A model generated the notes under the pieces. The model searched no databases and was not told where the DNA came from. It saw only the letters and a list, made by a program, of their open reading frames with translations. A DNA stretch of 64,000 bases, from positions 430-64,429 of the IMG/VR virus record IMGVR_UViG_3300038316_000118; one strand, given 5' to 3'. Shown one piece after another: positions 1 through 64,000 of this stretch (the stretch's first letter is position 1; every line of letters starts with the position of its first letter). Made by a program: the position numbers and the translations under genes. The DNA comes from a virus.

Positions 1-1947
1 TTTGATATCCCGGTGAATCTTTGCAGGGACCATCAGGATGTCAAACATGGAATCAATATAACAAACTATGAGCGCCTGGACAAATTTAACCCCAGATATT
101 TTGGCGGGGTGGTCCTGGATGAAAGCAGTATTTTAAAATCCTACATGGGCAAGGCCAAACGAGCCATACTCAATACCTTCAGGGGCATGCCCTACAAACT
201 GGCTTGTACGGCCACACCTTCACCCAACGATAACACCGAGCTATTAAATCATGCTGAATTTTTGGACGTAATGACATCTGGAGAAGCTCTTACTCTCTGG
301 TTTATAAACGATACCCAGAAGGCTCAGAACATGCGGCTCAAACACCATGCAGTAAACGACTTCTGGCAGTGGGTGTCCAGTTGGGCGATATCATTTTCAA
401 AGCCGTCAGATCTGGGATATCCGGACGATGACTTTATTCTTCCACCATTAAACCTACACGAGGTAATTATCCCAGTTGACCAACGAGATCTGACCGGAGA
501 AAAACTATTTCGGGATATAGAAATGAATGCTACAGCATTCCACCATGAAAAGAGATTGACCACAAATGCCCGTGCACAGGCAACGGCAGAAATGGCCAGA
601 GCTTACAATGACCAGGTTCTGATATGGTGTGATACCAATTATGAGGCCGACGAGCTGCGTCGGCTGATTCCGGAAGCGGTGGAAGTGCGGGGCAGCGACT
701 CCATAGATCATAAAGAGCAGGCGGCCCTGGACTTTGTAGACGGCAAGTTCAGGGTACTGATATCAAAACCCTCTATATTTGGCTACGGCCTGAACTTCCA
801 GCATTGCCACCGGTCCATATTCTGCGGGATGAACTATAGCTTTGAGATGTTCTACCAGGCAGTCAGGCGCTTATGGAGATTCGGCCAGGCCTATCCGGTG
901 GATGTCCACCTGGTACTGGGCGAGACTGAAAAACATATCCTGGAGACTGTGAAAACGAAGCAGGCGCTCTATAAAGAAATGAAATTAAATATGGTTACGG
1001 CCATGATAGCCAACCACCACAAAAGCAGGCAGGGGGTGAAGTACAGGATGGATTATACACGGAAAGAGGAAAAGGGTAAGAGCTGGACTGCGGTTTGCGG
1101 TGACTGTGTGGAAGAGATCAGAAAGGTACCCGACAACAGCGTCCACTTCCCGATATTCTCCCCGCCGTTCAGCAACCTGTATATCTACAGCGATTCATAC
1201 CGGGATATGGGCAATGTAAAGAATCATAAAGAATTCTTCCGGAACTTTGAATACCTGGTACCGGAATTATATAGAATCACGGTTCCCGGGAGATTATGCG
1301 CCGTACACTGCAAGAATCTGCAGCGGTTCAAGAGCCGGGATGGTGCGGCCGGCATATACGACTTCCGGGGTGATGTGATTCGCTCCATGGAGAAATTTGG
1401 CTGGCAGTACCACAGTGAAGTGTGCATCTGGACTGACCCGGTCCGGGAAATGCAGAGAACCAAAACCCATGGCCTGCTGTATAAGCAGCTGCGCAAAGAT
1501 GCCAGCTATAGCCGCCAGGGCATGGCTGAATACCTGGTGGTGTTCCGGAAGTGGCCGGACGATTACCAGGACCCGGAGCCGGTCACCCATACGAAAGATG
1601 ACTTTCCCCTGGAACTGTGGCAGCGGTACGCGTCCCCGGTCTGGTTCGATATCCAGAGGACCGATGTACTCAACGCGGCCATTGCCCGGGAAGATGAAGA
1701 TGAAAAGCACCTGGCGCCGCTGCAGCTGGGAGTAATCGAACGGGCCATAGAACTATGGACCAACCCCGGCGATATCGTATTCAGCCCATATATGGGAGTA
1801 GGCAGCGAAGTTTACCAGGCCGTGAAGATGGGGCGTCGGGGATATGGTATTGAGCTGAAGGATCAATATTGGACCTGGGCTGTCCGGTACCTGCGGCAGT
1901 TGGATGCTGAGATGAACCAGATCAGCCTCTTTGATGAGGTCAGTTAG
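1..1947 (+). CDS. SNF2-like helicase C-terminal part fused to an N4/N6 DNA methyltransferase (5' partial)
   Basis: Frame is open from base 1. Helicase motifs VLDESS, TATP and GYGLNFQ...QAVRRLWRFGQ; MTase motif IV FSPPF and motif I FSPYMGVGSE. Confidence 0.85.
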   Translation, partial: FDIPVNLCRDHQDVKHGINITNYERLDKFNPRYFGGVVLDESSILKSYMGKAKRAILNTFRGMPYKLACTATPSPNDNTELLNHAEFLDVMTSGEALTLWFINDTQKAQNMRLKHHAVNDFWQWVSSWAISFSKPSDLGYPDDDFILPPLNLHEVIIPVDQRDLTGEKLFRDIEMNATAFHHEKRLTTNARAQATAEMARAYNDQVLIWCDTNYEADELRRLIPEAVEVRGSDSIDHKEQAALDFVDGKFRVLISKPSIFGYGLNFQHCHRSIFCGMNYSFEMFYQAVRRLWRFGQAYPVDVHLVLGETEKHILETVKTKQALYKEMKLNMVTAMIANHHKSRQGVKYRMDYTRKEEKGKSWTAVCGDCVEEIRKVPDNSVHFPIFSPPFSNLYIYSDSYRDMGNVKNHKEFFRNFEYLVPELYRITVPGRLCAVHCKNLQRFKSRDGAAGIYDFRGDVIRSMEKFGWQYHSEVCIWTDPVREMQRTKTHGLLYKQLRKDASYSRQGMAEYLVVFRKWPDDYQDPEPVTHTKDDFPLELWQRYASPVWFDIQRTDVLNAAIAREDEDEKHLAPLQLGVIERAIELWTNPGDIVFSPYMGVGSEVYQAVKMGRRGYGIELKDQYWTWAVRYLRQLDAEMNQISLFDEVS

Positions 1948-1959
1948 GAGGGGAGGAGC

Positions 1960-3018
1960 GTGAGTACAGTTACCGTTGAATATACCCCGCCTGAGCAGAT
2001 ACAGCGGTTCCGTGAAATGCAGGCTCTCCCATATCGGCTTAAGATTCCATATGCGATCGGGAAGGCACAGGAATTCTATGATACCTTGGACGGCAAAGTT
2101 TTCTGCAGCGTCGGGGGACTGGATAGTATCACGCTATTGAGGTTTCTCCGCAAATACGTTGATCCAGACATTCCTGGAATGACAATATCCAGTCTGGAGG
2201 ATAAATCTATTCAAAAAATACACCACCAGCTGGGTAATATGGTTTTTCTCAAGCCTTATAAGAGCAAGGTCCAAGTAATCCGTGAGCATGGATATCCGGT
2301 AATTTCAAAAGAAAAGGCCGGGAAGATTCAGCTGCTCCAGAACCCTACGGAGAAAAATGCAACGGTACGCCATGCCATCATGACTGGGGAGACAGGTGCT
2401 TATGGTGGGTACCGGAAGGGCACACGGATGAAACTGCCTCAAAAATGGTTAAACCTTTTTGGCGGCCCGGAAAATGCAAACTACGGGACCGACTATCAGA
2501 CAGCGCCATTCAAGGTTAGCCCTGACTGTTGCTATTACATGAAAGAAAAGCCGGCAGACGATTGGGCGAAAAAGAACAGGCTGCATCCGTATATGGGGCT
2601 TATGGCCAGCGAAGGAGGGCAGCGGGAAAAAGCGTTAATTAAAAATGGCTGTAATTACTATGGCAAAACGGTCACCCGGAGTTGCCCATTCGCAATCTTC
2701 AAGAGGCAGGATTTACTTCAGCTAGCGCTTGATATGGAGGTACCGGTGCCGGAGATCTACGGAGAGATAGCACGAGGCCCGGACGGTACCCTTCGGACAA
2801 CCATGGCACAAAGGACCGGCTGCACTATGTGCGGCTTCGGAATACACATCGAGAAACGCCCCCATCGTTTCGACCGTCTCAGGATAACCAATTACAAGGA
2901 GTGGAAATTCTGGATGTACGACATGGGCTGGGGCAAGGTTCTGGATTACATCGGGGTCAAATGGGAAGACGAGTATGTTCCCCCGCCCAAACAGGGCGAA
3001 TTACCGTTTGTTATTTAA
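1960..3018 (+). CDS. Phage PAPS-reductase-family (PP-loop) protein
   Basis: SVGGLDS PP-loop, CCYYMKEKP, RTGCTMCGFG. Confidence 0.8.
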   Translation: MSTVTVEYTPPEQIQRFREMQALPYRLKIPYAIGKAQEFYDTLDGKVFCSVGGLDSITLLRFLRKYVDPDIPGMTISSLEDKSIQKIHHQLGNMVFLKPYKSKVQVIREHGYPVISKEKAGKIQLLQNPTEKNATVRHAIMTGETGAYGGYRKGTRMKLPQKWLNLFGGPENANYGTDYQTAPFKVSPDCCYYMKEKPADDWAKKNRLHPYMGLMASEGGQREKALIKNGCNYYGKTVTRSCPFAIFKRQDLLQLALDMEVPVPEIYGEIARGPDGTLRTTMAQRTGCTMCGFGIHIEKRPHRFDRLRITNYKEWKFWMYDMGWGKVLDYIGVKWEDEYVPPPKQGELPFVI

Positions 3019-3032
3019 GGGGAGGCGATATA

Positions 3033-3485
3033 ATGGCAACCATAGCGGAGCTACTACGGGCCCGGAACCATATAGCCGTCTGGGAGCAGGAGCACGGCCG
3101 GGAAGCCACCACGGATGACTTAATGGTCATCCTGTATAACCAGAATGCAGAGGAGGCCCGGGAGAAACGGGAGTCCAAAAAGCGAAAGAGGAATAAGCCC
3201 CTCATTAAGCGCAAGGATTACCTAACCAAGCGGGACCGGGAATTCATCATCGTAATGGCCGCCTGCACCCAGGGGCTTCAAAACATCATAGACGAATGGC
3301 AGGAACATGACCAGAATCCGTTCCTGCTTCGTTGTTTAAGGACTGCAAATACCTGGATATATAAGGCCATGGAGTGGATGACCAAAGACCTGCTGGGGCG
3401 GGAGAAGATGAGCCTGCTCCGGCAGGCTGCTTATAACGAGGTTGGAATTATTGAGTACGAAGTGAGAAGAAGGGGGAAGGCATAG
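3033..3485 (+). CDS. Hypothetical protein
   Basis: GGGGAGG RBS, ATG at 3033, tightly packed in the operon. Confidence 0.65.
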   Translation: MATIAELLRARNHIAVWEQEHGREATTDDLMVILYNQNAEEAREKRESKKRKRNKPLIKRKDYLTKRDREFIIVMAACTQGLQNIIDEWQEHDQNPFLLRCLRTANTWIYKAMEWMTKDLLGREKMSLLRQAAYNEVGIIEYEVRRRGKA

Positions 3486-3486
3486 C

Positions 3487-4236
3487 ATGCTAAAAATGCT
3501 TGACCTCTTCTCCGGTATCGGCGGCTTCTCACTCGCCGCATCCTGGACAGGTGCGATAGAAACGGTGGCCTTTTGTGAGATAGAGCCATACTGCCAAAAG
3601 GTATTACAGAAGAACTTCCCAGGAATACTGATACACTCGGACATTACCAAGCTAAGGGGGGAGGACGTTGGAGCAGTTGACATTGTTTGCGGAGGATTCC
3701 CTTGCCAGCCTTTCAGCAATGCCGGGAAGCGAAGAGGCAAAGAGGATGACCGTTATCTCTGGCCGGAATTACTTAGGGTTATTGCCGAAACACACCCACT
3801 TTGGGTTATTGGTGAAAATGTTACTAGTCTGCTCAATCTGGGAATCGAGGAGATGTTACTTGACTTGGAAGATATCGGGTATCGGGGGGGGGTATTCCAA
3901 ATACCAGCTTCAGCAATCGGTGCCACGTTTGCCGGGGATAGAATTTATATCGTTGCCACGTCCCATAGCAAGCAATGCTATTGCTTGGGTGAGAACATCA
4001 AAATCAAACCCACGGCACAGTATCAAAAAATGCTTAGAGCGTGGAAGTCAGAATCAGGTAGTTTACCTTTGGATTTGGAAGGGTTTTTCGCCGATACAGG
4101 CCAGCGAATTGAACGAAACGATGATGGGCTTTCCGAGGGGTTGGACAGACTTAAGTGCATAGGAAATGCCGTAGTGCCGCAGGTGGTTTACCCGATATTG
4201 CAGGGGATTGTGGAGATAGAACGGAGGGATGCGTGA
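3487..4236 (+). CDS. C5-cytosine DNA methyltransferase, large (alpha) polypeptide
   Basis: Motif I DLFSGIGG, IV GGFPCQPFS, VI ENV, X GNAVVP; no motif IX in this frame. Confidence 0.9.
   Translation: MLKMLDLFSGIGGFSLAASWTGAIETVAFCEIEPYCQKVLQKNFPGILIHSDITKLRGEDVGAVDIVCGGFPCQPFSNAGKRRGKEDDRYLWPELLRVIAETHPLWVIGENVTSLLNLGIEEMLLDLEDIGYRGGVFQIPASAIGATFAGDRIYIVATSHSKQCYCLGENIKIKPTAQYQKMLRAWKSESGSLPLDLEGFFADTGQRIERNDDGLSEGLDRLKCIGNAVVPQVVYPILQGIVEIERRDA
3668..4162 (+). CDS. Nested out-of-frame ORF, probable methyltransferase beta subunit carrying motif IX
   Basis: TTG start behind a GGGGGGAGG SD; ends ETMMGFPRGWTDL, which resembles motif IX. Confidence 0.65.
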   Translation: MEQLTLFAEDSLASLSAMPGSEEAKRMTVISGRNYLGLLPKHTHFGLLVKMLLVCSIWESRRCYLTWKISGIGGGYSKYQLQQSVPRLPGIEFISLPRPIASNAIAWVRTSKSNPRHSIKKCLERGSQNQVVYLWIWKGFSPIQASELNETMMGFPRGWTDLSA

Positions 4237-4421
4237 TGGACGAGAAAAGGCGCTGCGGCACCTGCAAGTACTGGGTGCCTGAAACAAAAGGCATGGTGGC
4301 CCGGGCGAAAGCGAAGCAACCGTGGCCGCACTGCGGTATAAACGGGAAAACGAAGCTGGGGGACGACAAGCCCTGTCTGGCGTGGACCAGGAGGAAGGAG
4401 GAGAGTATTAAAGATGGCTAA
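4236..4421 (+). CDS. Small Cys-rich hypothetical protein
   Basis: TGATG stop/start overlap; CxxC. Confidence 0.55.
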   Translation: MDEKRRCGTCKYWVPETKGMVARAKAKQPWPHCGINGKTKLGDDKPCLAWTRRKEESIKDG

Positions 4422-4785
4422 GAAGCAAACACCGGAACAGCAGATTAAAGAAAACTGTGAAAAAGCTGTTGGTACGATAGCCCGGTGGAAATCCATCAGG
4501 GTAAATGGATGCAATGACCCCGGTTGGCCAAATGGGGTAAATATGAACCTGTTGCGGAATCATCTTATGTCGTACAAAAAGCAGATCAGGGAACTTTGTA
4601 TAGCCAATGATCTGCTTTTACCCCCAGAAGTATATACTCCTGATTTGCCTTACACTGACTGCAATTATTTTGCAAAGCCTGAAAGCGATAGAGCAAAACG
4701 GATTATGAACCGCCCGGGCTGGCAGTGTTACAACCACGAACCAATAGGCGGCGAATACGACGAAAGACAGTTATCGCTGTTTTAA
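4414..4785 (+). CDS. Hypothetical protein
   Basis: RBS and overlap coupling. Confidence 0.65.
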   Translation: MAKKQTPEQQIKENCEKAVGTIARWKSIRVNGCNDPGWPNGVNMNLLRNHLMSYKKQIRELCIANDLLLPPEVYTPDLPYTDCNYFAKPESDRAKRIMNRPGWQCYNHEPIGGEYDERQLSLF

Positions 4786-4796
4786 GGAGGGCATAG

Positions 4797-5054
4797 ATGA
4801 TGAAAATACGCGAAGAGGTCCGCTGGTTTGCGGAAGAAATGGAGAAACAGCTCAGAGCAAATGAGCATAAGGGCGGTTGGCAGGACTGTAACCCTGAGTT
4901 TCTTCTGGAAGAGCTTCATAAAAACTACACCGAGCTATATTTGCTTTTCCCAAAAGATACTGCGGATATTTGCCGCCGGGCAGCCAATATAGCTAACTTT
5001 GCCATGATGATAGCGGATAAGTATAAGGCGGTTAAGGAGGATGATAGTAAATGA
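4797..5054 (+). CDS. Hypothetical protein
   Basis: AGGAGG RBS; conserved-looking EAADVANFAMMIAD-type helix. Confidence 0.6.
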   Translation: MMKIREEVRWFAEEMEKQLRANEHKGGWQDCNPEFLLEELHKNYTELYLLFPKDTADICRRAANIANFAMMIADKYKAVKEDDSK

Positions 5055-5269
5055 CAGTTAGGCATATGTGCGCCGATATTCGCGGCATGTTAGAAAATAA
5101 CACTCGGAAAGGCTCGCTAAAAGGGGTGTTTGAAGATGAAACAGGGCGTAGATTGTCGCATGAAGAGGCAAGAGACTATCTATATGACTGTTTGGCAAAA
5201 GGGTGGAAGGTAGTACCTATAGGAGATTGTGATAACTTCGATTACCAAACAGGTTGTAAAGGCCATTAG
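5051..5269 (+). CDS. Hypothetical protein
   Basis: ATGA-type coupling; GWKVVPIGDCDNFDYQTGCKGH C-terminus. Confidence 0.6.
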   Translation: MTVRHMCADIRGMLENNTRKGSLKGVFEDETGRRLSHEEARDYLYDCLAKGWKVVPIGDCDNFDYQTGCKGH

Positions 5270-5574
5270 TGCGCAGTTTGATATAACTGCGACAGAATGG
5301 AGGGCCCGGATGAAAGCTAAATGCCGTTTATATGGAGAACACTATTGCCGTTGTGCAACTTGCCGATGGCGTGGGAGTGATAATTGCCTCCATGACCGGA
5401 AAATGCCATGCAGTTGGTGCAGTCCCAAGGGGCATATGAAACATAGCGATATTGTAGGCCAATGTCGAGGACACGTTCGGAGGCTTGTGGGCGCTGAGTG
5501 ACACGTTCCAAGGAAATCCCGCCAGCTAAGGCGGGGAGTGATTAGAAAGCGACATAGAAGGGGGATTAAATCAC

Positions 5575-5910
5575 ATGGAGCTGTTTGGTAGAAAATTGAC
5601 AAGCGAACACTTAAAGGGATTTGTGGAAGTTCACACTAAAGATGGTCAGACAACAATGCCTAAAGAGTGGGCATTGGAAATAATTAAAGCCTACGAAGAA
5701 AAGCAGGAGCGTGACGCAACAGAACAATGGCTTAATGATATAAATAATCCTTTAGAACCGATAAAAGTTAGGTCTGCTTTGGAATCAGAACTCATTAAAC
5801 TAAATTATCGCAAAGAACATAACCCCAAAAGCATCAGTGAATTAGATATTACTATTATTGCTGTATTGGCAAAAGAATTAGGCTGTTATAAAGCGGAGGC
5901 GATGGAATGA
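5575..5910 (+). CDS. Hypothetical protein
   Basis: RBS, ORF. Confidence 0.6.
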   Translation: MELFGRKLTSEHLKGFVEVHTKDGQTTMPKEWALEIIKAYEEKQERDATEQWLNDINNPLEPIKVRSALESELIKLNYRKEHNPKSISELDITIIAVLAKELGCYKAEAME

Positions 5911-6137
5911 TTAATTATGATAAATTGCCGTCCAGGGGCAAAGAAACCTCTGATGGAGAGAAAACAAAAAATCATGGAATATCTTGCGGTGGCAGATGTT
6001 ACGTGTTTTACGATGAAAACAGATGGTATCGCGTGGAGTGTGAAAAATGCGGGACGCTCGTCAAGTACAGAACCAATAGCTTAGATTTAGCAATCAAAAT
6101 ATGGAATGATATGCCCGACATAGTGGGGATGGGATAG
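5907..6137 (+). CDS. Small zinc-ribbon protein, Lar (restriction alleviation)-like
   Basis: CGGRC...VECEKCG...AIKIWN. Confidence 0.5.
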   Translation: MINYDKLPSRGKETSDGEKTKNHGISCGGRCYVFYDENRWYRVECEKCGTLVKYRTNSLDLAIKIWNDMPDIVGMG

Positions 6138-6180
6138 TTGCACGTTCCAAAGATTATACGACACAGAGGGGGGAGAAAGT

Positions 6181-6960
6181 TTGAACTCAGGGGCTTTTCT
6201 GGTAGCTAGGGATATATTTGAAAACCCTATATGGATCAATCCTACTGAATTTAGGATGTTTATTTTAATACTTGGGAAAGCCGCCTTTGCTGAAGAAGGG
6301 GTTAATGTTGGCAATATGCATATAAAAAAAGGCCAGTGGATTAGATCATATCGAAACCTACAGAGCGATTTAGAATATGTCGAAAATAATGCGGTTAAAC
6401 GTCCTGGACTTGCCACCATAGAGAGGACTGTTAAAAAACTGGTTAAGGATGGCCGTATCCTGGCTGAACCTTGTGAGCTCGGAACACTGTTTACAGTTGT
6501 TAACTACACTAAATACCAGGCTCTTGAGGGTTACAAGAAAGGTACTAGGAACACCGCGAGAAACAGCAGCGGAACAACAGCGGAACAGCAGCGGAACAAT
6601 AATAATAATGCTAATAATGCAGAAGAAGATATAAATATAAACAATAACCCCCCTATATCCCCCCAAGAGAAAATCAAGCACCTTGATTATGTCTATCTCA
6701 CCCCGGATGAGCATGAACGATTAGTCACCGAATTTGGGCATGAAGATACACAGTGGATGATTGAGCAGCTTGATATTTACATTGGGCAGAACCCTAAGAA
6801 AAATAATCGCTACACGGACCATAACCGCGCGCTCAGGGGATGGGTCAAAGAAAAACTGATACAGAAAAAAGAGGGTAAAGTTTCTCAGTTTAAGCCCAGA
6901 AACAGGAAGAGACAATCACAGCGAGAGGAGGAGACTGATTTTGGATTCCACAAGATTTAA
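6181..6960 (+). CDS. Phage replication initiator (replisome organiser)
   Basis: N-terminal winged-helix-like region, N-rich linker, C-terminal VYLTPDEHERL...YTDHNRAL; directly precedes the DnaC-like gene. Confidence 0.75.
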   Translation: MNSGAFLVARDIFENPIWINPTEFRMFILILGKAAFAEEGVNVGNMHIKKGQWIRSYRNLQSDLEYVENNAVKRPGLATIERTVKKLVKDGRILAEPCELGTLFTVVNYTKYQALEGYKKGTRNTARNSSGTTAEQQRNNNNNANNAEEDININNNPPISPQEKIKHLDYVYLTPDEHERLVTEFGHEDTQWMIEQLDIYIGQNPKKNNRYTDHNRALRGWVKEKLIQKKEGKVSQFKPRNRKRQSQREEETDFGFHKI

Positions 6961-7591
6961 TACCTGCTGGCAGTATTTCAATCCACCGCGCAGACTACAG
7001 GGCGCAACCTTTAATAGCTATATACCCAAATGCGGCTCTCAGCAGGCGGCTTTAGAAACCTGCCGGACATATTCCACAGATGACATCAAAACAGGCCGGG
7101 GATTGCTGCTTATAGGTACCTACGGTACAGGTAAAACCCATCTAACGATAGCGACGGTGCGGGCGTTGATGGAAACTGCACCTGATTTATTTGGGGTGCG
7201 GAATGATTCACAAACGCTCTACGACCCTACCAGAGAGGACTACCGGGGCTTATATTGCTCGTTCTTTCCGGTAATGGAACTCTTGGACGCATGGCGGCCG
7301 GGAAGCGAAGCAAAGAAGCAACGAGGAGAGTGGCTATTTCACCGGGCCAAGACTGATGATCTGGTTGTCCTGGATGATATAGGGGCCGAAAAGGCAACTG
7401 AATGGACGGAAGATAGGCTTTATGCCGTAGTAGATGCCAGATATCGCATGGAGAGGGCAACGATATTCACCACCAACAGCAGCGAAAAGGACTTACTAAG
7501 CAACGGCTACGGCAAAATCGTTTCCCGTATGTTTGAAATGACGGATCCGGTACCCGTCACTGGCCCCGACCACCGGAGAAAACGCGCATGA
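6941..7591 (+). CDS. DnaC/IstB-like helicase loader ATPase
   Basis: Walker A GTYGTGKT, Walker B LVVLDDIG, TIFTTN, SRMFEM. Confidence 0.85.
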   Translation: MDSTRFNTCWQYFNPPRRLQGATFNSYIPKCGSQQAALETCRTYSTDDIKTGRGLLLIGTYGTGKTHLTIATVRALMETAPDLFGVRNDSQTLYDPTREDYRGLYCSFFPVMELLDAWRPGSEAKKQRGEWLFHRAKTDDLVVLDDIGAEKATEWTEDRLYAVVDARYRMERATIFTTNSSEKDLLSNGYGKIVSRMFEMTDPVPVTGPDHRRKRA

Positions 7592-7775
7592 GCAAACTAG
7601 ATAACTTCGTCCCCTTCCTGACGGTAACCAGGGACGGGGAGATCACGGGCGATTACTGGACTTATATATCTAACTTCGAGCTCCGCAAACAGGCGGAATG
7701 GGCGGAGTACCCAGAGAAGGAGCGGCTGGTAGGGGAATTAAAAGCGGGAGGAAAACGCAAAGCGAGGGCAATGTA

Positions 7776-8450
7776 ATGCAGTTAGATGCTATTAAACCGG
7801 GGATGGAAATCGAATATTATCACCTTGTAAGTATGCACAAAAATAAAGGCTCAAGGCATAAGGTCCGCATCGGCACAGTCAAGCAAGTAACCCCGCGCAT
7901 GATAGCGGTCCAGGGGAAGAAGTACCCCGACACAATTCTGGTTAACGATCTGCTCTCAGGGCAGGCGGCTATAGTGAAAATCAAACAGGAGGGAGAGGTA
8001 ATTATGAGTAAACCAAAGCGTGAAGCACCGACGAGGGAAGAGTTGAGGGTTCTGTGGATTAAAAACAAAGCCAAGATAGAGCCCATCCGCAAGGAGCTAG
8101 GTGTTACCTGGGCAGACGCGAAGAAGCTTCTGGTGGAGGCAGGCATAATAGACAGCCTAAGCAGGCCGATACAAGAAGAGCAGACCCCGACCCCCGCACC
8201 GGAGACGGTTGGCAGCCAGGAACCGGTAAACGAGGGCAGCACGGAGTCTGCTATTGAAAGTATACCCGAAAACATACCCGAGGTAATAACAAACCCTGTC
8301 ACACAACCGAAGTGTTCACCACAATACCTTGCGGTTTTAATCGCCATGACGGAGATTACCGCCGGCGCTCGTTCGGATGTGCAGAGAGTTTTGGAAAATC
8401 CGGTGGCCCTGGCTCTTATAAAAGAGCTCATAGAGCAGGAGGCGGTATAG
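7776..8450 (+). CDS. Hypothetical protein
   Basis: TAATG overlap with the 7588-7776 ORF. Confidence 0.6.
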   Translation: MQLDAIKPGMEIEYYHLVSMHKNKGSRHKVRIGTVKQVTPRMIAVQGKKYPDTILVNDLLSGQAAIVKIKQEGEVIMSKPKREAPTREELRVLWIKNKAKIEPIRKELGVTWADAKKLLVEAGIIDSLSRPIQEEQTPTPAPETVGSQEPVNEGSTESAIESIPENIPEVITNPVTQPKCSPQYLAVLIAMTEITAGARSDVQRVLENPVALALIKELIEQEAV

Positions 8451-8452
8451 GC

Positions 8453-8917
8453 ATGAATACCGATCTGATGTTTAGCAGCAAGAAAGACGACTGGGAAACG
8501 CCACAATCCCTATTTGATGAGCTTAATAAGGAATTTGGCTTTAGTATTGACGTTTGCGCCAGCAACCAAAATGCAAAAGTTAACCGGTTCTGGAATTGGG
8601 ACATGGATTCACTGAAAATACCATGGATAGAGTGGGCAACCAGCAACAATATGCCGCCCGTGTTCTGGATGAATCCGCCCTACGGGCGCGAAATAGGTAA
8701 ATGGATTAAAAAGGCATACGAAGAAAGCCTAAAAGGGGCTACAGTAGTATGTTTATTACCGGCCCGGACAGATACTCGCTGGTGGCACGACTACTGTATG
8801 AAAGGCGAGATCCGTTTTATTCGGGGAAGATTGAAATTCAGTGGATGCAAGCACAGCGCACCATTTCCGAGTGCAATAGTGATATTTGAGGGAGGGCGAG
8901 CTAATGCGCATAGATGA
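8453..8917 (+). CDS. Phage N6-adenine DNA methyltransferase
   Basis: DDWETP, DVCAS, MNPPY, LLPARTDTRWW, GRLKF. Confidence 0.9.
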   Translation: MNTDLMFSSKKDDWETPQSLFDELNKEFGFSIDVCASNQNAKVNRFWNWDMDSLKIPWIEWATSNNMPPVFWMNPPYGREIGKWIKKAYEESLKGATVVCLLPARTDTRWWHDYCMKGEIRFIRGRLKFSGCKHSAPFPSAIVIFEGGRANAHR

Positions 8918-8986
8918 GCTGCCGGCAGGCACAACACCGGAACAAAGATGCCGCGCCGCACTCCTTGCGAAAGGGGTGGCTGAGAT

Positions 8987-9364
8987 ATGACCACCATGAC
9001 AATTCCCGGCGTACTCCCGGGAATGAATGAAATCGTAGAAGCGGCCAGAGGCGATAAATACGCTTCCAGTAAGCAAAAGAAGGAGTACACCGATATAGTA
9101 GCCTGGACCGCTAAGGCTGCCAGAATACCGCATATGGAGCGCATAGACATAACTTTTCGTTGGTACGAACCCAACAAAAGGCGAGACAAAGATAATATCA
9201 TGGCTGGAGCTAAGTTTATCTTAGATGGATTGGTAAAGGCCGGAATAATCAAGAATGACGGCTGGGCGCAGATAGGGGACATTTCCCATCTTTTTGATGT
9301 TGACCGGCATAATCCCCGGGTGGAAGTGGAGATTACAGGGACGGAGGAGGCGAGGGACTCATGA
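8987..9364 (+). CDS. RusA-like endodeoxyribonuclease
   Basis: RRDKDNI...KFILDGL...NDG; PRVEVEI. Confidence 0.7.
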   Translation: MTTMTIPGVLPGMNEIVEAARGDKYASSKQKKEYTDIVAWTAKAARIPHMERIDITFRWYEPNKRRDKDNIMAGAKFILDGLVKAGIIKNDGWAQIGDISHLFDVDRHNPRVEVEITGTEEARDS

Positions 9365-9810
9365 GGACGGAAGAACTGGTTTTTAAGCTACAGAATGAAG
9401 TTGCTGCCCTTCGGGAAGAAACCGACCTGCAGCGGCAGAGTATTATACAAAACCTTTCCTGCCAAGTAGCTATGTATCGCGAAGCCCTGGAAGAAATTAC
9501 GGAGGAATTAGAAAACTGCTATGGCCGAGATACAGAATTAACCATAAAGGCGAGAGGAATCATTAATTGTCCAGACTCTAGGCAGGTGGTAGATGCAGCC
9601 CAAAAGAGACAGGCGGCAATCCAAAATAGTTACGATGCCACGCACCACAACGAAAGAGCTATGTGCGCCGATGAAATAGCGGTGGCGGAAAAGGAGCTGA
9701 TTAAGGCAGCCCGAGACTTGGTTGATTACGAAACGCGGACATACGGCAGAAGTAAATACGTCCGCAAGTTGAAACGGGCCCTTGATGCGCTGGAAGAGGT
9801 GAAGTTATGA
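9361..9810 (+). CDS. Hypothetical coiled-coil protein
   Basis: Coupled ORF. Confidence 0.55.
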   Translation: MRTEELVFKLQNEVAALREETDLQRQSIIQNLSCQVAMYREALEEITEELENCYGRDTELTIKARGIINCPDSRQVVDAAQKRQAAIQNSYDATHHNERAMCADEIAVAEKELIKAARDLVDYETRTYGRSKYVRKLKRALDALEEVKL

Positions 9811-9958
9811 AATTAACCTGGAATCTCTACTGGCGAGTAATAGCGGCGCTTAGCTTTGCTACGGTGTTTGCGGTGATAGATTTATACCTCGTGAATCTGA
9901 GCAGCTACGTAGCTGGCGGGCTGCTGGCCTGGGTGATTTTGGAGGGGAGGAATAAGAA

Positions 9959-10327
9959 ATGCTGAGCATTGAAATAGCGAAGAAGTTAAAAGATGCGGGG
10001 CTCAAGTGGGATCCAAAACTCCGGGACCCTTTTTACTATCGGGAGGATGATGATTGGGAAATGGACGTGCTAAATAAACAAGACATGCAAGAGGCAACAT
10101 CTGAAGTTGACGAGTATATAGCGGATTGGGTTTTCGCTCCCCGGCTGGACCAGACGCTGGCATATATGGAGGAGCAAGGCTACAAGGTGGAATCCACGCA
10201 GGACGCATGTTATATATTCCACCCGGAAAAGAGCTCATACTGGCGGGAATTTCTTGCGGAGAACCGTATAAATGCCGCTGCGGAAGCCTTGTTATACATT
10301 CTTGAGGGGAGGACTACCCATGAATAA
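9959..10327 (+). CDS. Hypothetical protein
   Basis: RBS, ORF. Confidence 0.6.
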   Translation: MLSIEIAKKLKDAGLKWDPKLRDPFYYREDDDWEMDVLNKQDMQEATSEVDEYIADWVFAPRLDQTLAYMEEQGYKVESTQDACYIFHPEKSSYWREFLAENRINAAAEALLYILEGRTTHE

Positions 10328-10553
10328 ACAAGCTGAACGGGAAATCCATTGCGACAAATACTGCCGCCAATACCGGCGCTGCACTGTCCACTGGGGAACC
10401 GAATGCAAGCGGCAGGGCGGCCGCAGAATACCGAGGATGAAGTCGTACCCGCATGAGTTTGCGGCAGAGGTGGAACCCCCGGTAACACAGGAGAAGAGAA
10501 ACCGGTTTAAAGAGGTAATAAACACGGCGAGGGCTAAGGTGGCTAATTGGTAA
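10320..10553 (+). CDS. Small Cys-rich hypothetical protein
   Basis: GAGG RBS; C/H-rich N-terminus. Confidence 0.5.
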   Translation: MNKQAEREIHCDKYCRQYRRCTVHWGTECKRQGGRRIPRMKSYPHEFAAEVEPPVTQEKRNRFKEVINTARAKVANW

Positions 10554-10567
10554 GAAGGAGTGAAAGT

Positions 10568-10912
10568 ATGAAGAAATTGAACATAGGGCAAGTCCTCGCG
10601 CACAAAGAAGATATTGAATTTGAGGGATTTTTAGGAAGTAAAAAACTAATCAAAGCAGGGACTAAGGTTTATGTTGGTGCAGATAAATTTGCGCATTACC
10701 TAAATGGAATAATTCAGCCGTTAGGGGAATGCAATAAAGAAGGGTATTCAGTTAAAGGCATAGCGGATTGGGTGTATATGTGGGTATCAGCCCGTTTACC
10801 CATAGATGAGTTTTTAGATAGTTATGAGATTTCAAAAGCAGAATTTAAAGAACATATAGAAGATGCATTAGAGGAACTTGGAATGTGGGATAACACAGGT
10901 AATAGGAGTTAA
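10568..10912 (+). CDS. Hypothetical protein
   Basis: AAGGAG RBS, ORF. Confidence 0.6.
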   Translation: MKKLNIGQVLAHKEDIEFEGFLGSKKLIKAGTKVYVGADKFAHYLNGIIQPLGECNKEGYSVKGIADWVYMWVSARLPIDEFLDSYEISKAEFKEHIEDALEELGMWDNTGNRS

Positions 10913-10970
10913 GTCTTTTGACACCCCCCGGCGGCAGGGTTAAGCCGATAAGTTTAGGGAGGGTAATGGC

Positions 10971-11486
10971 ATGAGCAAGAAGCAGAATAGGAAGTCGATG
11001 CCTGAGTGGAAAAAGCTAGTAGACAGGGATATGCGGCTATATCTTACCTGGGGCCGGGTAATGGAACATCAGGCCGATCTGCTCCTTGCCCTTGAACTTA
11101 CAGGGGCGAGGGTGACGCCTGTATACGAACTGCGCGAGGGCTCTGCCAGCGGCCCTGCGATAAATCAAATAGAGAAGATTGCTGTTACAAGGGATTTTGC
11201 CCGGAAGAAAATTACTGTCGGTCAGCAGTACCGGGCAAACATGGAAGAGATAGTGCGGATTGCGGCCGGAGGCGACCCGGACAAAGAAACTTTTATCCAC
11301 CGGTACTGGTGGACCAAGGAAACCACTATTAGGGAGAGAGGCGCTCTGGTTGTTGCGGCTCTGCCATTCCTGGCTCACAGATCGTGGAAAACCGGGAAAA
11401 TCGGGAAGCCAAACAGCACGTTTTATGCCTGGAGAGCGGAGATGTATGAGAAAATCGGAGAACTGCTGGGGTATTACGGAGAGTAA
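10971..11486 (+). CDS. Probable late-gene transcriptional activator (ArpU/RinA-like)
   Basis: Last gene of the early rightward block; C-terminal STFYAWRAEMYEKIGELLG resembles the family's HTH end. Confidence 0.5.
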   Translation: MSKKQNRKSMPEWKKLVDRDMRLYLTWGRVMEHQADLLLALELTGARVTPVYELREGSASGPAINQIEKIAVTRDFARKKITVGQQYRANMEEIVRIAAGGDPDKETFIHRYWWTKETTIRERGALVVAALPFLAHRSWKTGKIGKPNSTFYAWRAEMYEKIGELLGYYGE

Positions 11487-11593
11487 TCAGACTTGCCCCT
11501 GGCGCCGGGGCAGGAAACATAATTTTAAAAGAAAGGTGGTGGATCCTCCGAGGCCAATATATATGGCGAATACAATATGCTACACAGGGACTG

Positions 11594-11626
11594 GAGAAAG
11601 CCGGGCTATGCGCCCGGCTTTTCTCT
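11594..11626 (+). terminator. Rho-independent terminator
   Basis: GAGAAAGCCGGG / CCCGGCTTTTCTC stem with T-run. Confidence 0.7.
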
Positions 11627-11644
11627 GCAAGATTTCGCTCTTTC

Positions 11645-11673
11645 TTGACCGTTTCTATATTTTGGCCTAAAAT
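11645..11673 (+). promoter_or_regulatory. Sigma-A-like promoter
   Basis: TTGACC-17 bp-TAAAAT. Confidence 0.55.
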
Positions 11674-11833
11674 ATCTTTAAATCTTGCGAAGGAATTGAA
11701 ATTATACCATTCTCCATCGTCTAAATTGACGCAAAAGTTTTAGTTTACCTAACGCAAGTTGAAGATCATGGTTTTTAGCTTACCTGCTCTTTTCGGAGAG
11801 CAAAGGGATTGAAACAAACCAAAAACCCAAACA

Positions 11834-11861
11834 AAGAGGCCCGTTTAATTACGGGCCTCTT
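11834..11861. terminator. Terminator hairpin, T-tract on the minus strand, possibly bidirectional
   Basis: Perfect 11-bp stem AAGAGGCCCGT / ACGGGCCTCTT with a 6-nt loop. Confidence 0.7.
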
Positions 11862-11922
11862 CTATGCGCTATTCCTCTTGGTATAGCCTCCGCAAGTGAT
11901 GCGTCCTGTGTATGACACCGGG

Positions 11923-12093
11923 CTACTTCTTTTGCTGCCGGATTACCTTTACAAAAAGTTCATTTATCGCCCGTTCGATGACGGCAGTTTTTGTAGTCTC
12001 CAGTATCTCCACTAGCTCCGTAAGCTTATCGTTGGCCTCTTGGGATATTTGGCTACTTAGTCTTACATATGACTTGGCTGTACTCTTTGCCAT
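11923..12093 (-). CDS. Ribbon-helix-helix DNA-binding protein (56 aa)
   Basis: MAKSTAKSYVRLSSQISQEANDKLTELVEILETTKTAVIERAINELF; GGAGG RBS. Confidence 0.65.
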   Translation of the reverse strand: MAKSTAKSYVRLSSQISQEANDKLTELVEILETTKTAVIERAINELFVKVIRQQKK

Positions 12094-12117
12094 AGTCTTA
12101 CCTCCGTTTTTCTTTGA

Positions 12118-13056
12118 TTATACCACGGTGTGGGTGGGCGTACCTAATAGATTGTCTCCTGGACCGTAGACAGTGTGCTGGCGTTGCAGATCTTCGACCA
12201 GCATATGGATATATTTTTTTGTCATGTCCAGGGTGCTGTGACCCATTATTCGTTGCAAGACAAACGGATTGCCGCCGTTCCGGAGAAAGAATAGAGCAAA
12301 AGTATGCCTAAAAACATGAGGGCGGACAGGGGTATTTGCAATTTCTGCAATCTTGCCGTATTTTTTGAAATTCATGCGCACAGCAGCAGAAGTAATAACC
12401 CGCTGCGTGTATTCGCCAAAAAATATGTGGCTAGTATCGCCCAACTGCTTTTCATCTATCCATGATTTTAAGGATTCTCCCAACCGATTCCCGAAAGGAA
12501 CCAGTCTATCCTTTTTCCCCTTCCCATGTACCTTGAGAAGGTGCTGTGAAAAATCAATAGTATTTACTCGCTGCCCCAGGGCCTCTGAAATTCTAAGCCC
12601 TGTATCAAGCAGTAACAGTATTAGTAACCTATCCCGCCGGCCAACAAAAGTATGTTGGCCTGGCACCGCCAAAAGTTTTTGTGCCTGCTCTTCAGTGAAG
12701 CTTTCTATAATCGTTTCTCTTTCAGCCAGTTTTTTTATATTTTTGGTTGGGTTTCTCTTAAAGCCCTCTGATTCTTCTAGGAACATATACATGGCCTTTA
12801 AAGCCTTGATGTGCGAATTTATTGTTGCTGGGCTTATGGTTCCAGGTTTACCGTCCATACGGGGACGGGTGCGAAGAAACGCCAGGTATTCTTGAATAGT
12901 TTTATAACTTATTTCCTCAATTGAGGAAATAGAATTTTCTTCCAGATAACAGGAAAATAAATTAAGCCTCTCGTAATACCCGTTGGTAGTAGAGGAAGAA
13001 TAGTTTAAATTATCCAGGTACGATATAGCGCCATCTATGACGCGATCAATTTCCAT
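12118..13056 (-). CDS. Tyrosine recombinase (XerC/D-like)
   Basis: All catalytic residues present: GLRISE, GKGKK, HVFRH, MGH, KKY; N-terminal core-binding domain. Confidence 0.92.
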   Translation of the reverse strand: MEIDRVIDGAISYLDNLNYSSSTTNGYYERLNLFSCYLEENSISSIEEISYKTIQEYLAFLRTRPRMDGKPGTISPATINSHIKALKAMYMFLEESEGFKRNPTKNIKKLAERETIIESFTEEQAQKLLAVPGQHTFVGRRDRLLILLLLDTGLRISEALGQRVNTIDFSQHLLKVHGKGKKDRLVPFGNRLGESLKSWIDEKQLGDTSHIFFGEYTQRVITSAAVRMNFKKYGKIAEIANTPVRPHVFRHTFALFFLRNGGNPFVLQRIMGHSTLDMTKKYIHMLVEDLQRQHTVYGPGDNLLGTPTHTVV

Positions 13057-14530
13057 TACAAAAACCCCTTTTCGCCATGATATGGCGAATAACCATAGTA
13101 ACTGCATGTTGGCTAGCATATTTTGACAACTCTTGCAGAGTTACGTTTTCGCGTCCCGGAAAATACTGGTCTCTGAAGTGTTCGGTTCCTAACCGGCAGT
13201 TACCTGCGGCAAGGCTATCCTCTATGGTAACAATATAATCGCTGTGTTTTTCAACGAACTTTTTCATGCCTTTTGCTTTCCGACGTTCTTCGTAACCGGG
13301 GTCAAGCCGGTATAAAAGAGCTTTTCTCCGTTTTAAGAGCACTGCTTTCCGTAATGATTCCGCAATAGCAAGGGAATCAAAACCATATAAAACAGTGGGA
13401 ACCTCTATTTCGTATTCCCAGAACAACTTTTCTCCTGCGTTCACTCCCCCAAGACTCACCCTGAGATTGGGGTCGATTTTTAAATCCCGTTCCTCCGCGG
13501 GTTTGATGGCTACACAATAACACATATCCTTGCGCTTCTTTACCAGGACACTCACTCCGCTCGTAAGCGGGAAAAAGGACTTATTGTCCCAGTATCTCTC
13601 CACCGGGGCAATAGGGTCAGTAACCTCTGGACAATAATGCTCATTGGTACTAAACATGGGTATAGGGTCTTGCCCGAAACCATGAACAAAGGGGTCTTCC
13701 GGAAATGCATACAAAATCCGCTTATCAGGGGATAGCACGGCATACACCGGCTTTCTTCCCTTCCTAAAAATCCGGTGTACGGAAAACATAGAATGCCAGG
13801 GAGAAATATCAAAATACACCGGTCTCATAAACCGAGTATCCAAGAAATGCAATACGTCCAAGCGGGACACGCGCTTATCCTTACCTGGCGCATGGTAAAC
13901 AGGGTAAGATATCTCCTTAACAAGCCAGGATTCATCATAAGGGTTGCTCACCCAACGCTGAGAAAACTCCTGCTTTTCCATTCCCGCTTCCTGAGCGATA
14001 CGCTCTACCAGTGGTAAAAAGGAAACGCTTTCCCCGCTGAGTGCTAAATTCAGCGTCGTTTTTAAAATGGCATGGAGCGTATCCCCTGCACTCCACCCCC
14101 TACAAACAAATAAAGCCTGCTGTAAGTCTTGGGTTCCGACGGCCTTCTTATAGCCGTCCTGGAGAACAAAATATATCTTATGGTCCTTTTCGTTCTCCAA
14201 AGAAGAATGACCAGCTGAAGGGTAATAGATATGGAGAAATATGCCCGGCAAGAGCTCCTGTGCGGGCACTCTCGTAATGGGTTTCCAAGCTAAATCGGTT
14301 CTGTACGAACTAACGAAGAATGCTGAGGGAGGTAAAAACGCATACCCAGCGCCGGAAAGCCCTGAACAAGAACGATAATAGTTTTTCCCTCCCAATTCTT
14401 CGTGAGCTTCCTCTGTATCGTGTTCATAATTCACAAAAAACACACTGTGATCATTGAGGTTCAATAACTCAATATCACATATAATATCAGCGTCTCCGCC
14501 GCTCCAAGCTAAATCAGTTCTATTTCTCAT
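13046..14530 (-). CDS. Hypothetical protein (494 aa), overlapping the recombinase start
   Basis: AAAGGAG RBS, ATG at 14530; stop codon overlaps the recombinase 5' end. Confidence 0.7.
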   Translation of the reverse strand: MRNRTDLAWSGGDADIICDIELLNLNDHSVFFVNYEHDTEEAHEELGGKNYYRSCSGLSGAGYAFLPPSAFFVSSYRTDLAWKPITRVPAQELLPGIFLHIYYPSAGHSSLENEKDHKIYFVLQDGYKKAVGTQDLQQALFVCRGWSAGDTLHAILKTTLNLALSGESVSFLPLVERIAQEAGMEKQEFSQRWVSNPYDESWLVKEISYPVYHAPGKDKRVSRLDVLHFLDTRFMRPVYFDISPWHSMFSVHRIFRKGRKPVYAVLSPDKRILYAFPEDPFVHGFGQDPIPMFSTNEHYCPEVTDPIAPVERYWDNKSFFPLTSGVSVLVKKRKDMCYCVAIKPAEERDLKIDPNLRVSLGGVNAGEKLFWEYEIEVPTVLYGFDSLAIAESLRKAVLLKRRKALLYRLDPGYEERRKAKGMKKFVEKHSDYIVTIEDSLAAGNCRLGTEHFRDQYFPGRENVTLQELSKYASQHAVTMVIRHIMAKRGFCNGN

Positions 14531-14594
14531 GCTTTTGCTCCTTTCCTTTAAGGGGGCCGCCATGATAAAATTTACACGACGGCCCCGGTCGTCA

Positions 14595-15083
14595 CTACTC
14601 AGCAGCGGTGGGTTCTTGCTGTCCAGGCTGGCCTGCCGCTTCTGTATTTATCAACGCCAAAAGCTGTTCGCGCCCTGCCGAGCGCTTTTCCATCTGCTCC
14701 AGCACAATGGGCAACCATTCCAATATGACTTGCACCATATACCAGAAGTCGCTGCCGGAATAACCGCTCACTGGGTTCCCCCAGACTGGCATTCCGAAGC
14801 CGCACTGGTCGGCAAAGTAGAAACCCTCGCTCTCAGAACAATCGTGCCCATAGTGCCAGTCATACCGGAAGTAGATGCTGGTGTTGAGCTTGCCGGTATC
14901 GGCATCCCTGCGCTGCACATAGACGGCGTTCATGTCGTCGTAACCTTTGCCCCAAATATCAGGGGCCACTTCAAGCAAAATTTCTTTAACCTTGCTAATG
15001 AAATCAATGGCCACTGCCCGGCGCTTTTTCTCGCCATCCAACATGCGCTGTACTGCCTCTTCGAGCTTCTGTAGGTTTTTCAT
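14595..15083 (-). CDS. Hypothetical accessory protein
   Basis: AAAGGAG RBS, ORF. Confidence 0.7.
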   Translation of the reverse strand: MKNLQKLEEAVQRMLDGEKKRRAVAIDFISKVKEILLEVAPDIWGKGYDDMNAVYVQRRDADTGKLNTSIYFRYDWHYGHDCSESEGFYFADQCGFGMPVWGNPVSGYSGSDFWYMVQVILEWLPIVLEQMEKRSAGREQLLALINTEAAGQPGQQEPTAAE

Positions 15084-15189
15084 AGCAAACTCCTTTCCCG
15101 ACCTGGTTTATTCCCCCAGGCCCACAGCGGTTAGGCCGCCACCCTGATTCCTTCGCCGCCCCGTACTGAGGCGGCAGGTAGGCTAAAAA

Positions 15190-15456
15190 CTATGGCTGCA
15201 TAAACCATGCTAAATCACTGTCTGAAAAATCTTGAATCTGCTCATATTCTTCCTGAGATATTTCTTTTCCGTGCCACATGTCTTTCGACATGCGTCCTAT
15301 GGTAAAAAGAAACAACTTCTCCTTCTGTTCCAACACGACGAAGCTGTCATGAGATTCTCCTATGCGTCCTTGGGGGACGCGCCGCCAAAGTTGATTTTCT
15401 CCTCCCTCTCTGCGGAGAACCGGAGGCATCCCTGTGATCTTCTGTTCATATATCAT
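15190..15456 (-). CDS. Small hypothetical accessory protein
   Basis: AAAGGGG RBS, ORF. Confidence 0.65.
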   Translation of the reverse strand: MIYEQKITGMPPVLRREGGENQLWRRVPQGRIGESHDSFVVLEQKEKLFLFTIGRMSKDMWHGKEISQEEYEQIQDFSDSDLAWFMQP

Positions 15457-15511
15457 TTCCCAAACCCCTTTCAAATGCTATTCCTTTAGGGGCTTGCGCC
15501 CCATAGGTAGT

Positions 15512-16168
15512 CTAAAAACTATGGTGCCAATCATGCCGAGTACTGCCATCCGGCATGGCATACTCGCGGTGGACGTCTGTACTGCATTCTTCGCGGGGGT
15601 CGCAACACGGCTCTGTCCACTGGTAGAGTAAAACCGGTTTCCCGGTGGCCTTCGCCTCGTCGAATTTGCCTTGGCGCTCAGCCTCCTGCTGGGCTTTCTT
15701 TTCGACGATGCCCGCTTGCCGACCATCATGTATGGCTTTGGCGACGGCGTAGAAAAACTCCGGCCCGCCTAGAGTCTCTACTGTGTGCGCATCTATATAT
15801 GTACCCCAGCCCTCCACATATTTCCCTAAACCCAATTCTTCCAGTAGTTCCCGGACTGCCTCGTCGGCTGGCATGTATCCGGATAAAATCTCTCCATCGT
15901 ACCATTGCAACTGTATAGGATATTTCCCGTCGCGCATTTCCTGTTTCGCAGCTTCGTGCGCCGCCTTCTCGGCAGCCTTCTGGTTTTCGCGCTCTGCCTT
16001 CTGCCGTTTTAGTTCGGCTATGATCTCCGGTTTCGCGGCCTTCACTTCGGCAACGATTTTCGCGGCTTTCGGCGGCGCATCCAGCCGCATCATATCTTGC
16101 TCGTCTCTCACGAGCAGGGAAATCTGATATTTTCTGATGTACTCCTGGATTTTTTGTTCTTTTTCCAT
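15512..16168 (-). CDS. Hypothetical accessory protein
   Basis: Start lies inside the 46-bp repeat; C-terminal CCDPREECSTDVH...HDWHH. Confidence 0.7.
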   Translation of the reverse strand: MEKEQKIQEYIRKYQISLLVRDEQDMMRLDAPPKAAKIVAEVKAAKPEIIAELKRQKAERENQKAAEKAAHEAAKQEMRDGKYPIQLQWYDGEILSGYMPADEAVRELLEELGLGKYVEGWGTYIDAHTVETLGGPEFFYAVAKAIHDGRQAGIVEKKAQQEAERQGKFDEAKATGKPVLLYQWTEPCCDPREECSTDVHREYAMPDGSTRHDWHHSF

Positions 16169-16211
16169 TATCTCTTCTCCTTTCGCCCCGCTCCCTCAGA
16201 GCTGCCGGGCT
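16166..16211. repeat. 46-bp perfect direct repeat, copy 1 (copy 2 at 17104-17149)
   Basis: cattatctcttctcctttcgccccgctccctcagagctgccgggct at both positions. Confidence 0.95.
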
Positions 16212-16371
16212 TTTTAGCCATGAGCGCCGCCCCCTACTGAGGGCACCGGACTTGCACCGATCACGCTGAGCGCGGGCCTTGCGGCTACTGCCTGCCGTTC
16301 TACCTGATCCGATTTAAAAGGAAGGACCCCATTAAGGGGACGGAAACTTATGCAAGGTAAACTAAAAAGGA

Positions 16372-16650
16372 TTAAAATTTTGCTACAATTTTAACGCCAC
16401 CATCATCAGCGTCAAGCCAAATTTCATCTCCTTCAATTTCAATTTTTTTCAATTCTTGGAACTTATAATCTGCTAAAATTTCCGCAAAATCAGCGATATT
16501 AGTTTCCGTTTCTCCGTCTTCGGAGACATAAAATATTTTTTTAACTTCTCCTAACCGGGCAAAAAGGTAATTTTTAACTTTTTCATTTGTCTCCATATCA
16601 ACATACGGAGATTTTGCAGATTGATTTAATTCTCCAAAAATATCTGCCAT
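16372..16650 (-). CDS. Small acidic hypothetical protein
   Basis: GGAAGGAG RBS; D/E-rich. Confidence 0.65.
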   Translation of the reverse strand: MADIFGELNQSAKSPYVDMETNEKVKNYLFARLGEVKKIFYVSEDGETETNIADFAEILADYKFQELKKIEIEGDEIWLDADDGGVKIVAKF

Positions 16651-16668
16651 GTTATTCACTCCTTCCAA

Positions 16669-17106
16669 TTAATTCCATGACCGGAGTTCCTGGGGATAAT
16701 AGTTCCCAGTTGCACGATCAAAGTGAAATAATGTTAATGCGATACCGTGCGTTATAGCTGCATTAACTACAGCTATGAGGGCCACCGTTAGTCCAGTGAC
16801 ATAGAGATCTATGCCATCGGATAAGTCCCCAGCGGCCTCCAGAGCCAGGACTGCATCTAGTTCCAGCCCTTTTGTGTCCAGGGGATTTACTTCCCCTGGG
16901 AAAATATAGTTTTCTACCCCGGGGATTTCATGCCGTCCCCGGCAAAGCCCGAACTTTACGGGCTCTCCCTGGATTTGCGAGTCGTAGTACCCGGCAGGCC
17001 GATCGCAAGCCAGGCACCAATACTGGAGATCGTCCTCCAGATACATTATTTCTGCTCCACATCGAGAGCAGAACATTCTTGTTGGGGTTATTTCTTGTAT
17101 TCTCAT
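16669..17106 (-). CDS. Zinc-ribbon plus small alpha/beta domain protein
   Basis: CSRC...CLAC, GLCRGRHEI, LYVTGLT, LFHFDR. Confidence 0.7.
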   Translation of the reverse strand: MRIQEITPTRMFCSRCGAEIMYLEDDLQYWCLACDRPAGYYDSQIQGEPVKFGLCRGRHEIPGVENYIFPGEVNPLDTKGLELDAVLALEAAGDLSDGIDLYVTGLTVALIAVVNAAITHGIALTLFHFDRATGNYYPQELRSWN

Positions 17107-17149
17107 TATCTCTTCTCCTTTCGCCCCGCTCCCTCAGAGCTGCCGGGCT
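17104..17149. repeat. 46-bp perfect direct repeat, copy 2
   Basis: Identical to 16166-16211. Confidence 0.95.
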
Positions 17150-17300
17150 AGTCTTTCTTTTCGGCCCTCTCAAAATATTCTTCCAAGGCTGTGGCAACTA
17201 TCTCAGTTTTCGTCTTTCCGGTGTCCTTAGCGAGCGCCTCTAACTTCTCGTTTAGGGCAACGGGTAATCTGAAATTTAGCTGTACCATTACTTGTGCCAT
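17148..17300 (-). CDS. CopG-like ribbon-helix-helix regulator (50 aa)
   Basis: MAQVMVQLNFRLPVALNEKLEALAKDTGKTKTEIVATALEEYF; AGGAGG RBS. Confidence 0.75.
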   Translation of the reverse strand: MAQVMVQLNFRLPVALNEKLEALAKDTGKTKTEIVATALEEYFERAEKKD

Positions 17301-17332
17301 ATACCTAATCCTCCTTGCTCGTTTTGGGTAAT

Positions 17333-17361
17333 ATTATACGCTTGCTTGCTTTATATTACAA
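17333..17361 (-). promoter_or_regulatory. Sigma-A promoter with GCAA repeats in the spacer
   Basis: TTGTAA-17 bp (tataaagcaagcaagcg)-TATAAT. Confidence 0.7.
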
Positions 17362-17460
17362 GGAGTTGTTGCCCCACGCACCGTCAAATGTTCTTGCTGT
17401 TTTTAACATTTTCATTCGCTTCCTTTCTGCCGGGATTAGCCGCCCGGCCTCGGCTGGTTA

Positions 17461-17793
17461 TTAGTACCTGCTCCTTATGTGCTTCCCTCGCATGTAATCT
17501 ATCCGGGTACATTGCCTAAGTCTCTCGATAAGGCGCTCGTTTGCCTTCCTGGCTGCCTCCCTATCGCCGATGCCTCCGGCTGTGCTAATCCCGTACACAA
17601 AATCCAGCTTTCCTGTCCATCCACATATTTTTGCTATTTTGTTTATCGCTTCCTTTTCCGCCTGCATGGTATCTATCAGCCTTCCGGTATCATCGTCATG
17701 GTGCCAGATGCCAAAGGGGATAGAGCTCACTTTCAAATAATCAGTATCGTTATCCGGGATGCAAATGGGAATGATAACATACTCTATATTCAT
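17461..17793 (-). CDS. Hypothetical accessory protein
   Basis: AAAGGAG RBS, ORF. Confidence 0.65.
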   Translation of the reverse strand: MNIEYVIIPICIPDNDTDYLKVSSIPFGIWHHDDDTGRLIDTMQAEKEAINKIAKICGWTGKLDFVYGISTAGGIGDREAARKANERLIERLRQCTRIDYMRGKHIRSRY

Positions 17794-18045
17794 GCTATCC
17801 GCTCCTTTCTAAAAATCCTCAAGCAAAGCATTTGCCTTGATTCGGGATTCTTAACTTCCGGTTTTGCCCCCGCTTTCTCTTACGTTCTCCTGACTTTACG
17901 GAAACCACCTTATAGGCCAGGTGCGCCATGTACTCGCGGCTTACGGGTATTCTGCTGTGAAAGAGCTAGAGATTTTAACTTTGCGGCTCCCCCTGTTCTT
18001 CGCCGGTGTCTCTCGAACCGCCCGAACCGTCCGGCCTATGATTAA

Positions 18046-18074
18046 ATTATAAAGCAAGCAAGCAAGCAAGTCAA
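18046..18074 (-). promoter_or_regulatory. Near-consensus sigma-A promoter with a (TTGC)n spacer
   Basis: TTGACT-tgcttgcttgcttgctt (17 bp)-TATAAT. Confidence 0.8.
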
Positions 18075-18446
18075 GCGAAATTTAAAACGGCTATAAACCT
18101 GCACGCTACCGGCATCCAAGCCACTTTCACCCCCAGGCTGTGAAAATGAGAACAAAGTTTTTTATAAAATAAACGCAAAAAGGGGACGGAGAAGAGCCTG
18201 CGAGCCTTAGAGCCATGCTGATTACAGAGGTTTGACAAAAGTCTGTAAAAAATAAGCTAAAGTCAATGTTATAATGGAACCATGGAGAGTCACAATACAA
18301 TTTAATAACGATAGCAAAGGCCGGTAGAGATGCCGGCTTTTCCTATGCCCTGGAATAGGCTGATCACCGACAAGGCGGCAAGTCCTACCGCTTTTCCAGG
18401 GCTCAATATTTTTAAAGGGCGATCACTGAAAGGACAGGTGGGGAAA

Positions 18447-18809
18447 ATGGCTAAACAAGAGGTATATTGGTTCCACCATGACGGGAACGCGCGTAGGGAT
18501 ATAAAAATACTAGAAATGAGGGCGGAGTACGGTGCTGAGGGCTACGGCTGGTGGTGGATGCTGCTAGAAATGATGCGCGAAGCTACCGACTACAAATTAA
18601 AGCGTAAGGGCAAATACCTAGCAAAAGAATTAGACGCAGAGCCAGACAAGCTAGAGCGGTTTATTGCTGATTGTATAGAAGAATTTGAGCTCTTTCAGTG
18701 TGATGAAAAATACTTCTGGTCTCCATCCATGTTAAGAAGGATGGAAGCGTATAATAATATTTGCGAAAAACGAAGGGAAGCCGCTAGGAGAAGCCATGAG
18801 AACAGGTGA
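18447..18809 (+). CDS. DUF4373/Lin1244-like replication-initiator N-terminal domain protein
   Basis: YWFHHDGNARRDIKILEMRAEYGAEGYGWWWMLLE. Confidence 0.7.
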   Translation: MAKQEVYWFHHDGNARRDIKILEMRAEYGAEGYGWWWMLLEMMREATDYKLKRKGKYLAKELDAEPDKLERFIADCIEEFELFQCDEKYFWSPSMLRRMEAYNNICEKRREAARRSHENR

Positions 18810-18950
18810 TACAGCAAATGTTCTGCAAATGCAGAGCAAAAGGAAATCACTTGCTCTGCGATAAGAATAGATAAGATATGAATAGAGGAGAAGAGAATAG
18901 ATAAGAGACGACGAGAGAAGATTTGAGGGGAAGGGAGTCCGAGGGGAACC

Positions 18951-19175
18951 ATGGCAATACCTGATCCATTATCAAAGAGATTTAACAAAAAAGAGCAACG
19001 CCTATTTGACTATTTGGCGGACAAAAACAATAGCCGGAGGATTGGCGATATATGCAAAGCCTTGCGCACTACTGCATGGACTCTATCAAAGACTCAGGAG
19101 AAAATAGAGCGCAAGTGTGAGGAATTCAATACAGAATATTTGCATTGGTGTGCAGAACTAGGAATTGAACCGTGA
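18951..19175 (+). CDS. Small HTH-like protein, in frame with 18447-18809
   Basis: GAGGGG RBS; IGDICKALRTTAWTLSK. Confidence 0.5.
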   Translation: MAIPDPLSKRFNKKEQRLFDYLADKNNSRRIGDICKALRTTAWTLSKTQEKIERKCEEFNTEYLHWCAELGIEP

Positions 19176-19232
19176 TACCCCCTTTTTCCCCCTTTGTGAT
19201 AGAATTAGAGAAAAAGGAGAGGGGAAATACTA

Positions 19233-19484
19233 ATGGAGTTTGAGCAAAGACGAGAATTAAGAGACAAATTACTTAAAAAGGCATACGACTATTACTTCGA
19301 GAAGAATGGGAGCGAAATGTATGTTGATGAAGGTAAAGAAGGCCCCGAAACACTTTTAGCATATGAGTATTTAAAGGATAAAAGATTGATTGAATATATC
19401 CATTTTGGCGGCAAGGAAATGAAGGCAAAAATTACATCATTGGGAATAGATTTTATTGAAAGTGGACAGAAATTTAACAAATGA
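19233..19484 (+). CDS. Hypothetical winged-helix-like protein
   Basis: RBS; AKITSLGIDFIE C-terminus. Confidence 0.6.
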   Translation: MEFEQRRELRDKLLKKAYDYYFEKNGSEMYVDEGKEGPETLLAYEYLKDKRLIEYIHFGGKEMKAKITSLGIDFIESGQKFNK

Positions 19485-19537
19485 TTGTTAACCGTTGCAA
19501 GCCCCTACGGGGGCTTTTTTCATGCGGATTCTAGGAG

Positions 19538-20083
19538 GTGGGGAGAGTGGCAGATAAGATAACAATTAAACAAGAGAAATTTGTACAGGGCTTATTTGCT
19601 GGCCTATCTCAGAGGGATGCATACAAAGAAGCTTTTAATACAACGAATATGAAAGAAAAAACCATAGATGAAAAAGCGTGTTTACTGGCGGGACGGGACA
19701 AGATTAGGGCAAGACTTGAAGAGCTCCAAAATGAGGTTAAAGAGCGCAATATGGTTACTATCCAGAGGATCCTCCAAGAGTACGCCAGACTTGGTTTTTA
19801 TGACCCTCGCAAGTTCTTCAATGATGATGGCAGTCCAAAAGGCATCCAAGAGCTGGATGATGATACCGCGGCAGTGTTAGCGGGGCTTGAAGTTATGGAA
19901 ATATGGGAAGGCCGGGGCGATAATCGTCAGTTTGTTGGCTATCTAAAGAAATACAAATTGCCAGACAAGAAGGGCGCTCTAGATTCAATGGCCCGGCACC
20001 TGGGGATGTTCGTGGAGAAAAAAGAAATTACTGGGACCCTGGAAGTAGGTATAAAATTGCCTAGTGATATACCGGATGATTAA
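19538..20083 (+). CDS. terS: Terminase small subunit
   Basis: KQEKFVQGL..G.SQRDAYK, ERVL-like IQRILQEYARLGFYD, KLPDKKGALDSMARHLGMF. Confidence 0.85.
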   Translation: MGRVADKITIKQEKFVQGLFAGLSQRDAYKEAFNTTNMKEKTIDEKACLLAGRDKIRARLEELQNEVKERNMVTIQRILQEYARLGFYDPRKFFNDDGSPKGIQELDDDTAAVLAGLEVMEIWEGRGDNRQFVGYLKKYKLPDKKGALDSMARHLGMFVEKKEITGTLEVGIKLPSDIPDD

Positions 20084-20172
20084 GGCGGTTATTATACTGG
20101 TGGCACTATTGCGGAAAGTCTATTTGTGCGGTACAATTTAAGCAATAAAGCTATGCGGAGGTGTATCGCATA

Positions 20173-20877
20173 ATGAAAAGAACTCATGGAGAATCAGTAA
20201 CCAGGTTATACCGTATATGGAAAGATATGCGTAGGCGTTGCAGAAATATTAATAGATCTGATTATTACTTGTATGGCGGCAGAGGAATAAAGGTATGCGA
20301 GGCATGGCAGAAATATGAAACATTTAGAGATTGGGCGAGGGCAAATGGGTACAAGGATAATTTAACCATTGACCGTATTGATTTTAACGGTAACTATGAA
20401 CCCAATAATTGCCGATGGATCACCATTGAGGAGCAAAACACGAACACTAGGCAGAATGTTTTTGTTGAAATAAAAGGTGAAGTCAAAACGCTAACCGAAT
20501 GGGGCAGGGCTTACGGGTTGCCATCTTCAACGATATTTACCAGATATAGAGACGGATTAAGGGGACAGGATTTAATTGCACCTAAAAAAGTAAGTTTTAC
20601 GGGGCATCGTCATACGGAGGAAACCAAGGCCAGAATAAGAGCAAAAGTAAAAGGTGAAAAAAGCCCATCATATGGGAAACACCCGTCGAAGGAAACCAGG
20701 TTAAAAATGTCAATAGCAAAAAGGGGTTGCATGCCACATAACAAACGTCATTTTACTGAAGAAGAAACACAAAAAATAAAGGAAATGGCATTGAATGGGC
20801 TTAGTATTTATCGTATTCATAAAGAACTGGGGACAGACAGAAGGGCAATAAAACGTGTTTTAAACGACGAGAGGTGA
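20173..20877 (+). CDS. Free-standing HNH-type endonuclease with NUMOD3-like repeats
   Basis: YGGRGIKVC, TIDRIDFNGNYEPNNCRW, HTEETKARI and PSKETRLKMS. Confidence 0.75.
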   Translation: MKRTHGESVTRLYRIWKDMRRRCRNINRSDYYLYGGRGIKVCEAWQKYETFRDWARANGYKDNLTIDRIDFNGNYEPNNCRWITIEEQNTNTRQNVFVEIKGEVKTLTEWGRAYGLPSSTIFTRYRDGLRGQDLIAPKKVSFTGHRHTEETKARIRAKVKGEKSPSYGKHPSKETRLKMSIAKRGCMPHNKRHFTEEETQKIKEMALNGLSIYRIHKELGTDRRAIKRVLNDER

Positions 20878-20882
20878 TGCTT

Positions 20883-22393
20883 GTGCCAAAAATAATAGCT
20901 AATTTAACGAGGCTCCCGGAAATAACTAATGACTCCTTCTACAATTTACATAATGATAAGAGCCGTTATTTAGTATTGATTGGCGGAGGTTAGGCGGCTC
21001 CGGAAAATCGGTGTTTGCAGCGCAAAAGGTAGTACGGCGAGTAGCGGGGAGAAGAAAACATAGAATTTTAGTAGTTCGCAAAGTAGCCAAGACCCTGCGC
21101 GAAAGCTGTTTTGCCCTGGCGCGTGGGGTTATATCGGACTTTGGCCTGACAAATTTATTCCGGGTTAATAAGTCAGACATGACCATCCGGCACGCAAACG
21201 GCAATGAAATTATCTTTGCGGGCCTGGATGATGTCGAAAAACTGAAATCAATATACAATATCACTTCCATATGGATTGAAGAGGCCAGCGAGATAGAAGA
21301 CACCGATTTTAGACAGCTCGACATACGCCTGAGAGGCGAATCCGATAGCTACAAGCAAATAATACTCAGCCTGAATCCGGTTTATCACGGGCATTGGATA
21401 CTGCAGGAATTTGTCGGCCCAAACTGGACGGCCAAAAAGCCGAACACAACCGTTCATCATAGTACTTTTAAAGACAACCGTTTTCTTGACGAGGAACAAA
21501 AGGAAGTTCTGGAGGCGTTCAAGGACGTAGACGAATACTATTACACCGTTTACTGCCTGGGCGAGCCTGGTGTACTTGGCAAAACAATCTTCCCGGCCAA
21601 GATCGTCAGCGAGCGAATAGCATACCTGCGAAACAAAAAGCCCTTAAAACGGGGCTTTTTTGCGTATGAGTATGAAGATGAGAAAATAGTGGACAGCTCC
21701 ATTAAATGGGTAGACGACTGGGAAACCGGATATATCGCAATATACGAAGAACCAAAACGGGGCTATCCCTATGTGATTGGGGGAGATACTGCCGGGGATG
21801 GCAGCGATAATTTTACCGGCCAAGCGCTTAACAACGTCACCGGCAATCAAGCGGCGGTCCTAAAGCATCAATTTGACGAAGATTTATACACCCGGCAAAT
21901 ATACTGCCTGGGCAAGCATTACAACCAGGCGCTAGAGGCCATAGAAACTAACTTTAGCACATTCCCGGTTAAGGAACTGCAAAGATTGGGTTACTGGCAC
22001 CAGTTTAAACGGGAAGCCATAGACGAGATAAGCAAGAAAAAATACCATAAATACGGCTTCCAAACCACCAAGCTGAGCAGGCCGCTTATAATTGCCAGAC
22101 TGGTGCAGGCAGTTAGAGAACACCCGGAACTGTTCAACGATATTGCAACGTTAGAGGAAATGCTTACCTTCGTTCGCAACGAAAAGGGCAAGGCCGAAGC
22201 GCAGGAAGGCAAGCACGATGATTTAATCTTGGGCTTGGCTATAGCACATTACGCGAGGGGACAGGAAATAGACAATCCGCCAGCGGAAAAGATAGCACTG
22301 CCCGAAACATTGCCCCCCGACTTGCGTCGGGATTTAGAGGCCGACCCGGCAGCTTTGGCCCACTGGCTGAGCCAGCATAAGAAATATAACTAG
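20883..22393 (+). CDS. terL: Terminase large subunit, reading frame broken at 20991-20995
   Basis: First frame gives ...YLVLIGGG then TAG; second frame continues GSGKSVFAAQK; Walker B WIEEA; nuclease GGDTA and HDDL. Confidence 0.85.
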
Positions 22394-22405
22394 AGCCAGC
22401 AACCC

Positions 22406-22430
22406 AGCACCCTTCGTGGGTGCTTTTTTA
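22406..22430 (+). terminator. Terminator-like hairpin between terL and portal
   Basis: AGCACCC-TTCGT-GGGTGCT followed by a T-run. Confidence 0.55.
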
Positions 22431-22452
22431 ATGCCTGAAAGTAGGTGATTTC

Positions 22453-24582
22453 GTGAAACTCCCCAGTATAACCAAGGCGGTGAAGCGGATAATGAAAGAC
22501 CCCGAACAGATGGACGAAGACCAGCGGCAAAACAAACTCGAAGAGTGGAAAAAACGGCTGCGCAAGGCCATGGAAGAACACGAAACCTTCCGGGCTGAGT
22601 GCGCCACATACGATGCGCTTTACGGCGGTACCAAGCAGATCAGGCCGCTGGGCAGCACGGATATATACGTTTCCGACAGATACCCGGAAATGAGTACCCC
22701 GGAGCCTGCGCGGCAGGTAGTAAATCTGTGCTTCCAACTGATCGAGAGCCAGATAGATATAAATCTTCCCATGCCGGCGGTAGAACCTACGGAAGAAGAG
22801 GACGAGAACGAACGCCGTAATATGATAGAGGGGCAACTGGCTTATATGGCCGGCGATACTTCGTTGCGCCGGATAAACAGCGAAAACGAGCGCATTGCCA
22901 AAAAAAACGGCATTGCCTACTTCAAAGTAGGCTGGAATCCCGATTACAAGGCGCATACCTACCGGGGAAGAATCGAAACCACCAATCCACATCCAGGGAA
23001 TGTGGTACTGCAGCCTGGCGTCACAAAAATCCGGGATATGGACTATCTGTTTCATATTGAGAATCGCACTATAGATTATATCTGCCGGGAATACGGCGAG
23101 GAATACAGGGAGGAGATAGAAGCCGAGAGCCTGGAATATGGGCAGCTGGACTATTTCAATGCCGGGACTGATAGCTCTACCGACGAGAGAACCAAGAAGC
23201 TGAGCATAATTGAAGCCTGGTACCGAGACAGAGACGGAGAAGTCGGCGTACTGACATGGGTAGGCGATATAATTTTGCGGGATAAGCCCAAATTTTTCTA
23301 CAAGCAGGATGAATCCGGCAACGCCATTGAGTATGACGAAATAGACATGCCCCAGTACGACGAAGAGGGGAGCTTAACCGGGACTGAGACAGTACGGGTA
23401 AAATGTCACGTCCCCGATTATTTTCCTTTTGTCCCGTGGTACAACATACCCCGGGAGAAGTCGGCGCGCGGGCTTGCCGACCCCTTCATTATCGCAGACC
23501 AGCAGGAGGGGATTAAGAAACTACTCAGTATTGAAGAAGAAAAACACATAAAGGGCACGACTAAGGTATTTGTGCGCAAGGGTACCGGGCTGGCGGCCAA
23601 GCTAACCAATTCAGTCAGCCAGATTATCGAAGTTGACGATCCGGCCGGCGACGTAGTAACTAAGGACCTTAAAACGCCGGATAATTCGCTTAAGGATTTA
23701 TATTTTATCTACGTTCAGGCGGCTAAAGATTCGTTAGGAATCACGGAGGCCAGCCAAGGCAGGACAGACAAGGGTAAGGAACTGTCTGGCCGGGCCCTGG
23801 AGATTTTAGCGGCGAACACTCAGGGCAGGTTAGGCGTAAAAGCAGACGAAAAAGATATCGCTTATACCGAGCTTTACCGTATGTGGTATGACTTCTTGCT
23901 AGCCTTTGCTGACCACCGTATGCCGTACCGCACAGATGGACAGTATAATAAACCCGTTTACGGTTACTGGGACAAATCCAAGCTGATTAAGCAGGATGAT
24001 GCCGGAGAATGGTATTATCCTGAATTTGATATTTACGTCCAGGCTGAAACCGCGTTACCGAAAGATAAGCGATTTATCTTAGACTTGGCCAACCAAGCCG
24101 GCCAGCGCATAGATAACGTGGAATACTGGATGCTCATGGAATCCATTGGAGTGCCAAACGCAAGCGCGATACTGGAAATGGAACAGCAGAAGGTGGCGAC
24201 ACAGTCCGGAACGGGCCAGGCACCGCTACAGGCGCAGGCCGCGCAACCAAGCCAAGGCCAGCAGCAAGGAACCATACCGCCGGAATTACAGCAGATATTT
24301 CAGGTTCTGCCGCCAGATATACAGCAAGCAATACTGCAGATGCCACCGGAAGAACAGGCGGCCTTTTTGTCGCAATCGCCGGACCAGATAGCAGCTCAGG
24401 TACAGCAGGCTCAGGGAGGGCAGCAGCAACCGCAAGGCGCGGATATGCAGCAGATAGAGGCTATTATCCAGCAGTTGCCACCTGAAATACAGACGCAGTT
24501 TATGCAGTTGCTGCAAACTGACCCAGCACAGGCCATGGCGTTGCTGCAGCAGGTTATGGGGCAACAAGTGGGTAACCGTTAG
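22453..24582 (+). CDS. Portal protein with a Q-rich C-terminal extension
   Basis: Position after terL, size 709 aa, P22/T7-like portal character. Confidence 0.8.
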   Translation: MKLPSITKAVKRIMKDPEQMDEDQRQNKLEEWKKRLRKAMEEHETFRAECATYDALYGGTKQIRPLGSTDIYVSDRYPEMSTPEPARQVVNLCFQLIESQIDINLPMPAVEPTEEEDENERRNMIEGQLAYMAGDTSLRRINSENERIAKKNGIAYFKVGWNPDYKAHTYRGRIETTNPHPGNVVLQPGVTKIRDMDYLFHIENRTIDYICREYGEEYREEIEAESLEYGQLDYFNAGTDSSTDERTKKLSIIEAWYRDRDGEVGVLTWVGDIILRDKPKFFYKQDESGNAIEYDEIDMPQYDEEGSLTGTETVRVKCHVPDYFPFVPWYNIPREKSARGLADPFIIADQQEGIKKLLSIEEEKHIKGTTKVFVRKGTGLAAKLTNSVSQIIEVDDPAGDVVTKDLKTPDNSLKDLYFIYVQAAKDSLGITEASQGRTDKGKELSGRALEILAANTQGRLGVKADEKDIAYTELYRMWYDFLLAFADHRMPYRTDGQYNKPVYGYWDKSKLIKQDDAGEWYYPEFDIYVQAETALPKDKRFILDLANQAGQRIDNVEYWMLMESIGVPNASAILEMEQQKVATQSGTGQAPLQAQAAQPSQGQQQGTIPPELQQIFQVLPPDIQQAILQMPPEEQAAFLSQSPDQIAAQVQQAQGGQQQPQGADMQQIEAIIQQLPPEIQTQFMQLLQTDPAQAMALLQQVMGQQVGNR

Positions 24583-25255
24583 GTTTCCGCACGGGTGGCG
24601 GTTTTTCTCTCCTTCCCGCTGCCCGTACCCACTTAATTATGCAGAGGGAGAGGGAAGAGATACGGGCGGTGATGCGGCGTGTCCCCCAACGAAATACTAT
24701 CAGCGTTATCGCGGATATGGCTTAGCTGTGCGGATTACCCGGATGCCGACCACGCCGCTATTTTAGGACATATAGAAAACTTGCAGCTGCTAGTGTTTGG
24801 GCTGGAGGCAGGTGATGCCCAGTGAGACCAGAAGGAACAGTGGTTGACCCCGGCTATATGTGACCCAGCCCCGAACTATCCGGTAATTCCGGAAGATTGC
24901 GGGGCTATTTTAGTAATCGGTTGCGAAAAACACCCGATTTGGGCAATACGGTTGCAATGTAAATTTATGACAAAAATAAGGAGGCGCAAGATGGCTAAAT
25001 ACCGCAAGAAACCGGTCATTATCAACGCCTATGTGGGGCTTTTCTGTTTTCTGAAAGGCGGCGAACATAGAAATGATCATAATTCTAAGCGATGGAGAGA
25101 AATACGAAAATGTAAAGCAGTGCTTAGGTGACTTCCCGCCCCGGAATTGGGCTTTTTTCTTGCCCGTAATCGGGCTTAACACCTGCACGGCGCAATGCCC
25201 GGAGTTCGCCGCCGGGGATTACCTGAACCAACTACTTGCCAAGGAGGTGATACAG

Positions 25256-25396
25256 ATGGCAGGGCAAAAAAACGGAAACGTGCCTAAGATGCCCATCAAA
25301 GGGATCCAGTCTTACGGCAGTGCCACCGGTAAACCCGCAGAGAGCGGAAAAGTAATTTACGGTTCCGACCTTCGGGACGGCAAAAAGGGTAAATAG
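25256..25396 (+). CDS. Small basic hypothetical protein
   Basis: AAGGAGGTGA RBS. Confidence 0.55.
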   Translation: MAGQKNGNVPKMPIKGIQSYGSATGKPAESGKVIYGSDLRDGKKGK

Positions 25397-25453
25397 GCCC
25401 GAAAAATCGCATGGAACAGCGTAAAAATCCATTAATTAAGGAGGAGTAAAACC

Positions 25454-26527
25454 ATGATAGAAAGCGTAAAAACAACGGATTTCGCTGCCCCGTTTGAGTT
25501 TGGCTTGCAGAGATTTGCGGAAGAAGGCGCTGGCGCTGGCGATACTGGCGGCAGTACTTCGTCGATAATCCCCGGCGACGATTACGCCAGTGGTGGACCG
25601 GAACCGCCAGAAAATCATCCGGCAGCACTCGTAGATTTTGATGATTTTGACTTCGGCGGAGAGCCAGAGGCCGGAGAACCGACAGCAGAACCGGAGCCGG
25701 AATCTGAACCTGAACCGATACCCGACCAGGTAAAGCGGGAACAGTCGCAAGAGGCTAATGCTGCTTTTGCAGAAATACGCAGAAAGGCAGAAGAAGCCGA
25801 AAGAGCGTTAAAGGCCCGCGATTCTTGGGTAGAGCAGAACTTCGGGCATCAGGGAATTAAAACCTGGGACCAGTATCAGGCTGCGGTAGCGGAAGGGCAG
25901 AGACGGCAGGAAGAGGCCCGGCAGCAGGAAGTGCAACAAAAGCCGCAGGCCGTGTACCAGCAGACCTACCAGGAGCTGATTGAGCAGGGTTACGACCAGC
26001 AAGTAGCCCATAGACTGGCTTCCCAAGAAGCCAACAGTGCGGCTTATGCCCTGAAAATGCAGACGCTGGAAGAAAAACTGGCTGCGCAGGAAAGGCAAGA
26101 GCAGGAAAAAGCACAAAGGGAGCAGCAAATCAAACAGCAGCAAGAGCAAGAGGCAATGAAGGAAAAAATGGCCCAGGAGTTGCTTTCCGATCACAAAAAG
26201 CTGCGGGGAGAATACGGCGACCTGGTACCTGCCGACTTGAGCAAGCTGGACCAGCCGACAATCGACAGGCTACAGCGAGGGTATACCCTGTATGACGCTT
26301 GGTTTTTGTCGAACCGCGCAAAGATAGTGGAGCAGACGCAAAAAGCTGCCTCCCAAAAGACGCTTAACAACCTGAATAGTAAATCGCACCTAAAGACTGA
26401 GGGAGACGGCCAAGGTGATTCCAACGCAAGCGCAATCCCTATGAGCGCCGATACCCTGCAGATGTATATGGACTCTGGCATGACGGAAAAGCAAGCCAGA
26501 GCTTTCCACAAGAAATTATATGGATAG
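25454..26527 (+). CDS. Capsid scaffolding protein
   Basis: Acidic, Pro-rich N-terminus, long coiled coil, position upstream of the capsid genes. Confidence 0.7.
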   Translation: MIESVKTTDFAAPFEFGLQRFAEEGAGAGDTGGSTSSIIPGDDYASGGPEPPENHPAALVDFDDFDFGGEPEAGEPTAEPEPESEPEPIPDQVKREQSQEANAAFAEIRRKAEEAERALKARDSWVEQNFGHQGIKTWDQYQAAVAEGQRRQEEARQQEVQQKPQAVYQQTYQELIEQGYDQQVAHRLASQEANSAAYALKMQTLEEKLAAQERQEQEKAQREQQIKQQQEQEAMKEKMAQELLSDHKKLRGEYGDLVPADLSKLDQPTIDRLQRGYTLYDAWFLSNRAKIVEQTQKAASQKTLNNLNSKSHLKTEGDGQGDSNASAIPMSADTLQMYMDSGMTEKQARAFHKKLYG

Positions 26528-26530
26528 GAG

Positions 26531-26929
26531 ATGAAATCAATGTTTGTGCTTGAAAGCACCTATGACGGTGCAGGAACCATAGTTGAAATCAAGCCCTTAA
26601 CCGATAGCGAGGCAGCAGCCGTTGGCGAAGGTTTTAAATTCAGTTCCGGAAAACTTACCAAGGCCGGAGCTACTACCAAGCCCGCCTATATTGGGATTCA
26701 AAAAGTGGCGGCCGGCGCCGGCAAAACCGTTGAGGCCGTAGCCGTACGTTCCGATCAGGTATGGGTAGCAGATTATGTGTCTGCCACAACCAGCGTACCA
26801 GCGGTGGGCGGTAAATATGCAATGGACGCTAATAGCGTTAAGGTTGATGCTGATACCACTACAAATGGAGTAGTGACCATTATCTCAGTGGATACAGCTA
26901 AAGCAAAATGCAGGTGTAAGTTTGAGTAA
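26531..26929 (+). CDS. Capsid decoration/cement protein
   Basis: Small beta-rich protein between scaffold and major capsid genes. Confidence 0.6.
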   Translation: MKSMFVLESTYDGAGTIVEIKPLTDSEAAAVGEGFKFSSGKLTKAGATTKPAYIGIQKVAAGAGKTVEAVAVRSDQVWVADYVSATTSVPAVGGKYAMDANSVKVDADTTTNGVVTIISVDTAKAKCRCKFE

Positions 26930-27023
26930 CCCCTAATACAAAGCAACTGAATAAAACCGCACAACAAGGAGCTTCTAATGAGGCTCTTTTGTGCCCTAAA
27001 TTTTGAGAGGAAGTGAATTAAAA

Positions 27024-27962
27024 GTGATTGTATCTGCAACTGCAGGGAAAATTGATGCGGCGATTGGGCGTTTTGAGGGCCCGCTTATGGCGTACATGCT
27101 GAAAGAAGAGCAGGACTTTGCCCGAGACAGCATTAAGGAAAAGCTGTATAACGTGCGCAAATCCAAACATTACAGCGAATCGTTTTCCGGTTTAACCGGT
27201 ATTGGCAACTTCGTGCCCACTGATGGCGCAGTTCCCTATGATGAATTTGAAGAGAGTTACAGCAAGACCCTTATCCACCAGGTATTCAAAAAGGGCATTG
27301 AGATTAAACGCGAGTTGATCGACGATAGCCGGGTAATTGACATGGAAGGCATGGCTGGAATGCTTATTGATTCATGGAATGCCACCCTGGAAGAATTACT
27401 TCATGCTCCGTTTAACAACTGCACACAAACCGACTTTACTTTTGAAGGAAAAACCTTCGATATTGCTGTTGCCGATGGTTTGGCCTTGGCTTCCAATGCC
27501 CATACGTCCAAAACCGGGAAGGGAGGCACCCAGGACAATTACACCACAAATACATTTAATGTGGAAAACCTGAAAGTCGCTGAGGACATGATGAAGGCCA
27601 TAAAGACGGATATTGGCAAAAAAGCCAACGTTAAGGGCGATACTATTTTCGCTTCATATTCTATCCGGAACGAGGTCTGGGAGGCCGTTCATTCTCTGGG
27701 CAAGGTTGACTCCGGAGACAATAACGTGAACCCCTATAAGGATAAGTTTAATGTTGTTATCTCCGACTGGCTGAACGACGGTTATTGGTTCTTGATAGAC
27801 AGCAGAGTCTTACGGCGTAACCTGTACTTCCTAGAAAGGCATCCCTTGAAAGTAACGTCGCAGGTTGATTTCAATACCGACAACTGGCAGATTAAGGCTT
27901 ACGCGCGTAACAGCCTGGGCTTTAAGTCTTGGGAGCCCGTTATCTGCAACATACCGGCCTAG
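27024..27962 (+). CDS. Major capsid protein (HK97 fold)
   Basis: Size and position; DGLALASNAH and WFLID..., typical C-terminal KAYARNSLG. Confidence 0.8.
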   Translation: MIVSATAGKIDAAIGRFEGPLMAYMLKEEQDFARDSIKEKLYNVRKSKHYSESFSGLTGIGNFVPTDGAVPYDEFEESYSKTLIHQVFKKGIEIKRELIDDSRVIDMEGMAGMLIDSWNATLEELLHAPFNNCTQTDFTFEGKTFDIAVADGLALASNAHTSKTGKGGTQDNYTTNTFNVENLKVAEDMMKAIKTDIGKKANVKGDTIFASYSIRNEVWEAVHSLGKVDSGDNNVNPYKDKFNVVISDWLNDGYWFLIDSRVLRRNLYFLERHPLKVTSQVDFNTDNWQIKAYARNSLGFKSWEPVICNIPA

Positions 27963-28014
27963 ATAGAGGGGGCACTAAACCCCCTCTTAATCTTATTTTA
28001 AGGAGGCGATATCT

Positions 28015-28203
28015 TTGGCGGCTACACATCATGAAGGGCCGTTGTTCATAGGCGGCAAACAAGTTACCGGCAATACTGCTATAGCGGAGCTGGAACAGAC
28101 CATTTCCGCTACACCGACGCAAGAAGAGGTTCAGGCGATAAGCGATAAGGTGGATGCGATTATAGCTACGCTTGTTGCCGCAGGAATAATCAAGGAGGCT
28201 TAA
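28015..28203 (+). CDS. Small virion protein (head-fibre-like)
   Basis: EEVQAISDKVDAIIATLVAAGII. Confidence 0.5.
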   Translation: MAATHHEGPLFIGGKQVTGNTAIAELEQTISATPTQEEVQAISDKVDAIIATLVAAGIIKEA

Positions 28204-28235
28204 GCGCCTCCTTTCCCTTTATAGCCTTAAGGAGA

Positions 28236-28514
28236 GTGAGAACCATGCTGGATAAGAACGAACTAACCCTAAACAACACGGAAAGGAAGCTGCTTTGGGG
28301 CATATACGAAACCTTACAGGAGATAAAGGACCTGCTTCCGGTGCCTGCAGCGTACGAGCAGACAGCGTTGAAAAAGGCCCCCTGGGGGGATTTAAGGCGT
28401 CATGAACTCATGGCGTTGGTAAAGGCTCTGCCGGCGGATAAAAAGCCGGAGGGATGGAGCAAGCTCAGCAATGCTGAACTAATCGACATTTTGACGGAGA
28501 AAGAAGGTGCTTAA
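28236..28514 (+). CDS. Hypothetical head-associated protein
   Basis: RBS, ORF. Confidence 0.55.
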   Translation: MRTMLDKNELTLNNTERKLLWGIYETLQEIKDLLPVPAAYEQTALKKAPWGDLRRHELMALVKALPADKKPEGWSKLSNAELIDILTEKEGA

Positions 28515-28787
28515 ATGAGAAACACCTACACGGCGGAGAAGGTGGAGGTAAGGGCAGAAGTAAAGGGAACTGCGGTAGACATACCTGTTGCAGGCAGGCC
28601 TTTTATGATTGCCAATACCGGCGCTCAGCCGCTGTATATCAATCCTGCGGAAACCGCAACGGCCGGCAACGGCTTTCTTATACCTGCCGGGACCGTGCTG
28701 CCTATCAAGATGGCGGTAAGAGGCAACTTGTCCGCGATATCTAATTCTACCGGAACCAGCGTCGCAGTGCTGTACTTCGACGTTTAA
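28515..28787 (+). CDS. Small beta-rich virion protein
   Basis: Coupled ORF. Confidence 0.55.
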   Translation: MRNTYTAEKVEVRAEVKGTAVDIPVAGRPFMIANTGAQPLYINPAETATAGNGFLIPAGTVLPIKMAVRGNLSAISNSTGTSVAVLYFDV

Positions 28788-28805
28788 GAAGGGTGGTGTG
28801 CCCTT

Positions 28806-29744
28806 GTGGACTACAAGGAATTAAAGGAACATACCCTGCAGCTATTAAATAAATATTCTACTCGCGGTAAGGAGCTGGCGCCGACCAAAACCGCCGACAT
28901 CAGGCTTAAGATCGAGAACTTTATTAATACCGAACTGATGGACTTAGCGACAACTACCGGCAAGCTACGTGCCAGCAAAACCTATGTGGTAAAGCCCATA
29001 TACAACGAGCTGAGCCGCGATACCTCAAGCATTAAGACCCACTTGCCCGGGCAGGACTTCGCCATAGAATTGCCCGGAGCCAAGTCATATTTTTTCGAGG
29101 TCCAAGGCCCTGCCACGGTAACGATTGACGAATACGGCGGAGATTCCTGGGTGAACCTTGAGACTATTGCCATTGCGGAAACGGTACCGGAATTCGCGGA
29201 ATACAAGGGGCTTATAACCGCTTCCGATGATGCCAACCGGATACGGCTTAATTTCTCCGGCGATTATGTCTACAACTACCGGTATTATGTGCTTTATCCG
29301 TATAATTTCCCGGCGGTAGAGGACGTACAGCAGCACAGGCCGCATTTTTTATATGACCTGCCTGCTGACTACTTGGACACAGAAAACGTGATGATACGAC
29401 GCGACCAGAGGCAGTGGGTGCCTTACGTCGGCTATATACTGGATATCGCTAACCGCAAGATAGGGCTTAACCGTTATCAGGAAGGCGAAGTAATACTGAA
29501 TTACTACCGCGAGCCTGTCTTGATCATCATTACTGGAAATGACGAGGTTGACGACTCCCAGATGATTGACGCTACGCCAGATGGGGCATATGCTCTCGCC
29601 CTGGGTGTTGCTTCGTTGGTGACGGCCAAAAACGACCCAGCGGCCAGCGCCTACTTCAACAACCTGTACGAAGTTAAAAAGGCCAATATGCTCAGCAGCG
29701 AAGGCATGTATACTCAGGCCATTATCTCAGTCAATGGGTGGTGA
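28806..29744 (+). CDS. Head-tail adaptor (tail tubular A-like) with an inserted beta domain
   Basis: YDLPADYL, ILNYYREP, YFNNLYE..K pattern; position in the tail block. Confidence 0.6.
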   Translation: MDYKELKEHTLQLLNKYSTRGKELAPTKTADIRLKIENFINTELMDLATTTGKLRASKTYVVKPIYNELSRDTSSIKTHLPGQDFAIELPGAKSYFFEVQGPATVTIDEYGGDSWVNLETIAIAETVPEFAEYKGLITASDDANRIRLNFSGDYVYNYRYYVLYPYNFPAVEDVQQHRPHFLYDLPADYLDTENVMIRRDQRQWVPYVGYILDIANRKIGLNRYQEGEVILNYYREPVLIIITGNDEVDDSQMIDATPDGAYALALGVASLVTAKNDPAASAYFNNLYEVKKANMLSSEGMYTQAIISVNGW

Positions 29745-29746
29745 TT

Positions 29747-30073
29747 ATTATGGCATACAAACCCAAAATCATAAAACCCATATCTCCCCGTAAGATGCAG
29801 ACTTATGGCTTTCCTAACGGCATGGCTGGGGGCATGAACTGTTCCGTACCGGCCGACAGGATAAGGCCCAATCAATCCCCCAATATGCTCAATATGTGTT
29901 ACGACCAGGGCACGCCTACGCAGAGACGGGGATTCGGCATTCACAAGAAATTCCCGGGCGGCATAAGAGGGATGCATTGTTACGAGAAGCCGGACGGCAG
30001 CACCGTTATGCTGGTTGCCGCTGGTGGCGGGAAAATATTTGAGGAGGTTTTGACGGATGTCCAAAATGTCTGA
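29747..30073 (+). CDS. N-terminal part of a tail nozzle/stabilisation (tubular B-like) protein
   Basis: GGMN...NQSPNMLNM...QRRGF...GIRGMH...AAGGGKIF. Confidence 0.6.
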   Translation: MMAYKPKIIKPISPRKMQTYGFPNGMAGGMNCSVPADRIRPNQSPNMLNMCYDQGTPTQRRGFGIHKKFPGGIRGMHCYEKPDGSTVMLVAAGGGKIFEEVLTDVQNV

Positions 30074-30443
30074 TTACCTGGAAAACAAGCTATTGGATCA
30101 TGTCTTGAAAAACACAGCATACACCCCGCCGGAAAAGGTTTACCTGGCTTTGTTTACTTCCGACCCTACCGACGCCGGAACAGGTACGGAAGTAGCGGGT
30201 GGGGCCTATGCCCGGCAAGAGATAGCCTTTGGCGCAGCAAACACAGGAACTTCCAGCACTACGGCGGATATTGCCTTTCCGATTGCCACGGCCAACTGGG
30301 GGACGGTTACCCATGTGGGCATATATGATGCAACCACTGCCGGCAATTTACTGCTGCACGGAGCCTTGAACACCGCCCGCACAATTAACGTTGATAACCA
30401 ACTGGTGTTCCTTACGGGAGAATTAACGGTGGTTTTTGATTAA
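30066..30443 (+). CDS. Small tail/virion structural protein
   Basis: MSDYLENKLL...YLALFTSDP...GGAYARQ...FPIATANWGTVTHVGIYDA. Confidence 0.7.
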   Translation: MSDYLENKLLDHVLKNTAYTPPEKVYLALFTSDPTDAGTGTEVAGGAYARQEIAFGAANTGTSSTTADIAFPIATANWGTVTHVGIYDATTAGNLLLHGALNTARTINVDNQLVFLTGELTVVFD

Positions 30444-30472
30444 ACCTCCTTATGCATTGGGGGTTTTAAGGC

Positions 30473-32500
30473 ATGTATTATTTTTCGTACTCCAGTATCA
30501 ACTATGGAAGTTTCAACTACCGCCCCATATGGCTATACAAGGAAGCCAGCGCCAATATTGTAGCCGGAACAGCGCAGGTTAATGCCGCCGCACATGTGCG
30601 CTCAGTTATAACGGCAAGTTGTGCAATCGAATGCAGCGGTAATATCGCTAATCCCCATACGATTGTCAAGAACTATTGCCGCGCCGATTTGGCAGCCGGA
30701 GCAACGTTACATGCAAACAGTGTGTTGAAACTCTATTCAAGGGCCAATATACACGGCAATGCTGATATAACTACAGACGAGACGATCAGGGTGTTTGAGG
30801 AAGCTTTGCTGATATGCGAAGCAGAAATTAACGTTAAAAGCGCGTTCAGGTGGAATGAAAGCGTTCTGCTGACAGCAGGTGCAGATGTGGAAGCGAAGAG
30901 CATTGTGGCGATATATGCAAACGTAATCATAGAGGCCGGAGCGGATATTAAAGCGACGGCCAAAAAAGCAATTGCAACAGGCCTTACCGATGCTGACACC
31001 TATTTCTTTAATTTTGGCGGCAAGTGCTATTTCTACAACGGTACAGACTATTGCTATTACGACGGTATACAGGTGGGCAGGGTAACGGATATTGCCTACA
31101 TCCCCACTATAACCATGGGACGAGCGCCGACAGGGGGCGGTACCCAAAACGAGGATTTAAATTACCTCAGCAACTCCTGGATAGATTCATTCTCCGGTAC
31201 CGCCGATGCGACGGAATACCACCTTTCGTTCTCCGGATTGAGCGAAACCCCAGTTAAGGCTTGGGTTAACGGGGAGGCGGAAACTGCAGATTTTACCGTA
31301 AACCGCGAAACTGGGGTAATAACTTTTAACGCCGCTCCCGGGGAAGGTACGGACAATATCCGAATACAGGCCGAAAAAGACGGGTTAATGAATCCGGATT
31401 ATATAAACAAATGCACTCAGATGGCTATATACGGCGGCAAGAACGATAACAGAGTATTCGCCTGCCGGGGCAACACCAGATACCACTGCGGACTGAATAA
31501 CCCCGCTTACTGGCCTGAAAATAACTACGCAGTTATAACCTCTGACGCTGAGAACCTTGTGGGATTCGGGAAAATGTACGACTACCTGATAAATCTCAAG
31601 GAAAACAGCCTGACGTTTACAACACTTGATACTGATTCCGGGGGAGACGTTATCTTCCCTGTATACCCGCTCAACGACGAATACGGATGCCTTGCCCCCG
31701 ATAGTATCCAGCCCGTAGCCAACGGGCTTATTTTTTTGGCGCAGACGGCAACGGGGGCGCCGGCCGGCGTGGTTTATCTGTCGCCTACGACAATCCGCAA
31801 CCAGCTTAATGCGCGGGTAATAAGCGAGGACATCAATAAGTCGGTACATGCCGGTATTACCGGAGTTATTGAATACTCCAGGAGCGAACTGGAGGCGGCA
31901 AAGTCCTATGTTCACGACAAGAAGTATTGGCTAAAAGTAGGCGATAGGGTTTGGATACTGGACTTGAGGGCAACCAACTTCGCTTCGGGCGAATATTGCT
32001 GGTACCCATACGACGGGCCGGTGACAGAGGCCAACTGTTTCCTGGAACATGAGGATAACTTTTATGCGGGAGACGGTGAAAACGGGGCCATCTACTGCGA
32101 AAGAGAAGGAAGGGAAGGGTTAAACGACGGCTCCACACCCATTAACTCCTACTGGACTTCCCCCATACTGTATTGCGGCTCAAGAAGCTACGTAAAGGAC
32201 TTCGAGGAACTGCATATAATTTTCGGGCCGCAGGTGTTAGCCGATCACACCCTGATCTTCATTACGGATGAGGACAGGGAGATAATTGATATCAACATTG
32301 AGAGTGCAAGGATATTCAGTTATGCGCAGTTGAATTACGGCTCTTTCCATTACGGCTCTAATCCTTATCCATCCAAGCAGACTGAGCTTGTGGGTTATTC
32401 GGCGGAGTACCTGCAGTGGATTGTTGGCAATGAAAAAAACAACCAGGGCTTGACTATACTGGCGCAAGAACTGGATTACCTTTGGGGAGAACGAAGCTAA
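30473..32500 (+). CDS. Tail protein: Ala/Ile-rich beta-repeat N-terminus fused to the C-terminal part of a nozzle/stabilisation protein
   Basis: AYIPTITMGRAPTGGG, YHCGLNNPAYWPEN, YGCLAPDSIQ motifs. Confidence 0.7.
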   Translation: MYYFSYSSINYGSFNYRPIWLYKEASANIVAGTAQVNAAAHVRSVITASCAIECSGNIANPHTIVKNYCRADLAAGATLHANSVLKLYSRANIHGNADITTDETIRVFEEALLICEAEINVKSAFRWNESVLLTAGADVEAKSIVAIYANVIIEAGADIKATAKKAIATGLTDADTYFFNFGGKCYFYNGTDYCYYDGIQVGRVTDIAYIPTITMGRAPTGGGTQNEDLNYLSNSWIDSFSGTADATEYHLSFSGLSETPVKAWVNGEAETADFTVNRETGVITFNAAPGEGTDNIRIQAEKDGLMNPDYINKCTQMAIYGGKNDNRVFACRGNTRYHCGLNNPAYWPENNYAVITSDAENLVGFGKMYDYLINLKENSLTFTTLDTDSGGDVIFPVYPLNDEYGCLAPDSIQPVANGLIFLAQTATGAPAGVVYLSPTTIRNQLNARVISEDINKSVHAGITGVIEYSRSELEAAKSYVHDKKYWLKVGDRVWILDLRATNFASGEYCWYPYDGPVTEANCFLEHEDNFYAGDGENGAIYCEREGREGLNDGSTPINSYWTSPILYCGSRSYVKDFEELHIIFGPQVLADHTLIFITDEDREIIDINIESARIFSYAQLNYGSFHYGSNPYPSKQTELVGYSAEYLQWIVGNEKNNQGLTILAQELDYLWGERS

Positions 32501-32521
32501 GAGAAAAGGAAGTGATTAACC

Positions 32522-33667
32522 ATGGCTTTACAGAAGATGGGCAATTTCACCTTTAACCATGTGAACCAGACGGATGAATTAGGTCTAACTGCGGACGAGG
32601 CAAAAGAAAAGTTTGACAGCCGCGGAGAAGAATTAAAGACTGCGCTGAATAACGCGGTGGACGCGCTTAATGCTACTGCTGACGGCAACAGCGGAGCCGA
32701 TAACGTTGGCGCAACTCCTGTGGAGGGTTGGCCGGGTTCATCTGTGCAAGCTATCATGGAGAGCGCTAAGTCGGATATCGCAGGGCATAAGGCCGTGGCT
32801 GCCGTACAGGCGCATTTAGCCAAAAACATAGCAATAGAAGATACCGGAGGATTATTTACCGCGACGCACGTTGAAGGAGCGTTAGGCGAGCTTTTTACGT
32901 CTGTCAGTAATGGAAAGTCTCTTGTCGCTGCCTCCATTACTGACAAAGGGGTTCCTACTTCCGGCAGCGATAGCTTTTCTCAGATGGCAGACAATATAGA
33001 CTCAATCGTTTTAGGCAGCGGCAATGCGGTAGAAGCCGATGTCCTGAGCGGAAAAACATTCAGCAACGATTCGGGTACTGGCAAAGTTGGCACCATGCCC
33101 AATCGTGGTGCTGTGAGCCAAAGCCTAGCTGTAAACGGTAGCTACACCATCCCGCAAGGCTACCACAACGGTGCAGGGCAAGTAACCCAGTCCATTGCGA
33201 CGAAAGGGGCGGCTACGATTACGCCCAGCACCGTTAACCAGGTTATAGCAGCCGGGCAGTATCTGACCGGAGCGCAGACTATTGCTGGAAGTGCGAACTT
33301 ATTAGCTGCCAATATAAAAGAGGGCGTTAATATATTTGGGGTTGTGGGGACATTAGCGATCGGTAAAAGGTGGGCTAGTGGCACAGCAGTCAGAAGTGGT
33401 TCACTATATACTTTTCAGGTATCAGGATTGGCATTCACTCCAAGAATAGTTATTACAAAGCTTAGTAATGCATCTGACGATCAAACGGGGATATCAATAT
33501 ATGTTGATTCTGCGATTTTCGGAACCTCATATGGAATAAATGTCTGGACTTACAATGGCACAAACGCAGAAACTGCGGATGCGCAAATTTCAGCCGGTGG
33601 CTTTACCATTAAAGCTGGTACAAAAAGTGTCTCGAGTCTAACATGTAATTGGGTGGCATTTGAATAA
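32522..33667 (+). CDS. Tail fibre / receptor-binding protein
   Basis: GNAVEADVLSGKTFS, GTMPNRGA, IPQGYHNG, ANIKEGVNIFGVVGT repeats. Confidence 0.75.
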   Translation: MALQKMGNFTFNHVNQTDELGLTADEAKEKFDSRGEELKTALNNAVDALNATADGNSGADNVGATPVEGWPGSSVQAIMESAKSDIAGHKAVAAVQAHLAKNIAIEDTGGLFTATHVEGALGELFTSVSNGKSLVAASITDKGVPTSGSDSFSQMADNIDSIVLGSGNAVEADVLSGKTFSNDSGTGKVGTMPNRGAVSQSLAVNGSYTIPQGYHNGAGQVTQSIATKGAATITPSTVNQVIAAGQYLTGAQTIAGSANLLAANIKEGVNIFGVVGTLAIGKRWASGTAVRSGSLYTFQVSGLAFTPRIVITKLSNASDDQTGISIYVDSAIFGTSYGINVWTYNGTNAETADAQISAGGFTIKAGTKSVSSLTCNWVAFE

Positions 33668-33681
33668 GGGGAGGAATTTCA

Positions 33682-34074
33682 ATGGCTCAAATAGGTCGGA
33701 AAATATATTATGAACTGCAGACCGGCGACGTTGTTTTAATCACGCCGGAGAAATTCAGTGGTATTGCGACAACCAAGGAACAGGACTTTGCCATGTATGA
33801 GGCTTTATCAATTAGGAATCCCGAAACAGTGGGCGTCGTTGAGCTTGAATACGGCCAGTACAGCAGCGATTTCCAGACATGCAATTCGGTACGGGTAGAT
33901 TTGGCAAGCGGGGATTTGCTCTTTAATTATCCGGTGTTCGAGCAGCCGCTATCCGTTACCGTGAACGCCTTGCGCACCGAAAACGCAGCGTTGAGGGCGC
34001 AAAATGAGACTTTAAATCAGCAAGTGGCCGACTTGGAAATGGCTATGGCTGCCTTGATGGGAGGTGTTGTGTGA
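33682..34074 (+). CDS. Tail-fibre assembly chaperone-like protein
   Basis: IGRKIYYELQTGDV...; C-terminal coiled coil; follows the fibre gene. Confidence 0.6.
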   Translation: MAQIGRKIYYELQTGDVVLITPEKFSGIATTKEQDFAMYEALSIRNPETVGVVELEYGQYSSDFQTCNSVRVDLASGDLLFNYPVFEQPLSVTVNALRTENAALRAQNETLNQQVADLEMAMAALMGGVV

Positions 34075-34220
34075 TGCCCGCATGGAAGAAAAACATATTT
34101 GTCCGGGTCGTATCCCGCCGCATGGCCGAGGAAAGCCGGACAGCGGAGGATATCCTGGCAGAGTATCCGGCGCTGACGGTGGAGGAAAAAGCCGAAATAA
34201 TGGCAGCAATTGCAGCTCAA
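34074..34220 (+). CDS. Small fibre-associated protein
   Basis: TGATG coupling; MPAWKKNIFVRVV... Confidence 0.5.
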
Positions 34221-34312
34221 TAAAATACAAGCGGTAAAATTCGATAGAGCACAACGCAGCGCCTTGAAAGGCGTTTTTTATGTGCATTTTTCACGAGAGG
34301 AGTTGATTAACA

Positions 34313-35047
34313 TTGGCAACTACTTCTACCAGTACCCCAGATTATAACCCGGACTACAAAAAGCAATACGAAGCGGCCCGGCAGCTTGTGGAGGGCAACT
34401 ATCAGAAGGCAGAAAACCAGCTGCAGGAACAACAGTCAGCCCTGCAGCCTGCCTACACGCAGCAAAAAGATGCAATCAGCCAGCAGGCGGCGCAAACAGG
34501 CCGGCAGATGGAGAATTATTACGCTAATAAGGGCCTTGGGCGCTCGGGCAGTATGGTAGGTGCACAGGCCAATATAGCTAATACTGCGCAACAGGGAATA
34601 AATATGGTTAACAACCAGCAGCAGCAGGCGGCCACGCAATTAGCCAATAGGCTAGCTGAACTGAGGCAGGGCAAGGCTACGGACTTAGCAGCCCTGGAAG
34701 GCAGAGAAGGACAGGATTTAAGGAACTTTGATCTACAACTCGCTAATTTATTTGGCTCTTATAACGGGCAGCAGACATTAGCCGGGCAAAGCCAAGCCCT
34801 ACAGAATGCCCTTGCAGAAGCTGGGGTAACGGGTATGTATAACGGGCAGCAAACCTTGCCGGCGCAACAGCAGGCATGGCAACAGCAGTATTACCAGAAT
34901 CAGGCGAATCAAGAATATATGAACATGCTGCTCAACCTTATCAATTCGCAGGCACAGGCAACAGGTTCATGGACTATGCCTTCTGGATTCACCTATGGCG
35001 ACGCCCTTAAGGCATTACTGGCGAAGTACCCGACAGGAGTATATTAA
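34313..35047 (+). CDS. Internal virion (ejection) protein
   Basis: Q/A-rich helical protein placed before the large virion proteins. Confidence 0.55.
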   Translation: MATTSTSTPDYNPDYKKQYEAARQLVEGNYQKAENQLQEQQSALQPAYTQQKDAISQQAAQTGRQMENYYANKGLGRSGSMVGAQANIANTAQQGINMVNNQQQQAATQLANRLAELRQGKATDLAALEGREGQDLRNFDLQLANLFGSYNGQQTLAGQSQALQNALAEAGVTGMYNGQQTLPAQQQAWQQQYYQNQANQEYMNMLLNLINSQAQATGSWTMPSGFTYGDALKALLAKYPTGVY

Positions 35048-35080
35048 TGGGCCTCGCAGGAAAGGAGGTAAGAAAAAACT

Positions 35081-36826
35081 ATGGCAAGCAATTCTTCTAA
35101 AAATTCAGATTATGGGGTTACATGGGGGCCTGGGGTCAGTTCTCCCAGTAATAGCGGGAGCGGTGGTGGCGGCAGCAGCAATAAAAGCGGCTCTGCATCT
35201 TCCGGCAGCGGCAGTGGCAGTGGCGGTTCTTCCGGTTCCGGTTATGCCTATGTTGACAAATACGGTTATTCCCATGTGGTTAAAGACTACGACACGGCAA
35301 AGAATTATGCGTCGGATGGCAATGTTTATAATTACAGCGGCTCACACAAGGGCGGCTATGCTTACGATGCCGACAATTACCGCGTGCCTTTGGATTTGCC
35401 TGGATCCAAGCCTTACGGCAATGATCTGAAAAACGAAATCGGATATAACTACGTCCCGAAAGCCGGCAGCCTAGGTTCTATGTTCACGGGCAAATTAGGA
35501 GGAATAGCGTCGGCGCCTTCGCTTACCCCTTTACTTGGGACGAACAACGCTCAAGCTAATAACGCAACTACCAATAATTCATTGGCTCCCCTAGCCACAT
35601 TGGCTCCAATAGGTGGGAACGCCGCAACGGGAAACGCTGCCAACAAGGAGCCTTGGGAAATATCACTGGAGAATTTTAAAACCGATAGCGCTTCAGGCTA
35701 TAAGGAAATTGAGCGGGCTCAGCAGGTATACAACCAGAAGATGGCGTCAGGCGACTATACAGGGGCGCAGGCAGCACACCATTGGGCAAATCAGATACGG
35801 GATGCCATGGGCGTCGGAGCTCTTTATGACAGAACCACAGGAGCATTGTTGAATAGCAATACGCCCAACCTATATACCGATGTATTGAGCGGACAGAATG
35901 TTATTAACGATCGTAACCAAAATATTTACGACACGACTATGGAGTGGCTTAACACTTGGAAAGAGGAACAGGAAAAGCTTGCAGATGCATTGCCGACATA
36001 TAATCCTCCGGAAAGGGAAGAGTTCAGGTTTACCACTCCCCCTGTCAATATAAGCAGCAGCGGGGACGATATTCACATTCCCACCCTTGCGGCCAGACAG
36101 CAGTGGGAGAACGAGCAAAATGCGATACAAGACAGATATGCGCAGCAGTACGGAGTTAATTACAACCGGGCGCAGGACGTTTACAATACTCAGCTTGATT
36201 GGCTGAAGGCAGGTATGGCAGAAACCCAACGGCAGGAGGACGCTACGCGAGAAGCCGCCAGATACCAGGAAGAGCAGGCGATAGCGCAAGAAGAACAAAG
36301 ATGGAATCGAGCTTGGGCCATGCTTGAAGCAGGCGTGCCGACCGCAGAGGTTTATGCAACCTTGGGCGTAGAACCTGGAACTAAGACTTTTGAGCAAATT
36401 ATGTCTGAGAAAGCGGCGGAATTGAACGCTCGTAAAGTTGCTTTGAGCGGAAGCAGTGGCGGCGGAGGCGGTGGCAGTTCCCAAGACCCCCCTTATTACC
36501 TGGATACCCAAGGGGAACGGGCCAATGTTATGACGGGCGGCTTGTTGGAACGGGCTGATGCTCAATATGAGCTTAATCGGCAACGAGGAGGCAATGCCGA
36601 ACAATATCCACTTTATTATACCCTGAACACTCTTTTCAATAATTCTGATTGGCGAAAAGCCATTACTTCCAGTGGAGCCGATGTTAAGACAGTTGCTGAT
36701 TATCTCATTACTAAATATGCCCGGATGTCGCCTGAGGAATATTTCCAAACCGGCAAGGCTGCCGGTACGTCTGTGGCAGCTGCATATAAACAGCTACTCA
36801 ATCAGTCCGAAAGAGATAATTACTAA
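35081..36826 (+). CDS. Internal virion (ejection) protein
   Basis: G/S-rich linkers and Q/E coiled coil. Confidence 0.55.
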   Translation: MASNSSKNSDYGVTWGPGVSSPSNSGSGGGGSSNKSGSASSGSGSGSGGSSGSGYAYVDKYGYSHVVKDYDTAKNYASDGNVYNYSGSHKGGYAYDADNYRVPLDLPGSKPYGNDLKNEIGYNYVPKAGSLGSMFTGKLGGIASAPSLTPLLGTNNAQANNATTNNSLAPLATLAPIGGNAATGNAANKEPWEISLENFKTDSASGYKEIERAQQVYNQKMASGDYTGAQAAHHWANQIRDAMGVGALYDRTTGALLNSNTPNLYTDVLSGQNVINDRNQNIYDTTMEWLNTWKEEQEKLADALPTYNPPEREEFRFTTPPVNISSSGDDIHIPTLAARQQWENEQNAIQDRYAQQYGVNYNRAQDVYNTQLDWLKAGMAETQRQEDATREAARYQEEQAIAQEEQRWNRAWAMLEAGVPTAEVYATLGVEPGTKTFEQIMSEKAAELNARKVALSGSSGGGGGGSSQDPPYYLDTQGERANVMTGGLLERADAQYELNRQRGGNAEQYPLYYTLNTLFNNSDWRKAITSSGADVKTVADYLITKYARMSPEEYFQTGKAAGTSVAAAYKQLLNQSERDNY

Positions 36827-36848
36827 TAAGAATAGGAGGGTAGCGGCA

Positions 36849-39800
36849 ATGGCCAAGCAGTTTAAAGACCCTTTTGCAAGTATTAGGGCTACCCAAGAAA
36901 AGGAACTTAAAAAAATACAGGAGAAGAAGCAGGCCAAACCATCCAAGACTGCTTCTTTAGATTTTACGGATAATATTTATCAACAAAAAAGGGTAAGTAC
37001 CCTTGTACCTTTAAAACAGTCTGCGGTCGCAGCCAGAAAAGCGGAGTTAGCCAAAACAAATCCGGCGGCTTTGTACTCGCCTGAAATGGCAAAGTATGCA
37101 AATACGTCCCAATCCGCTTCCCCTCTCAAAAGACTACCTGCTGCCGGCGGGATAGGTTTGTTCGAGGGAACCATGGATTTAGCGGACAAAATGAACACCC
37201 TGAATTATTTGCCGCAAGCTCCGCTGTCTACCGAACAGACTGAAAGCATAAAGAAAAAGGGGTTCTTACGGGATACCCCAACAGAGGAAATAGTCAAGAA
37301 ATCATTCAAGGCTAGTAAGCCTGCCGGTGCCTATTCAAAGCAGGTTGATACTCTGCCATACGATGATGCCGCACTGGAAGGATTAAAGAAAGGTGCTGGA
37401 TTGCAGGGTACCCTTGCCGAAAATATCCTGTATGGCATCGGCAAAGAAACGCCGGCTATTATCGCGTCTTACGGCACTGTCGGCGCGGCCACTAAAATAC
37501 CTGCTATCGGAAAAGCCTTGATGGGCGCCGGCAAATGGACTGAAACGGGCAGACGCGGGGTAGCGGCCGGGGCATTATATACCCCGATCGCTAACGAAAA
37601 CCCAGAGGCTAAGGATTATTTGGAGAATATGGCATTGTTCGGCCTTGGTGATGTAGCTTTCATGGGAGCGGCTCACGGTTTGGGCAAAGGAGTGGATCTG
37701 TTAAAAGGTATACCCAAGCGCAAAGCCAATGCCTTGATGCCGGAAGAAAGCCCTGAAACGGTATTGGATGATTTGCTGGGGAGCGAACCGTCAAATACTG
37801 CAAAACCGGAAGCAATAGACGGCGAATACTCAATGACGTTCAACAGAAAGCCTTTAGCCTTGCAAGGGGGAGTAACGCCAGAGCCGCAAAGCAATATTCC
37901 TAACTGGGAGTATTGGAAACCACCAAGGATGCAGGCTAACGAGCAATTGGCCTTACCCTCTGGTGGAGAACAGTTATCGCTTCCTGCGGGGGTGAATTGG
38001 GAGCGCGGTACCGGTTTCCCGAAAGAAGGACACTGGTTTGTTGACCAGTACGGCGTAACTCGTAGTGAGCCTGGAACTCCATTGGCCTTAGCTGAGGGCA
38101 GAACCGGACAGGGAAGCAGATTCATAAGGCAGGACGAAAGCGTTATTCCCCGCTCCGACATTGGCGATCCGGAGTATCTGGCTGGACTTGAAAAGCAATA
38201 CGGCGACATGATAAATGCCGAAGTAGCCAATATGAAGAGCGAACTGGGCGGAGTGGAAAACGTACCCGGCAGAAACATTAGGGTATCCGCTAACCCTGCA
38301 TGGTACCGGGAATTTTGGCAGAAGCATTTACGCGCTCCCCGGGAAGGCGAATACCGGGACTTAGCCATCAATAATCTTATGGAAGGCAATGTCGAGACAG
38401 GGGAGCCGGCTTCCGAAGAGTTTTTGTCCGTCCTTTCTGAACTGTCCCGAGGGCAAAGATTGCCGGAGGAGTGGCATGGGTTACAGAAGGGTATTAGGGA
38501 CACAGCAGCCATAAACGAACCTGAATTAGAACCCCTTGTCGCCGATATGCGAGCAGAACGGGCAAAAGTAGAACCTTTTGGCCTTACCCGTGACATGGGC
38601 AGGCTAAACGAGGCTGAAAATGTTTACCGGGGCAGGATGGAGGATAAGGCTGACTTTGGGCGGTATGAGAAGGTGAGGTTTAAGCGGGACGATGTTGAAA
38701 CCGGAGTCGGCAAGGAAAGCCCGAATTACACCAAAGCTATTCGCGAGTTTGGGACAACCAACGATTTTAATGAGGCTGGCTATTTAACTCCTAATGGCAA
38801 ACTGCTTGATTTTAGCGGTAAGCGCCAAGGCGGCCCCCGTGGTACTCGCTCAATGGACCATAGGGAAATTTACAGCATATATGATGAAAACTTCGATAGC
38901 TATAGCGATGCCATGATTGAGTTTATGAACGAGGGCAATATCAGGATGCAAAGTTATGGGTTTGAAATATCAAGCCCGCCAACAAGAGAACAAGAACGAG
39001 CATTAACCAGCTTCATAAATAAAAACAAGGGTGAAGTTGTGGTTGATTTAAACAAGGTTGGTAATGCTGCCGGGACGCCTATTGGCGTTGAATATCCTGA
39101 GGGAACCAAGGCCAGCAAAATCATATCCGATATTCGCAGATTTTATGAAAATGGCGAAGAACCGCAAGTATCTGAAGTAACTAAATTCAGATTTAAGCGT
39201 GGTGAGGACTTCGCCCCCGCCTTCTATTCTCAACTGCAACGCGTCATTGAACAGAAGATGCCGAACCGTGCTACTCCGGAACAGATTAAGGGTATTGTCG
39301 GCAAGGGCGCAGTCAAGGAAGAAGAATTGAAATGGTCCGGCTTGGATGATTTTCTGGAAGAGAGACAGGGGCGGAAGGTGACTAAGCAAGAAGTTCTTAA
39401 CTTCATACAGGCCAATGATGTGCAGGTTCAAGAAATATCGCCGAATAAAGCGAAATATGACCAGTATCAACTGCCTGGTGGCGAAAACTACCGGGAGTTG
39501 CTGTTTATAATGCCGGAAAGTATCAACCCGCGAATTAAACAATTGCAACAGGAAATGAGCGCCATCACCGACGGTCCTATGCAAGAAGGCAGGGACTTAA
39601 CACCAGAAGAAAACCAAGCTTTGCAAAAACTAAGGGCAGAATACCGCAGTATTTCCGAACAACAACCAAAAAGAGAGAAGTACCAGTCCGGGCACTGGTC
39701 GGAACCAAACGTCCTGTCCCACGTCCGCTTCAATGACCGCACCGGCCCTAACGGTGAGAAGGTACTGCATATTGAGGAGATTCAGAGCGATTGGCACCAG

Positions 39801-42800
39801 GAAGGAAGAAAGAAGGGGTATAAGAGAAGCGTCCCTGCTGAATTGCAAAAACGGTATGATGCGGCCAGGATTAAAAAAAATGAGGAACAAACCAAATATT
39901 ATAATTTGAATTTGAGAGAAGATTGGGCTTCTAATGGGCTTATTAAAGAGCAACGGCAAATCATGGTTGAAGCGGAAAAGGCCTTTGAAAAAATTCGGGA
40001 TGAAGAAATGTCTGCATATACATCTGGCGTTCCCGACGCCCCCTTCAAAACTACCTGGCCCGAATTTGTCATGAAGCGTATGATTCGCTATGCCGCTGAG
40101 AATGGTTATGACCGTATAAGCTGGACCACCGGGGCGCAGCAGGCGGAAAGGTATGATCTGAGTAAGCAAATAGATGAGTTGGCGTATTGGAAAGACGCAG
40201 ACGGAGATATAGGAATATCTGCTACAGCTACTAATGGCGGCGAAGTGTTGAGCCAGCAGTATTTTAAGCCGGATGAATTAGAAGGTGCTGTCGGCAAAGA
40301 TATTGCAAAACGCATTTTGAATAACGAGGGCGAAAGCACGTCTACTACCGGATACCAGGAAGGCGAAGGTGTTAAGTTCTTGACTGGTGACGGCCTCAAA
40401 ATTGGCGGCGAGGGTATGTCCGGCTTTTATGATCGCATGATTCCCGCCTGGCTGAACAAGTACGCCAAGAAGTGGGGCGCGAAGGTTGAAGAAACCGAGA
40501 TAGATGCTCTATCCGCGCCTCCAGATGAAATTCCGCGAGAAACATGGGAGGATTACATTAATGAGGATTATCAAGGCCTTTTTGATGCTCAAATTTATGA
40601 CTCTGAACTTCCGAGTGATTTTAAGTGGCTAAAAGATAATTATTTAGACAGCGAAGGCAATCTTGATTTGTTTGAGGATGGGGTAAATGTAGGCGGTGAA
40701 TTCTGGCGCAGAGCCCAAGATATGTTTGAGCCTAACTTTGAAGCGGTTTTAACTGGGGAGAGAACCAAGGCTTTCGTCCATTCTATCCCCATAACCGACT
40801 CTATGCGGGCATCGGTGCTGTACGAGGGGCAGCCGAAGTTCAAACGTGAACTTAACCTCACCCCCGAGCAGCAGCAAGACCTTACGGTATTGAAAGAAAT
40901 AGCTGCGCAGCGCAAACTTGGCCCATTCACCATCAACAAGGTAGAACTGGCCCCAGAGGCTATGGAAAAGCCGGACTTTAAAGCAGCTGGCGATATAGCC
41001 GAAAAGCTGGGCTTAAGACTTGTTACCTATAAGGGCAAAGGGGCTCGAGGCGCGCAGTCTGGCAGAACGCTGTATATCAACGAAGGTATTAAGGACCCTG
41101 TTGATTACGTGTTCTGGCATGAAGTGGGGCACTCTATGGAGAGCACCCACGGCGAGTATTACAACCAGCTCATGAGCGTTGCCCGCGAGCACATTGGCGA
41201 CGTCGAGGGACTGGAAAAGCATTACGGGAAGTTTGGCTATACTACAGAAGATATGCCGCATGAGCTTGCCGCAGATGTATTCGCAGAGGCTTTAAGCACT
41301 CCCGGATTCTTTGGCAGGGTAGCGGAAAAGGCCCCTGAGCTGATTAAGCCTTTGCTTGAAGCCATAGACAACCTCATAACTCGGGTAAAAGGTATGGTGA
41401 GCAAGAACGATACGATAATGCCATATCTAAAGAATCTGGAGACCTTGCGCGAGAGAGTGCGGGATGAAGTGGCAATGCCGTACTTTAGGGACGCTATGCG
41501 GGAAAAGCAGTTTGTCGATACTTTCGGTAAGCAGTGGCAGGAACCGGCGGCGAAGGCAAAGTCTGAAACCAATCCCGACATTCGCTATAAGTTAGGCTCC
41601 GGCGGCAATTCCCCTATAGACGATTTCAAGGCCATGGTACAGTACGGGGTCAAACAGCTTCACAAAGGCAATTTTGAACACTTCGGGAAGCTGATGCAGA
41701 AGCAGTTCCCCGATGTTTTTGAAGGGTACAGCCCGGAAGCGGCTCGCAAGGTATTGAGCAATGTATGGGCTCGTTCCAAGGAACTGAGAGACAACGGGGA
41801 AACGTCCGTAACCTTCCAGGGGCAGAAGATACCGATAAGGCAAGAGGAAATATCGTCTGCTGGTAAAGGCTTCAAAGCTGCTGAGCAGCGCGTAGCCCCT
41901 GAACCGGAAATTGATACCGGCAGGCATATTGTAAGCAAAACTCAGCGCGATCCCATTATCACCAAAGAATCTGCCAAGATGGTTTATACCAAGGCGGTTG
42001 ATGATTTGTATCGCCTGGATGAATTGGATAAGTTTGTGGCTAAAACCACCGGTAAGCATCTGCCGGCAGAGGATAAGGCTTATCTGCTAGCAATCAATAG
42101 CCGGGAATCCACCGGCGCGGCCAGGGCAATCTTAGAGGAAAACTTGGTGGACTCAAAGGGCAACATCGTGGGCCCGTCTTTCAAGGAAGTGCTGAGCAAT
42201 ATTCCCCGGGGGAAAGAGCAGGATTTCAGGGATTACTTGGTGCTGAGAAACTCTATATCATGGATGGAGCAAGGCAAGCAGGTTTACCCCCGGAAATGGG
42301 CTATGACCCCGGAGAAAGCAGAACAGCGGTTGGCGGCCTACGATAAGCAAACGCCTGAATTAAAGCAGGCAGCGGACGAATATGTGAAGTGGCACAGGGA
42401 TATGGCCGAGTCCTGGCTGGTTGATACCGGCATTATTACTCCGGATGCATGGCAGGCTTTCTTAAAGGCTCATCCGTACTATACGCCTTTCCAACGGCAG
42501 ATGAAGCCCATAGAGACTACGCCGGGACAGGGTAAAGCAAGGCGGGGATTCGCCAATCAAACTAACCCTACTAAAAAAGCAGAAGGCTCAGAGCGACCTA
42601 TCATTGACCCGATAGAAAGCACGATAGAGCAGGTAGACCGCTATATTAAAACAGCTAAACGCAATGAGGTAATGCAGGCGGTTGTTCGTAACCTAGAAAA
42701 AGCACCCGAAGAATTAGAGGCATTTGCAGAAGTAATCCCCGAAAAGGGCCTAGATGCTCTGGATAACGTGGATGCTATTCTTGGCAAAGATGGCATTGAT

Positions 42801-44516
42801 GGGGTTATTAATTACCTAGAAGAACCATTCGAGCAGATGATAGCTAGGAAAGGAAAAGCAGAACAGTCATTAGATAAACCCAATATTGTTAGGGCCTTTG
42901 TTAATGGCGAACGGGTACATGTTAAGGTAAACGACCCAGTATTACTTAATGCCTTAACCGCCTTATCTGATACGGGCAGAAATGCCTTTGTGGAGACATT
43001 TAGAACTGCTACTAGACTAATGAAGATATTAACCACTGGCGGTAACCCTATATTCGCGGCAAGAAATATAGCGCGTGACGTACCAATGGCCTATGTGGCA
43101 AGTGAAACTCTCAGCAAGACTCCGATAGTCAGAGAAGCCCAATTTGCTTGGGGGATGGTTGATGCTCTAGCCCGAATACTTACCAATGAAAAATGGCACC
43201 CGGATAAGTTTTATCGCGAATACAAAGCCATGGGCGGCGGTTCACATACTGCTTCGGTAGCCGCAGATCGTAACATACTAGCTGAAAGTAAATCTAAGGT
43301 TATGCCGGGCTATTGGAGACCAGAAAATAACAACCTGCAATCCTATGTTAAAAAAGGTGGCAAGGCTGGTTTTCAAGGCATAGAACGCTTTACCAGTACC
43401 GTTGAAGCATTGCCCCGCTTACCTGAGTATATTCGTACCGTTAAAAAGAGTGGGAATGATTATGCCAGCAAGCTAGAAGGGTTACATGCTTCACAGGACG
43501 TTACAGTAAACTTTAGCAGGCATGGTGACATAAGCAAAGATGCTGATGCTTTTATCCCTTACTTTAATGCAGCAGTACAAGGCATTGAAAAGATAGCCCG
43601 TATGTTTGGTAAAGACCCACTGGGTGCTACTTATCGAGGTATTGCAGCGGTAACCGTACCAACTATATGGCTTTACCTGCTAAATAAAGATAATCCCAAT
43701 TACCATAAGCTCAGCAGCTTCGTAAGGGATAATTACTATTGTATCCCCTGCCAGGATGGTAAGAAGTTTATTAAGGTTGCTAAACCGCGTGAAATAGGAG
43801 TGGTTTTCAGCGATCTGCCGGAACGTACTTTAAGGCAATGGGAAGCGGACGATCCGGAAGGATTTTATCAGTTCAGCGAGGCGTGGGTAAACAACTTCGT
43901 GCCGCCCGTACGGCCCATAGTAATGCCGGCAGCCGATGTTATGCGAAACAAGGATTTTGCCGGGCGTCCTATAGTTCCCGGCTATATGGAGGATTTATCG
44001 CCGGAACTGCAGTATGATGAAAAAACCAGCGCGGCAGCAAAGACTATAGGCGACGCCTTGAAGCTTAGCCCCAAAAAACTTGACTACTTGTTCCGAAGTT
44101 ATTCTGGCGTAATTGGCGAGTTGGGCATCCCGGCCATGGCTCAAGGGCGCGGGCAGAATATCGGCCAGCGGGTAGGGGAAGTGCTAACGCGCACCTTTAC
44201 CGCGGATCCCTTGTACTCCAACGATGTAATGAATAAGTTCTATGAGCAGAAAGAAAAACTGGATACTGCGGCTTCGGACTACGGCGCTACCGGCAATAAG
44301 GGTAAGCAATATGACCCCAGTGAGCAACGTTATTATAATCGGCAAGCACGAAGGATAAGTAATATCCGCAAGGAAATCCGTAATGTTAATGCTGATTCGT
44401 CCCTGTCGTACGCGGAGAAGGAAAAGCGCACTCGAAGAATGCAGGCTAATATGCTGGAAATTGCTCAGAAGGCAGTAGGCGAAAGGTTTTCCCCGAGGGC
44501 AAATATGGCGCGCTAA
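36849..44516 (+). CDS. Large polyvalent (DarB-like) internal virion protein, ~2,555 aa
   Basis: HEVGH zincin motif; C-terminal KPREIG...GRPIVP...QYDEKTS...SPKKLDYL resembles LPD38. Confidence 0.75.
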   Translation: MAKQFKDPFASIRATQEKELKKIQEKKQAKPSKTASLDFTDNIYQQKRVSTLVPLKQSAVAARKAELAKTNPAALYSPEMAKYANTSQSASPLKRLPAAGGIGLFEGTMDLADKMNTLNYLPQAPLSTEQTESIKKKGFLRDTPTEEIVKKSFKASKPAGAYSKQVDTLPYDDAALEGLKKGAGLQGTLAENILYGIGKETPAIIASYGTVGAATKIPAIGKALMGAGKWTETGRRGVAAGALYTPIANENPEAKDYLENMALFGLGDVAFMGAAHGLGKGVDLLKGIPKRKANALMPEESPETVLDDLLGSEPSNTAKPEAIDGEYSMTFNRKPLALQGGVTPEPQSNIPNWEYWKPPRMQANEQLALPSGGEQLSLPAGVNWERGTGFPKEGHWFVDQYGVTRSEPGTPLALAEGRTGQGSRFIRQDESVIPRSDIGDPEYLAGLEKQYGDMINAEVANMKSELGGVENVPGRNIRVSANPAWYREFWQKHLRAPREGEYRDLAINNLMEGNVETGEPASEEFLSVLSELSRGQRLPEEWHGLQKGIRDTAAINEPELEPLVADMRAERAKVEPFGLTRDMGRLNEAENVYRGRMEDKADFGRYEKVRFKRDDVETGVGKESPNYTKAIREFGTTNDFNEAGYLTPNGKLLDFSGKRQGGPRGTRSMDHREIYSIYDENFDSYSDAMIEFMNEGNIRMQSYGFEISSPPTREQERALTSFINKNKGEVVVDLNKVGNAAGTPIGVEYPEGTKASKIISDIRRFYENGEEPQVSEVTKFRFKRGEDFAPAFYSQLQRVIEQKMPNRATPEQIKGIVGKGAVKEEELKWSGLDDFLEERQGRKVTKQEVLNFIQANDVQVQEISPNKAKYDQYQLPGGENYRELLFIMPESINPRIKQLQQEMSAITDGPMQEGRDLTPEENQALQKLRAEYRSISEQQPKREKYQSGHWSEPNVLSHVRFNDRTGPNGEKVLHIEEIQSDWHQEGRKKGYKRSVPAELQKRYDAARIKKNEEQTKYYNLNLREDWASNGLIKEQRQIMVEAEKAFEKIRDEEMSAYTSGVPDAPFKTTWPEFVMKRMIRYAAENGYDRISWTTGAQQAERYDLSKQIDELAYWKDADGDIGISATATNGGEVLSQQYFKPDELEGAVGKDIAKRILNNEGESTSTTGYQEGEGVKFLTGDGLKIGGEGMSGFYDRMIPAWLNKYAKKWGAKVEETEIDALSAPPDEIPRETWEDYINEDYQGLFDAQIYDSELPSDFKWLKDNYLDSEGNLDLFEDGVNVGGEFWRRAQDMFEPNFEAVLTGERTKAFVHSIPITDSMRASVLYEGQPKFKRELNLTPEQQQDLTVLKEIAAQRKLGPFTINKVELAPEAMEKPDFKAAGDIAEKLGLRLVTYKGKGARGAQSGRTLYINEGIKDPVDYVFWHEVGHSMESTHGEYYNQLMSVAREHIGDVEGLEKHYGKFGYTTEDMPHELAADVFAEALSTPGFFGRVAEKAPELIKPLLEAIDNLITRVKGMVSKNDTIMPYLKNLETLRERVRDEVAMPYFRDAMREKQFVDTFGKQWQEPAAKAKSETNPDIRYKLGSGGNSPIDDFKAMVQYGVKQLHKGNFEHFGKLMQKQFPDVFEGYSPEAARKVLSNVWARSKELRDNGETSVTFQGQKIPIRQEEISSAGKGFKAAEQRVAPEPEIDTGRHIVSKTQRDPIITKESAKMVYTKAVDDLYRLDELDKFVAKTTGKHLPAEDKAYLLAINSRESTGAARAILEENLVDSKGNIVGPSFKEVLSNIPRGKEQDFRDYLVLRNSISWMEQGKQVYPRKWAMTPEKAEQRLAAYDKQTPELKQAADEYVKWHRDMAESWLVDTGIITPDAWQAFLKAHPYYTPFQRQMKPIETTPGQGKARRGFANQTNPTKKAEGSERPIIDPIESTIEQVDRYIKTAKRNEVMQAVVRNLEKAPEELEAFAEVIPEKGLDALDNVDAILGKDGIDGVINYLEEPFEQMIARKGKAEQSLDKPNIVRAFVNGERVHVKVNDPVLLNALTALSDTGRNAFVETFRTATRLMKILTTGGNPIFAARNIARDVPMAYVASETLSKTPIVREAQFAWGMVDALARILTNEKWHPDKFYREYKAMGGGSHTASVAADRNILAESKSKVMPGYWRPENNNLQSYVKKGGKAGFQGIERFTSTVEALPRLPEYIRTVKKSGNDYASKLEGLHASQDVTVNFSRHGDISKDADAFIPYFNAAVQGIEKIARMFGKDPLGATYRGIAAVTVPTIWLYLLNKDNPNYHKLSSFVRDNYYCIPCQDGKKFIKVAKPREIGVVFSDLPERTLRQWEADDPEGFYQFSEAWVNNFVPPVRPIVMPAADVMRNKDFAGRPIVPGYMEDLSPELQYDEKTSAAAKTIGDALKLSPKKLDYLFRSYSGVIGELGIPAMAQGRGQNIGQRVGEVLTRTFTADPLYSNDVMNKFYEQKEKLDTAASDYGATGNKGKQYDPSEQRYYNRQARRISNIRKEIRNVNADSSLSYAEKEKRTRRMQANMLEIAQKAVGERFSPRANMAR

Positions 44517-44683
44517 AACAGCTTATCGTATTTGTTTAGTATTGCGAAAATCAGGCAGAAGAGAAAGAAGAGGCCGCCTACAACAAGCATGGTAACGCGG
44601 TAAAATAAGGTGTGTTCGAAGATGTTAAGCAGAACTATCAAGGTTATAAAAATAGCTATTATAATACTTTCTGTTTTCTTCAT
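44513..44683 (-). CDS. Small two-TM membrane protein (56 aa)
   Basis: GAGGTGG RBS, TATAAT just upstream; MKKTESIIIAIFITLIVLL...LFFLFCLIFAIL. Confidence 0.55.
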   Translation of the reverse strand: MKKTESIIIAIFITLIVLLNIFEHTLFYRVTMLVVGGLFFLFCLIFAILNKYDKLF

Positions 44684-44749
44684 GTTTCCACCTCAATATT
44701 ATTATACTGCTTACCAAGGGAAATGAAACGGACAAACAATGTCACCATG

Positions 44750-44776
44750 AGCAGGGGATAAGCCCCTGCTCTTTTT
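44750..44776 (+). terminator. Terminator hairpin
   Basis: AGCAGGGG-ATAAG-CCCCTGCT followed by a T-run. Confidence 0.6.
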
Positions 44777-44940
44777 ATTGCCTAAAGGACGGGACTACCT
44801 GCATTAATATTAAGACGCTGGTTTATCAGCGAGGGTTAGACTACATCAGGAGGATGCTGGATAAAAGCAGTTCAAAAATAGTTCCTATTGGCGGGTAATT
44901 AGACCAGCCTTTTATTTTTAGGATTAATGTTGAGGGGAGC

Positions 44941-45207
44941 GTGGCGTTATTGGTATCTTTTGAGGAAAACACCGAAAAGAGGTTGAACGATCATGGGGAA
45001 AGGATAAGGGCGCTGGAGATTAAGGATGCCACACAAAATGAACAGCTTGCCACACTGTTTAAAAAACTGGATGACTTGTCCAGCGACATACGCGATCTTA
45101 TGGCCCTAATGAAGTCGGTAGCCTGGAAACTTGTAGGCGGGGTAACTAGCCTACTGGCCGTGTTTTTAGGATTCTTTATCTGGTATGTACAGAAATTGGG
45201 TGGTTAA
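44941..45207 (+). CDS. XhlA-like lysis-associated membrane protein
   Basis: Coiled coil plus C-terminal TM helix, upstream of the endolysin. Confidence 0.6.
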   Translation: MALLVSFEENTEKRLNDHGERIRALEIKDATQNEQLATLFKKLDDLSSDIRDLMALMKSVAWKLVGGVTSLLAVFLGFFIWYVQKLGG

Positions 45208-45208
45208 A

Positions 45209-45439
45209 ATGAAGAACAAATTTTCCAAGTTTATTGTAGCGGCGGTAGTCCTCTTAAATACGGGATTTACCGCCGCTGTTTTGTATGTGTTTCTCCGGGT
45301 GGGCAGCGAGCCTACAGCTTTGATTGCGGCTTGGTTCGCATTTACCACTGGCGAGCTCTGGATGCTGGCCGAGATCCGGAAAGCCAAACTGAAAGGAGGC
45401 GAGAATAATGCAGATACACGAAGCGAACCTCCAATTTAA
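45209..45439 (+). CDS. Small holin-like membrane protein
   Basis: Two hydrophobic segments; GSEPTALIAAWFAFTTGELW. Confidence 0.55.
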   Translation: MKNKFSKFIVAAVVLLNTGFTAAVLYVFLRVGSEPTALIAAWFAFTTGELWMLAEIRKAKLKGGENNADTRSEPPI

Positions 45440-46037
45440 CGGAGGATTCAGAACTCGACCATATACCAAGAGGATAGTGGTCCACCATTCAGCAAGCGAC
45501 ATAGATACGACTATCCAGGATATCCACAGATGGCACTTAAACCGGAATTATGCTGGGGTTGGCTATCACTATGCCGTTTATCCTGATGGTTCAATCTGGC
45601 GCGGCCGGCCGGAATGGGCAAGAGGAGCCCATGCTTATCAAGACCCGCAGCATGATGCAAATGTGGATGGCATAGGAATATGCCTTATTGGAAACTTCCA
45701 GACCGAAAAGCCCACCGAGGAGCAGATGGAGAGCTTGGTGTGGCTGATACAGGATATTCATATACGATTCCCGGGAATAGCGGTAATAGGGCATAAGCAT
45801 GTAATGCCTACCGCTTGCCCCGGGGCATTGTTTCCCTGGAAGGAATTATATGCAAGATTGGAGGATGATGAAATGACATATAAAACCTTAAACGATGTAC
45901 CTGATTGGGGTAAGCCCGTTGTGCAGAAGCTGATTAACCGGGGGTCGCTGGCTGGGGACGGCAAGGGTAATATCAATTTGCCCGAGTCTACTCTGAAAAC
46001 GCTGGTCATATTGGACCGGGAAGGAGTGTTGAAATAA
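45408..46037 (+). CDS. Endolysin, N-acetylmuramoyl-L-alanine amidase (Amidase_2)
   Basis: IVVHHSA, GVGYHY, GAH, IGICLIGNF, GHK...TACPG. Confidence 0.9.
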   Translation: MQIHEANLQFNGGFRTRPYTKRIVVHHSASDIDTTIQDIHRWHLNRNYAGVGYHYAVYPDGSIWRGRPEWARGAHAYQDPQHDANVDGIGICLIGNFQTEKPTEEQMESLVWLIQDIHIRFPGIAVIGHKHVMPTACPGALFPWKELYARLEDDEMTYKTLNDVPDWGKPVVQKLINRGSLAGDGKGNINLPESTLKTLVILDREGVLK

Positions 46038-46390
46038 TGGATGATAGAATTGTGAGTCTGGCCTATGATCTGCTGTCCATCTTATTGCCGGTGTTGGCCG
46101 TCATGGCTGCTGAGTGGCTGAGGCGCAAGATAGGTGCGGAACGGCTGCAGCGGATACAGCAGGAGCTGGAGACCAAGCAGGAACTGGCTGCACTGGCTGT
46201 GCGGTTTGTGGAACAGGCCTTTAAGGACCTGCATGGGGAAGATAAGTACAACCAGGCTGCCGATTGGCTGGCGGCCAGGGCGCAGGAAAAAGGGATTGAG
46301 ATAACAACCAGCGAGATTAAGGGACTGGTTGAGGCGGCGTTGAGGGCTTTCAAGGACGAGTTTGGGGAAGGCTGGGCAGCAACAGAATAG
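46037..46390 (+). CDS. Phage holin (LL-H-like)
   Basis: N-terminal TM helix; AVRFVEQ...GEDKYNQA...IKGLVEAAL. Confidence 0.75.
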   Translation: MDDRIVSLAYDLLSILLPVLAVMAAEWLRRKIGAERLQRIQQELETKQELAALAVRFVEQAFKDLHGEDKYNQAADWLAARAQEKGIEITTSEIKGLVEAALRAFKDEFGEGWAATE

Positions 46391-46420
46391 CTTTTAAACA
46401 ACAGAATAGCTTTTTAATTA

Positions 46421-46450
46421 AGGACCAGGCGTAATGCCTGGTCCCTTTTG
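46421..46450. terminator. Terminator between the lysis genes and the moron
   Basis: AGGACCAGGC-GTAAT-GCCTGGTCC-CTTTT. Confidence 0.65.
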
Positions 46451-46485
46451 TGGTTTCTGGGGAAACTATAGCGGATAAATGATTA

Positions 46486-47289
46486 TCAAGTAAATTGATT
46501 ATTAACTGTCTTATTCGGAGCATTGGAATCGTCAACCTTCCCAAGGGATAGCAAATAGTCAATTCCGTCGGATAGTGGCATAGTTTTATGCGCACTTCTA
46601 TTCAATATTTCAATAATTGAATTATAAAGAGGTGCATCTTTTAACTCCACATCATAAATAAAAATAGTTTTATACATATTTTGCATTTCTTCTGCGTTAA
46701 AAGCCCAAGCTTTCGCGCTACTAACTAAATATTGCAAGGCCTTTCCTTCGAAACTAAATAATTTAACAGCATGGTCTCCGATAATATAGTCGTATTTAAT
46801 ATCCTCTTGAAAGGCTCCTTTTATTTTTTGCTTTGTATACGCGATCCCGGATGATCTTAACAGTTGATAAATATATTTTTTTTCTTGTTTTTTATTTAGA
46901 CGCTCATGTTTTTCATAGTCGAATTTAAGATACATTTTCTTTGTATTCTCTATAAAAGCGCCACTATCTTCACAAATGACAGTTTGAACCCTGGAAAATT
47001 TATACTCGTTCACATAATACTTAACAAGCTGTCTCAAATCGAACTTGTTGTTATAATTGAATAGATTTTTGTTCAATTCATGGGACAGACCCTTCAAATA
47101 CTCTTTCATAAAATTAATATTAAGCTCATCATCGAAAGCCTTTACTCTATCCCATTTTTTAATGAAATAAAAACTTGGCTCGTCGCTATCGGCATTATAA
47201 AACAATATCCCTATATTTATGTTTTCCTGCGTAACAAACGAAGGATAATAACTTAAAACGGAAAATTGTACGGTTGGCATTACATTCAT
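46486..47289 (-). CDS. DUF3037-like protein
   Basis: QFSVLSYYPSFVTQENINIGIL N-terminus; sits downstream of a HipA-like kinase. Confidence 0.7.
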   Translation of the reverse strand: MNVMPTVQFSVLSYYPSFVTQENINIGILFYNADSDEPSFYFIKKWDRVKAFDDELNINFMKEYLKGLSHELNKNLFNYNNKFDLRQLVKYYVNEYKFSRVQTVICEDSGAFIENTKKMYLKFDYEKHERLNKKQEKKYIYQLLRSSGIAYTKQKIKGAFQEDIKYDYIIGDHAVKLFSFEGKALQYLVSSAKAWAFNAEEMQNMYKTIFIYDVELKDAPLYNSIIEILNRSAHKTMPLSDGIDYLLSLGKVDDSNAPNKTVNNQFT

Positions 47290-48083
47290 CTCCCAACAAT
47301 AATGTTACATATATGATCAAGTTTCTCTAATCTATAGGATAAGTATTCCAGTAAGGAGGTAATATCTTCACAAGAAACATCCCAACTGTCCGGCAAGTCT
47401 TTAATTACATCTTCTAAAACTGAAAGATTCAGTCTATTTTTGAAATCAGTTGAATGGCTTAATAATATATCTAAATTCTTAGGTAAGTGCTCCCAGAAAT
47501 AACCGTAAATTAAAGAGTTATATTCAATAATTTGCCTGTCGAGGTAGTCGTCAACTGACATGCCTTGTTGAAAACAAATTTTATCCCAAATGCATGCATT
47601 TTTAAATACATGGGTGTGGTCAATTATATATAATCTAACTGTACTATCGCTGGTTACAAGCAAGTTTCCTTTATTTCTATCTTTATTATAAATCAGGTGG
47701 TCAAATAATATTATTTTATAAAAATCCTCTTTATTGCTAATCTGCGGAATTATGGCTGAGTTTATGACTGTCGCCTTATTAATTCTCGTTGAGAAAAAAC
47801 AATGCCCATAATTTTCGGGGGAAAAGACATCTTCATCGCATAGATGCTCAGTATCTCGATCTATTATTGCGATACCAGCCTCTGGAATCGGCAAGTCTAG
47901 TATTTTGCTTAATCTATAACAAATATATTCATTCACTAAGACTCGATTGCCTTGAATATTATTATATGTTTTTACATAAACCCTGTTACCGGTATTTAAA
48001 AGTGCATCTAAGGGCTCTGTAGAAAAATCCGGATAACTTCCGTACACTTTATTAACATGCAAATAATCCAAATTTATCACCAT
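47286..48083 (-). CDS. HipA-like Ser/Thr kinase
   Basis: YVK, NEYICYRLS, FDHLIYNKDRNKGNLL, IIDHTHVF. Confidence 0.8.
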   Translation of the reverse strand: MVINLDYLHVNKVYGSYPDFSTEPLDALLNTGNRVYVKTYNNIQGNRVLVNEYICYRLSKILDLPIPEAGIAIIDRDTEHLCDEDVFSPENYGHCFFSTRINKATVINSAIIPQISNKEDFYKIILFDHLIYNKDRNKGNLLVTSDSTVRLYIIDHTHVFKNACIWDKICFQQGMSVDDYLDRQIIEYNSLIYGYFWEHLPKNLDILLSHSTDFKNRLNLSVLEDVIKDLPDSWDVSCEDITSLLEYLSYRLEKLDHICNIIVGR

Positions 48084-48330
48084 TTGTAACTTTCGAATTC
48101 CAACAATTTCAGCTGCGTCTTTTTAGAATATATAAATACGACATTTAACATAACATTCCTTCTTTCTCCTTCCTATATCTTCATATTGACCGCAAGCCTA
48201 ACTACGTAGACGGAAAGGCGGCAGGAAAGTAGAAGGAGGATGGCAGGAGATCTGGGGCATATGTCCTGTTTGTTAAACAGCCTTGTAAAATAAAAAAAAG
48301 CGGCACCTAAGCAAGTGCTCGCTTTATTTA

Positions 48331-48380
48331 TTGTGGGGATTAAGTGGTAGCCCCAAGAGAATACCATTTAATCCCCACAA
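48331..48380. other. Putative attP of the serine integrase
   Basis: 19-bp arms TTGTGGGGATTAAGTGGTA / TACCATTTAATCCCCACAA (1 mismatch), 12-bp spacer with central AA, ending 2 bp from the integrase stop. Confidence 0.75.
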
Positions 48381-48381
48381 G

Positions 48382-49854
48382 CTACAGAGATAGTTCTTTG
48401 AATTCGACCTCCGTTCTATCTGGGTAGACAAGCACTTGTTTTATCGTTTTCCTTATTGCTGCCAAACACTGAACCTCATCGTTCCGGTCAAATTTAATTT
48501 CTTTTTGTTCACGCAAAAAATCGACAAGCCTTTGCTTGTCTAATAAATCTATGGGCACGCCAGCTTTTTTAACTTCTTCTTTCAATTGGTCACGCCGTTT
48601 TCCCGCTTCATTTAACTTGCTTGCTAATAATCTCGGGTCGGCACCGCTTGCGATAGCATTAGTGAGATTATGCAACTCCTTTTCGGTTTTCGTTAGTAAT
48701 TTACGCAATTCTTTTTGTCTGTCATTTTTCTCGAAGTCTTTTTTTAACTTAGTTATCAATTTATCTGCCATGGATTCAGGATTTTTAATAGATGCCGCTC
48801 GTTTTTCTATTCTGCCTAATACCTCTAATTCTATAGTATTCTTGGGATACCTAGTGCTGTTAGTGCATTCTTTGGTGCGTTTGGCTAATCCACATTTATA
48901 ATATCCGTAAGTGGCAGAGCTATTTTTATATTTTCTGGTGTTAGTATCTCCGGCCATTGCCTGTCCGCATAGACCGCAACGAATTAAGCCTGTTAACAGG
49001 TAACGTATCTGTTTACCTTCGTTTGGTCTTGGCTGACAACGGGATTTATCCATTATTTCTTGTACCTTATCAAAGGTATCTTTATCAATAATTTTGGGTA
49101 TGGCATTTTCTATTCGCATAGTTTTAGTCGGATCTTCTGCCTGCCTACTGCTATTAGGGCTTGTCTTGCGAAAAACAAAGGTGCCATTATACTTTTCATT
49201 CCTCAAAATATCATGTAAGGAATTAGGGCCAAAGGGACGTCCGCTTTTTGTCTTATAACCCAATTTATTCAGTTCATCGGCAATCTGCTTATAACTATAG
49301 CCTTCTAGTTTTCTTTCAAATATTACTTTTATGGCTGGGGCCTCTTCTTTATTAACAATATATTTGCCGTCTTTATCTAGGCTATAACCTAACGGTGGTA
49401 TTCCACCACAATGTTTTCCCTGCATAGCGTTTTCAGTATGCCCTTTCTTAACTTCTCTTGAGAGATTCTTCGAGAAATATTCTGCAAATCCTTCAAGTAT
49501 GCTTTCCATTAATCCAGCTTCCGGCCCTTCGCCGAAGTCTTGCTCCACAGCTATCAAGCGCGCACGGTGTTTTTTTATCTCCCTCCTATAAAAAGCTGCG
49601 TCAAACCTATCTCTGGCGAAGCGATCTAGTTTATGGACCAAAACTAAATCAGGACTTGTTTCGTCGAGTTCTGCGATCATACGCTGAAAATCATCTCTAT
49701 TGTCGCTGGTTGCGCTTTGGGCTTCATCAACATATACTTTTGCTATATTTATTCCGTGTTTGTTTGCATAATCATATATAACCCGGAGCTGGGCAGATAT
49801 AGACTCTTCTCTTTGATTGGCCGAACTATACCTTGCATAGGCAACCGCTCTCAT
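48382..49854 (-). CDS. int: Large serine integrase
   Basis: YARYSS, KLDRFAR, recombinase domain, zinc ribbon CGLCG...YYKC...C, coiled coil. Confidence 0.92.
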   Translation of the reverse strand: MRAVAYARYSSANQREESISAQLRVIYDYANKHGINIAKVYVDEAQSATSDNRDDFQRMIAELDETSPDLVLVHKLDRFARDRFDAAFYRREIKKHRARLIAVEQDFGEGPEAGLMESILEGFAEYFSKNLSREVKKGHTENAMQGKHCGGIPPLGYSLDKDGKYIVNKEEAPAIKVIFERKLEGYSYKQIADELNKLGYKTKSGRPFGPNSLHDILRNEKYNGTFVFRKTSPNSSRQAEDPTKTMRIENAIPKIIDKDTFDKVQEIMDKSRCQPRPNEGKQIRYLLTGLIRCGLCGQAMAGDTNTRKYKNSSATYGYYKCGLAKRTKECTNSTRYPKNTIELEVLGRIEKRAASIKNPESMADKLITKLKKDFEKNDRQKELRKLLTKTEKELHNLTNAIASGADPRLLASKLNEAGKRRDQLKEEVKKAGVPIDLLDKQRLVDFLREQKEIKFDRNDEVQCLAAIRKTIKQVLVYPDRTEVEFKELSL

Positions 49855-49872
49855 AAATGCACCCTCCTGCTG

Positions 49873-50802
49873 TTACGGCTTGCAGACCTTGCAGGGCGTA
49901 TACCCTGCCGCTTTCGCATCTGTTAAACTCATAGGAATCCGGCTCTTGCTAAGATATCTACAGCCGTCCCGGTGGTACTTTGCGCCGGTATTTGTTACAT
50001 AAACCGTGGCTGTTTGCGGTTCAACCTGCGGTTGCGGCTCAGGGGCAACGGTAGCTGGTGCAGGAGCCGGGGCAGGCGTAGTTACAGGCGGAGCTGCAAC
50101 TGTCTCAGCGGGCTCCTCTTCGACTCCCCACAGCCCTTTATCGCTCTCCCGGGCTTCTCTCTGGAAATTGGTAAATATGTCCGCATATTTGACGTCAGGC
50201 GGGTATGTGGCGATTTGCGCATAACCTTCCAGCAGCAGCTTGGCGTTATACATTTTGGCCCGGACTTCTGCCTCATCCTCAATGTCCGTGGGCTGCTCAA
50301 GCCAGACATAACGAAGCAGCCGACCATACTTGTCGGTGTCCGATACATCCTTTTGCAGATAGATCGTCTGGCCGGCTTTTATTTGTGACGCGGTGTAGTC
50401 GCTGGCCAGCTTCCCGTACTCATTATTTCTGGACTCGTCCGGATGTACTGATTCGGGCGTATCTACTAGAATCAGGCGCACCCGCTTTTCTTCGCCGGCA
50501 ACATTCACGGCCAGGGTATCGCCGTCCACTACCTTTACGACGGCAGCCTTCTCCAAGTTGACAGGATATGTATCGTTAGGCTTTTGGGCGGCTGTCTGCA
50601 CTGCCGCCTGGTTTGAGGGGGTGCCGTCCGGTTCGACTGGAGCCGGTGCATTTGCTGCGCCCACTATCATTACGACAAAGGCAAGCCCGGCGCCGGCCAG
50701 CCATTTCTTCCAGATGGGATTACGTTTTATCCCCATTGTAATGCTGCCCACTATGGCAACCATTGTTCCAAGCAGGCCGATAATTATCATTGCGTCCCAC
50801 AT
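49873..50802 (-). CDS. Membrane-anchored thermonuclease (SNase) with a C-terminal zinc-binding module
   Basis: VVDGDTL, VRLILVDTPE, DKYGRLLRYVW; YHRDGC...GYTPCKVCKP. Confidence 0.85.
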   Translation of the reverse strand: MWDAMIIIGLLGTMVAIVGSITMGIKRNPIWKKWLAGAGLAFVVMIVGAANAPAPVEPDGTPSNQAAVQTAAQKPNDTYPVNLEKAAVVKVVDGDTLAVNVAGEEKRVRLILVDTPESVHPDESRNNEYGKLASDYTASQIKAGQTIYLQKDVSDTDKYGRLLRYVWLEQPTDIEDEAEVRAKMYNAKLLLEGYAQIATYPPDVKYADIFTNFQREARESDKGLWGVEEEPAETVAAPPVTTPAPAPAPATVAPEPQPQVEPQTATVYVTNTGAKYHRDGCRYLSKSRIPMSLTDAKAAGYTPCKVCKP

Positions 50803-50815
50803 AGTTAACCCCTCC

Positions 50816-51943
50816 CTATGGTAGTGGTAGTACGATGGCCTTGGTTTCCTTTATGCTATCCGGGAGCTCTCCGACTTTCCAACCGACATCCGTTGTTTCA
50901 AGGTAATAATACCTTTTCCCATCAATCAAGTAATAAGTTCCTTCTATGGTATCTTTCCCCAATACCCCTACGGCGCAATGGCTCGGCAGGATTACAAGGG
51001 CTGAACCATAGCCCAATTGCTTGAGTAATACTGCGGTGAGAATTGCGGTATCTTCACAGTCGCCTTTTCTTTCAAAGAACGTTTCAATCGGATAACGTGG
51101 ATATTCGTCGTACCCGGATGATATGGAATCCGATACATAAGGGAAGCTTTGCACGAATGCTATTGCCAGATAGGGTATCTCGTCTCTTGGTATTCCTTCC
51201 CTGGTTGCTATTTCTGTTATCTCTTTCGCTAATGCGTCTATCATATACAGGCTGTCCTCGTCGGTACAATAAGTTAGAACATAGTCTAGCTGAGTTCTGT
51301 GCGGATGCGGCATTTCGCGGTAGTGGTCAAGAATTATTTCTACCGCCCGCTGGGTGACGCCAGAATCCCACGACCATTGATTTCCGCCGTATGTCCATTC
51401 ATAAGGGGGAATGGGGGTATCATCTTCTTCTGCCGGAAAAGCTGGCGTAACCGGGGTATTATCCCATTGCCCGTCGCTTTGGGAGATTAAAACCCCATTG
51501 GTTTCCGGTGCCCAGCTCACGGTTTCGCCAAATGCTTCAGCTATATATCTGGCCGGAAGAAATACACGGTTATTGCGATTAACTGGCACAACGTCCATTG
51601 ATATAGAAGGGTTAATGTTACTCCTCATGACGGTATCCCCAACAGATAAATATATTGTTCCGTAACCTTCTTTGGTTAAGCGCACTGTTTCGGTGGACGC
51701 ATCCCATACGATGTTGGCCTCTGCAATATTTAAAGCATCAGCCAAATACCTGATCGGCAGATATGTCCTGCCATTTTCCACGAACGGCGCAACGTCCATT
51801 GGGTAAACATATTTACCTGATATGTATTCCTCTGAGCCAACTAAAAACAGTGTTCCGTTAAGCCCTTGTGCGTTGGCCTGCGCTGGTGCGGCAAAGACCA
51901 ACATCACTATAACCAGGGTTAACGCCAATACCCTTTTGCGCAT
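50816..51943 (-). CDS. Exported protein: copper-amine-oxidase N-terminal-like domain plus transglutaminase-like domain
   Basis: Signal peptide; NGRTYLPIRYLADAL; GDCEDTA, H and YLETT. Confidence 0.75.
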   Translation of the reverse strand: MRKRVLALTLVIVMLVFAAPAQANAQGLNGTLFLVGSEEYISGKYVYPMDVAPFVENGRTYLPIRYLADALNIAEANIVWDASTETVRLTKEGYGTIYLSVGDTVMRSNINPSISMDVVPVNRNNRVFLPARYIAEAFGETVSWAPETNGVLISQSDGQWDNTPVTPAFPAEEDDTPIPPYEWTYGGNQWSWDSGVTQRAVEIILDHYREMPHPHRTQLDYVLTYCTDEDSLYMIDALAKEITEIATREGIPRDEIPYLAIAFVQSFPYVSDSISSGYDEYPRYPIETFFERKGDCEDTAILTAVLLKQLGYGSALVILPSHCAVGVLGKDTIEGTYYLIDGKRYYYLETTDVGWKVGELPDSIKETKAIVLPLP

Positions 51944-51976
51944 AAAAATCCTCCTTTAAAAAGCCTGGCATTTTGC

Positions 51977-52240
51977 CTATGGTTTACAAACTTTGCACGG
52001 AACGTATCCAGCTCCCTCTGCATCATCCTTGGTGCTAAACCATATTTCGTTTTCGGGTTTTATTTTGCCTGCCCACTGGCAACTAGGATTATGGTATTTA
52101 TCTGAATTGATGCTGCCGACATACTGGACTGTTGACTCGGATTCAGCCGGCGCTGTGGCCTGGTCAGCTTGGCAACCAGCAATAAGTAGGCAGACTACCG
52201 TTAATAAGACAACGGGCAACTTTTTGAGATATGGTTTCAT
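51977..52240 (-). CDS. Lipoprotein with an Ada-like metal-binding domain
   Basis: Lipobox LIAGC; KYHNPSC...GYVPCKVCKP. Confidence 0.75.
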   Translation of the reverse strand: MKPYLKKLPVVLLTVVCLLIAGCQADQATAPAESESTVQYVGSINSDKYHNPSCQWAGKIKPENEIWFSTKDDAEGAGYVPCKVCKP

Positions 52241-52266
52241 TCTCCTTCCTCCCTATAAAAATAACC

Positions 52267-53022
52267 TTACAGGGTATTCGCATATTCCAATAAAACCAGT
52301 ATTCCTATAAATAAAATGACTACAAGCGTCGCTCTAATAAGGCCTATTCTTTGATGAGTTACGGAGCAGCAATAATATGTATCCCACTTAGTTGCCCCTG
52401 TTGATTTCAAGTAATTGTAGCTGATTGACAACGTAACTAGATTAATTAAAGGAATGCCGGCCCCTGCTCCTTCTGAAAATGCCCAAAAAGAACGTAGCAA
52501 AGCTTCTTTGTAGCTTAAGAGCCCTCCGTCAATTTTAGAAACCTTGGTACTCAATGCTAGTTTTGCGGGAGTGTATCCTAATCTGCTGATGAATAAAGCC
52601 TCAAGAAAAGGCCATGTTAAAGCAAAAAGTATATAAAATTCTATGTCGGATATATCTTCGTACGGCGCTAATATGCCAATTAGCACACCCAAAGCTATGC
52701 CATATATGTACATGTCTAAAGTGCGCGCCCAAAATCTAACCCATGGTCGTATCTGAGAAACTTCCGGAACCGTATCGACACGCGAAGGCTCTTCGGTATG
52801 TATTGTTGTTGCGGCTTGCTCGCGCCAATCATCGTACATCTGCCTTTTTACCGGGTTGCTCAGGTTTTCGTACGCTTGGTTAAGCAATTTCATTTTCTCA
52901 GCCGAACCCCCGGCATCCGGATGATGCATTTGGGCTAATCTGCGGTATGCTGCCGATATTACTTCGGGGCTAGCAGTTGGGCTAACCTGAAGTACTTCGT
53001 AATAATCAATCATTACTGCCAC
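52267..53022 (-). CDS. J-domain (DnaJ) plus RDD membrane domain protein
   Basis: DYYEVLQV...HHPD; RPWVRFWARTLD...TPAK. Confidence 0.8.
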   Translation of the reverse strand: MAVMIDYYEVLQVSPTASPEVISAAYRRLAQMHHPDAGGSAEKMKLLNQAYENLSNPVKRQMYDDWREQAATTIHTEEPSRVDTVPEVSQIRPWVRFWARTLDMYIYGIALGVLIGILAPYEDISDIEFYILFALTWPFLEALFISRLGYTPAKLALSTKVSKIDGGLLSYKEALLRSFWAFSEGAGAGIPLINLVTLSISYNYLKSTGATKWDTYYCCSVTHQRIGLIRATLVVILFIGILVLLEYANTL

Positions 53023-53040
53023 CTCGGTTTAATGGTTGTC

Positions 53041-53568
53041 CTACAAATAGTTGTCAAGGTTGGTTTCTTTACTGTCCTCGGGTATAAGCGGAGTGCGTTT
53101 ATACATGGACATAACTGATTCGCTTCTTTTAAAATAGACTGGTATAAAAACAATTAGCAATATAATCCATAGGGCGAGCAAAAAGTAAGGCCCAGCAAAC
53201 CAGAGAACAGGAATGCCGCAAACACAGGCAAGGAAGAAAACATCAAGCATGCCAGATACTTCGCTAAAAGCCACAAGCGCCCACACTATTGAAAGAGAAA
53301 AATATAACCAATAATTGCCTCCCATATGATTAACAAAATACAGACTAAATGCGTATATGACAAAGGCATACAAAGCCCCTGATGTCGCATGGTTAAAAAC
53401 GCCCAGCGTTAATAATAACCTCGGCCTGCTTTCGAAGAGTTCTTCACATGGTTTGTCTGACATGGCAATCCAGAGTAATATTGGACCGCCTAAAACGAAT
53501 CCGGAAATAAGTTTAAAAATATACGAAACAATGCCTGCAATCACAATATAGACAACAAAACTACCCAC
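53041..53568 (-). CDS. Multi-pass membrane protein
   Basis: Several hydrophobic segments. Confidence 0.6.
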   Translation of the reverse strand: MGSFVVYIVIAGIVSYIFKLISGFVLGGPILLWIAMSDKPCEELFESRPRLLLTLGVFNHATSGALYAFVIYAFSLYFVNHMGGNYWLYFSLSIVWALVAFSEVSGMLDVFFLACVCGIPVLWFAGPYFLLALWIILLIVFIPVYFKRSESVMSMYKRTPLIPEDSKETNLDNYL

Positions 53569-53988
53569 TAAGAATCAACTCCCTATAGGCAAATATCCCC
53601 ATTGTCACAAATTACCTTTGCCCTGACATTCCACATATTGCTATACTCGCATATGTGGTTCCGGACTGAATAATCGCTTGCTTCTTCCTTGTGGTGGAGG
53701 ATAAGATATTAGGAGGCGACGAACCACGTTTTCAGTCAACCAGGATAATGATTATAAGCACAGAGCCGTGCCTATAATAGGTAGTTTTGGAAGCCTGCCA
53801 GTTATCCTGGTTGCCTATTTCCTGTCTCTTAACCGCGATCGTGACAGTTAATATCACAGAATTCATGGTTCGCCCCTCCCCTTATGTATTTTGTGTACTG
53901 AATAAATAAACCAATAAAACCACCTTCCTTTCATAAAATGTCGAATTTCCCCTAAAGACAGCAAAGCCCGGCCATACGACCGGGATGT

Positions 53989-54375
53989 TTACTTTTTTTG
54001 TTCCAAAACCAACATGAGTTGCCGTCGTGCCAGTTCAACAGCTTCAGCGGCCTTTTCTTCTGTTATAAGCCCATCCCCAATGGCCTGCTTCAAGGCCATC
54101 CGTGTATCTTCCAAAATTTTATCAACATCTGAAACGCTGTAAATTTGAGCAGGTTCGTTGACTTCCAGTTTGATGTTGTCAGGAGGAACGCCTAATAATT
54201 CATCAGTTGTAACATTAAAAAACTCAGCCATAGATTTAACTAGGTTGCTATCAATTCCGCGCTTATTGTTTTCATAAAGAGATATTGCGGTTTTGGATAA
54301 GCCAAAATATTCGCCCAATTGACTTTGGGTTAACCCCTTTTTGTTTCGTAATTTCTTCAGATTGTTTCCTGACAC
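53989..54375 (-). CDS. CI-like XRE repressor
   Basis: LKKLRNKKGLTQSQLG...SKTAISLYENNKR; GGAGGG RBS with GTG start. Confidence 0.85.
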   Translation of the reverse strand: MSGNNLKKLRNKKGLTQSQLGEYFGLSKTAISLYENNKRGIDSNLVKSMAEFFNVTTDELLGVPPDNIKLEVNEPAQIYSVSDVDKILEDTRMALKQAIGDGLITEEKAAEAVELARRQLMLVLEQKK

Positions 54376-54399
54376 AATATCCCTCCTAGCATTAATCTC

Positions 54400-54521
54400 A
54401 TTGTAGTTTTCAAATAAGCAACTAGCAAGTGGGTTGCCATATTGAAAAATTTTTATGTAAAACCTATTGCAATTTTCAAAATGGCAACTATAATAGTAGT
54501 TAAGGGTTGCCAAAACGAAAA
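54400..54521. promoter_or_regulatory. Lysis/lysogeny switch: divergent promoters and four 16-bp operators
   Basis: Operators at 54407-22, 54433-48, 54473-88 and 54506-21 (approximately GTTGCCATWTTGAAAA); leftward TTGCTA-17-TACAAT, rightward TTGCAA-16-TATAAT. Confidence 0.8.
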
Positions 54522-54538
54522 CAAAGGGGGTGCTTGCA

Positions 54539-54766
54539 ATGCAAAAATCGTTAAAGAGCATAAGGGCTGAAAAAGGTATAGGGCAACAGTTTATGGCAAA
54601 CCAGTTAGGTATTTCAAAGACCCATTACTGCAATCTAGAAAACGGAAAGAGGCGTCTGTCTTACGCTATGGCTTTACAGATATCCCAAATATTAAAGGTT
54701 CCAATACAAAATATTTTTTTTGGAGAACTGGATGCCAAAATGAAAACCGGAACCGATTGCAGATAA
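54539..54766 (+). CDS. Cro-like HTH protein
   Basis: LKSIRAEKGIGQQFMANQLGISKTHYCNLENG; divergent from the repressor. Confidence 0.85.
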   Translation: MQKSLKSIRAEKGIGQQFMANQLGISKTHYCNLENGKRRLSYAMALQISQILKVPIQNIFFGELDAKMKTGTDCR

Positions 54767-55224
54767 ATAACCCACTAATATCCTTCCCCGCACGGCGCGG
54801 GGATAAACATACAGGAAGGAGGCAAGAAGAAATGGCCCCGTCAGGAACAATTACTGACTGCTTATCAGGGAAGGCGCTGGAGCAAATCGCAAATAGAGTT
54901 ATTGTTGTTCTCAAGGGATCCGGTCTGAGCCAGTCCCTTGCAAGTAAGGTGCTGGAAATGGCTCAGAAGGGATACCAAGAAACTATTTCGCAGCCTTCAA
55001 CTCATTAAGTATTTGCCCTAACTTTGTTGCAATCTCAGCCAGGGCGCATTGGGAATAAGTATCTGCATGGACCATTAACGCACAATCGCCTGAGCATATT
55101 TTGCCTGAAAACGGGCAGTCGTAAGAACCCAAAATTACACCTCCCTTCAATTTGATAGCCTGACATCTACCAAATTCGACACAAGGAAGGGTAATCCTGT
55201 AAACCGCATAGAGGAGGCGAAATC

Positions 55225-56025
55225 ATGAACGAGTTAATTGAAAAACAAGAACTACAGGTTAAGGAAGTTGATTACGACGGTGTAACGATGCTGGCATGCA
55301 TGGATGACCAGGGAATTATCCGCGTGGGCGTCAGAAGTATATGCGACGGACTAGGAATTGACTACAGCGGACAAATGCAACGAATAAACCGTGACGATGT
55401 ACTTCCGCAAGGGGTATGTAAAATACAGATACCTACAAACCAAGGAATACAGGAAACTAATATGATGGATATCGAATATCTGCCATTCTTCCTAGTCGGC
55501 ATCAAAGCTTCAATGTGCAAACCGAAAGTTCGGCCCGCTCTCAAAGAATTTAAGGTTAAGGCTAAAGATGTCCTGGCTGCGGCATTCCTGCCACAAACCC
55601 AACCTATGACCGAGCTTCAAATCCTCCGCGGTGCCATTGACCAGATAGAAGTCGCCCAACGCATGGCTCTCGAAGCCAAGGAAGAGGCTGCCCAGGCTAA
55701 TCAACAGATACAGGCGGTGAAAGAGGCGATCATTCAGACTGACCGCGACTGGCGCCGGTGGGTAAACAAGCAGCTACAGCGCATTGGCTTTAAGCTGGGT
55801 GATTACCAGGGCATCAAAAATGAAAGCTACGACCTGCTTAAGCAGCGTGGTCGCTGCAACCTTGACCAACGCCTGGATAATTTGCGCAACAGAATGCGCA
55901 CTGCCGGCTCTACCAGAACCCAACTGGCAACCGCGAATTACCTGGATGTTATCGAAGCCGAACCCAGACTAAAGGAGATTTATACCGCTATAGTCCGGGA
56001 ATTATCCGTTAAATATGTAGCCTAA
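55225..56025 (+). CDS. Phage antirepressor (P22 Ant N-terminal-like)
   Basis: RSICDGLGIDYSGQMQRI...EYLPFFL. Confidence 0.75.
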   Translation: MNELIEKQELQVKEVDYDGVTMLACMDDQGIIRVGVRSICDGLGIDYSGQMQRINRDDVLPQGVCKIQIPTNQGIQETNMMDIEYLPFFLVGIKASMCKPKVRPALKEFKVKAKDVLAAAFLPQTQPMTELQILRGAIDQIEVAQRMALEAKEEAAQANQQIQAVKEAIIQTDRDWRRWVNKQLQRIGFKLGDYQGIKNESYDLLKQRGRCNLDQRLDNLRNRMRTAGSTRTQLATANYLDVIEAEPRLKEIYTAIVRELSVKYVA

Positions 56026-56382
56026 TTATATGGTTCTTTGAAAACTGCATACCCCCAACACCATAACGAAAGCGAGGTGATAATATGCCAAAGCCGCTAA
56101 CAAGGCCCAGGGCGGTGACAGACAAAGGTTTTATCCCAGAAAAAGTATTAATTGATTTATGGGCTGCTTATTATCTTGATTATGTCAAGAAGCAAGGCGT
56201 TTTCTCTTCCCCCAACAAGGAGCCGAAAGGCCATAATAAGCGCAGAAAGGAGGAACCCAGATGAACCCTTACAGATGGCTCGTCCACCGCTGCGAGGCCA
56301 GCGACGCCTTTTCCTGGGGAGTGGTTGTGTTCGGCATTATTGCAGCGTTGTTTATCGGATTTTGGAGATAGGGGGTGTATGC

Positions 56383-56616
56383 ATGGACATTGATAAATTC
56401 GTGGACTTAGCCTTCGAGAAGCTTGTCCTGGAGAAATACCTGAAAAACATGAAAGACGGCAAGATAACGCCGGAGTACTGCCTGGAGCTTATATCGCGGG
56501 CAGCAGAAGCAGAAGCCGTAAACGATATTTTGCAGCAGGAAATCGACGGCCTGAAGAAAACCATAGCCCAGCTTTATGATGAATTATCCCAGTTCAAGGC
56601 GGCCAACGCTATTTAA
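56383..56616 (+). CDS. Hypothetical protein
   Basis: GGGGGT RBS. Confidence 0.5.
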   Translation: MDIDKFVDLAFEKLVLEKYLKNMKDGKITPEYCLELISRAAEAEAVNDILQQEIDGLKKTIAQLYDELSQFKAANAI

Positions 56617-56666
56617 TTCTCAAAGAACTTATAGAAATATTATCCATCAGGAAGGGAGGTGTGAGA

Positions 56667-56966
56667 ATGGCGAACAGTGTCATAGGGCAGGCGGTCAAGG
56701 AGAAAAGGCGGCAGGCCAATATGACAGTAAGGGAGCTGGCAGAACTGGTACCGGCAGATGACAGAACTATTTTCCGGTACGAGGCAGAGGGAAGAATCAG
56801 GCCGGACGTGCTGGCGAGGCTGGCGCAGATTTTCAGGAGCAAGGACTTAACGGAGTGCTACTGCCGGGAATGTCCGGTGAAAAACGTTAAGTTCAAGGGC
56901 CGCCGGCTATCTTGGTGGCAAAGGCAGATAGAAAAAATAAGAGCCGCTCTTGAAGCGGCCCAATAG
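56667..56966 (+). CDS. XRE-family HTH protein
   Basis: KEKRRQANMTVRELAE...RTIFRYEAEG; YCRECP. Confidence 0.7.
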   Translation: MANSVIGQAVKEKRRQANMTVRELAELVPADDRTIFRYEAEGRIRPDVLARLAQIFRSKDLTECYCRECPVKNVKFKGRRLSWWQRQIEKIRAALEAAQ

Positions 56967-57220
56967 AAAACTTGTAAATAAATCATACCACAGAGCCCGT
57001 AGAAAATCAACTTTGGGGCGGCGGGGACCCGTGGGGGAACGAATACCCGATCAGCTCCCCGGAGGCGGCAAGAGCGCACGGGATAGCCGCCGACCGCCCC
57101 AATTAATCTATTGCCTACTGCGATAGGCGCAGGAATACCCGCAAGAACCGGAAAAGGAGGCGAAAGCCGTGAATGAGTGGAGGTTTTCGCCATACAGGAT
57201 AGAGAGGAGGAGGCATAGAG

Positions 57221-59230
57221 ATGAGCGTGCCTGCAGAAAAGCTGCAATTTGAAACCATATCAATAATTCTAAATAGGCTTGGTTTGGCTAATTTCAAAGG
57301 CCAAAAAGGTTTTACCCTGGACACCCAGGGAGGTAATATAGATGTTTTCGGCGATAACGAAACAGGGAAAACAACCCTGTATGACGCATTCTTGTGGTTG
57401 TTCTTCAATAAGGACAGCAGCAACCGCACGGCCTTCAATGTTAAGACCCTGGACAGCAACGGAGAGGCCCTGCACGGACTGGAACATACCGTGGAAGGCA
57501 CACTTAATATCAACGGCAAGCCGGTCGTTTTAAAGAAAACCCTAGTCGAGAAATGGATTAAAAAGCGCGGAGAGGCCCAAAAGACATTCACAGGGCATAA
57601 TGTCCTGCACTGGATTGATGATGTTCCGGTAAAAGAAGGGGAGTATCAGAAGTATATTGATTCCCTCATCAACGAGAAATTGTTCAGGTTGATAACCAAT
57701 CCCCTGTATTTCAACACTCAGTTACCCTGGCAAGACCGGCGCAAAATGCTGCTTGAGATCGTCGGCGACGTGTCGGACGAGGCAGTTATTGCTTCGGATG
57801 TCAGTCTGGCCCGGCTGACCGAAATCCTGAACGGCAAAAAGACTGACGACTACAAGAAAATTATCAGTGAGCGGATCAGGAAGATTAACGAAGAAATCAA
57901 AATGATTCCACCGCGCATTGACGAGCTGCAGCGCGGCATTAAAAACGAAGAACCCGATTATTCCATGACCGAGCGCCTGTTAGTTGACCAGCGTTCCAGC
58001 CTGCAAAGAATCGAAGAGCAGATGGTATCCGCTTCTTCCGTTACCAAAGCGTTTCAGGCCAAGCAGCAGCAATTGAACAAGCTTTATGGTGCCCTGGGGC
58101 AGAAGAAAACCGAATTGGAGCGCCAGGCCAACGCCGGCCGGGATGCTCTGATTAAAGAAGAGCTCCGTCTTACCCGGGAATGCTCCGATCTGGCCGGTGA
58201 GGTAAGCATCCTGGAGTCGAAGAAGAAGCTCACCCAGCAGGAGTACGAAACCAACGGAGATAAAATGGCCGAGCTCCGCGCCAAGTGGGGCGAACTGAAT
58301 AACAAGCAATTCGCCCCACCGGGGCCGGATGCCAAGGTATGCCCGCTATGCCACCAGGACCTGCCGAAACAGGACTGGGCGGAAAAGGTTGCCCATGCCA
58401 GGGAGGAATTCAACCAAGTGAAAAGGGCCGGCCTCAAAGACATCACAGAAAAAGGGCAGGCGTTGGCAGCGCAAAATGAAGAGCTGACCGAGGGGCTCGT
58501 CCTACTTGAGCAGCAGGTCGCACAAAAGACCGGGGCTAAAAACGACCTGGAATCCCAGTTAAAAGCGGTCAAAGCTAAACTGGACGGACCCTGGGATATG
58601 GCATCCCCGGAATCCCATCCCGAATATATAGCCATTCAGTCCCAAATAGATACCCTGCAGGCGGAGATAGAACAGCCGGCAGATAATCGCGCCACTGAAC
58701 TGCTGGAGCAGAAGCGGGAAGTAACCCGGGAGATTGAGCGGCTGAACGCCATTCTCAACAACAAAGAAATTCGCGCCAAGACTGTCGCCAGAATTGAAGA
58801 ACTCAAGCAGGACGAGCGGAAAAAGGCTGAGAGGATAGCCGAGCTGGAAGGCCATAAGTTCCTGCTGGAAAACTTCACTAAGGCCAAGGTAAGCCTGCTG
58901 GAGAGCAACATCAACAGTCGATTTAAGACTGTAACCTTCAAAATGTTCAACACCCTGATAAACGGCGCTGTCGAAGACTGCTGCGAGGCTCTGATAAACG
59001 GCGTACCTTTCGCGGATGCAAACAATGCGGCCAAGATTAACGCCGGGCTGGATATTATCAACACCCTTACCCAGCACTTCGGAGTATCGGCCCCGATTTT
59101 TATAGACAATCGGGAAGCCATAACCAACCTCATTGACGTTGAAGCTCAGGTCATTAGCTTGATTGTAAGCGAAAAAGACAAGTCGCTGAGAGTAGAACCT
59201 TCGGAGGGAAAATATGCCAAAATATCCTAA
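57221..59230 (+). CDS. SMC/RecN-like AAA ATPase of the recombination module
   Basis: GDNETGKTT, long coiled coil with a CPLC hook, PIFIDNRE. Confidence 0.85.
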   Translation: MSVPAEKLQFETISIILNRLGLANFKGQKGFTLDTQGGNIDVFGDNETGKTTLYDAFLWLFFNKDSSNRTAFNVKTLDSNGEALHGLEHTVEGTLNINGKPVVLKKTLVEKWIKKRGEAQKTFTGHNVLHWIDDVPVKEGEYQKYIDSLINEKLFRLITNPLYFNTQLPWQDRRKMLLEIVGDVSDEAVIASDVSLARLTEILNGKKTDDYKKIISERIRKINEEIKMIPPRIDELQRGIKNEEPDYSMTERLLVDQRSSLQRIEEQMVSASSVTKAFQAKQQQLNKLYGALGQKKTELERQANAGRDALIKEELRLTRECSDLAGEVSILESKKKLTQQEYETNGDKMAELRAKWGELNNKQFAPPGPDAKVCPLCHQDLPKQDWAEKVAHAREEFNQVKRAGLKDITEKGQALAAQNEELTEGLVLLEQQVAQKTGAKNDLESQLKAVKAKLDGPWDMASPESHPEYIAIQSQIDTLQAEIEQPADNRATELLEQKREVTREIERLNAILNNKEIRAKTVARIEELKQDERKKAERIAELEGHKFLLENFTKAKVSLLESNINSRFKTVTFKMFNTLINGAVEDCCEALINGVPFADANNAAKINAGLDIINTLTQHFGVSAPIFIDNREAITNLIDVEAQVISLIVSEKDKSLRVEPSEGKYAKIS

Positions 59231-59396
59231 GCCCAATGCGATCGAAATTAAAGGAAATGTTGCCGTAATGAGCATCGCGAAAAGGAATGGCGAGGTTATT
59301 AAAACCATCTTTGATGCCGAGGATATCCCAAAGGTTAAATCGGTATATTATCGCTGGTATGCCCATTATGAGGCTAGATTTAAGGAGGCTTAAAAA

Positions 59397-60146
59397 ATGA
59401 GCGAACAGGAAGTGATTCAGAGTAATAACGCCATTGCTAACCCCGAAGATTTGATACCCGGTTTTACCAGCAAACAGAGCTTGGAATTGGCCCTTAAGGC
59501 TGCCAACATACTTTCGAAGTCTACACTAGTGCCAAAGGACTACCAAGGTAATCTGCCCAACTGCGTAATTGCCTTGAATATGTCAGCGCGGATGAACGCA
59601 GATCCTTTAATGGTTATGCAGAATCTTTATATCGTATATGGCCGCCCTGGATGGTCCAGTCAATTCCTGATCTCTACTTTTAATACCAGCGGCCGGTATT
59701 CAGCCCTACGCTACCAATGGGTAGGCGAAGAGGGAAAAGATACTTGGGGCTGCAAGGCATGGGCTATTGAAAAAGCAACCGGAGAAAAGCTGGAAGGTTC
59801 TACCGTGACCATTGCAATAGCAAAAAAAGAAGGCTGGTACGACAAAAATGGCAGCAAGTGGCAGACCATGCCGCAGCAAATGCTTATGTACCGTGCGGCC
59901 AGTTGGTTTATCCGGGCTTATGCCCCTGAGCTTGCTATGGGTATGCATACCGAGGAAGAACTTTACGATACCTTTGATCTTACGCCTGCCGACTATGAAA
60001 TTAAGGTAGAACAGGAAGTACAGCAGAATGCCAACGTCGAGGTCGTGGACATTGACAAGACGCAAACAAGAGAGGGAAACAGTAAGGCAGATACTACCTC
60101 GAAAACCGACAGCTTGCCGCCTGACGATGATGGCCCGGGGTTCTAA
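59397..60146 (+). CDS. RecT-like single-strand annealing protein
   Basis: PLMVMQNLYIVYGRPGWSSQF...WQTMPQQML.YRAASWFIR. Confidence 0.75.
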   Translation: MSEQEVIQSNNAIANPEDLIPGFTSKQSLELALKAANILSKSTLVPKDYQGNLPNCVIALNMSARMNADPLMVMQNLYIVYGRPGWSSQFLISTFNTSGRYSALRYQWVGEEGKDTWGCKAWAIEKATGEKLEGSTVTIAIAKKEGWYDKNGSKWQTMPQQMLMYRAASWFIRAYAPELAMGMHTEEELYDTFDLTPADYEIKVEQEVQQNANVEVVDIDKTQTREGNSKADTTSKTDSLPPDDDGPGF

Positions 60147-60148
60147 AC

Positions 60149-60889
60149 ATGAAGCTAAAGGTGTTGGGCAGCAGCAGTCACGGAAACTGCTATGTCCTGG
60201 ATACTGGAGCCGAAGTCCTGCTGCTTGAGTGCGGACTAAGGTTCCAGGACATCCAGAAGGGGCTAAATTTTGACCTCTCCCAGGTAACAGGTTGTCTCAT
60301 GACCCATGAGCACAAAGACCATAGCAAGGCAGTAAATGAGGTTATGGGAGCTGGAATTGATGTTTATTGCTCTTCCGGTACCGCTGAGACTTTAAAGCTT
60401 GGCGGCCACCGGTTCACGGCTATCAAGGCCCTGCAGCAGTTTGATGTGGGCGGCATAACTGTTTTACCTTTTGAGATCCAGCATGATGCGGCAGAGCCCC
60501 TTGGGTTCCTTTTATGCCGTCTGGAGACGGGGGAAAAGCTTTTGTATGCTACAGATACCTATTACGTTCGGAACCGTTTCCAAGGCTTAAATTACGTCCT
60601 TATAGAATGCAACTACTGCCTGGAGACGCTGAGAAAGAACGTGGAAGCCGGATTAGTGGCGCCGGCATTAAAGGACCGGATACTTGGCAGCCACTTTAGC
60701 CTGGACCACGTGAAGGACTTCCTGCGCGTCAATGTGACAGCGGACACCCGGAAGATAGTGCTAATTCATTTGTCTGACGACAATTCCGATGCGGCCAGAA
60801 TGCAGCGTGAGGTCCAGGAATTGACTGGGGTAGAAACAGTGATAGCCGACAGCGGCATGGAGATAGGATTGGATTTATATCCGTTTTAA
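60149..60889 (+). CDS. Metallo-beta-lactamase-fold hydrolase
   Basis: GSSSHGNC, THEHKDH, HDA, TDT, HLS. Confidence 0.85.
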   Translation: MKLKVLGSSSHGNCYVLDTGAEVLLLECGLRFQDIQKGLNFDLSQVTGCLMTHEHKDHSKAVNEVMGAGIDVYCSSGTAETLKLGGHRFTAIKALQQFDVGGITVLPFEIQHDAAEPLGFLLCRLETGEKLLYATDTYYVRNRFQGLNYVLIECNYCLETLRKNVEAGLVAPALKDRILGSHFSLDHVKDFLRVNVTADTRKIVLIHLSDDNSDAARMQREVQELTGVETVIADSGMEIGLDLYPF

Positions 60890-60901
60890 GGAGGTACAAC
60901 C

Positions 60902-61303
60902 ATGGAAATATGGATATGCAGTCAGAATAAATGCGTTTTGTGCGAGGCTAAAGGCATATGGGTTGAGGACGAAAGCATTTATACCAGCCAGATAATTAAT
61001 GGTATTCCCCTATGGCTGGGCGAATACGATTCTGAGGTTGAGGCTCTCGCGGTGTTGGACCAGATACAGGGTCAAGTTGACCTAACACGGCCTGAATCTA
61101 TACTCCAGCAGGGCAAGGTTTTCCAGATGCCGCCAGCCGGCTTTAGCACTCAGCCTATTGAATTATCTTACTCAGAACGCCTTTCCCGTGAAAGGTATCT
61201 TGAGTTTGTGAGTGAGTTAGAGGCTGAGGGTGACCCAGACATTCCATCTGAAGGACAATGGCGTGATGAGCTTAAGGCTGCCATAGAAGCAAAGGAGGGA
61301 TAG
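60902..61303 (+). CDS. Hypothetical protein
   Basis: AGGAGG RBS; WLGEYDSEVEALAVLDQI. Confidence 0.6.
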   Translation: MEIWICSQNKCVLCEAKGIWVEDESIYTSQIINGIPLWLGEYDSEVEALAVLDQIQGQVDLTRPESILQQGKVFQMPPAGFSTQPIELSYSERLSRERYLEFVSELEAEGDPDIPSEGQWRDELKAAIEAKEG

Positions 61304-61304
61304 C

Positions 61305-61703
61305 ATGGACCCCAGAGAGATAGCGCTTGATATAGAACAGGTTGTTGAGCGGTGGCGCAAAGCATGGGAATTTGAGGCCTTTGAAAGGCCCTTGCCATTG
61401 CCGGAAACCATCAATGCTATATGCGAGGAATTGGCCTTCAGTCTAGAGCGCATAGGCTGTAAGGAAGAAGAGATCGCATTGCTGGAAGAAGAGAACGCAT
61501 TGCTGGAAGAAGAGAACGCATTGCTGGAAGAAGAGAACGCCAAACTGCGGGCAGTGGCAGAGGCGGCAAAGGAATTGAGACTTACTCAGACATATAAAAA
61601 GTTTCATGATGCCGCAAGTCAAAGTCTGCTTATTATTGAAGCTGCTGCAAAACTCGACAAAGCCCTTACCGCCGCTGGATATGGGGTGAAGAGTGATGAG
61701 TGA
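61305..61703 (+). CDS. Coiled-coil hypothetical protein with a heptad repeat
   Basis: (ALLEEEN)x3. Confidence 0.6.
   Translation: MDPREIALDIEQVVERWRKAWEFEAFERPLPLPETINAICEELAFSLERIGCKEEEIALLEEENALLEEENALLEEENAKLRAVAEAAKELRLTQTYKKFHDAASQSLLIIEAAAKLDKALTAAGYGVKSDE
61476..61538. repeat. 21-bp tandem repeat x3
   Basis: gcattgctggaagaagagaac, three exact copies. Confidence 0.95.
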
Positions 61704-62193
61704 AAAACTGCTGCCGTGCCCGTTTTGCGGCGAGGAGGCTGAGATTGAAAGCTTCCCTGTGTTCACAAATTTGAGGCCGTATTCGCCGGAAACGGCAGAT
61801 AAAAAATATTATGTCCAGTGCAAGGGCTGCGCTACCCAGTGCGGCGCATTGGAATACGATACGCCAGAAGAAGCTATCGCCGCCTGGAACCGTCGCGCTG
61901 GTGGCTGGATAGCGGTAACGGAGAAATTGCCGGAAGATGACCCCGGTATATCGCGATATTCTGATTCCCATTTTGAATTTTGTACCGTAATGGCAGCGGG
62001 ATTTTACGCCGGAAGCAACAGGCTGAGCGTGGGCCAAGTCAACCGCCTGATTAATTACCGCACAGGTATAGAGTACATTGACCGCGTGGCTAAAACGCTG
62101 GACGAGTGGTATTGGGGCGGCTCTTTTGAAAAGGTTACCCACTGGATGCCAATGCCGCAAGGACCGGAAGGAGCTGAGCGGAAGAATGGATAG
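61693..62193 (+). CDS. Lar-family zinc-ribbon protein fused to a DUF551-like domain
   Basis: LLPCPFCG...VQCKGC...EEAIAAWNRR; WIAVTEKLP...VTHWMPMP. Confidence 0.7.
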   Translation: MMSEKLLPCPFCGEEAEIESFPVFTNLRPYSPETADKKYYVQCKGCATQCGALEYDTPEEAIAAWNRRAGGWIAVTEKLPEDDPGISRYSDSHFEFCTVMAAGFYAGSNRLSVGQVNRLINYRTGIEYIDRVAKTLDEWYWGGSFEKVTHWMPMPQGPEGAERKNG

Positions 62194-62761
62194 GCTAACC
62201 GATAGAGATGATCTCAACCAAGCCGTGGTACATCCTCAATACTGCGGTGACGACATAAGTTGGGAAGATTACATAGGGTTGCTTCTCGACCGTCTTGCCG
62301 CTTACGAGGATACCGGACTGACGCCGGAGGACCTGAAAGAGGTTCAGGATGCGCTTGGCAAAACACCGATGAATCGGTTCTATGACATCATGCAAGCTGA
62401 ACGTGAAGGGCGGCTCGTCGTGCTGCCGTGCAAAGTGGGAGATATGGTGTATGCCATTGAGGAAGAATATTTCGACTGTGAAAACTGTCTATATGGCAAT
62501 GAAGCACATTATGACAAAAAAATCAATCGAGTATGCTGCGACTTATATGCTACTGCTAACCGTCATTGCCCCTATAGAATCCAAGAGCAGATAGCTAAAG
62601 GATTCGAAATTTCGAACGACAACGGAAAGCCTGTTTTGTCTGCACCTGGAGAATGGGGATATGAAGGCCTTGAGCCCATTCAAGGAATTGATGGGAAATG
62701 GTATCTGTCTCGCGAAGAAGCCGAGGCCGCGCTAAAGGAGTTGATCACCCGTGACAAGTGA
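62186..62761 (+). CDS. Hypothetical protein
   Basis: RLAAYEDTGLTPE...GRLVVLPCKVGD...LSREEAEAAL. Confidence 0.65.
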   Translation: MDRLTDRDDLNQAVVHPQYCGDDISWEDYIGLLLDRLAAYEDTGLTPEDLKEVQDALGKTPMNRFYDIMQAEREGRLVVLPCKVGDMVYAIEEEYFDCENCLYGNEAHYDKKINRVCCDLYATANRHCPYRIQEQIAKGFEISNDNGKPVLSAPGEWGYEGLEPIQGIDGKWYLSREEAEAALKELITRDK

Positions 62762-63023
62762 AGTGATGAAGGCCCTTAACACGGTATCGGAATACATTCT
62801 CACAACGGAGCAGGAGAACACCCGCCTGGACCGGCTGGTGGACGCCATGGGGGAAGAGCTGGCGGCAGCAAAAGCAAACACCGGGGCTGAAGAAGTACTT
62901 GCACTGGTAGGCCAGATGGCAAATGCCTGGGAGCCTAGATTTGACGTACTGCCTGATGGTATACAGGCGATCATACGAGCTTACCGTAAGTGGGAGAAAG
63001 GAGAGGACCATGAGAGATTATAA
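62751..63023 (+). CDS. Hypothetical protein
   Basis: Coupled ORF. Confidence 0.55.
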   Translation: MTSEVMKALNTVSEYILTTEQENTRLDRLVDAMGEELAAAKANTGAEEVLALVGQMANAWEPRFDVLPDGIQAIIRAYRKWEKGEDHERL

Positions 63024-63492
63024 ATTTCGCGGCAAGCGGACGGACAATGGGGAATGGGTGATAGGATGTTACGCTAAATTTGTTAATTACTTGGACGGGA
63101 ATACAAAACCGGGTATACAGGTAATTACGCAGGTTCCAAGTTCTTTTGACAGAATGATTCCAGCTTTTGAAACGGAATTAGTGGAGGTTATTCCCGCCAC
63201 CGTCGGCCAGTTCACCGGCCTCAAGGATAAGAACGGGCAGGAACTCTATGATGGGGATATTTTACAGGGTGGTCAGGACTACGAGAAAATTTACGGAAAA
63301 CCAATAGTGAAAATAGGTGAATATATAGACAACGGTTTAAGGCATCTTGACTTATGCGAAGATGAAACCTTTCCACTTTACGGAGTTTATATTGAAACTT
63401 TATGGGGCCCCGGGGGATTGAGTGGTGACCATGAATTAATTAAGATCGGCAACATCTATGATAACTCGGAGTTATTGGAGGTGAGCCGATGA
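63010..63492 (+). CDS. YopX-family protein
   Basis: KFRGKR...TVGQFTGLKDKNG.E.YDGDI...IGNIYDN. Confidence 0.85.
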   Translation: MRDYKFRGKRTDNGEWVIGCYAKFVNYLDGNTKPGIQVITQVPSSFDRMIPAFETELVEVIPATVGQFTGLKDKNGQELYDGDILQGGQDYEKIYGKPIVKIGEYIDNGLRHLDLCEDETFPLYGVYIETLWGPGGLSGDHELIKIGNIYDNSELLEVSR

Positions 63493-63890
63493 AGCTAACC
63501 ATACCCGGAGAACCTACAGGTAAGGCCCGCCCCAGAGTGACGCGGCAGGGGATAGCATACACCCCTGCCAAGACGGTAAATTATGAAACCCTGGTGCAAG
63601 AATTATATTATGTCCAACACGGTAACAAGCGGTTAGAAGGGCAAATATCGGCTCTGATAATCGCTTATTTTTCGATTCCCAAGAGCGCCAGCAAGAGGAA
63701 ACGGCAAGCCATGTTAGATGGCCAGATCAGACCAACCAAGAAACCGGACTGGGACAATATTGGGAAAATTATTTGCGATTCGCTCAATAAACTGGCTTAT
63801 GACGATGATAGCGGCATTGTGGATGGAACCGTAAAAAAATACTATTCTGATAACCCGAGAGTGGAGGTTTATTTAACAGAGGCAAGTTAA
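63489..63890 (+). CDS. rusA: RusA Holliday junction resolvase
   Basis: GKARPR, TKKPDWDNIGKIICDSLN..AYDDD, PRVEV. Confidence 0.88.
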   Translation: MKLTIPGEPTGKARPRVTRQGIAYTPAKTVNYETLVQELYYVQHGNKRLEGQISALIIAYFSIPKSASKRKRQAMLDGQIRPTKKPDWDNIGKIICDSLNKLAYDDDSGIVDGTVKKYYSDNPRVEVYLTEAS

Positions 63891-64000
63891 GGGAGGTCTG
63901 GTAATGATATGCACATGCGGGAGAGAGATGATTTTGGGCAGTAGAAAGAAAAGATTTTGGATAAAGGATATTCGGCTCTGTACCCATTGCGGCAGGGCCG

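Follow-up and report, generated by a model that had tools for sequence, protein, structure and literature searches.

The locus at positions 3487-4236 raises the question of whether one stretch of phage DNA is read in two frames to give the two subunits of a single DNA methyltransferase. The window analysed here is a stretch of 64,000 bases taken from a 64,923-base IMG/VR virus record that is rated 100% complete. It contains a methyltransferase ORF, here called alpha, and a second ORF, here called beta, nested within it in the +1 frame. Our reading is that the locus very probably encodes a two-subunit cytosine-5 (C5) DNA methyltransferase of a complete 65-kb phage.

The methyltransferase locus is surrounded by phage replication and modification genes. 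A helicase/methyltransferase fusion gene (13-1947) and a PAPS-reductase-like gene (1960-3018) are located on one side, and genes for a DnaD-like loader (6181-6960) and a DnaC-like loader (6941-7591) on the other. No restriction endonuclease gene was seen among the scanned neighbours of the locus, so the alpha/beta methyltransferase is best read as an orphan phage enzyme.

The alpha gene and the nested beta frame

The alpha gene (3487-4236, plus strand) starts with ATG and encodes the 249 amino acids of a C5 DNA methyltransferase core. A Shine-Dalgarno-like, purine-rich run, AAGGGGGAAGG (3470-3480, plus strand), is located 6 nt 5' of the ATG. Alpha matched Pfam PF00145 over residues 2-181 (2.7e-41; 142.5 bits against a cut-off of 22), a match that spans profile positions 1-187 of 324 only. 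It also matched TIGR00675 (5.7e-34; 118.2 bits against a cut-off of 100.65) and, end to end over residues 1-246, phrog_363 (1.2e-69). A profile built from alpha and 24 relatives was compared with M.HhaI. Residues 12-177 of M.HhaI were matched (E 3e-35), motif X (299-318) was matched weakly, and the counterpart of residues 178-298, which hold the variable region and motif IX, was absent from alpha in this comparison.

The motifs of alpha were located in its own frame on the plus strand, and the invariance of residues was judged in a 25-sequence alignment. Motif I, LFSGIGG, is at 3505-3525, with L7, F8, G10, G12 and G13 invariant. Motif IV, GGFPCQ, is at 3691-3708 and contains the catalytic Cys73; it has the longer form GGFPCQPFS, and the bases of GGFPCQ are read as EDSLAS in the beta frame. 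Motif VI, ENV, is at 3814-3822 (E110, N111 and V112 invariant), and motif X, IGNAVVP, is at 4159-4179 (G226 and N227 invariant), starting at the final bases of beta. These four motifs align with M.HhaI. A variant of motif VIII, GATFAGDRIYIV, was placed at 3919-3954 by alignment with relatives and M.HhaI. The alpha segment between motifs VIII and X is unconserved, with low-complexity, unalignable residues between VIII and IX. By these matches alpha is a C5 DNA methyltransferase that lacks motif IX.

The beta gene (3668-4162, plus strand) encodes 164 amino acids from a TTG start in the +1 frame and is located wholly inside the alpha gene, giving an overlap of 495 nt. It was recognised as an ORF, by its phrog_1008 match and by its conservation. 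Its N-terminal half overlaps alpha motifs IV-VIII, and its C-terminal half is made up of the variable part and motif IX. Upstream, the beta frame is blocked by a TAA at 3653-3655; therefore, the TTG at 3668 is the first possible beta start. The Shine-Dalgarno-like run GGGGGGAGG (3656-3664, plus strand) leaves a short spacer of 3 nt to this TTG, and relatives have start signals at the same place. Translation of beta would thus begin at TTG 3668. Further Met residues (ATG codons) occur at positions 18, 27 and 51 of the protein.

Beta ends with ...ELNETMMGFPRGWTDLSA. The motif-IX-like end, ELNETMMGFPRGWTDL, is at 4106-4153 (plus strand), and the same bases are read as NDDGLSEGLDRLK in alpha. Within it, MMGFPRGWTDL is the motif-IX-like stretch. 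Residues E150, M153, G154, P156, W159 and T160 of beta are invariant, and E-x3-MGFPxGWT is nearly invariant at the beta end among relatives. Beta matched phrog_1008 ('DNA methyltransferase') at 9.4e-18, and eight metagenomic proteins matching beta have ends that are LNPxFVEWLMGFPxGWTD-like. No significant Pfam, NCBIfam or PDB sequence match was obtained with beta, alone or as a 25-sequence profile. The label 'motif IX' therefore rests on the short pattern and on predicted contacts, which together suggest that the beta end is motif IX.

Few of the betas seen are as short as that of the window. Repeated WPTP segments give way in it to a single LPRPIAS segment, and the usual GGQLNPEWVEW before MGFP is replaced by SPIQASELNE. 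Both features are common to the relatives L007 and L165 and to Lactobacillus phage Lc-Nu. No longer protein containing residues 90-164 of the window's own beta was found by search, which is weak evidence.

The first-pass annotation, made from the letters of the window, had described a main ORF with motifs I, IV, VI, VIII and X and without motif IX. It had placed the nested ORF 3668-4162 entirely inside this gene in another frame, with its own Shine-Dalgarno sequence and TTG start and with an end resembling motif IX. The profile searches bear this description out, down to the separation of the two frames: alpha reached PF00145, TIGR00675 and phrog_363, and beta reached phrog_1008 only.

Conservation and selection of the two frames

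To compare the open +1 frame with chance, the alpha protein was kept and its synonymous codons were redrawn from the codon usage of the phage, or the gene's own codons were permuted. The longest stop-free +1 run observed was 168 codons, whereas the longest runs in the reshuffles averaged 48-53 codons and did not go above 146. None of 20,000 reshuffles reached 168 codons in either of the two schemes. The +2 frame of the alpha gene is open for 33 codons only. The open +1 frame exceeds chance.

When IMG/VR and GTDB genomes were searched with alpha, 80 viral and 80 genomic loci were obtained. They come from many phyla and, two identical viral contigs excepted, have identities of 32-59%. Only alpha is annotated in most of the loci seen. 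In the large majority, motifs IV and X are in one frame and ...MG[FY]PxGWT is in the next frame; in many loci this motif begins exactly 38 nt before motif X. A set of 100 loci from both sources has an intact alpha, with a single ORF holding motifs I, IV and X. A +1 ORF covering motif IV was found in 100 of these 100 (152-374 codons, median 237), a count conditional on the intact alpha, about four other loci (L004, L075, L116 and L130) being frame-shifted. A motif-IX-like end near motif X was likewise present in every locus of the set, 87 with the strict pattern and 13 with variants (GHT, GHS, EWS etc.). L004 was considered as a counter-example and rejected, since it is a frame-broken copy without motif I.

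Start signals for beta were also found in relatives. In many Clostridia-type loci an ATG is preceded at ~7 nt by AAGGAG, 38 nt upstream of motif IV. In another group GAAAGGAA precedes a TTG at the same place, so the internal start signal is conserved. TTG starts of beta are common in the nested family.

To compare selection, 20 non-redundant alpha genes were aligned by codon and the mean pairwise identity was taken at each codon position. Identity at alpha position 3 was 0.33 before and after the overlap. Inside the overlap it was 0.53 over motifs IV-VIII (Mann-Whitney p 1e-15 against outside) and 0.64 over motif IX (p 2e-8 against outside), and it shifted sharply at both edges of the nested ORF. 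At equally high amino-acid conservation, position-3 identity was 0.57 inside and 0.34 outside (p 2e-10). Because alpha position 3 coincides with beta position 2, raised identity there is the expected mark of a second frame. Between motifs VIII and IX, identity in the alpha frame was at background, ~0.33 at all three positions. The last third of beta has an ordinary coding pattern in the beta frame, with position 3 least conserved.

The same change along the gene was seen with L007 and L165, the two nearest relatives of the window. Over beta residues 95-145, the differences at beta positions 1, 2 and 3 were 22, 22 and 35 against L007 and 11, 12 and 24 against L165. Over residues 1-75, the differences from both were mainly at beta position 2, which is alpha position 3. 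Just before motif X, MGFPxGWT of beta and G-[ILV]-P-x-R-V-D-R-L-K of alpha are two readings of the same bases.

These comparisons showed a pattern of purifying selection in both frames, and the codon-position patterns along the overlap point to a division of labour between alpha and beta. Over motifs IV-VIII alpha dominates selection, with beta adding constraint. Over the variable part and motif IX it is the beta frame that is selected, and alpha serves there as a linker needing only to stay open. The first-pass annotation had judged about 500 bp to be probably dual-coding, and had named conservation of both frames and low synonymous substitution in homologues as the check. The constraint on alpha synonymous sites falls exactly within the overlap, in line with that view. 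One refinement is needed: it is apparently in the beta frame, not in alpha, that the variable (target-recognition) part is read.

Contigs from four studies cover the gene without insertion or deletion. It follows that neither the frames nor the run of nine G residues described below are assembly errors. In a variant present in two runs, 10 listed substitutions lie in the 179 nt preceding the overlap and a single one lies in the 495 nt of the overlap itself (Fisher p 1e-5), a skew that a recombination edge may explain in part, because the variant contigs diverge completely upstream of 3489. The single substitution in the overlap is silent in beta and changes alpha. Among the public runs listed as containing this stretch, none was an RNA run.

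Proposed activity and assembly of the two chains

In the mechanism that we propose, alpha would form the core for catalysis and AdoMet binding, carrying motifs I-VIII and X. Beta, made from its own ribosome-binding site and TTG start, would supply the variable DNA-recognising part and motif IX. It would have no stable fold alone and would pack on motif I, the strand of motif VIII and the helix of motif X of alpha, and this packing would restore the usual two-lobed enzyme. Most likely the enzyme would methylate the phage's own DNA against host restriction, because no restriction gene was seen beside the methyltransferase. We infer the translation of beta from TTG 3668, the formation of the heterodimer, the catalytic activity and the anti-restriction role.

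Motif VIII bears on the catalytic activity. The window has F-A-G-D-R (within GATFAGDR), most relatives have H-R-R-[DE]-R, and M.HhaI has Q-K-R-E-R. Of the signature Q-x-R-x-R, the Gln and the first Arg are replaced in the window and the last Arg (R152), which is invariant, is kept. Activity is therefore not assured. Because two of the three signature residues are lost, both chains might be made and yet form a catalytically weak or dead copy, a decaying or repurposed member of the nested family such as a DNA-binding protein. We regard this as unlikely. The F-x-G-[DE]-R variant recurs in the relatives L027, L060 and L165, which diverge widely elsewhere. Both frames are open in L027 and L060, L165 being frameshifted at its G run. 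In the window the last Arg, the catalytic Cys, ENV and motifs I and X are all intact, and both frames are free of indels in the contigs of the four studies. GATFAGDR had been called partly degenerate at first; its departure from Q-x-R-x-R stands, and the motif appears to be a shared variant, not random decay or a degenerate copy.

The association of the two chains was examined by structure prediction. The alpha+beta complex scored 0.90, and the best of 3 controls scored 0.00; the mark used for this score was reached by 58 of 80 solved complexes and by 2 of 110 mismatched pairs. Three runs agreed in at least 93% of contacts, with partner pLDDT of at least 78. Beta 148-163, the motif-IX end, is predicted to contact alpha 11-16 (the motif I loop), 39-43 and 230-231 (motif X). 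Beta 76-81 is predicted to pair with alpha 136-139, beside motif VIII, and beta 42-83 is within the predicted interface. The prediction supports binding of alpha and beta. The score may also reflect the model's memory of solved single-chain C5 methyltransferases, because alpha and beta are halves of an enzyme that elsewhere is a single chain with solved structures. Beta alone was poorly folded (AlphaFold2 mean pLDDT 56.7, pTM 0.28), and its pLDDT was 34 beside an unrelated partner. The poor lone fold fits a chain that would fold on alpha.

A profile search for longer proteins returned mostly long beta-type chains without any Pfam domain. One protein, P0060 (541 aa), has an alpha-like part at 3-253 (hhalign 99.9%, E 3e-37) and a beta-like variable part with motif IX at 396-541 (97.7%, E 2e-12), in tandem and in one frame. 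Across the alpha part of the P0060 gene the +1 frame is interrupted, leaving stretches of 66-82 codons, and the gene is followed by a Vsr gene. This natural fusion supports a functional partnership of the alpha and beta modules. P0060 also serves as a single negative control, suggesting that alpha-type sequence does not by itself keep the +1 frame open. Further in-frame mixtures were seen in P0042 and P0062.

The fusion and the lone fold of beta also bear on whether beta is an obligatory subunit. Alpha could be a self-sufficient short methyltransferase, with beta as a conserved accessory, for example a regulator or a modifier of specificity; we hold this to be improbable. Alpha does match phrog_363 along its whole length and has all the motifs in contact with AdoMet and the target base, and beta alone is poorly folded (pLDDT 56.7). 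Against this, alpha has no equivalent of the M.HhaI small domain (residues 178-298), its segment between VIII and X is unconserved, the alpha of M.EcoHK31I alone is inactive (PMC2836561), and the fused P0060 keeps a beta-like module attached.

A run of nine G residues lies inside the overlap at 3884-3892 (plus strand), read as RGG in alpha and as GGG in beta, and it is present without indels in the assembled contigs of the four studies. The run is 7 long in L007 and is absent in most relatives. L165 is frameshifted exactly at its G run, and the protein called there, P0001, consists of the alpha N-terminus and the beta C-terminus. This is exactly the fused reading expected from the loss of one G. 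An assembly error, slippage or the death of this copy may account for the frameshift of L165. It is doubtful that the G9 run of the window is a slippage switch. If it were, the loss of one G would fuse alpha 1-135 to beta 76-164 and truncate the beta frame. One homopolymer would then turn both subunits off together or make a third, fused product, and methylation of the phage would be phase-variable.

The G9 run is one of the points in favour of a single polypeptide made by two programmed frameshifts, from alpha to beta after motif VIII and back before motif X, or of a doubly frameshifted pseudogene. The canonical order I-VIII, IX, X would result if the frames were switched twice, and shifted frames occur in L165, L004, L116 and L130. 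Nevertheless we consider this very improbable. In nearly all loci no stop interrupts the alpha frame anywhere in the variable part, despite its unconserved residues there. The beta frame is open for ~90 codons upstream of any useful switch point, where it carries the extra constraint and its own Shine-Dalgarno sequence and start. Because motif IX is written in the same bases as the residues before motif X, a single reading could not contain both. Finally, there is no conserved slippery site, given the lengths of the G run in L007 and most relatives.

The remaining reading, least probable of all and already strongly disfavoured, is that the nested ORF is a non-coding shadow of alpha, open by codon bias or chance: the N-terminal half of beta does overlie the most conserved part of alpha and inherits some of its apparent conservation from it, but none of the 20,000 synonymous reshuffles kept the frame open, the open stretch of the +2 frame is 33 codons only, the +1 ORF is kept in 100 of 100 loci and not in the tandem-fused P0060, and over the variable part and motif IX the codon pattern is mainly that of the beta frame.

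Comparison with known two-polypeptide methyltransferases

It is rare for both frames of a long same-strand overlap to code for conserved, interacting parts of one enzyme, and gene callers routinely miss such overlaps. If nested genes of this kind are read as ordinary short methyltransferases, the subunit that probably sets sequence specificity is hidden. Alpha cloned alone would likely be a dead enzyme, and methylome predictions for such phages would be wrong if only alpha were read. With a beta of 164 aa in a complete phage genome, the window is a compact and clean example for studying the co-evolution of frames and the assembly of split methyltransferases.

The same nested layout is found in Paenibacillus larvae phages, for example Rani gp50/gp51 (NC_029084), where beta is entered in GenBank as 'g50 internal gene'. 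The families phrog_363 and phrog_1008 match the alpha and the beta of the window, respectively. The betas of the P. larvae phages are longer (234 aa in Rani) and have repeated WPTP-type segments, in contrast to the 164 aa and one LPRPIAS of the window. Our literature searches found no published survey of nested phage methyltransferase genes, though one may still exist. A tblastn search of plasmids with beta gave only dcm genes of Bacillus, Paenibacillus and Lacticaseibacillus and none from E. coli, and blastn of 3640-3960 against complete E. coli genomes gave no match.

In the single-chain M.HhaI (PDB 1MHT and others), residues 178-298 are part of the one polypeptide. They are absent from the alpha of the window and are apparently supplied in trans by beta. 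M.AquI (CYCGRG) is a two-subunit C5 methyltransferase split in the variable region, with motifs IX and X on the small subunit (PMC3404938). Like the window enzyme it consists of two polypeptides. It differs in that motif X is on its small subunit, whereas in the window the genes overlap fully and motif X is on alpha.

The closest known system is M.EcoHK31I, a two-polypeptide C5 methyltransferase of E. coli HK31 that modifies 5'-YGGCCR-3' and is attributed to Lee, Kam and Shaw 1995 (PMC2836561, PMC3404938). The entire coding region of its beta lies inside the alpha gene, in another frame; alpha has motifs I-VIII, motif X and the target-recognition domain, and beta has motif IX (PMC2836561, PMC3404938). 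Deletions at the N-terminus of this beta weaken the association (PMC2836561). When the beta start and the Met codons 17 and 26 were silenced, no methylation was obtained with alpha, and protection was full with alpha plus beta (PMC2836561).

The layouts were compared by published description. In both, beta is wholly inside the alpha gene in another frame, and the window agrees in every feature compared. The chains of M.EcoHK31I in the 1995 paper are reportedly 309 aa (alpha) and 176 aa (beta) long, against 249 and 164 aa in the window. Met residues at 17 and 26 of its beta correspond to 18 and 27 in the window with the same spacing, which is the only hint of homology. The N-terminal part of its beta matters for association, and beta 42-83 of the window is in the predicted interface.

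M.EcoHK31I is described as a modification methyltransferase, whereas the window gene belongs to a phage replication module, and no endonuclease was seen close to it. In M.EcoHK31I the predicted target-recognition domain was placed in alpha, whereas in the window it is the beta frame that is under selection in the variable part; this is the one difference of substance. The target-recognition part of the whole nested family may be on beta, contrary to the published description of M.EcoHK31I; this is a conjecture, more probable than a G9 switch.

The first-pass annotation had compared the locus with M.EcoHK31I, and the comparison holds, since there too a beta encoded in another frame of alpha carries motif IX (PMC2836561). 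The nested layout has been known since 1995 from M.EcoHK31I, and the alpha/beta locus is a well-supported further member of this widespread but under-annotated kind of enzyme and not a new kind.

Sequence variation and the G run within the dual-coding region

Window positions 3489-4400 were compared with contigs from runs X5 and X9, which are other fermentation metagenomes that contain a variant of the phage. The substitutions listed for this variant numbered 10 within the 179 nt that precede the overlap of the C5 methyltransferase ORF (alpha) and its nested +1-frame ORF (beta), compared with only 1 in the 495-nt overlap itself. Sequence 5′ of window position 3489 in the X5 and X9 contigs was unrelated to the window, and the 5′ end of the alpha gene may therefore be a recombination edge.

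The dual-coding region contains a G9 run (window 3884-3892). The window's phage was assembled independently four times, each time with G9 and no indels. In the related locus L165, a frameshift lies at the same G run (about 1200-1215 of L165). As a result, P0001, the protein called at this locus, begins with the N-terminal part of alpha (motifs I-VI) and ends with the C-terminal part of beta. The bases at window 3892-3910 encode VFQI of alpha in one frame and KYQL of beta in the other. As a side observation from the structure prediction, these two strands (alpha residues 136-139 and beta residues 78-81) pair with each other in the predicted complex.

Neighbouring genes in the window

Two genes lie upstream of alpha. 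One (window 13-1947; phrog_16 and phrog_67) encodes a helicase in fusion with a second domain that resembles DNA methyltransferases, and the other (window 1960-3018; phrog_424) is PAPS-reductase-like. They indicate that the phage carries more than one predicted DNA-modification gene. The next ORF after alpha, within window 4234-4421, encodes a Cys-rich protein that is small (61 aa) and for which a search of PHROG gave no match. The TGA stop codon of alpha overlaps the ATG of this ORF in TGATG (window 4234-4238), which suggests that the two are translationally coupled.

Arrangement of alpha and beta parts in relatives

In P0060, a protein of L167 (868-2493), a single frame holds a core resembling alpha and, in tandem with it, a beta-like variable part with motif IX, the motif order being I-VIII, X, then the variable part and IX. 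The +1 frame over the alpha part of this gene was examined and is not open, and a Vsr repair-endonuclease gene follows it. In-frame mixtures were also seen in two other called proteins. P0042 has motifs I, IV and VI, a beta-like middle (WPTP repeats and motif IX) and then motif X, with motif VIII absent; P0062 runs from motifs I-VIII through WPTP repeats to motif IX, without motif X. Each may be either a genuine variant or the product of a frameshifted gene call. In one group of relatives (L009, L015, L031, L047, L076, L081 and others), the +1 ORF opens 4 nt past the alpha start codon, so that two ORFs differing little in length (242 and 236 aa in L009) cover the same DNA.

Among named phages, the nearest relative is Lactobacillus phage Lc-Nu (NC_007501; positions 1299-2084 of locus L002). 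Its annotation gives the alpha frame only (ORF40), and the gene after it, ORF41, is annotated as a second methyltransferase. The nested +1 ORF of Lc-Nu, absent from that annotation, comprises 182 codons and ends MMGFPKGWTDLKH.

Follow-up and report, generated by a model that had tools for sequence, protein, structure and literature searches.

How a phage might obtain an intact large terminase from a terL gene whose Walker A motif is broken by a stop codon and a shift of frame is the question raised by the locus analysed here. The window (the whole stretch of DNA that was analysed, 64,000 nucleotides of a viral metagenome record) carries this gene on its plus strand, as it does all the features discussed below. 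A preliminary description, made from these letters alone, had read the break as a 5-nt insert with the geometry of a ribosomal stop-hop. We have followed up this reading by comparison with relatives, read data and unrelated phages.

The five-base gap in the terL P-loop

The gene encodes a Terminase_3 (PBSX-type) large terminase (PF04466, 171 bits against a curated cut-off of 23.2) with a Walker A of the form GG[GA]GSGKS. It is single copy, genome searches having found no second terL in the record. In the window its P-loop region reads ATT GGC GGA GGT TAG GC GGC TCC GGA AAA TCG. Frame 0 spans 20874/20877-20993: the 5′ segment (20877..20990) consists of 38 codons, starts at ATG 20877 (GTG 20874 would also be possible) and continues as ...L V L I G G G up to a last GGT at 20988-20990, directly followed by TAG at 20991-20993. 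The Terminase_3 frame lies at -1/+2 relative to frame 0, is open only from position 20960, after a TAA at 20957-20959, and passes through GGC (20993-95) GGC TCC GGA AAA TCG to 22393. The 3′ segment (20996..22393) resumes at GGC 20996 and encodes SGKS and the remaining Terminase_3 ATPase plus nuclease (Pfam Terminase_3, E 3e-50) in 1398 nt without a further stop. Judged from the sequence and from relatives, the coding gap is TAGGC at 20991..20995, with TTAGG at 20990-20994 as an alternative placement; the UAG sits inside it and is overlapped by the GGC at 20993-20995.

Taking these 5 nt out yields LIGGGGSGKS, as the preliminary description had stated, and the relatives agree. Three close ones (L003, L004 and L005; 91-94% DNA identity over about 2.1 kb, 97-98% protein identity) have an uninterrupted GTC followed by GGC GGC GGC GGC/GGT TCC (VGGGGSGKS) at this site; therefore, the net insert in the window is exactly 5 nt, accompanied by one GGC>GGA change. 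Within the family the P-loop is uninterrupted in 76 of 80 members, and 75 of these 76 read GG[GA]GSGKS or GGGSSGKS, the exception (L131) being a shorter in-frame GGSGKS. The phage GenBank collection holds no near match.

That the five bases might be an error of sequencing or assembly, absent from the DNA itself, had to be considered, since the record is a metagenome assembly and indel errors do occur; indeed, one apparent gapped candidate (L242) proved to be a long-read 'tig' contig whose P-loop carries an erroneous homopolymer indel of 1 nt, while in a second candidate (L241) the gene was intact. Against this explanation, 31-mers spanning the gap are present in 8 runs from 3 studies (2014, 2024 and 2025), independent Logan contigs and unitigs include the gap with 0 differences, and IMG/VR and ENA contigs of other assemblies are identical across it. 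Moreover, the insert is not a homopolymer and is found again in unrelated phages. The assembly error that the preliminary description had allowed for is thus excluded by the 31-mers and independent contigs, and an artefact of any kind is hardly conceivable. In X1 the endonuclease described below and the gap lie on one unitig that is as deep (85.7) as its flanks, with no sign of an alternative path; in X5 and X7 the gapped form (depth 12.4 and 8.4) stands alongside a deeper gap-free path. The gapped allele occurs in several mosaic backgrounds over 11 years. Contigs of the RNA run X15 cover only 20620-20950 and 21056-21278, on either side of the gap, and hence carry no information on its removal from the RNA.

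Other features of the site offer little as recoding signals. The GGC>GGA change produces a Shine-Dalgarno-like GGAGG run (20985..20989) 3 nt 5′ of the landing codon, and any role for it would be speculative; a GGAG run occurs in 5 of 9 gapped and 15 of 56 intact P-loops, an enrichment that is not significant. The preliminary description had drawn attention to a CGGAG/CTCCG stem of 5 bp (20984..21002). This stem is indeed predicted in the window; as a signal it finds no support, with a z of -0.35 against shuffles and no counterpart in three other gapped lineages (B-D, below), and folds of 91-nt windows in lineages A-D are neither better than those of shuffled sequences nor conserved. Reading TAG as a sense codon in an alternative genetic code fails to rejoin the frames, because frame 0 meets further stops. 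A search of the window for a phage-encoded suppressor or extra tRNA found no tRNA genes.

The gap as the edge of a mobile cassette

Upstream of terL lies the small terminase gene terS (19538..20083; Pfam Terminase_2), which is 100% identical up to its stop codon to that of L004, a relative devoid of the homing endonuclease gene (blastn, 19400-20083 = L004 2226-2909). Following L004, the parental terL start is an ATG at 20076, in an ATGATTAA overlap with terS. In the window, terS is followed instead by a polymorphic mobile block of 909 bp (20084..20992), comprising a leader, an HNH gene, a replacement terL 5′ segment and the first bases of the gap. The block is missing from L004 and from the alternative paths of X5 and X7, in which a De Bruijn bubble unitig covers 20054-21022 and the alternative path links 20083 to 20993. 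Sequence upstream of the block is 100% identical to L004; identity drops to 47-63% in the terL part of the block and returns to 92-100% from 20997. The protein encoded by the terL 5′ part of the block resembles the parental N-terminus, but the underlying DNA differs at many synonymous positions. The gap forms the 3′ boundary of a mobile cassette and did not arise in place.

The gene carried by the block (20161..20877) encodes an HNH homing endonuclease of 238 aa with a NUMOD3 motif (NUMOD3 E 1e-12; phrog_3377 HNH endonuclease E 1e-52), and its stop overlaps the terL start as GTGATG. Neither this gene nor the position of the gap at the edge of its cassette had been recognized in the preliminary description. 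By analogy with T4 MobA/gene 60, the gap probably breaks the endonuclease target in the conserved Walker A coding sequence, which would render the carrier immune to the nuclease that it encodes. Immediately 5′ of the gapped terL there is a nuclease gene in the window's own lineage (A), in lineage F (NUMOD4+HNH_3+NUMOD1) and in a variant of lineage G (T5orf172), so that terL adjoins a nuclease in 3 of 9 gapped lineages versus 0 of 43 intact relatives (Fisher p 0.004). In five gapped lineages no nuclease could be recognised beside terL; therefore, the immunity role is either not general or the nuclease has been lost. Proteins related to the HNH endonuclease of the window reach at most 56% identity, and none is encoded next to terL, so that the search revealed no conserved pairing of endonuclease and terL at the family level.

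Recurrence in unrelated lineages and selection on gapped genes

The 5-nt gap is common to at least eight unrelated phage lineages. Pattern scans recovered the design [GNN]-TAG-[NN], located identically in the P-loop, from lineages whose TerL identity is only 37-47%, so that the same break does exist in other terL genes (lineages B-D and F-I), as does the geometry of a GGU take-off codon, a UAG and a GGC landing codon 5 nt further on that had been pointed out for the window. Gly-type sites read GGT TAG GC in lineage A and in lineage B (L036, L061), and GGT TAG GT in lineages C (L094) and D (L097). Ala-type sites read GCT TAG CT in lineage F (L189), GCC TAG CT in lineage G (8 contigs), and both GCC TAG CT and GCC TAG CC in lineage H (L191, L213). 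Two further lineages are imperfect: I has GCA TAG TT, also 5 nt, and E has an 8-nt gap, TGAATGTT, with TGA; in both the landing triplet is GTT, only a wobble-type match to tRNA-Ala, and a matched landing codon was rejected as an explanation of the gap in E. The stop directly follows the take-off codon in the window and in lineages B-D and F-I.

With the exception of I and E, the take-off and landing codons form the pairs GGT>GGC, GGT>GGT, GCT>GCT, GCC>GCT and GCC>GCC. The landing codon thus changes along with the take-off codon, GGT with GGY in the Gly lineages and GCY with GCY in the Ala lineages, and such covariation across two amino acids is what re-pairing of the tRNA in the P site predicts. 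Two of the search patterns had the second landing base fixed, which biases the count of matched lineages (seven). In addition, the codon match could derive in part from the origin of the insert (TA plus a 3-nt duplication) and not from selection for re-pairing. In 2.9 million viral contigs, 12 of 12 matches of the Ala-type pattern were terL P-loops; in genome contigs L213 was the sole terL match of the pattern scans, the rest being mostly chance, and truncated gene calls among 50%-cluster representatives added no new gapped lineage. On a tree of 76 ATPase domains, at least six gains or losses of the gap are required. Gapped terL genes were found in Bacillota-type and other phages.

Three lineages allow selection on these genes to be assessed. 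Synonymous and non-synonymous differences number 61 and 13 over 381 codons between L036 and L061 of lineage B (2 and 0 in the 5′ part), 23 and 2 over 468 codons in lineage G, and 33 and 0 over 183 codons in lineage H. In all three the gap design persists over 5-9% nucleotide divergence with no second lesion, a pattern that points to strong purifying selection on the downstream frame while the gap is kept. These figures come from lineages B, G and H, since the gapped copies of lineage A are all at least 99.7% identical and selection is not measurable in the window's phage itself. Taken together, recurrence in unrelated lineages and purifying selection indicate that ribosomes most likely hop the gap.

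Decoding of the gap and known recoding systems

We propose, with a probability of roughly 0.7, that translation of the terL mRNA involves a short bypass, namely a +5 stop-hop from GGU to GGC that changes the frame and crosses a gap borne by the cassette. The stop lies right after the take-off codon, a cognate landing codon stands 5′ of the resume codon, and removal of the gap restores a conserved motif constrained in length. We infer both the hop itself and its efficiency. Translation would initiate at ATG 20877 and pause after 38 codons, when peptidyl-tRNA-Gly occupies GGU (20988-90) in the P site and the A site presents UAG. On some of the ribosomes this tRNA would unpair, the mRNA would slip by 5 nt, and the same tRNA, a reader of both GGU and GGC, would re-pair with GGC 20993-95. 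Decoding would restart at GGC 20996 and give full-length TerL with the canonical ...YLVLIGGGGSGKS... P-loop, the predicted junction peptide ending in ...YLVLIGGGGSGK; the remaining ribosomes would terminate and release a peptide of 38-39 aa. At low efficiency such recoding might tune TerL levels, as the preliminary description had suggested. As to the origin of the gap, the cassette delivered the HNH/NUMOD3 endonuclease together with its own terL 5′ end into a phage whose terS is that of cassette-free relatives. The gap would then spoil the nuclease target, and the hop would leave the protein sequence unchanged.

A different kind of recoding could also join the two frames, which differ by -1/+2. 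A -1 (or +2) frameshift near GGU UAG would give LIGGGLGGSGKS, and skipping of UA alone would give five glycines; the P-loop would be 1-2 residues longer, and GLGGSGKS would still be compatible with GxxxxGKS. However, a slippery X XXY YYZ heptamer occurs in no lineage (the window has C GGA GGT TAG), and the take-off codon is preceded by A, A, C or T. Pairing with the tRNA in the P site is impossible for both the -1 triplets (AGG, CGG, TGG, AGC) and the +2 triplet (UUA/CUA), but possible for the +5 triplet in 7 lineages. Furthermore, 75 of the 76 uninterrupted loops have the length of the hop product, one is shorter and none is longer. We therefore regard such recoding as improbable. Far less credible is a split gene, in which an N-terminal peptide of 39 aa would assemble with a C-terminal protein translated from its own start into an active terminase, although T4 topoisomerase does function as split subunits after MobA insertion. 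The break falls inside the loop itself and, in agreement with the preliminary description, the Terminase_3 frame offers no start codon (ATG, GTG or TTG) ahead of the P-loop; its first listed start is GTG 21011, after GKS, and a separately initiated product would therefore lack the Walker A.

The gap could also be a disabling lesion, with no TerL made and the allele kept as prophage, by supply in trans from gap-free co-infecting relatives, or by fast homing of the cassette. The phage has two recombinases, both encoded inside the record, whose ends show no overlap and no obvious host genes; it is a candidate temperate phage, and prophage inheritance could keep a broken gene for some time. The mixed populations of X5 and X7 and the near-identity of the lineage A copies, too alike to reveal selection, would fit this explanation as well. 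On the other hand, X1 shows the gapped form alone at full depth, the allele's mosaic backgrounds span 11 years, the long downstream frame is free of further stops, and the gaps of lineages B, G and H outlast their divergence. A dead allele in a defective phage, which the preliminary description had allowed for, is thus unlikely given the purifying selection on gap-bearing genes, even if slightly less so than recoding of another kind.

A signal-poor 5-nt gap that is recurrent and selected in the most conserved motif of such a gene suggests that short hops may be more dependable than assumed, and would offer a minimal, easily mutated system for studying take-off, sliding and landing. It would also favour the view that mobile endonuclease cassettes are shielded by the evolution of recoding. 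Gapped terL genes are mis-annotated as pseudogenes or truncated ORFs, so that viable phages can seem defective. More tentatively, and with the odds somewhat against it, these loci may form a family of minimal cassettes, each a homing endonuclease plus a 5-nt stop-hop aimed at the terL Walker A, in which the gap would be the immunity determinant and the hop between matched G-starting codons would preserve the protein; gaps without a nuclease would then serve as armour against P-loop-homing nucleases and inteins. If so, the gene 60 strategy would have arisen a second time, independently and in a far simpler form, and the terL hop would be the first natural stop-hop with an efficiency sufficient for an essential gene.

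We found no paper on the 5-nt terL form. To our knowledge, natural programmed bypassing comprises very few cases, namely T4 gene 60 and its relatives, the yeast mitochondrial byps and the candidate phiHau3, and short stop-hops were previously known from synthetic constructs alone. Synthetic E. coli stop-hops are reportedly due to Weiss, Dunn, Atkins and Gesteland in 1987. In such constructs, hops occur in E. coli at low efficiency between matched codons flanking a stop, at +5/+6, and no natural in-frame stop-hop is known according to the review (PMC5009743). The terL site shares with them a peptidyl-tRNA that would move from the stop-adjacent codon to a matched codon a few nt downstream with no elaborate signals, and would differ in being natural, frame-changing, conserved and located in an essential gene.

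The closest architectural parallel is the T4 MobA/gene 60 HNH element (Bonocora et al. 2011, cited in PMC5009743); MobA with its 50-nt bypass element has the same layout (Manning & Atkins, bioRxiv 10.1101/2022.08.31.505936). In both, an HNH endonuclease gene immediately precedes an element-borne, diverged version of the 5′ coding sequence that has been replaced, with the gap as its 3′ boundary; the element is missing from parental genomes that are otherwise nearly identical, and the gap persists in some lineages that have no nuclease. Likewise, a Gly take-off codon directly precedes UAG, the landing codon is a matched Gly codon, and the frames are rejoined into a conserved protein. In contrast, the gap is 5 nt here versus 50 and has no internal stem-loops or SD, the take-off codon is GGU (GCY elsewhere) versus GGA, the target is the terL Walker A versus a topoisomerase, and terL is not split into two subunits. 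With no 50-nt gap, no conserved structure, no sequence homology and another target gene, the terL cassette is not a member of the gene 60 cassette family, even though it would work like gene 60.

Another terminase provides a functional parallel. The large terminase of the Streptomyces phage phiHau3 and two prophages are candidates for bypass over UUA-led gaps of 10 nt (and 7 nt) (Smith et al. 2013; Antonov et al. 2023, PMC10732093), with mass-spectrometric support in E. coli for the phiHau3 10-nt gap (PMC10732093). There too, short inserts break the terL frame, their removal restores a conserved junction, and a regulatory or tolerated hop has been proposed; the first gap, after ...KGWG and before KD, looks to lie in that family's P-loop, a position not stated in PMC10732093. 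The trigger in phiHau3 is the rare sense codon UUA, read by a limiting tRNA, and is host-specific; the gaps measure 7-10 nt, and three genes in one host genus are concerned, with no link to homing endonucleases reported. In the terL genes analysed here the trigger would instead be UAG, in a 5-nt gap overlapping the landing codon and in many lineages; a UUA trigger was rejected, as the gap starts with UAG and UUA occurs only in the -1 frame. Finally, the mitochondrial 'byp' elements of Magnusiomyces capitatus, many short inserts bypassed between matched codons (cited in PMC5009743), resemble the terL gap as short inserted blocks neutralised at translation by matched-codon bypass, and differ from it in being mitochondrial, 27-55 nt long, part of a different genetic system and free of a homing-endonuclease cassette.

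Structure of the terL break and evidence for the insert

The source record of the window (64,923 bp; an IMG/VR virus with a CheckV completeness of 100%) carries the packaging genes in the order terS (19538-20083, Pfam Terminase_2), an endonuclease ORF of 238 aa (20161-20877, NUMOD3 motif, HNH-endonuclease PHROGs with E 1e-52) and terL; searches of the record found no other terminase gene, and it has no tRNA gene. Frame 0 of terL begins at either GTG 20874 or ATG 20877, so that it overlaps the stop codon of the endonuclease ORF, and ends with ...R Y L V L I G G G, the last Gly being GGT (20988-20990), followed by TAG (20991-20993). The Terminase_3 frame (171 bits), which is -1/+2 relative to frame 0, is open only from 20960, to 22393, and reads GGC (20993-20995) GGC TCC GGA AAA TCG at the P-loop. 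Re-reading of the window sequence showed that the coordinates and codons reported for this break in the preliminary description are correct, as is its statement that the second frame has no usable start: no ATG, GTG or TTG occurs in it upstream of the P-loop. Further inside terL, an imperfect hairpin (21635-21659, AAAAAGCCC TTAAAAC GGGGCTTTTT) is inverted in the otherwise identical contig L002, changing the protein from K..LKR to Q..RFK; the difference reflects a small polymorphic inversion or else an artefact of assembly.

It had also been proposed that removal of exactly 5 nt restores the canonical P-loop. This is borne out by three relatives (L003, L004 and L005; 91-94% DNA and 97-98% protein identity to the window), whose loop is encoded by GTC GGC GGC GGC GGC/GGT TCC and reads VGGGGSGKS, the window having exactly 5 nt more (TAGGC, 20991-20995; hereafter the gap). 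The loop is uninterrupted in 76 of the 80 family members sampled, and all but one of these 76 have GG[GA]GSGKS or GGGSSGKS. The insert is present in read data as well: gap-spanning 31-mers occur in eight sequencing runs from three studies (2014, 2024 and 2025), and in run X1 a single unitig (19989-21982) crosses the site at a depth of 85.7, equal to that of its flanks, with no alternative path. Independent Logan assemblies carry the region with no differences, and contigs L002 (IMG/VR) and L067 (ENA), from other assemblies, are identical to the window across the gap. The terL break is confirmed, and an assembly error is excluded as its source by the 31-mers, the Logan assemblies and these two contigs. 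A real assembly error was seen in the terL P-loop of a relative (L242:1395-1425, ENA ERZ21549406 tig00013126), where a long-read assembly has one extra G in AAAGGGC, a typical homopolymer error contrasting with the stop-containing gaps.

Recurrence of the gap and selection on gapped genes

Scanning IMG/VR, JGI metagenomes and GTDB genomes for sequence patterns recovered terL genes broken at the P-loop that have no nucleotide similarity to the window and a mutual TerL identity of only 37-47%. Looked for in this way, the 5-nt gap was found, besides the window's own lineage A (GGC GGA GGT TAG GC GGC TCC), in lineages B (L036/L081, L061; GGG GGA GGT TAG GC GGA TCC), C (L094; GGC GGC GGT TAG GT GGA TCT), D (L097; GGC GGT GGT TAG GT GGA AGT), G (eight contigs from at least six samples; GGT GGA GCC TAG CT GGA TCG) and H (L191, and L213 in a Riflebacteria MAG; GGC GGA GCC TAG followed by CT or CC). 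Lineage F (L180 = L189, L196, L197; GGT GGG GCT TAG CT GGT TCT) came from the 80 protein-selected relatives, with no pattern used. The last scan, with both landing bases free, added one lineage, I (L205; GCA TAG TT GGA), in which GTT precedes the resume codon; its other matches were one normal terL out of frame and chance matches. All 12 matches to the Ala-type pattern were terL P-loops. Lineage E (L119/L120:1180-1215; IMGVR_UViG_3300004241_000316 and 3300027719_000026) carries at the same P-loop position an 8-nt gap, GCC TGA ATGTT GGC, with TGA as stop and GTT, not an Ala codon, before the resume codon. Lineages I and E fit the matched-codon design imperfectly.

In every 5-nt case, deletion of the gap yields the canonical GG[GA]GSGKS. 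In seven lineages, a count affected by ascertainment bias, the take-off tRNA is also cognate to the triplet that precedes the resume codon, and the landing triplet goes from GGY to GCY as the take-off residue goes from Gly to Ala. Every gap of the 5-nt class has TAG as its stop, because no other stop ends in a base that can begin a G-initial landing codon. Overall, these comparisons indicate a recurrent gap design in which take-off and landing codons covary, a feature new relative to the preliminary description.

Diverged members all keeping the gap were found in three lineages (B, G and H). The lineage B contigs L036 and L061 are 91.6% identical over 5.1 kb and differ by 61 synonymous and 13 conservative non-synonymous codons in the downstream terL frame (381 codons), and by 2 and 0, respectively, in the upstream 32 codons; the core CTTGGGGGAGGTTAGGCGG is invariant, and the following three codons differ synonymously. 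Synonymous and non-synonymous differences number 23 and 2 in lineage G (468 codons) and 33 and 0 in lineage H (183 codons), where the landing codon varies from GCT to GCC and is still cognate. No second frameshift or stop was found in the gapped terL genes of any lineage. These substitution patterns, also new, argue that the gapped genes are functional and under purifying selection in B, G and H. In a maximum-likelihood tree of 76 ATPase domains, gapped genes are placed beside intact ones (A identical to intact L003 in this domain, F sister to L174, G sister to L129, C inside an intact clade), and at least six gap gains or losses are required. Both lineage B contigs have an in-frame TGA (L036:6408-6410, IMGVR_UViG_3300021399_000093; also L061) in the conserved YCLGE-W-G (GEWG) motif, which suggests that this phage reads TGA as Trp (code 4-like), its P-loop gap still having TAG.

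The cassette carrying the gap and its possible role

In runs X5 and X7, positions 20054-21022 form a separate 969-nt unitig of lower depth (12.4 and 8.4). Another path, with the loose ends ...NLERLPEIT... after terS and ...AAAAGCCGCTATTTGGTTCTTGTCGGCGGC before 20993, links 20083 straight to 20993 and is an intact terL allele. L004, whose terS is 100% identical to that of the window (684 nt), has no endonuclease, and its terL ATG start overlaps the terS stop. The window terL 5′ segment is only 47-63% identical to L004; from 20997 on, identity jumps to 98%, 93%, 92%, 98% and then 100% for 480 nt. The N-terminal TerL peptides are nevertheless alike (MLVPKIIANLTRLPEITNDSFYNLHNDKSRYLVLIGGG in the window, MINQNLERLPEITNDSFYRLHNDKSRYLVLVG... 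in L004), which indicates that the block 20084-20992, hereafter the cassette, bears a foreign, synonymously diverged copy of the terL stretch replaced. Evidence that the cassette occurs in several backgrounds comes from run X1, where two terS alleles feed the same cassette unitig (endonuclease plus gap), and from L002 and L067, whose sequences depart from that of the window 5′ of about 19187. The second X1 terS allele (window 19530-19989) forms a 685-nt unitig of depth 55.8, against 32.4 for the window's allele; the middle part of terS is similarly replaced in L005. The cassette consists of the HNH gene, its own homologue of the coding stretch that it replaced and, at the 3′ boundary, the gap; near-identical genomes lack the cassette. 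In the window, the gap closes a homing-endonuclease cassette on its 3′ side, which the preliminary description did not include.

In three lineages the ORF immediately 5′ of gapped terL encodes a nuclease, with HNH + NUMOD3 in A, NUMOD4 + HNH_3 + NUMOD1 in F and T5orf172/MUG113, presumably GIY-YIG-related, in one G variant. Among 43 distinct intact relatives the ORF at this position is terS (25), unrecognised (16), or a resolvase or TetR-type regulator, and never a recognisable nuclease (Fisher p = 0.004). Two lineage G contigs (L192:1058-1789 and L188, oriented 2406-2936) share gapped terL genes 95% identical and have different terS genes; of the ORFs between terS and terL, one is T5orf172/MUG113 nuclease-like and the other is without Pfam match. 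Two larger insertions mark terL as a target of mobile elements. In L213, a further insertion of ~830 nt in the gapped terL encodes an HNH-type endonuclease (intron-like), so that this gene hosts two mobile-element-related interruptions; it lies after ...YYRIYA on the reverse strand of contig JAQVCG010000076.1 of the Riflebacteria MAG (about 1692-2522 oriented), and the coding sequence past it is 95% identical to L191. In L010 (2099-3010, IMGVR_UViG_3300028602_000383), the ATPase and nuclease parts are separated by ~900 nt, flanked by blastn pieces 1737-2099 and 3010-3824, which may be an intron, intein or endonuclease insertion.

On the simplest interpretation, the gap would protect the Walker-A coding sequence from a homing nuclease and could outlive that nuclease. 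A candidate alternative is regulation, of TerL dosage or through a coupling with RF1 activity. Repair or excision could also have left the insert, which is TA plus a repeated codon, as a footprint; the matched codons would then be a by-product.

Decoding of the gap and comparison with known systems

Only the triplet 5 nt downstream allows the P-site tRNA to re-pair. A -1 or +2 event is disfavoured: neither the -1 triplets (AGG, CGG, TGG, AGC) nor the +2 triplets (UUA, CUA) pair with this tRNA, no slippery heptamer is present at the break in any lineage, and such an event would lengthen the loop, which is not longer in any of the 76 sampled family members with an uninterrupted loop. On these grounds we favour a +5 hop, in which slow decoding of UAG would trigger peptidyl-tRNA-Gly(GCC) to leave GGU and re-pair on GGC. 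The stop-hop proposed in the preliminary description is likewise supported by the recurrence of the gap, the covarying codons and the purifying selection on gapped genes. As for the CGGAG/CUCCG stem said to enclose the site, it is predicted in the window, but the fold is no better than shuffles and has no counterpart in lineages B-D. In lineages A and B, GGAGG (from GGC>GGA) precedes the landing codon by 3 nt; enrichment of GGAG in gapped loops is not significant. Protein structure accounts for the conservation of the nascent peptide, a beta-strand followed by GGG or GGA, which is therefore uninformative. A low yield of hopping may suffice, since TerL is catalytic and works in few copies per capsid.

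In the literature searched, no description of a 5-nt UAG hop in terL was found. The closest known cases are the T4 MobA/gene 60 element, synthetic stop-hops and the phiHau3 terminase, the last with UUA-led gaps of 10 and 7 nt (PMC10732093). According to Manning and Atkins, the T4 element has the same layout, and its bypass shields the carrier from MobA nicking (bioRxiv 10.1101/2022.08.31.505936; PMC5009743). The window cassette resembles it in its HNH gene, its homologue of the replaced stretch and its gap at the 3′ boundary, and the take-off sites are alike (GGA-UAG in gene 60, GGU-UAG in the window terL), while synthetic stop-hops (PMC5009743) have the geometry of the proposed +5 hop. The window terL would work like gene 60 and like a stop-hop, but it does not belong to the gene 60 cassette family.
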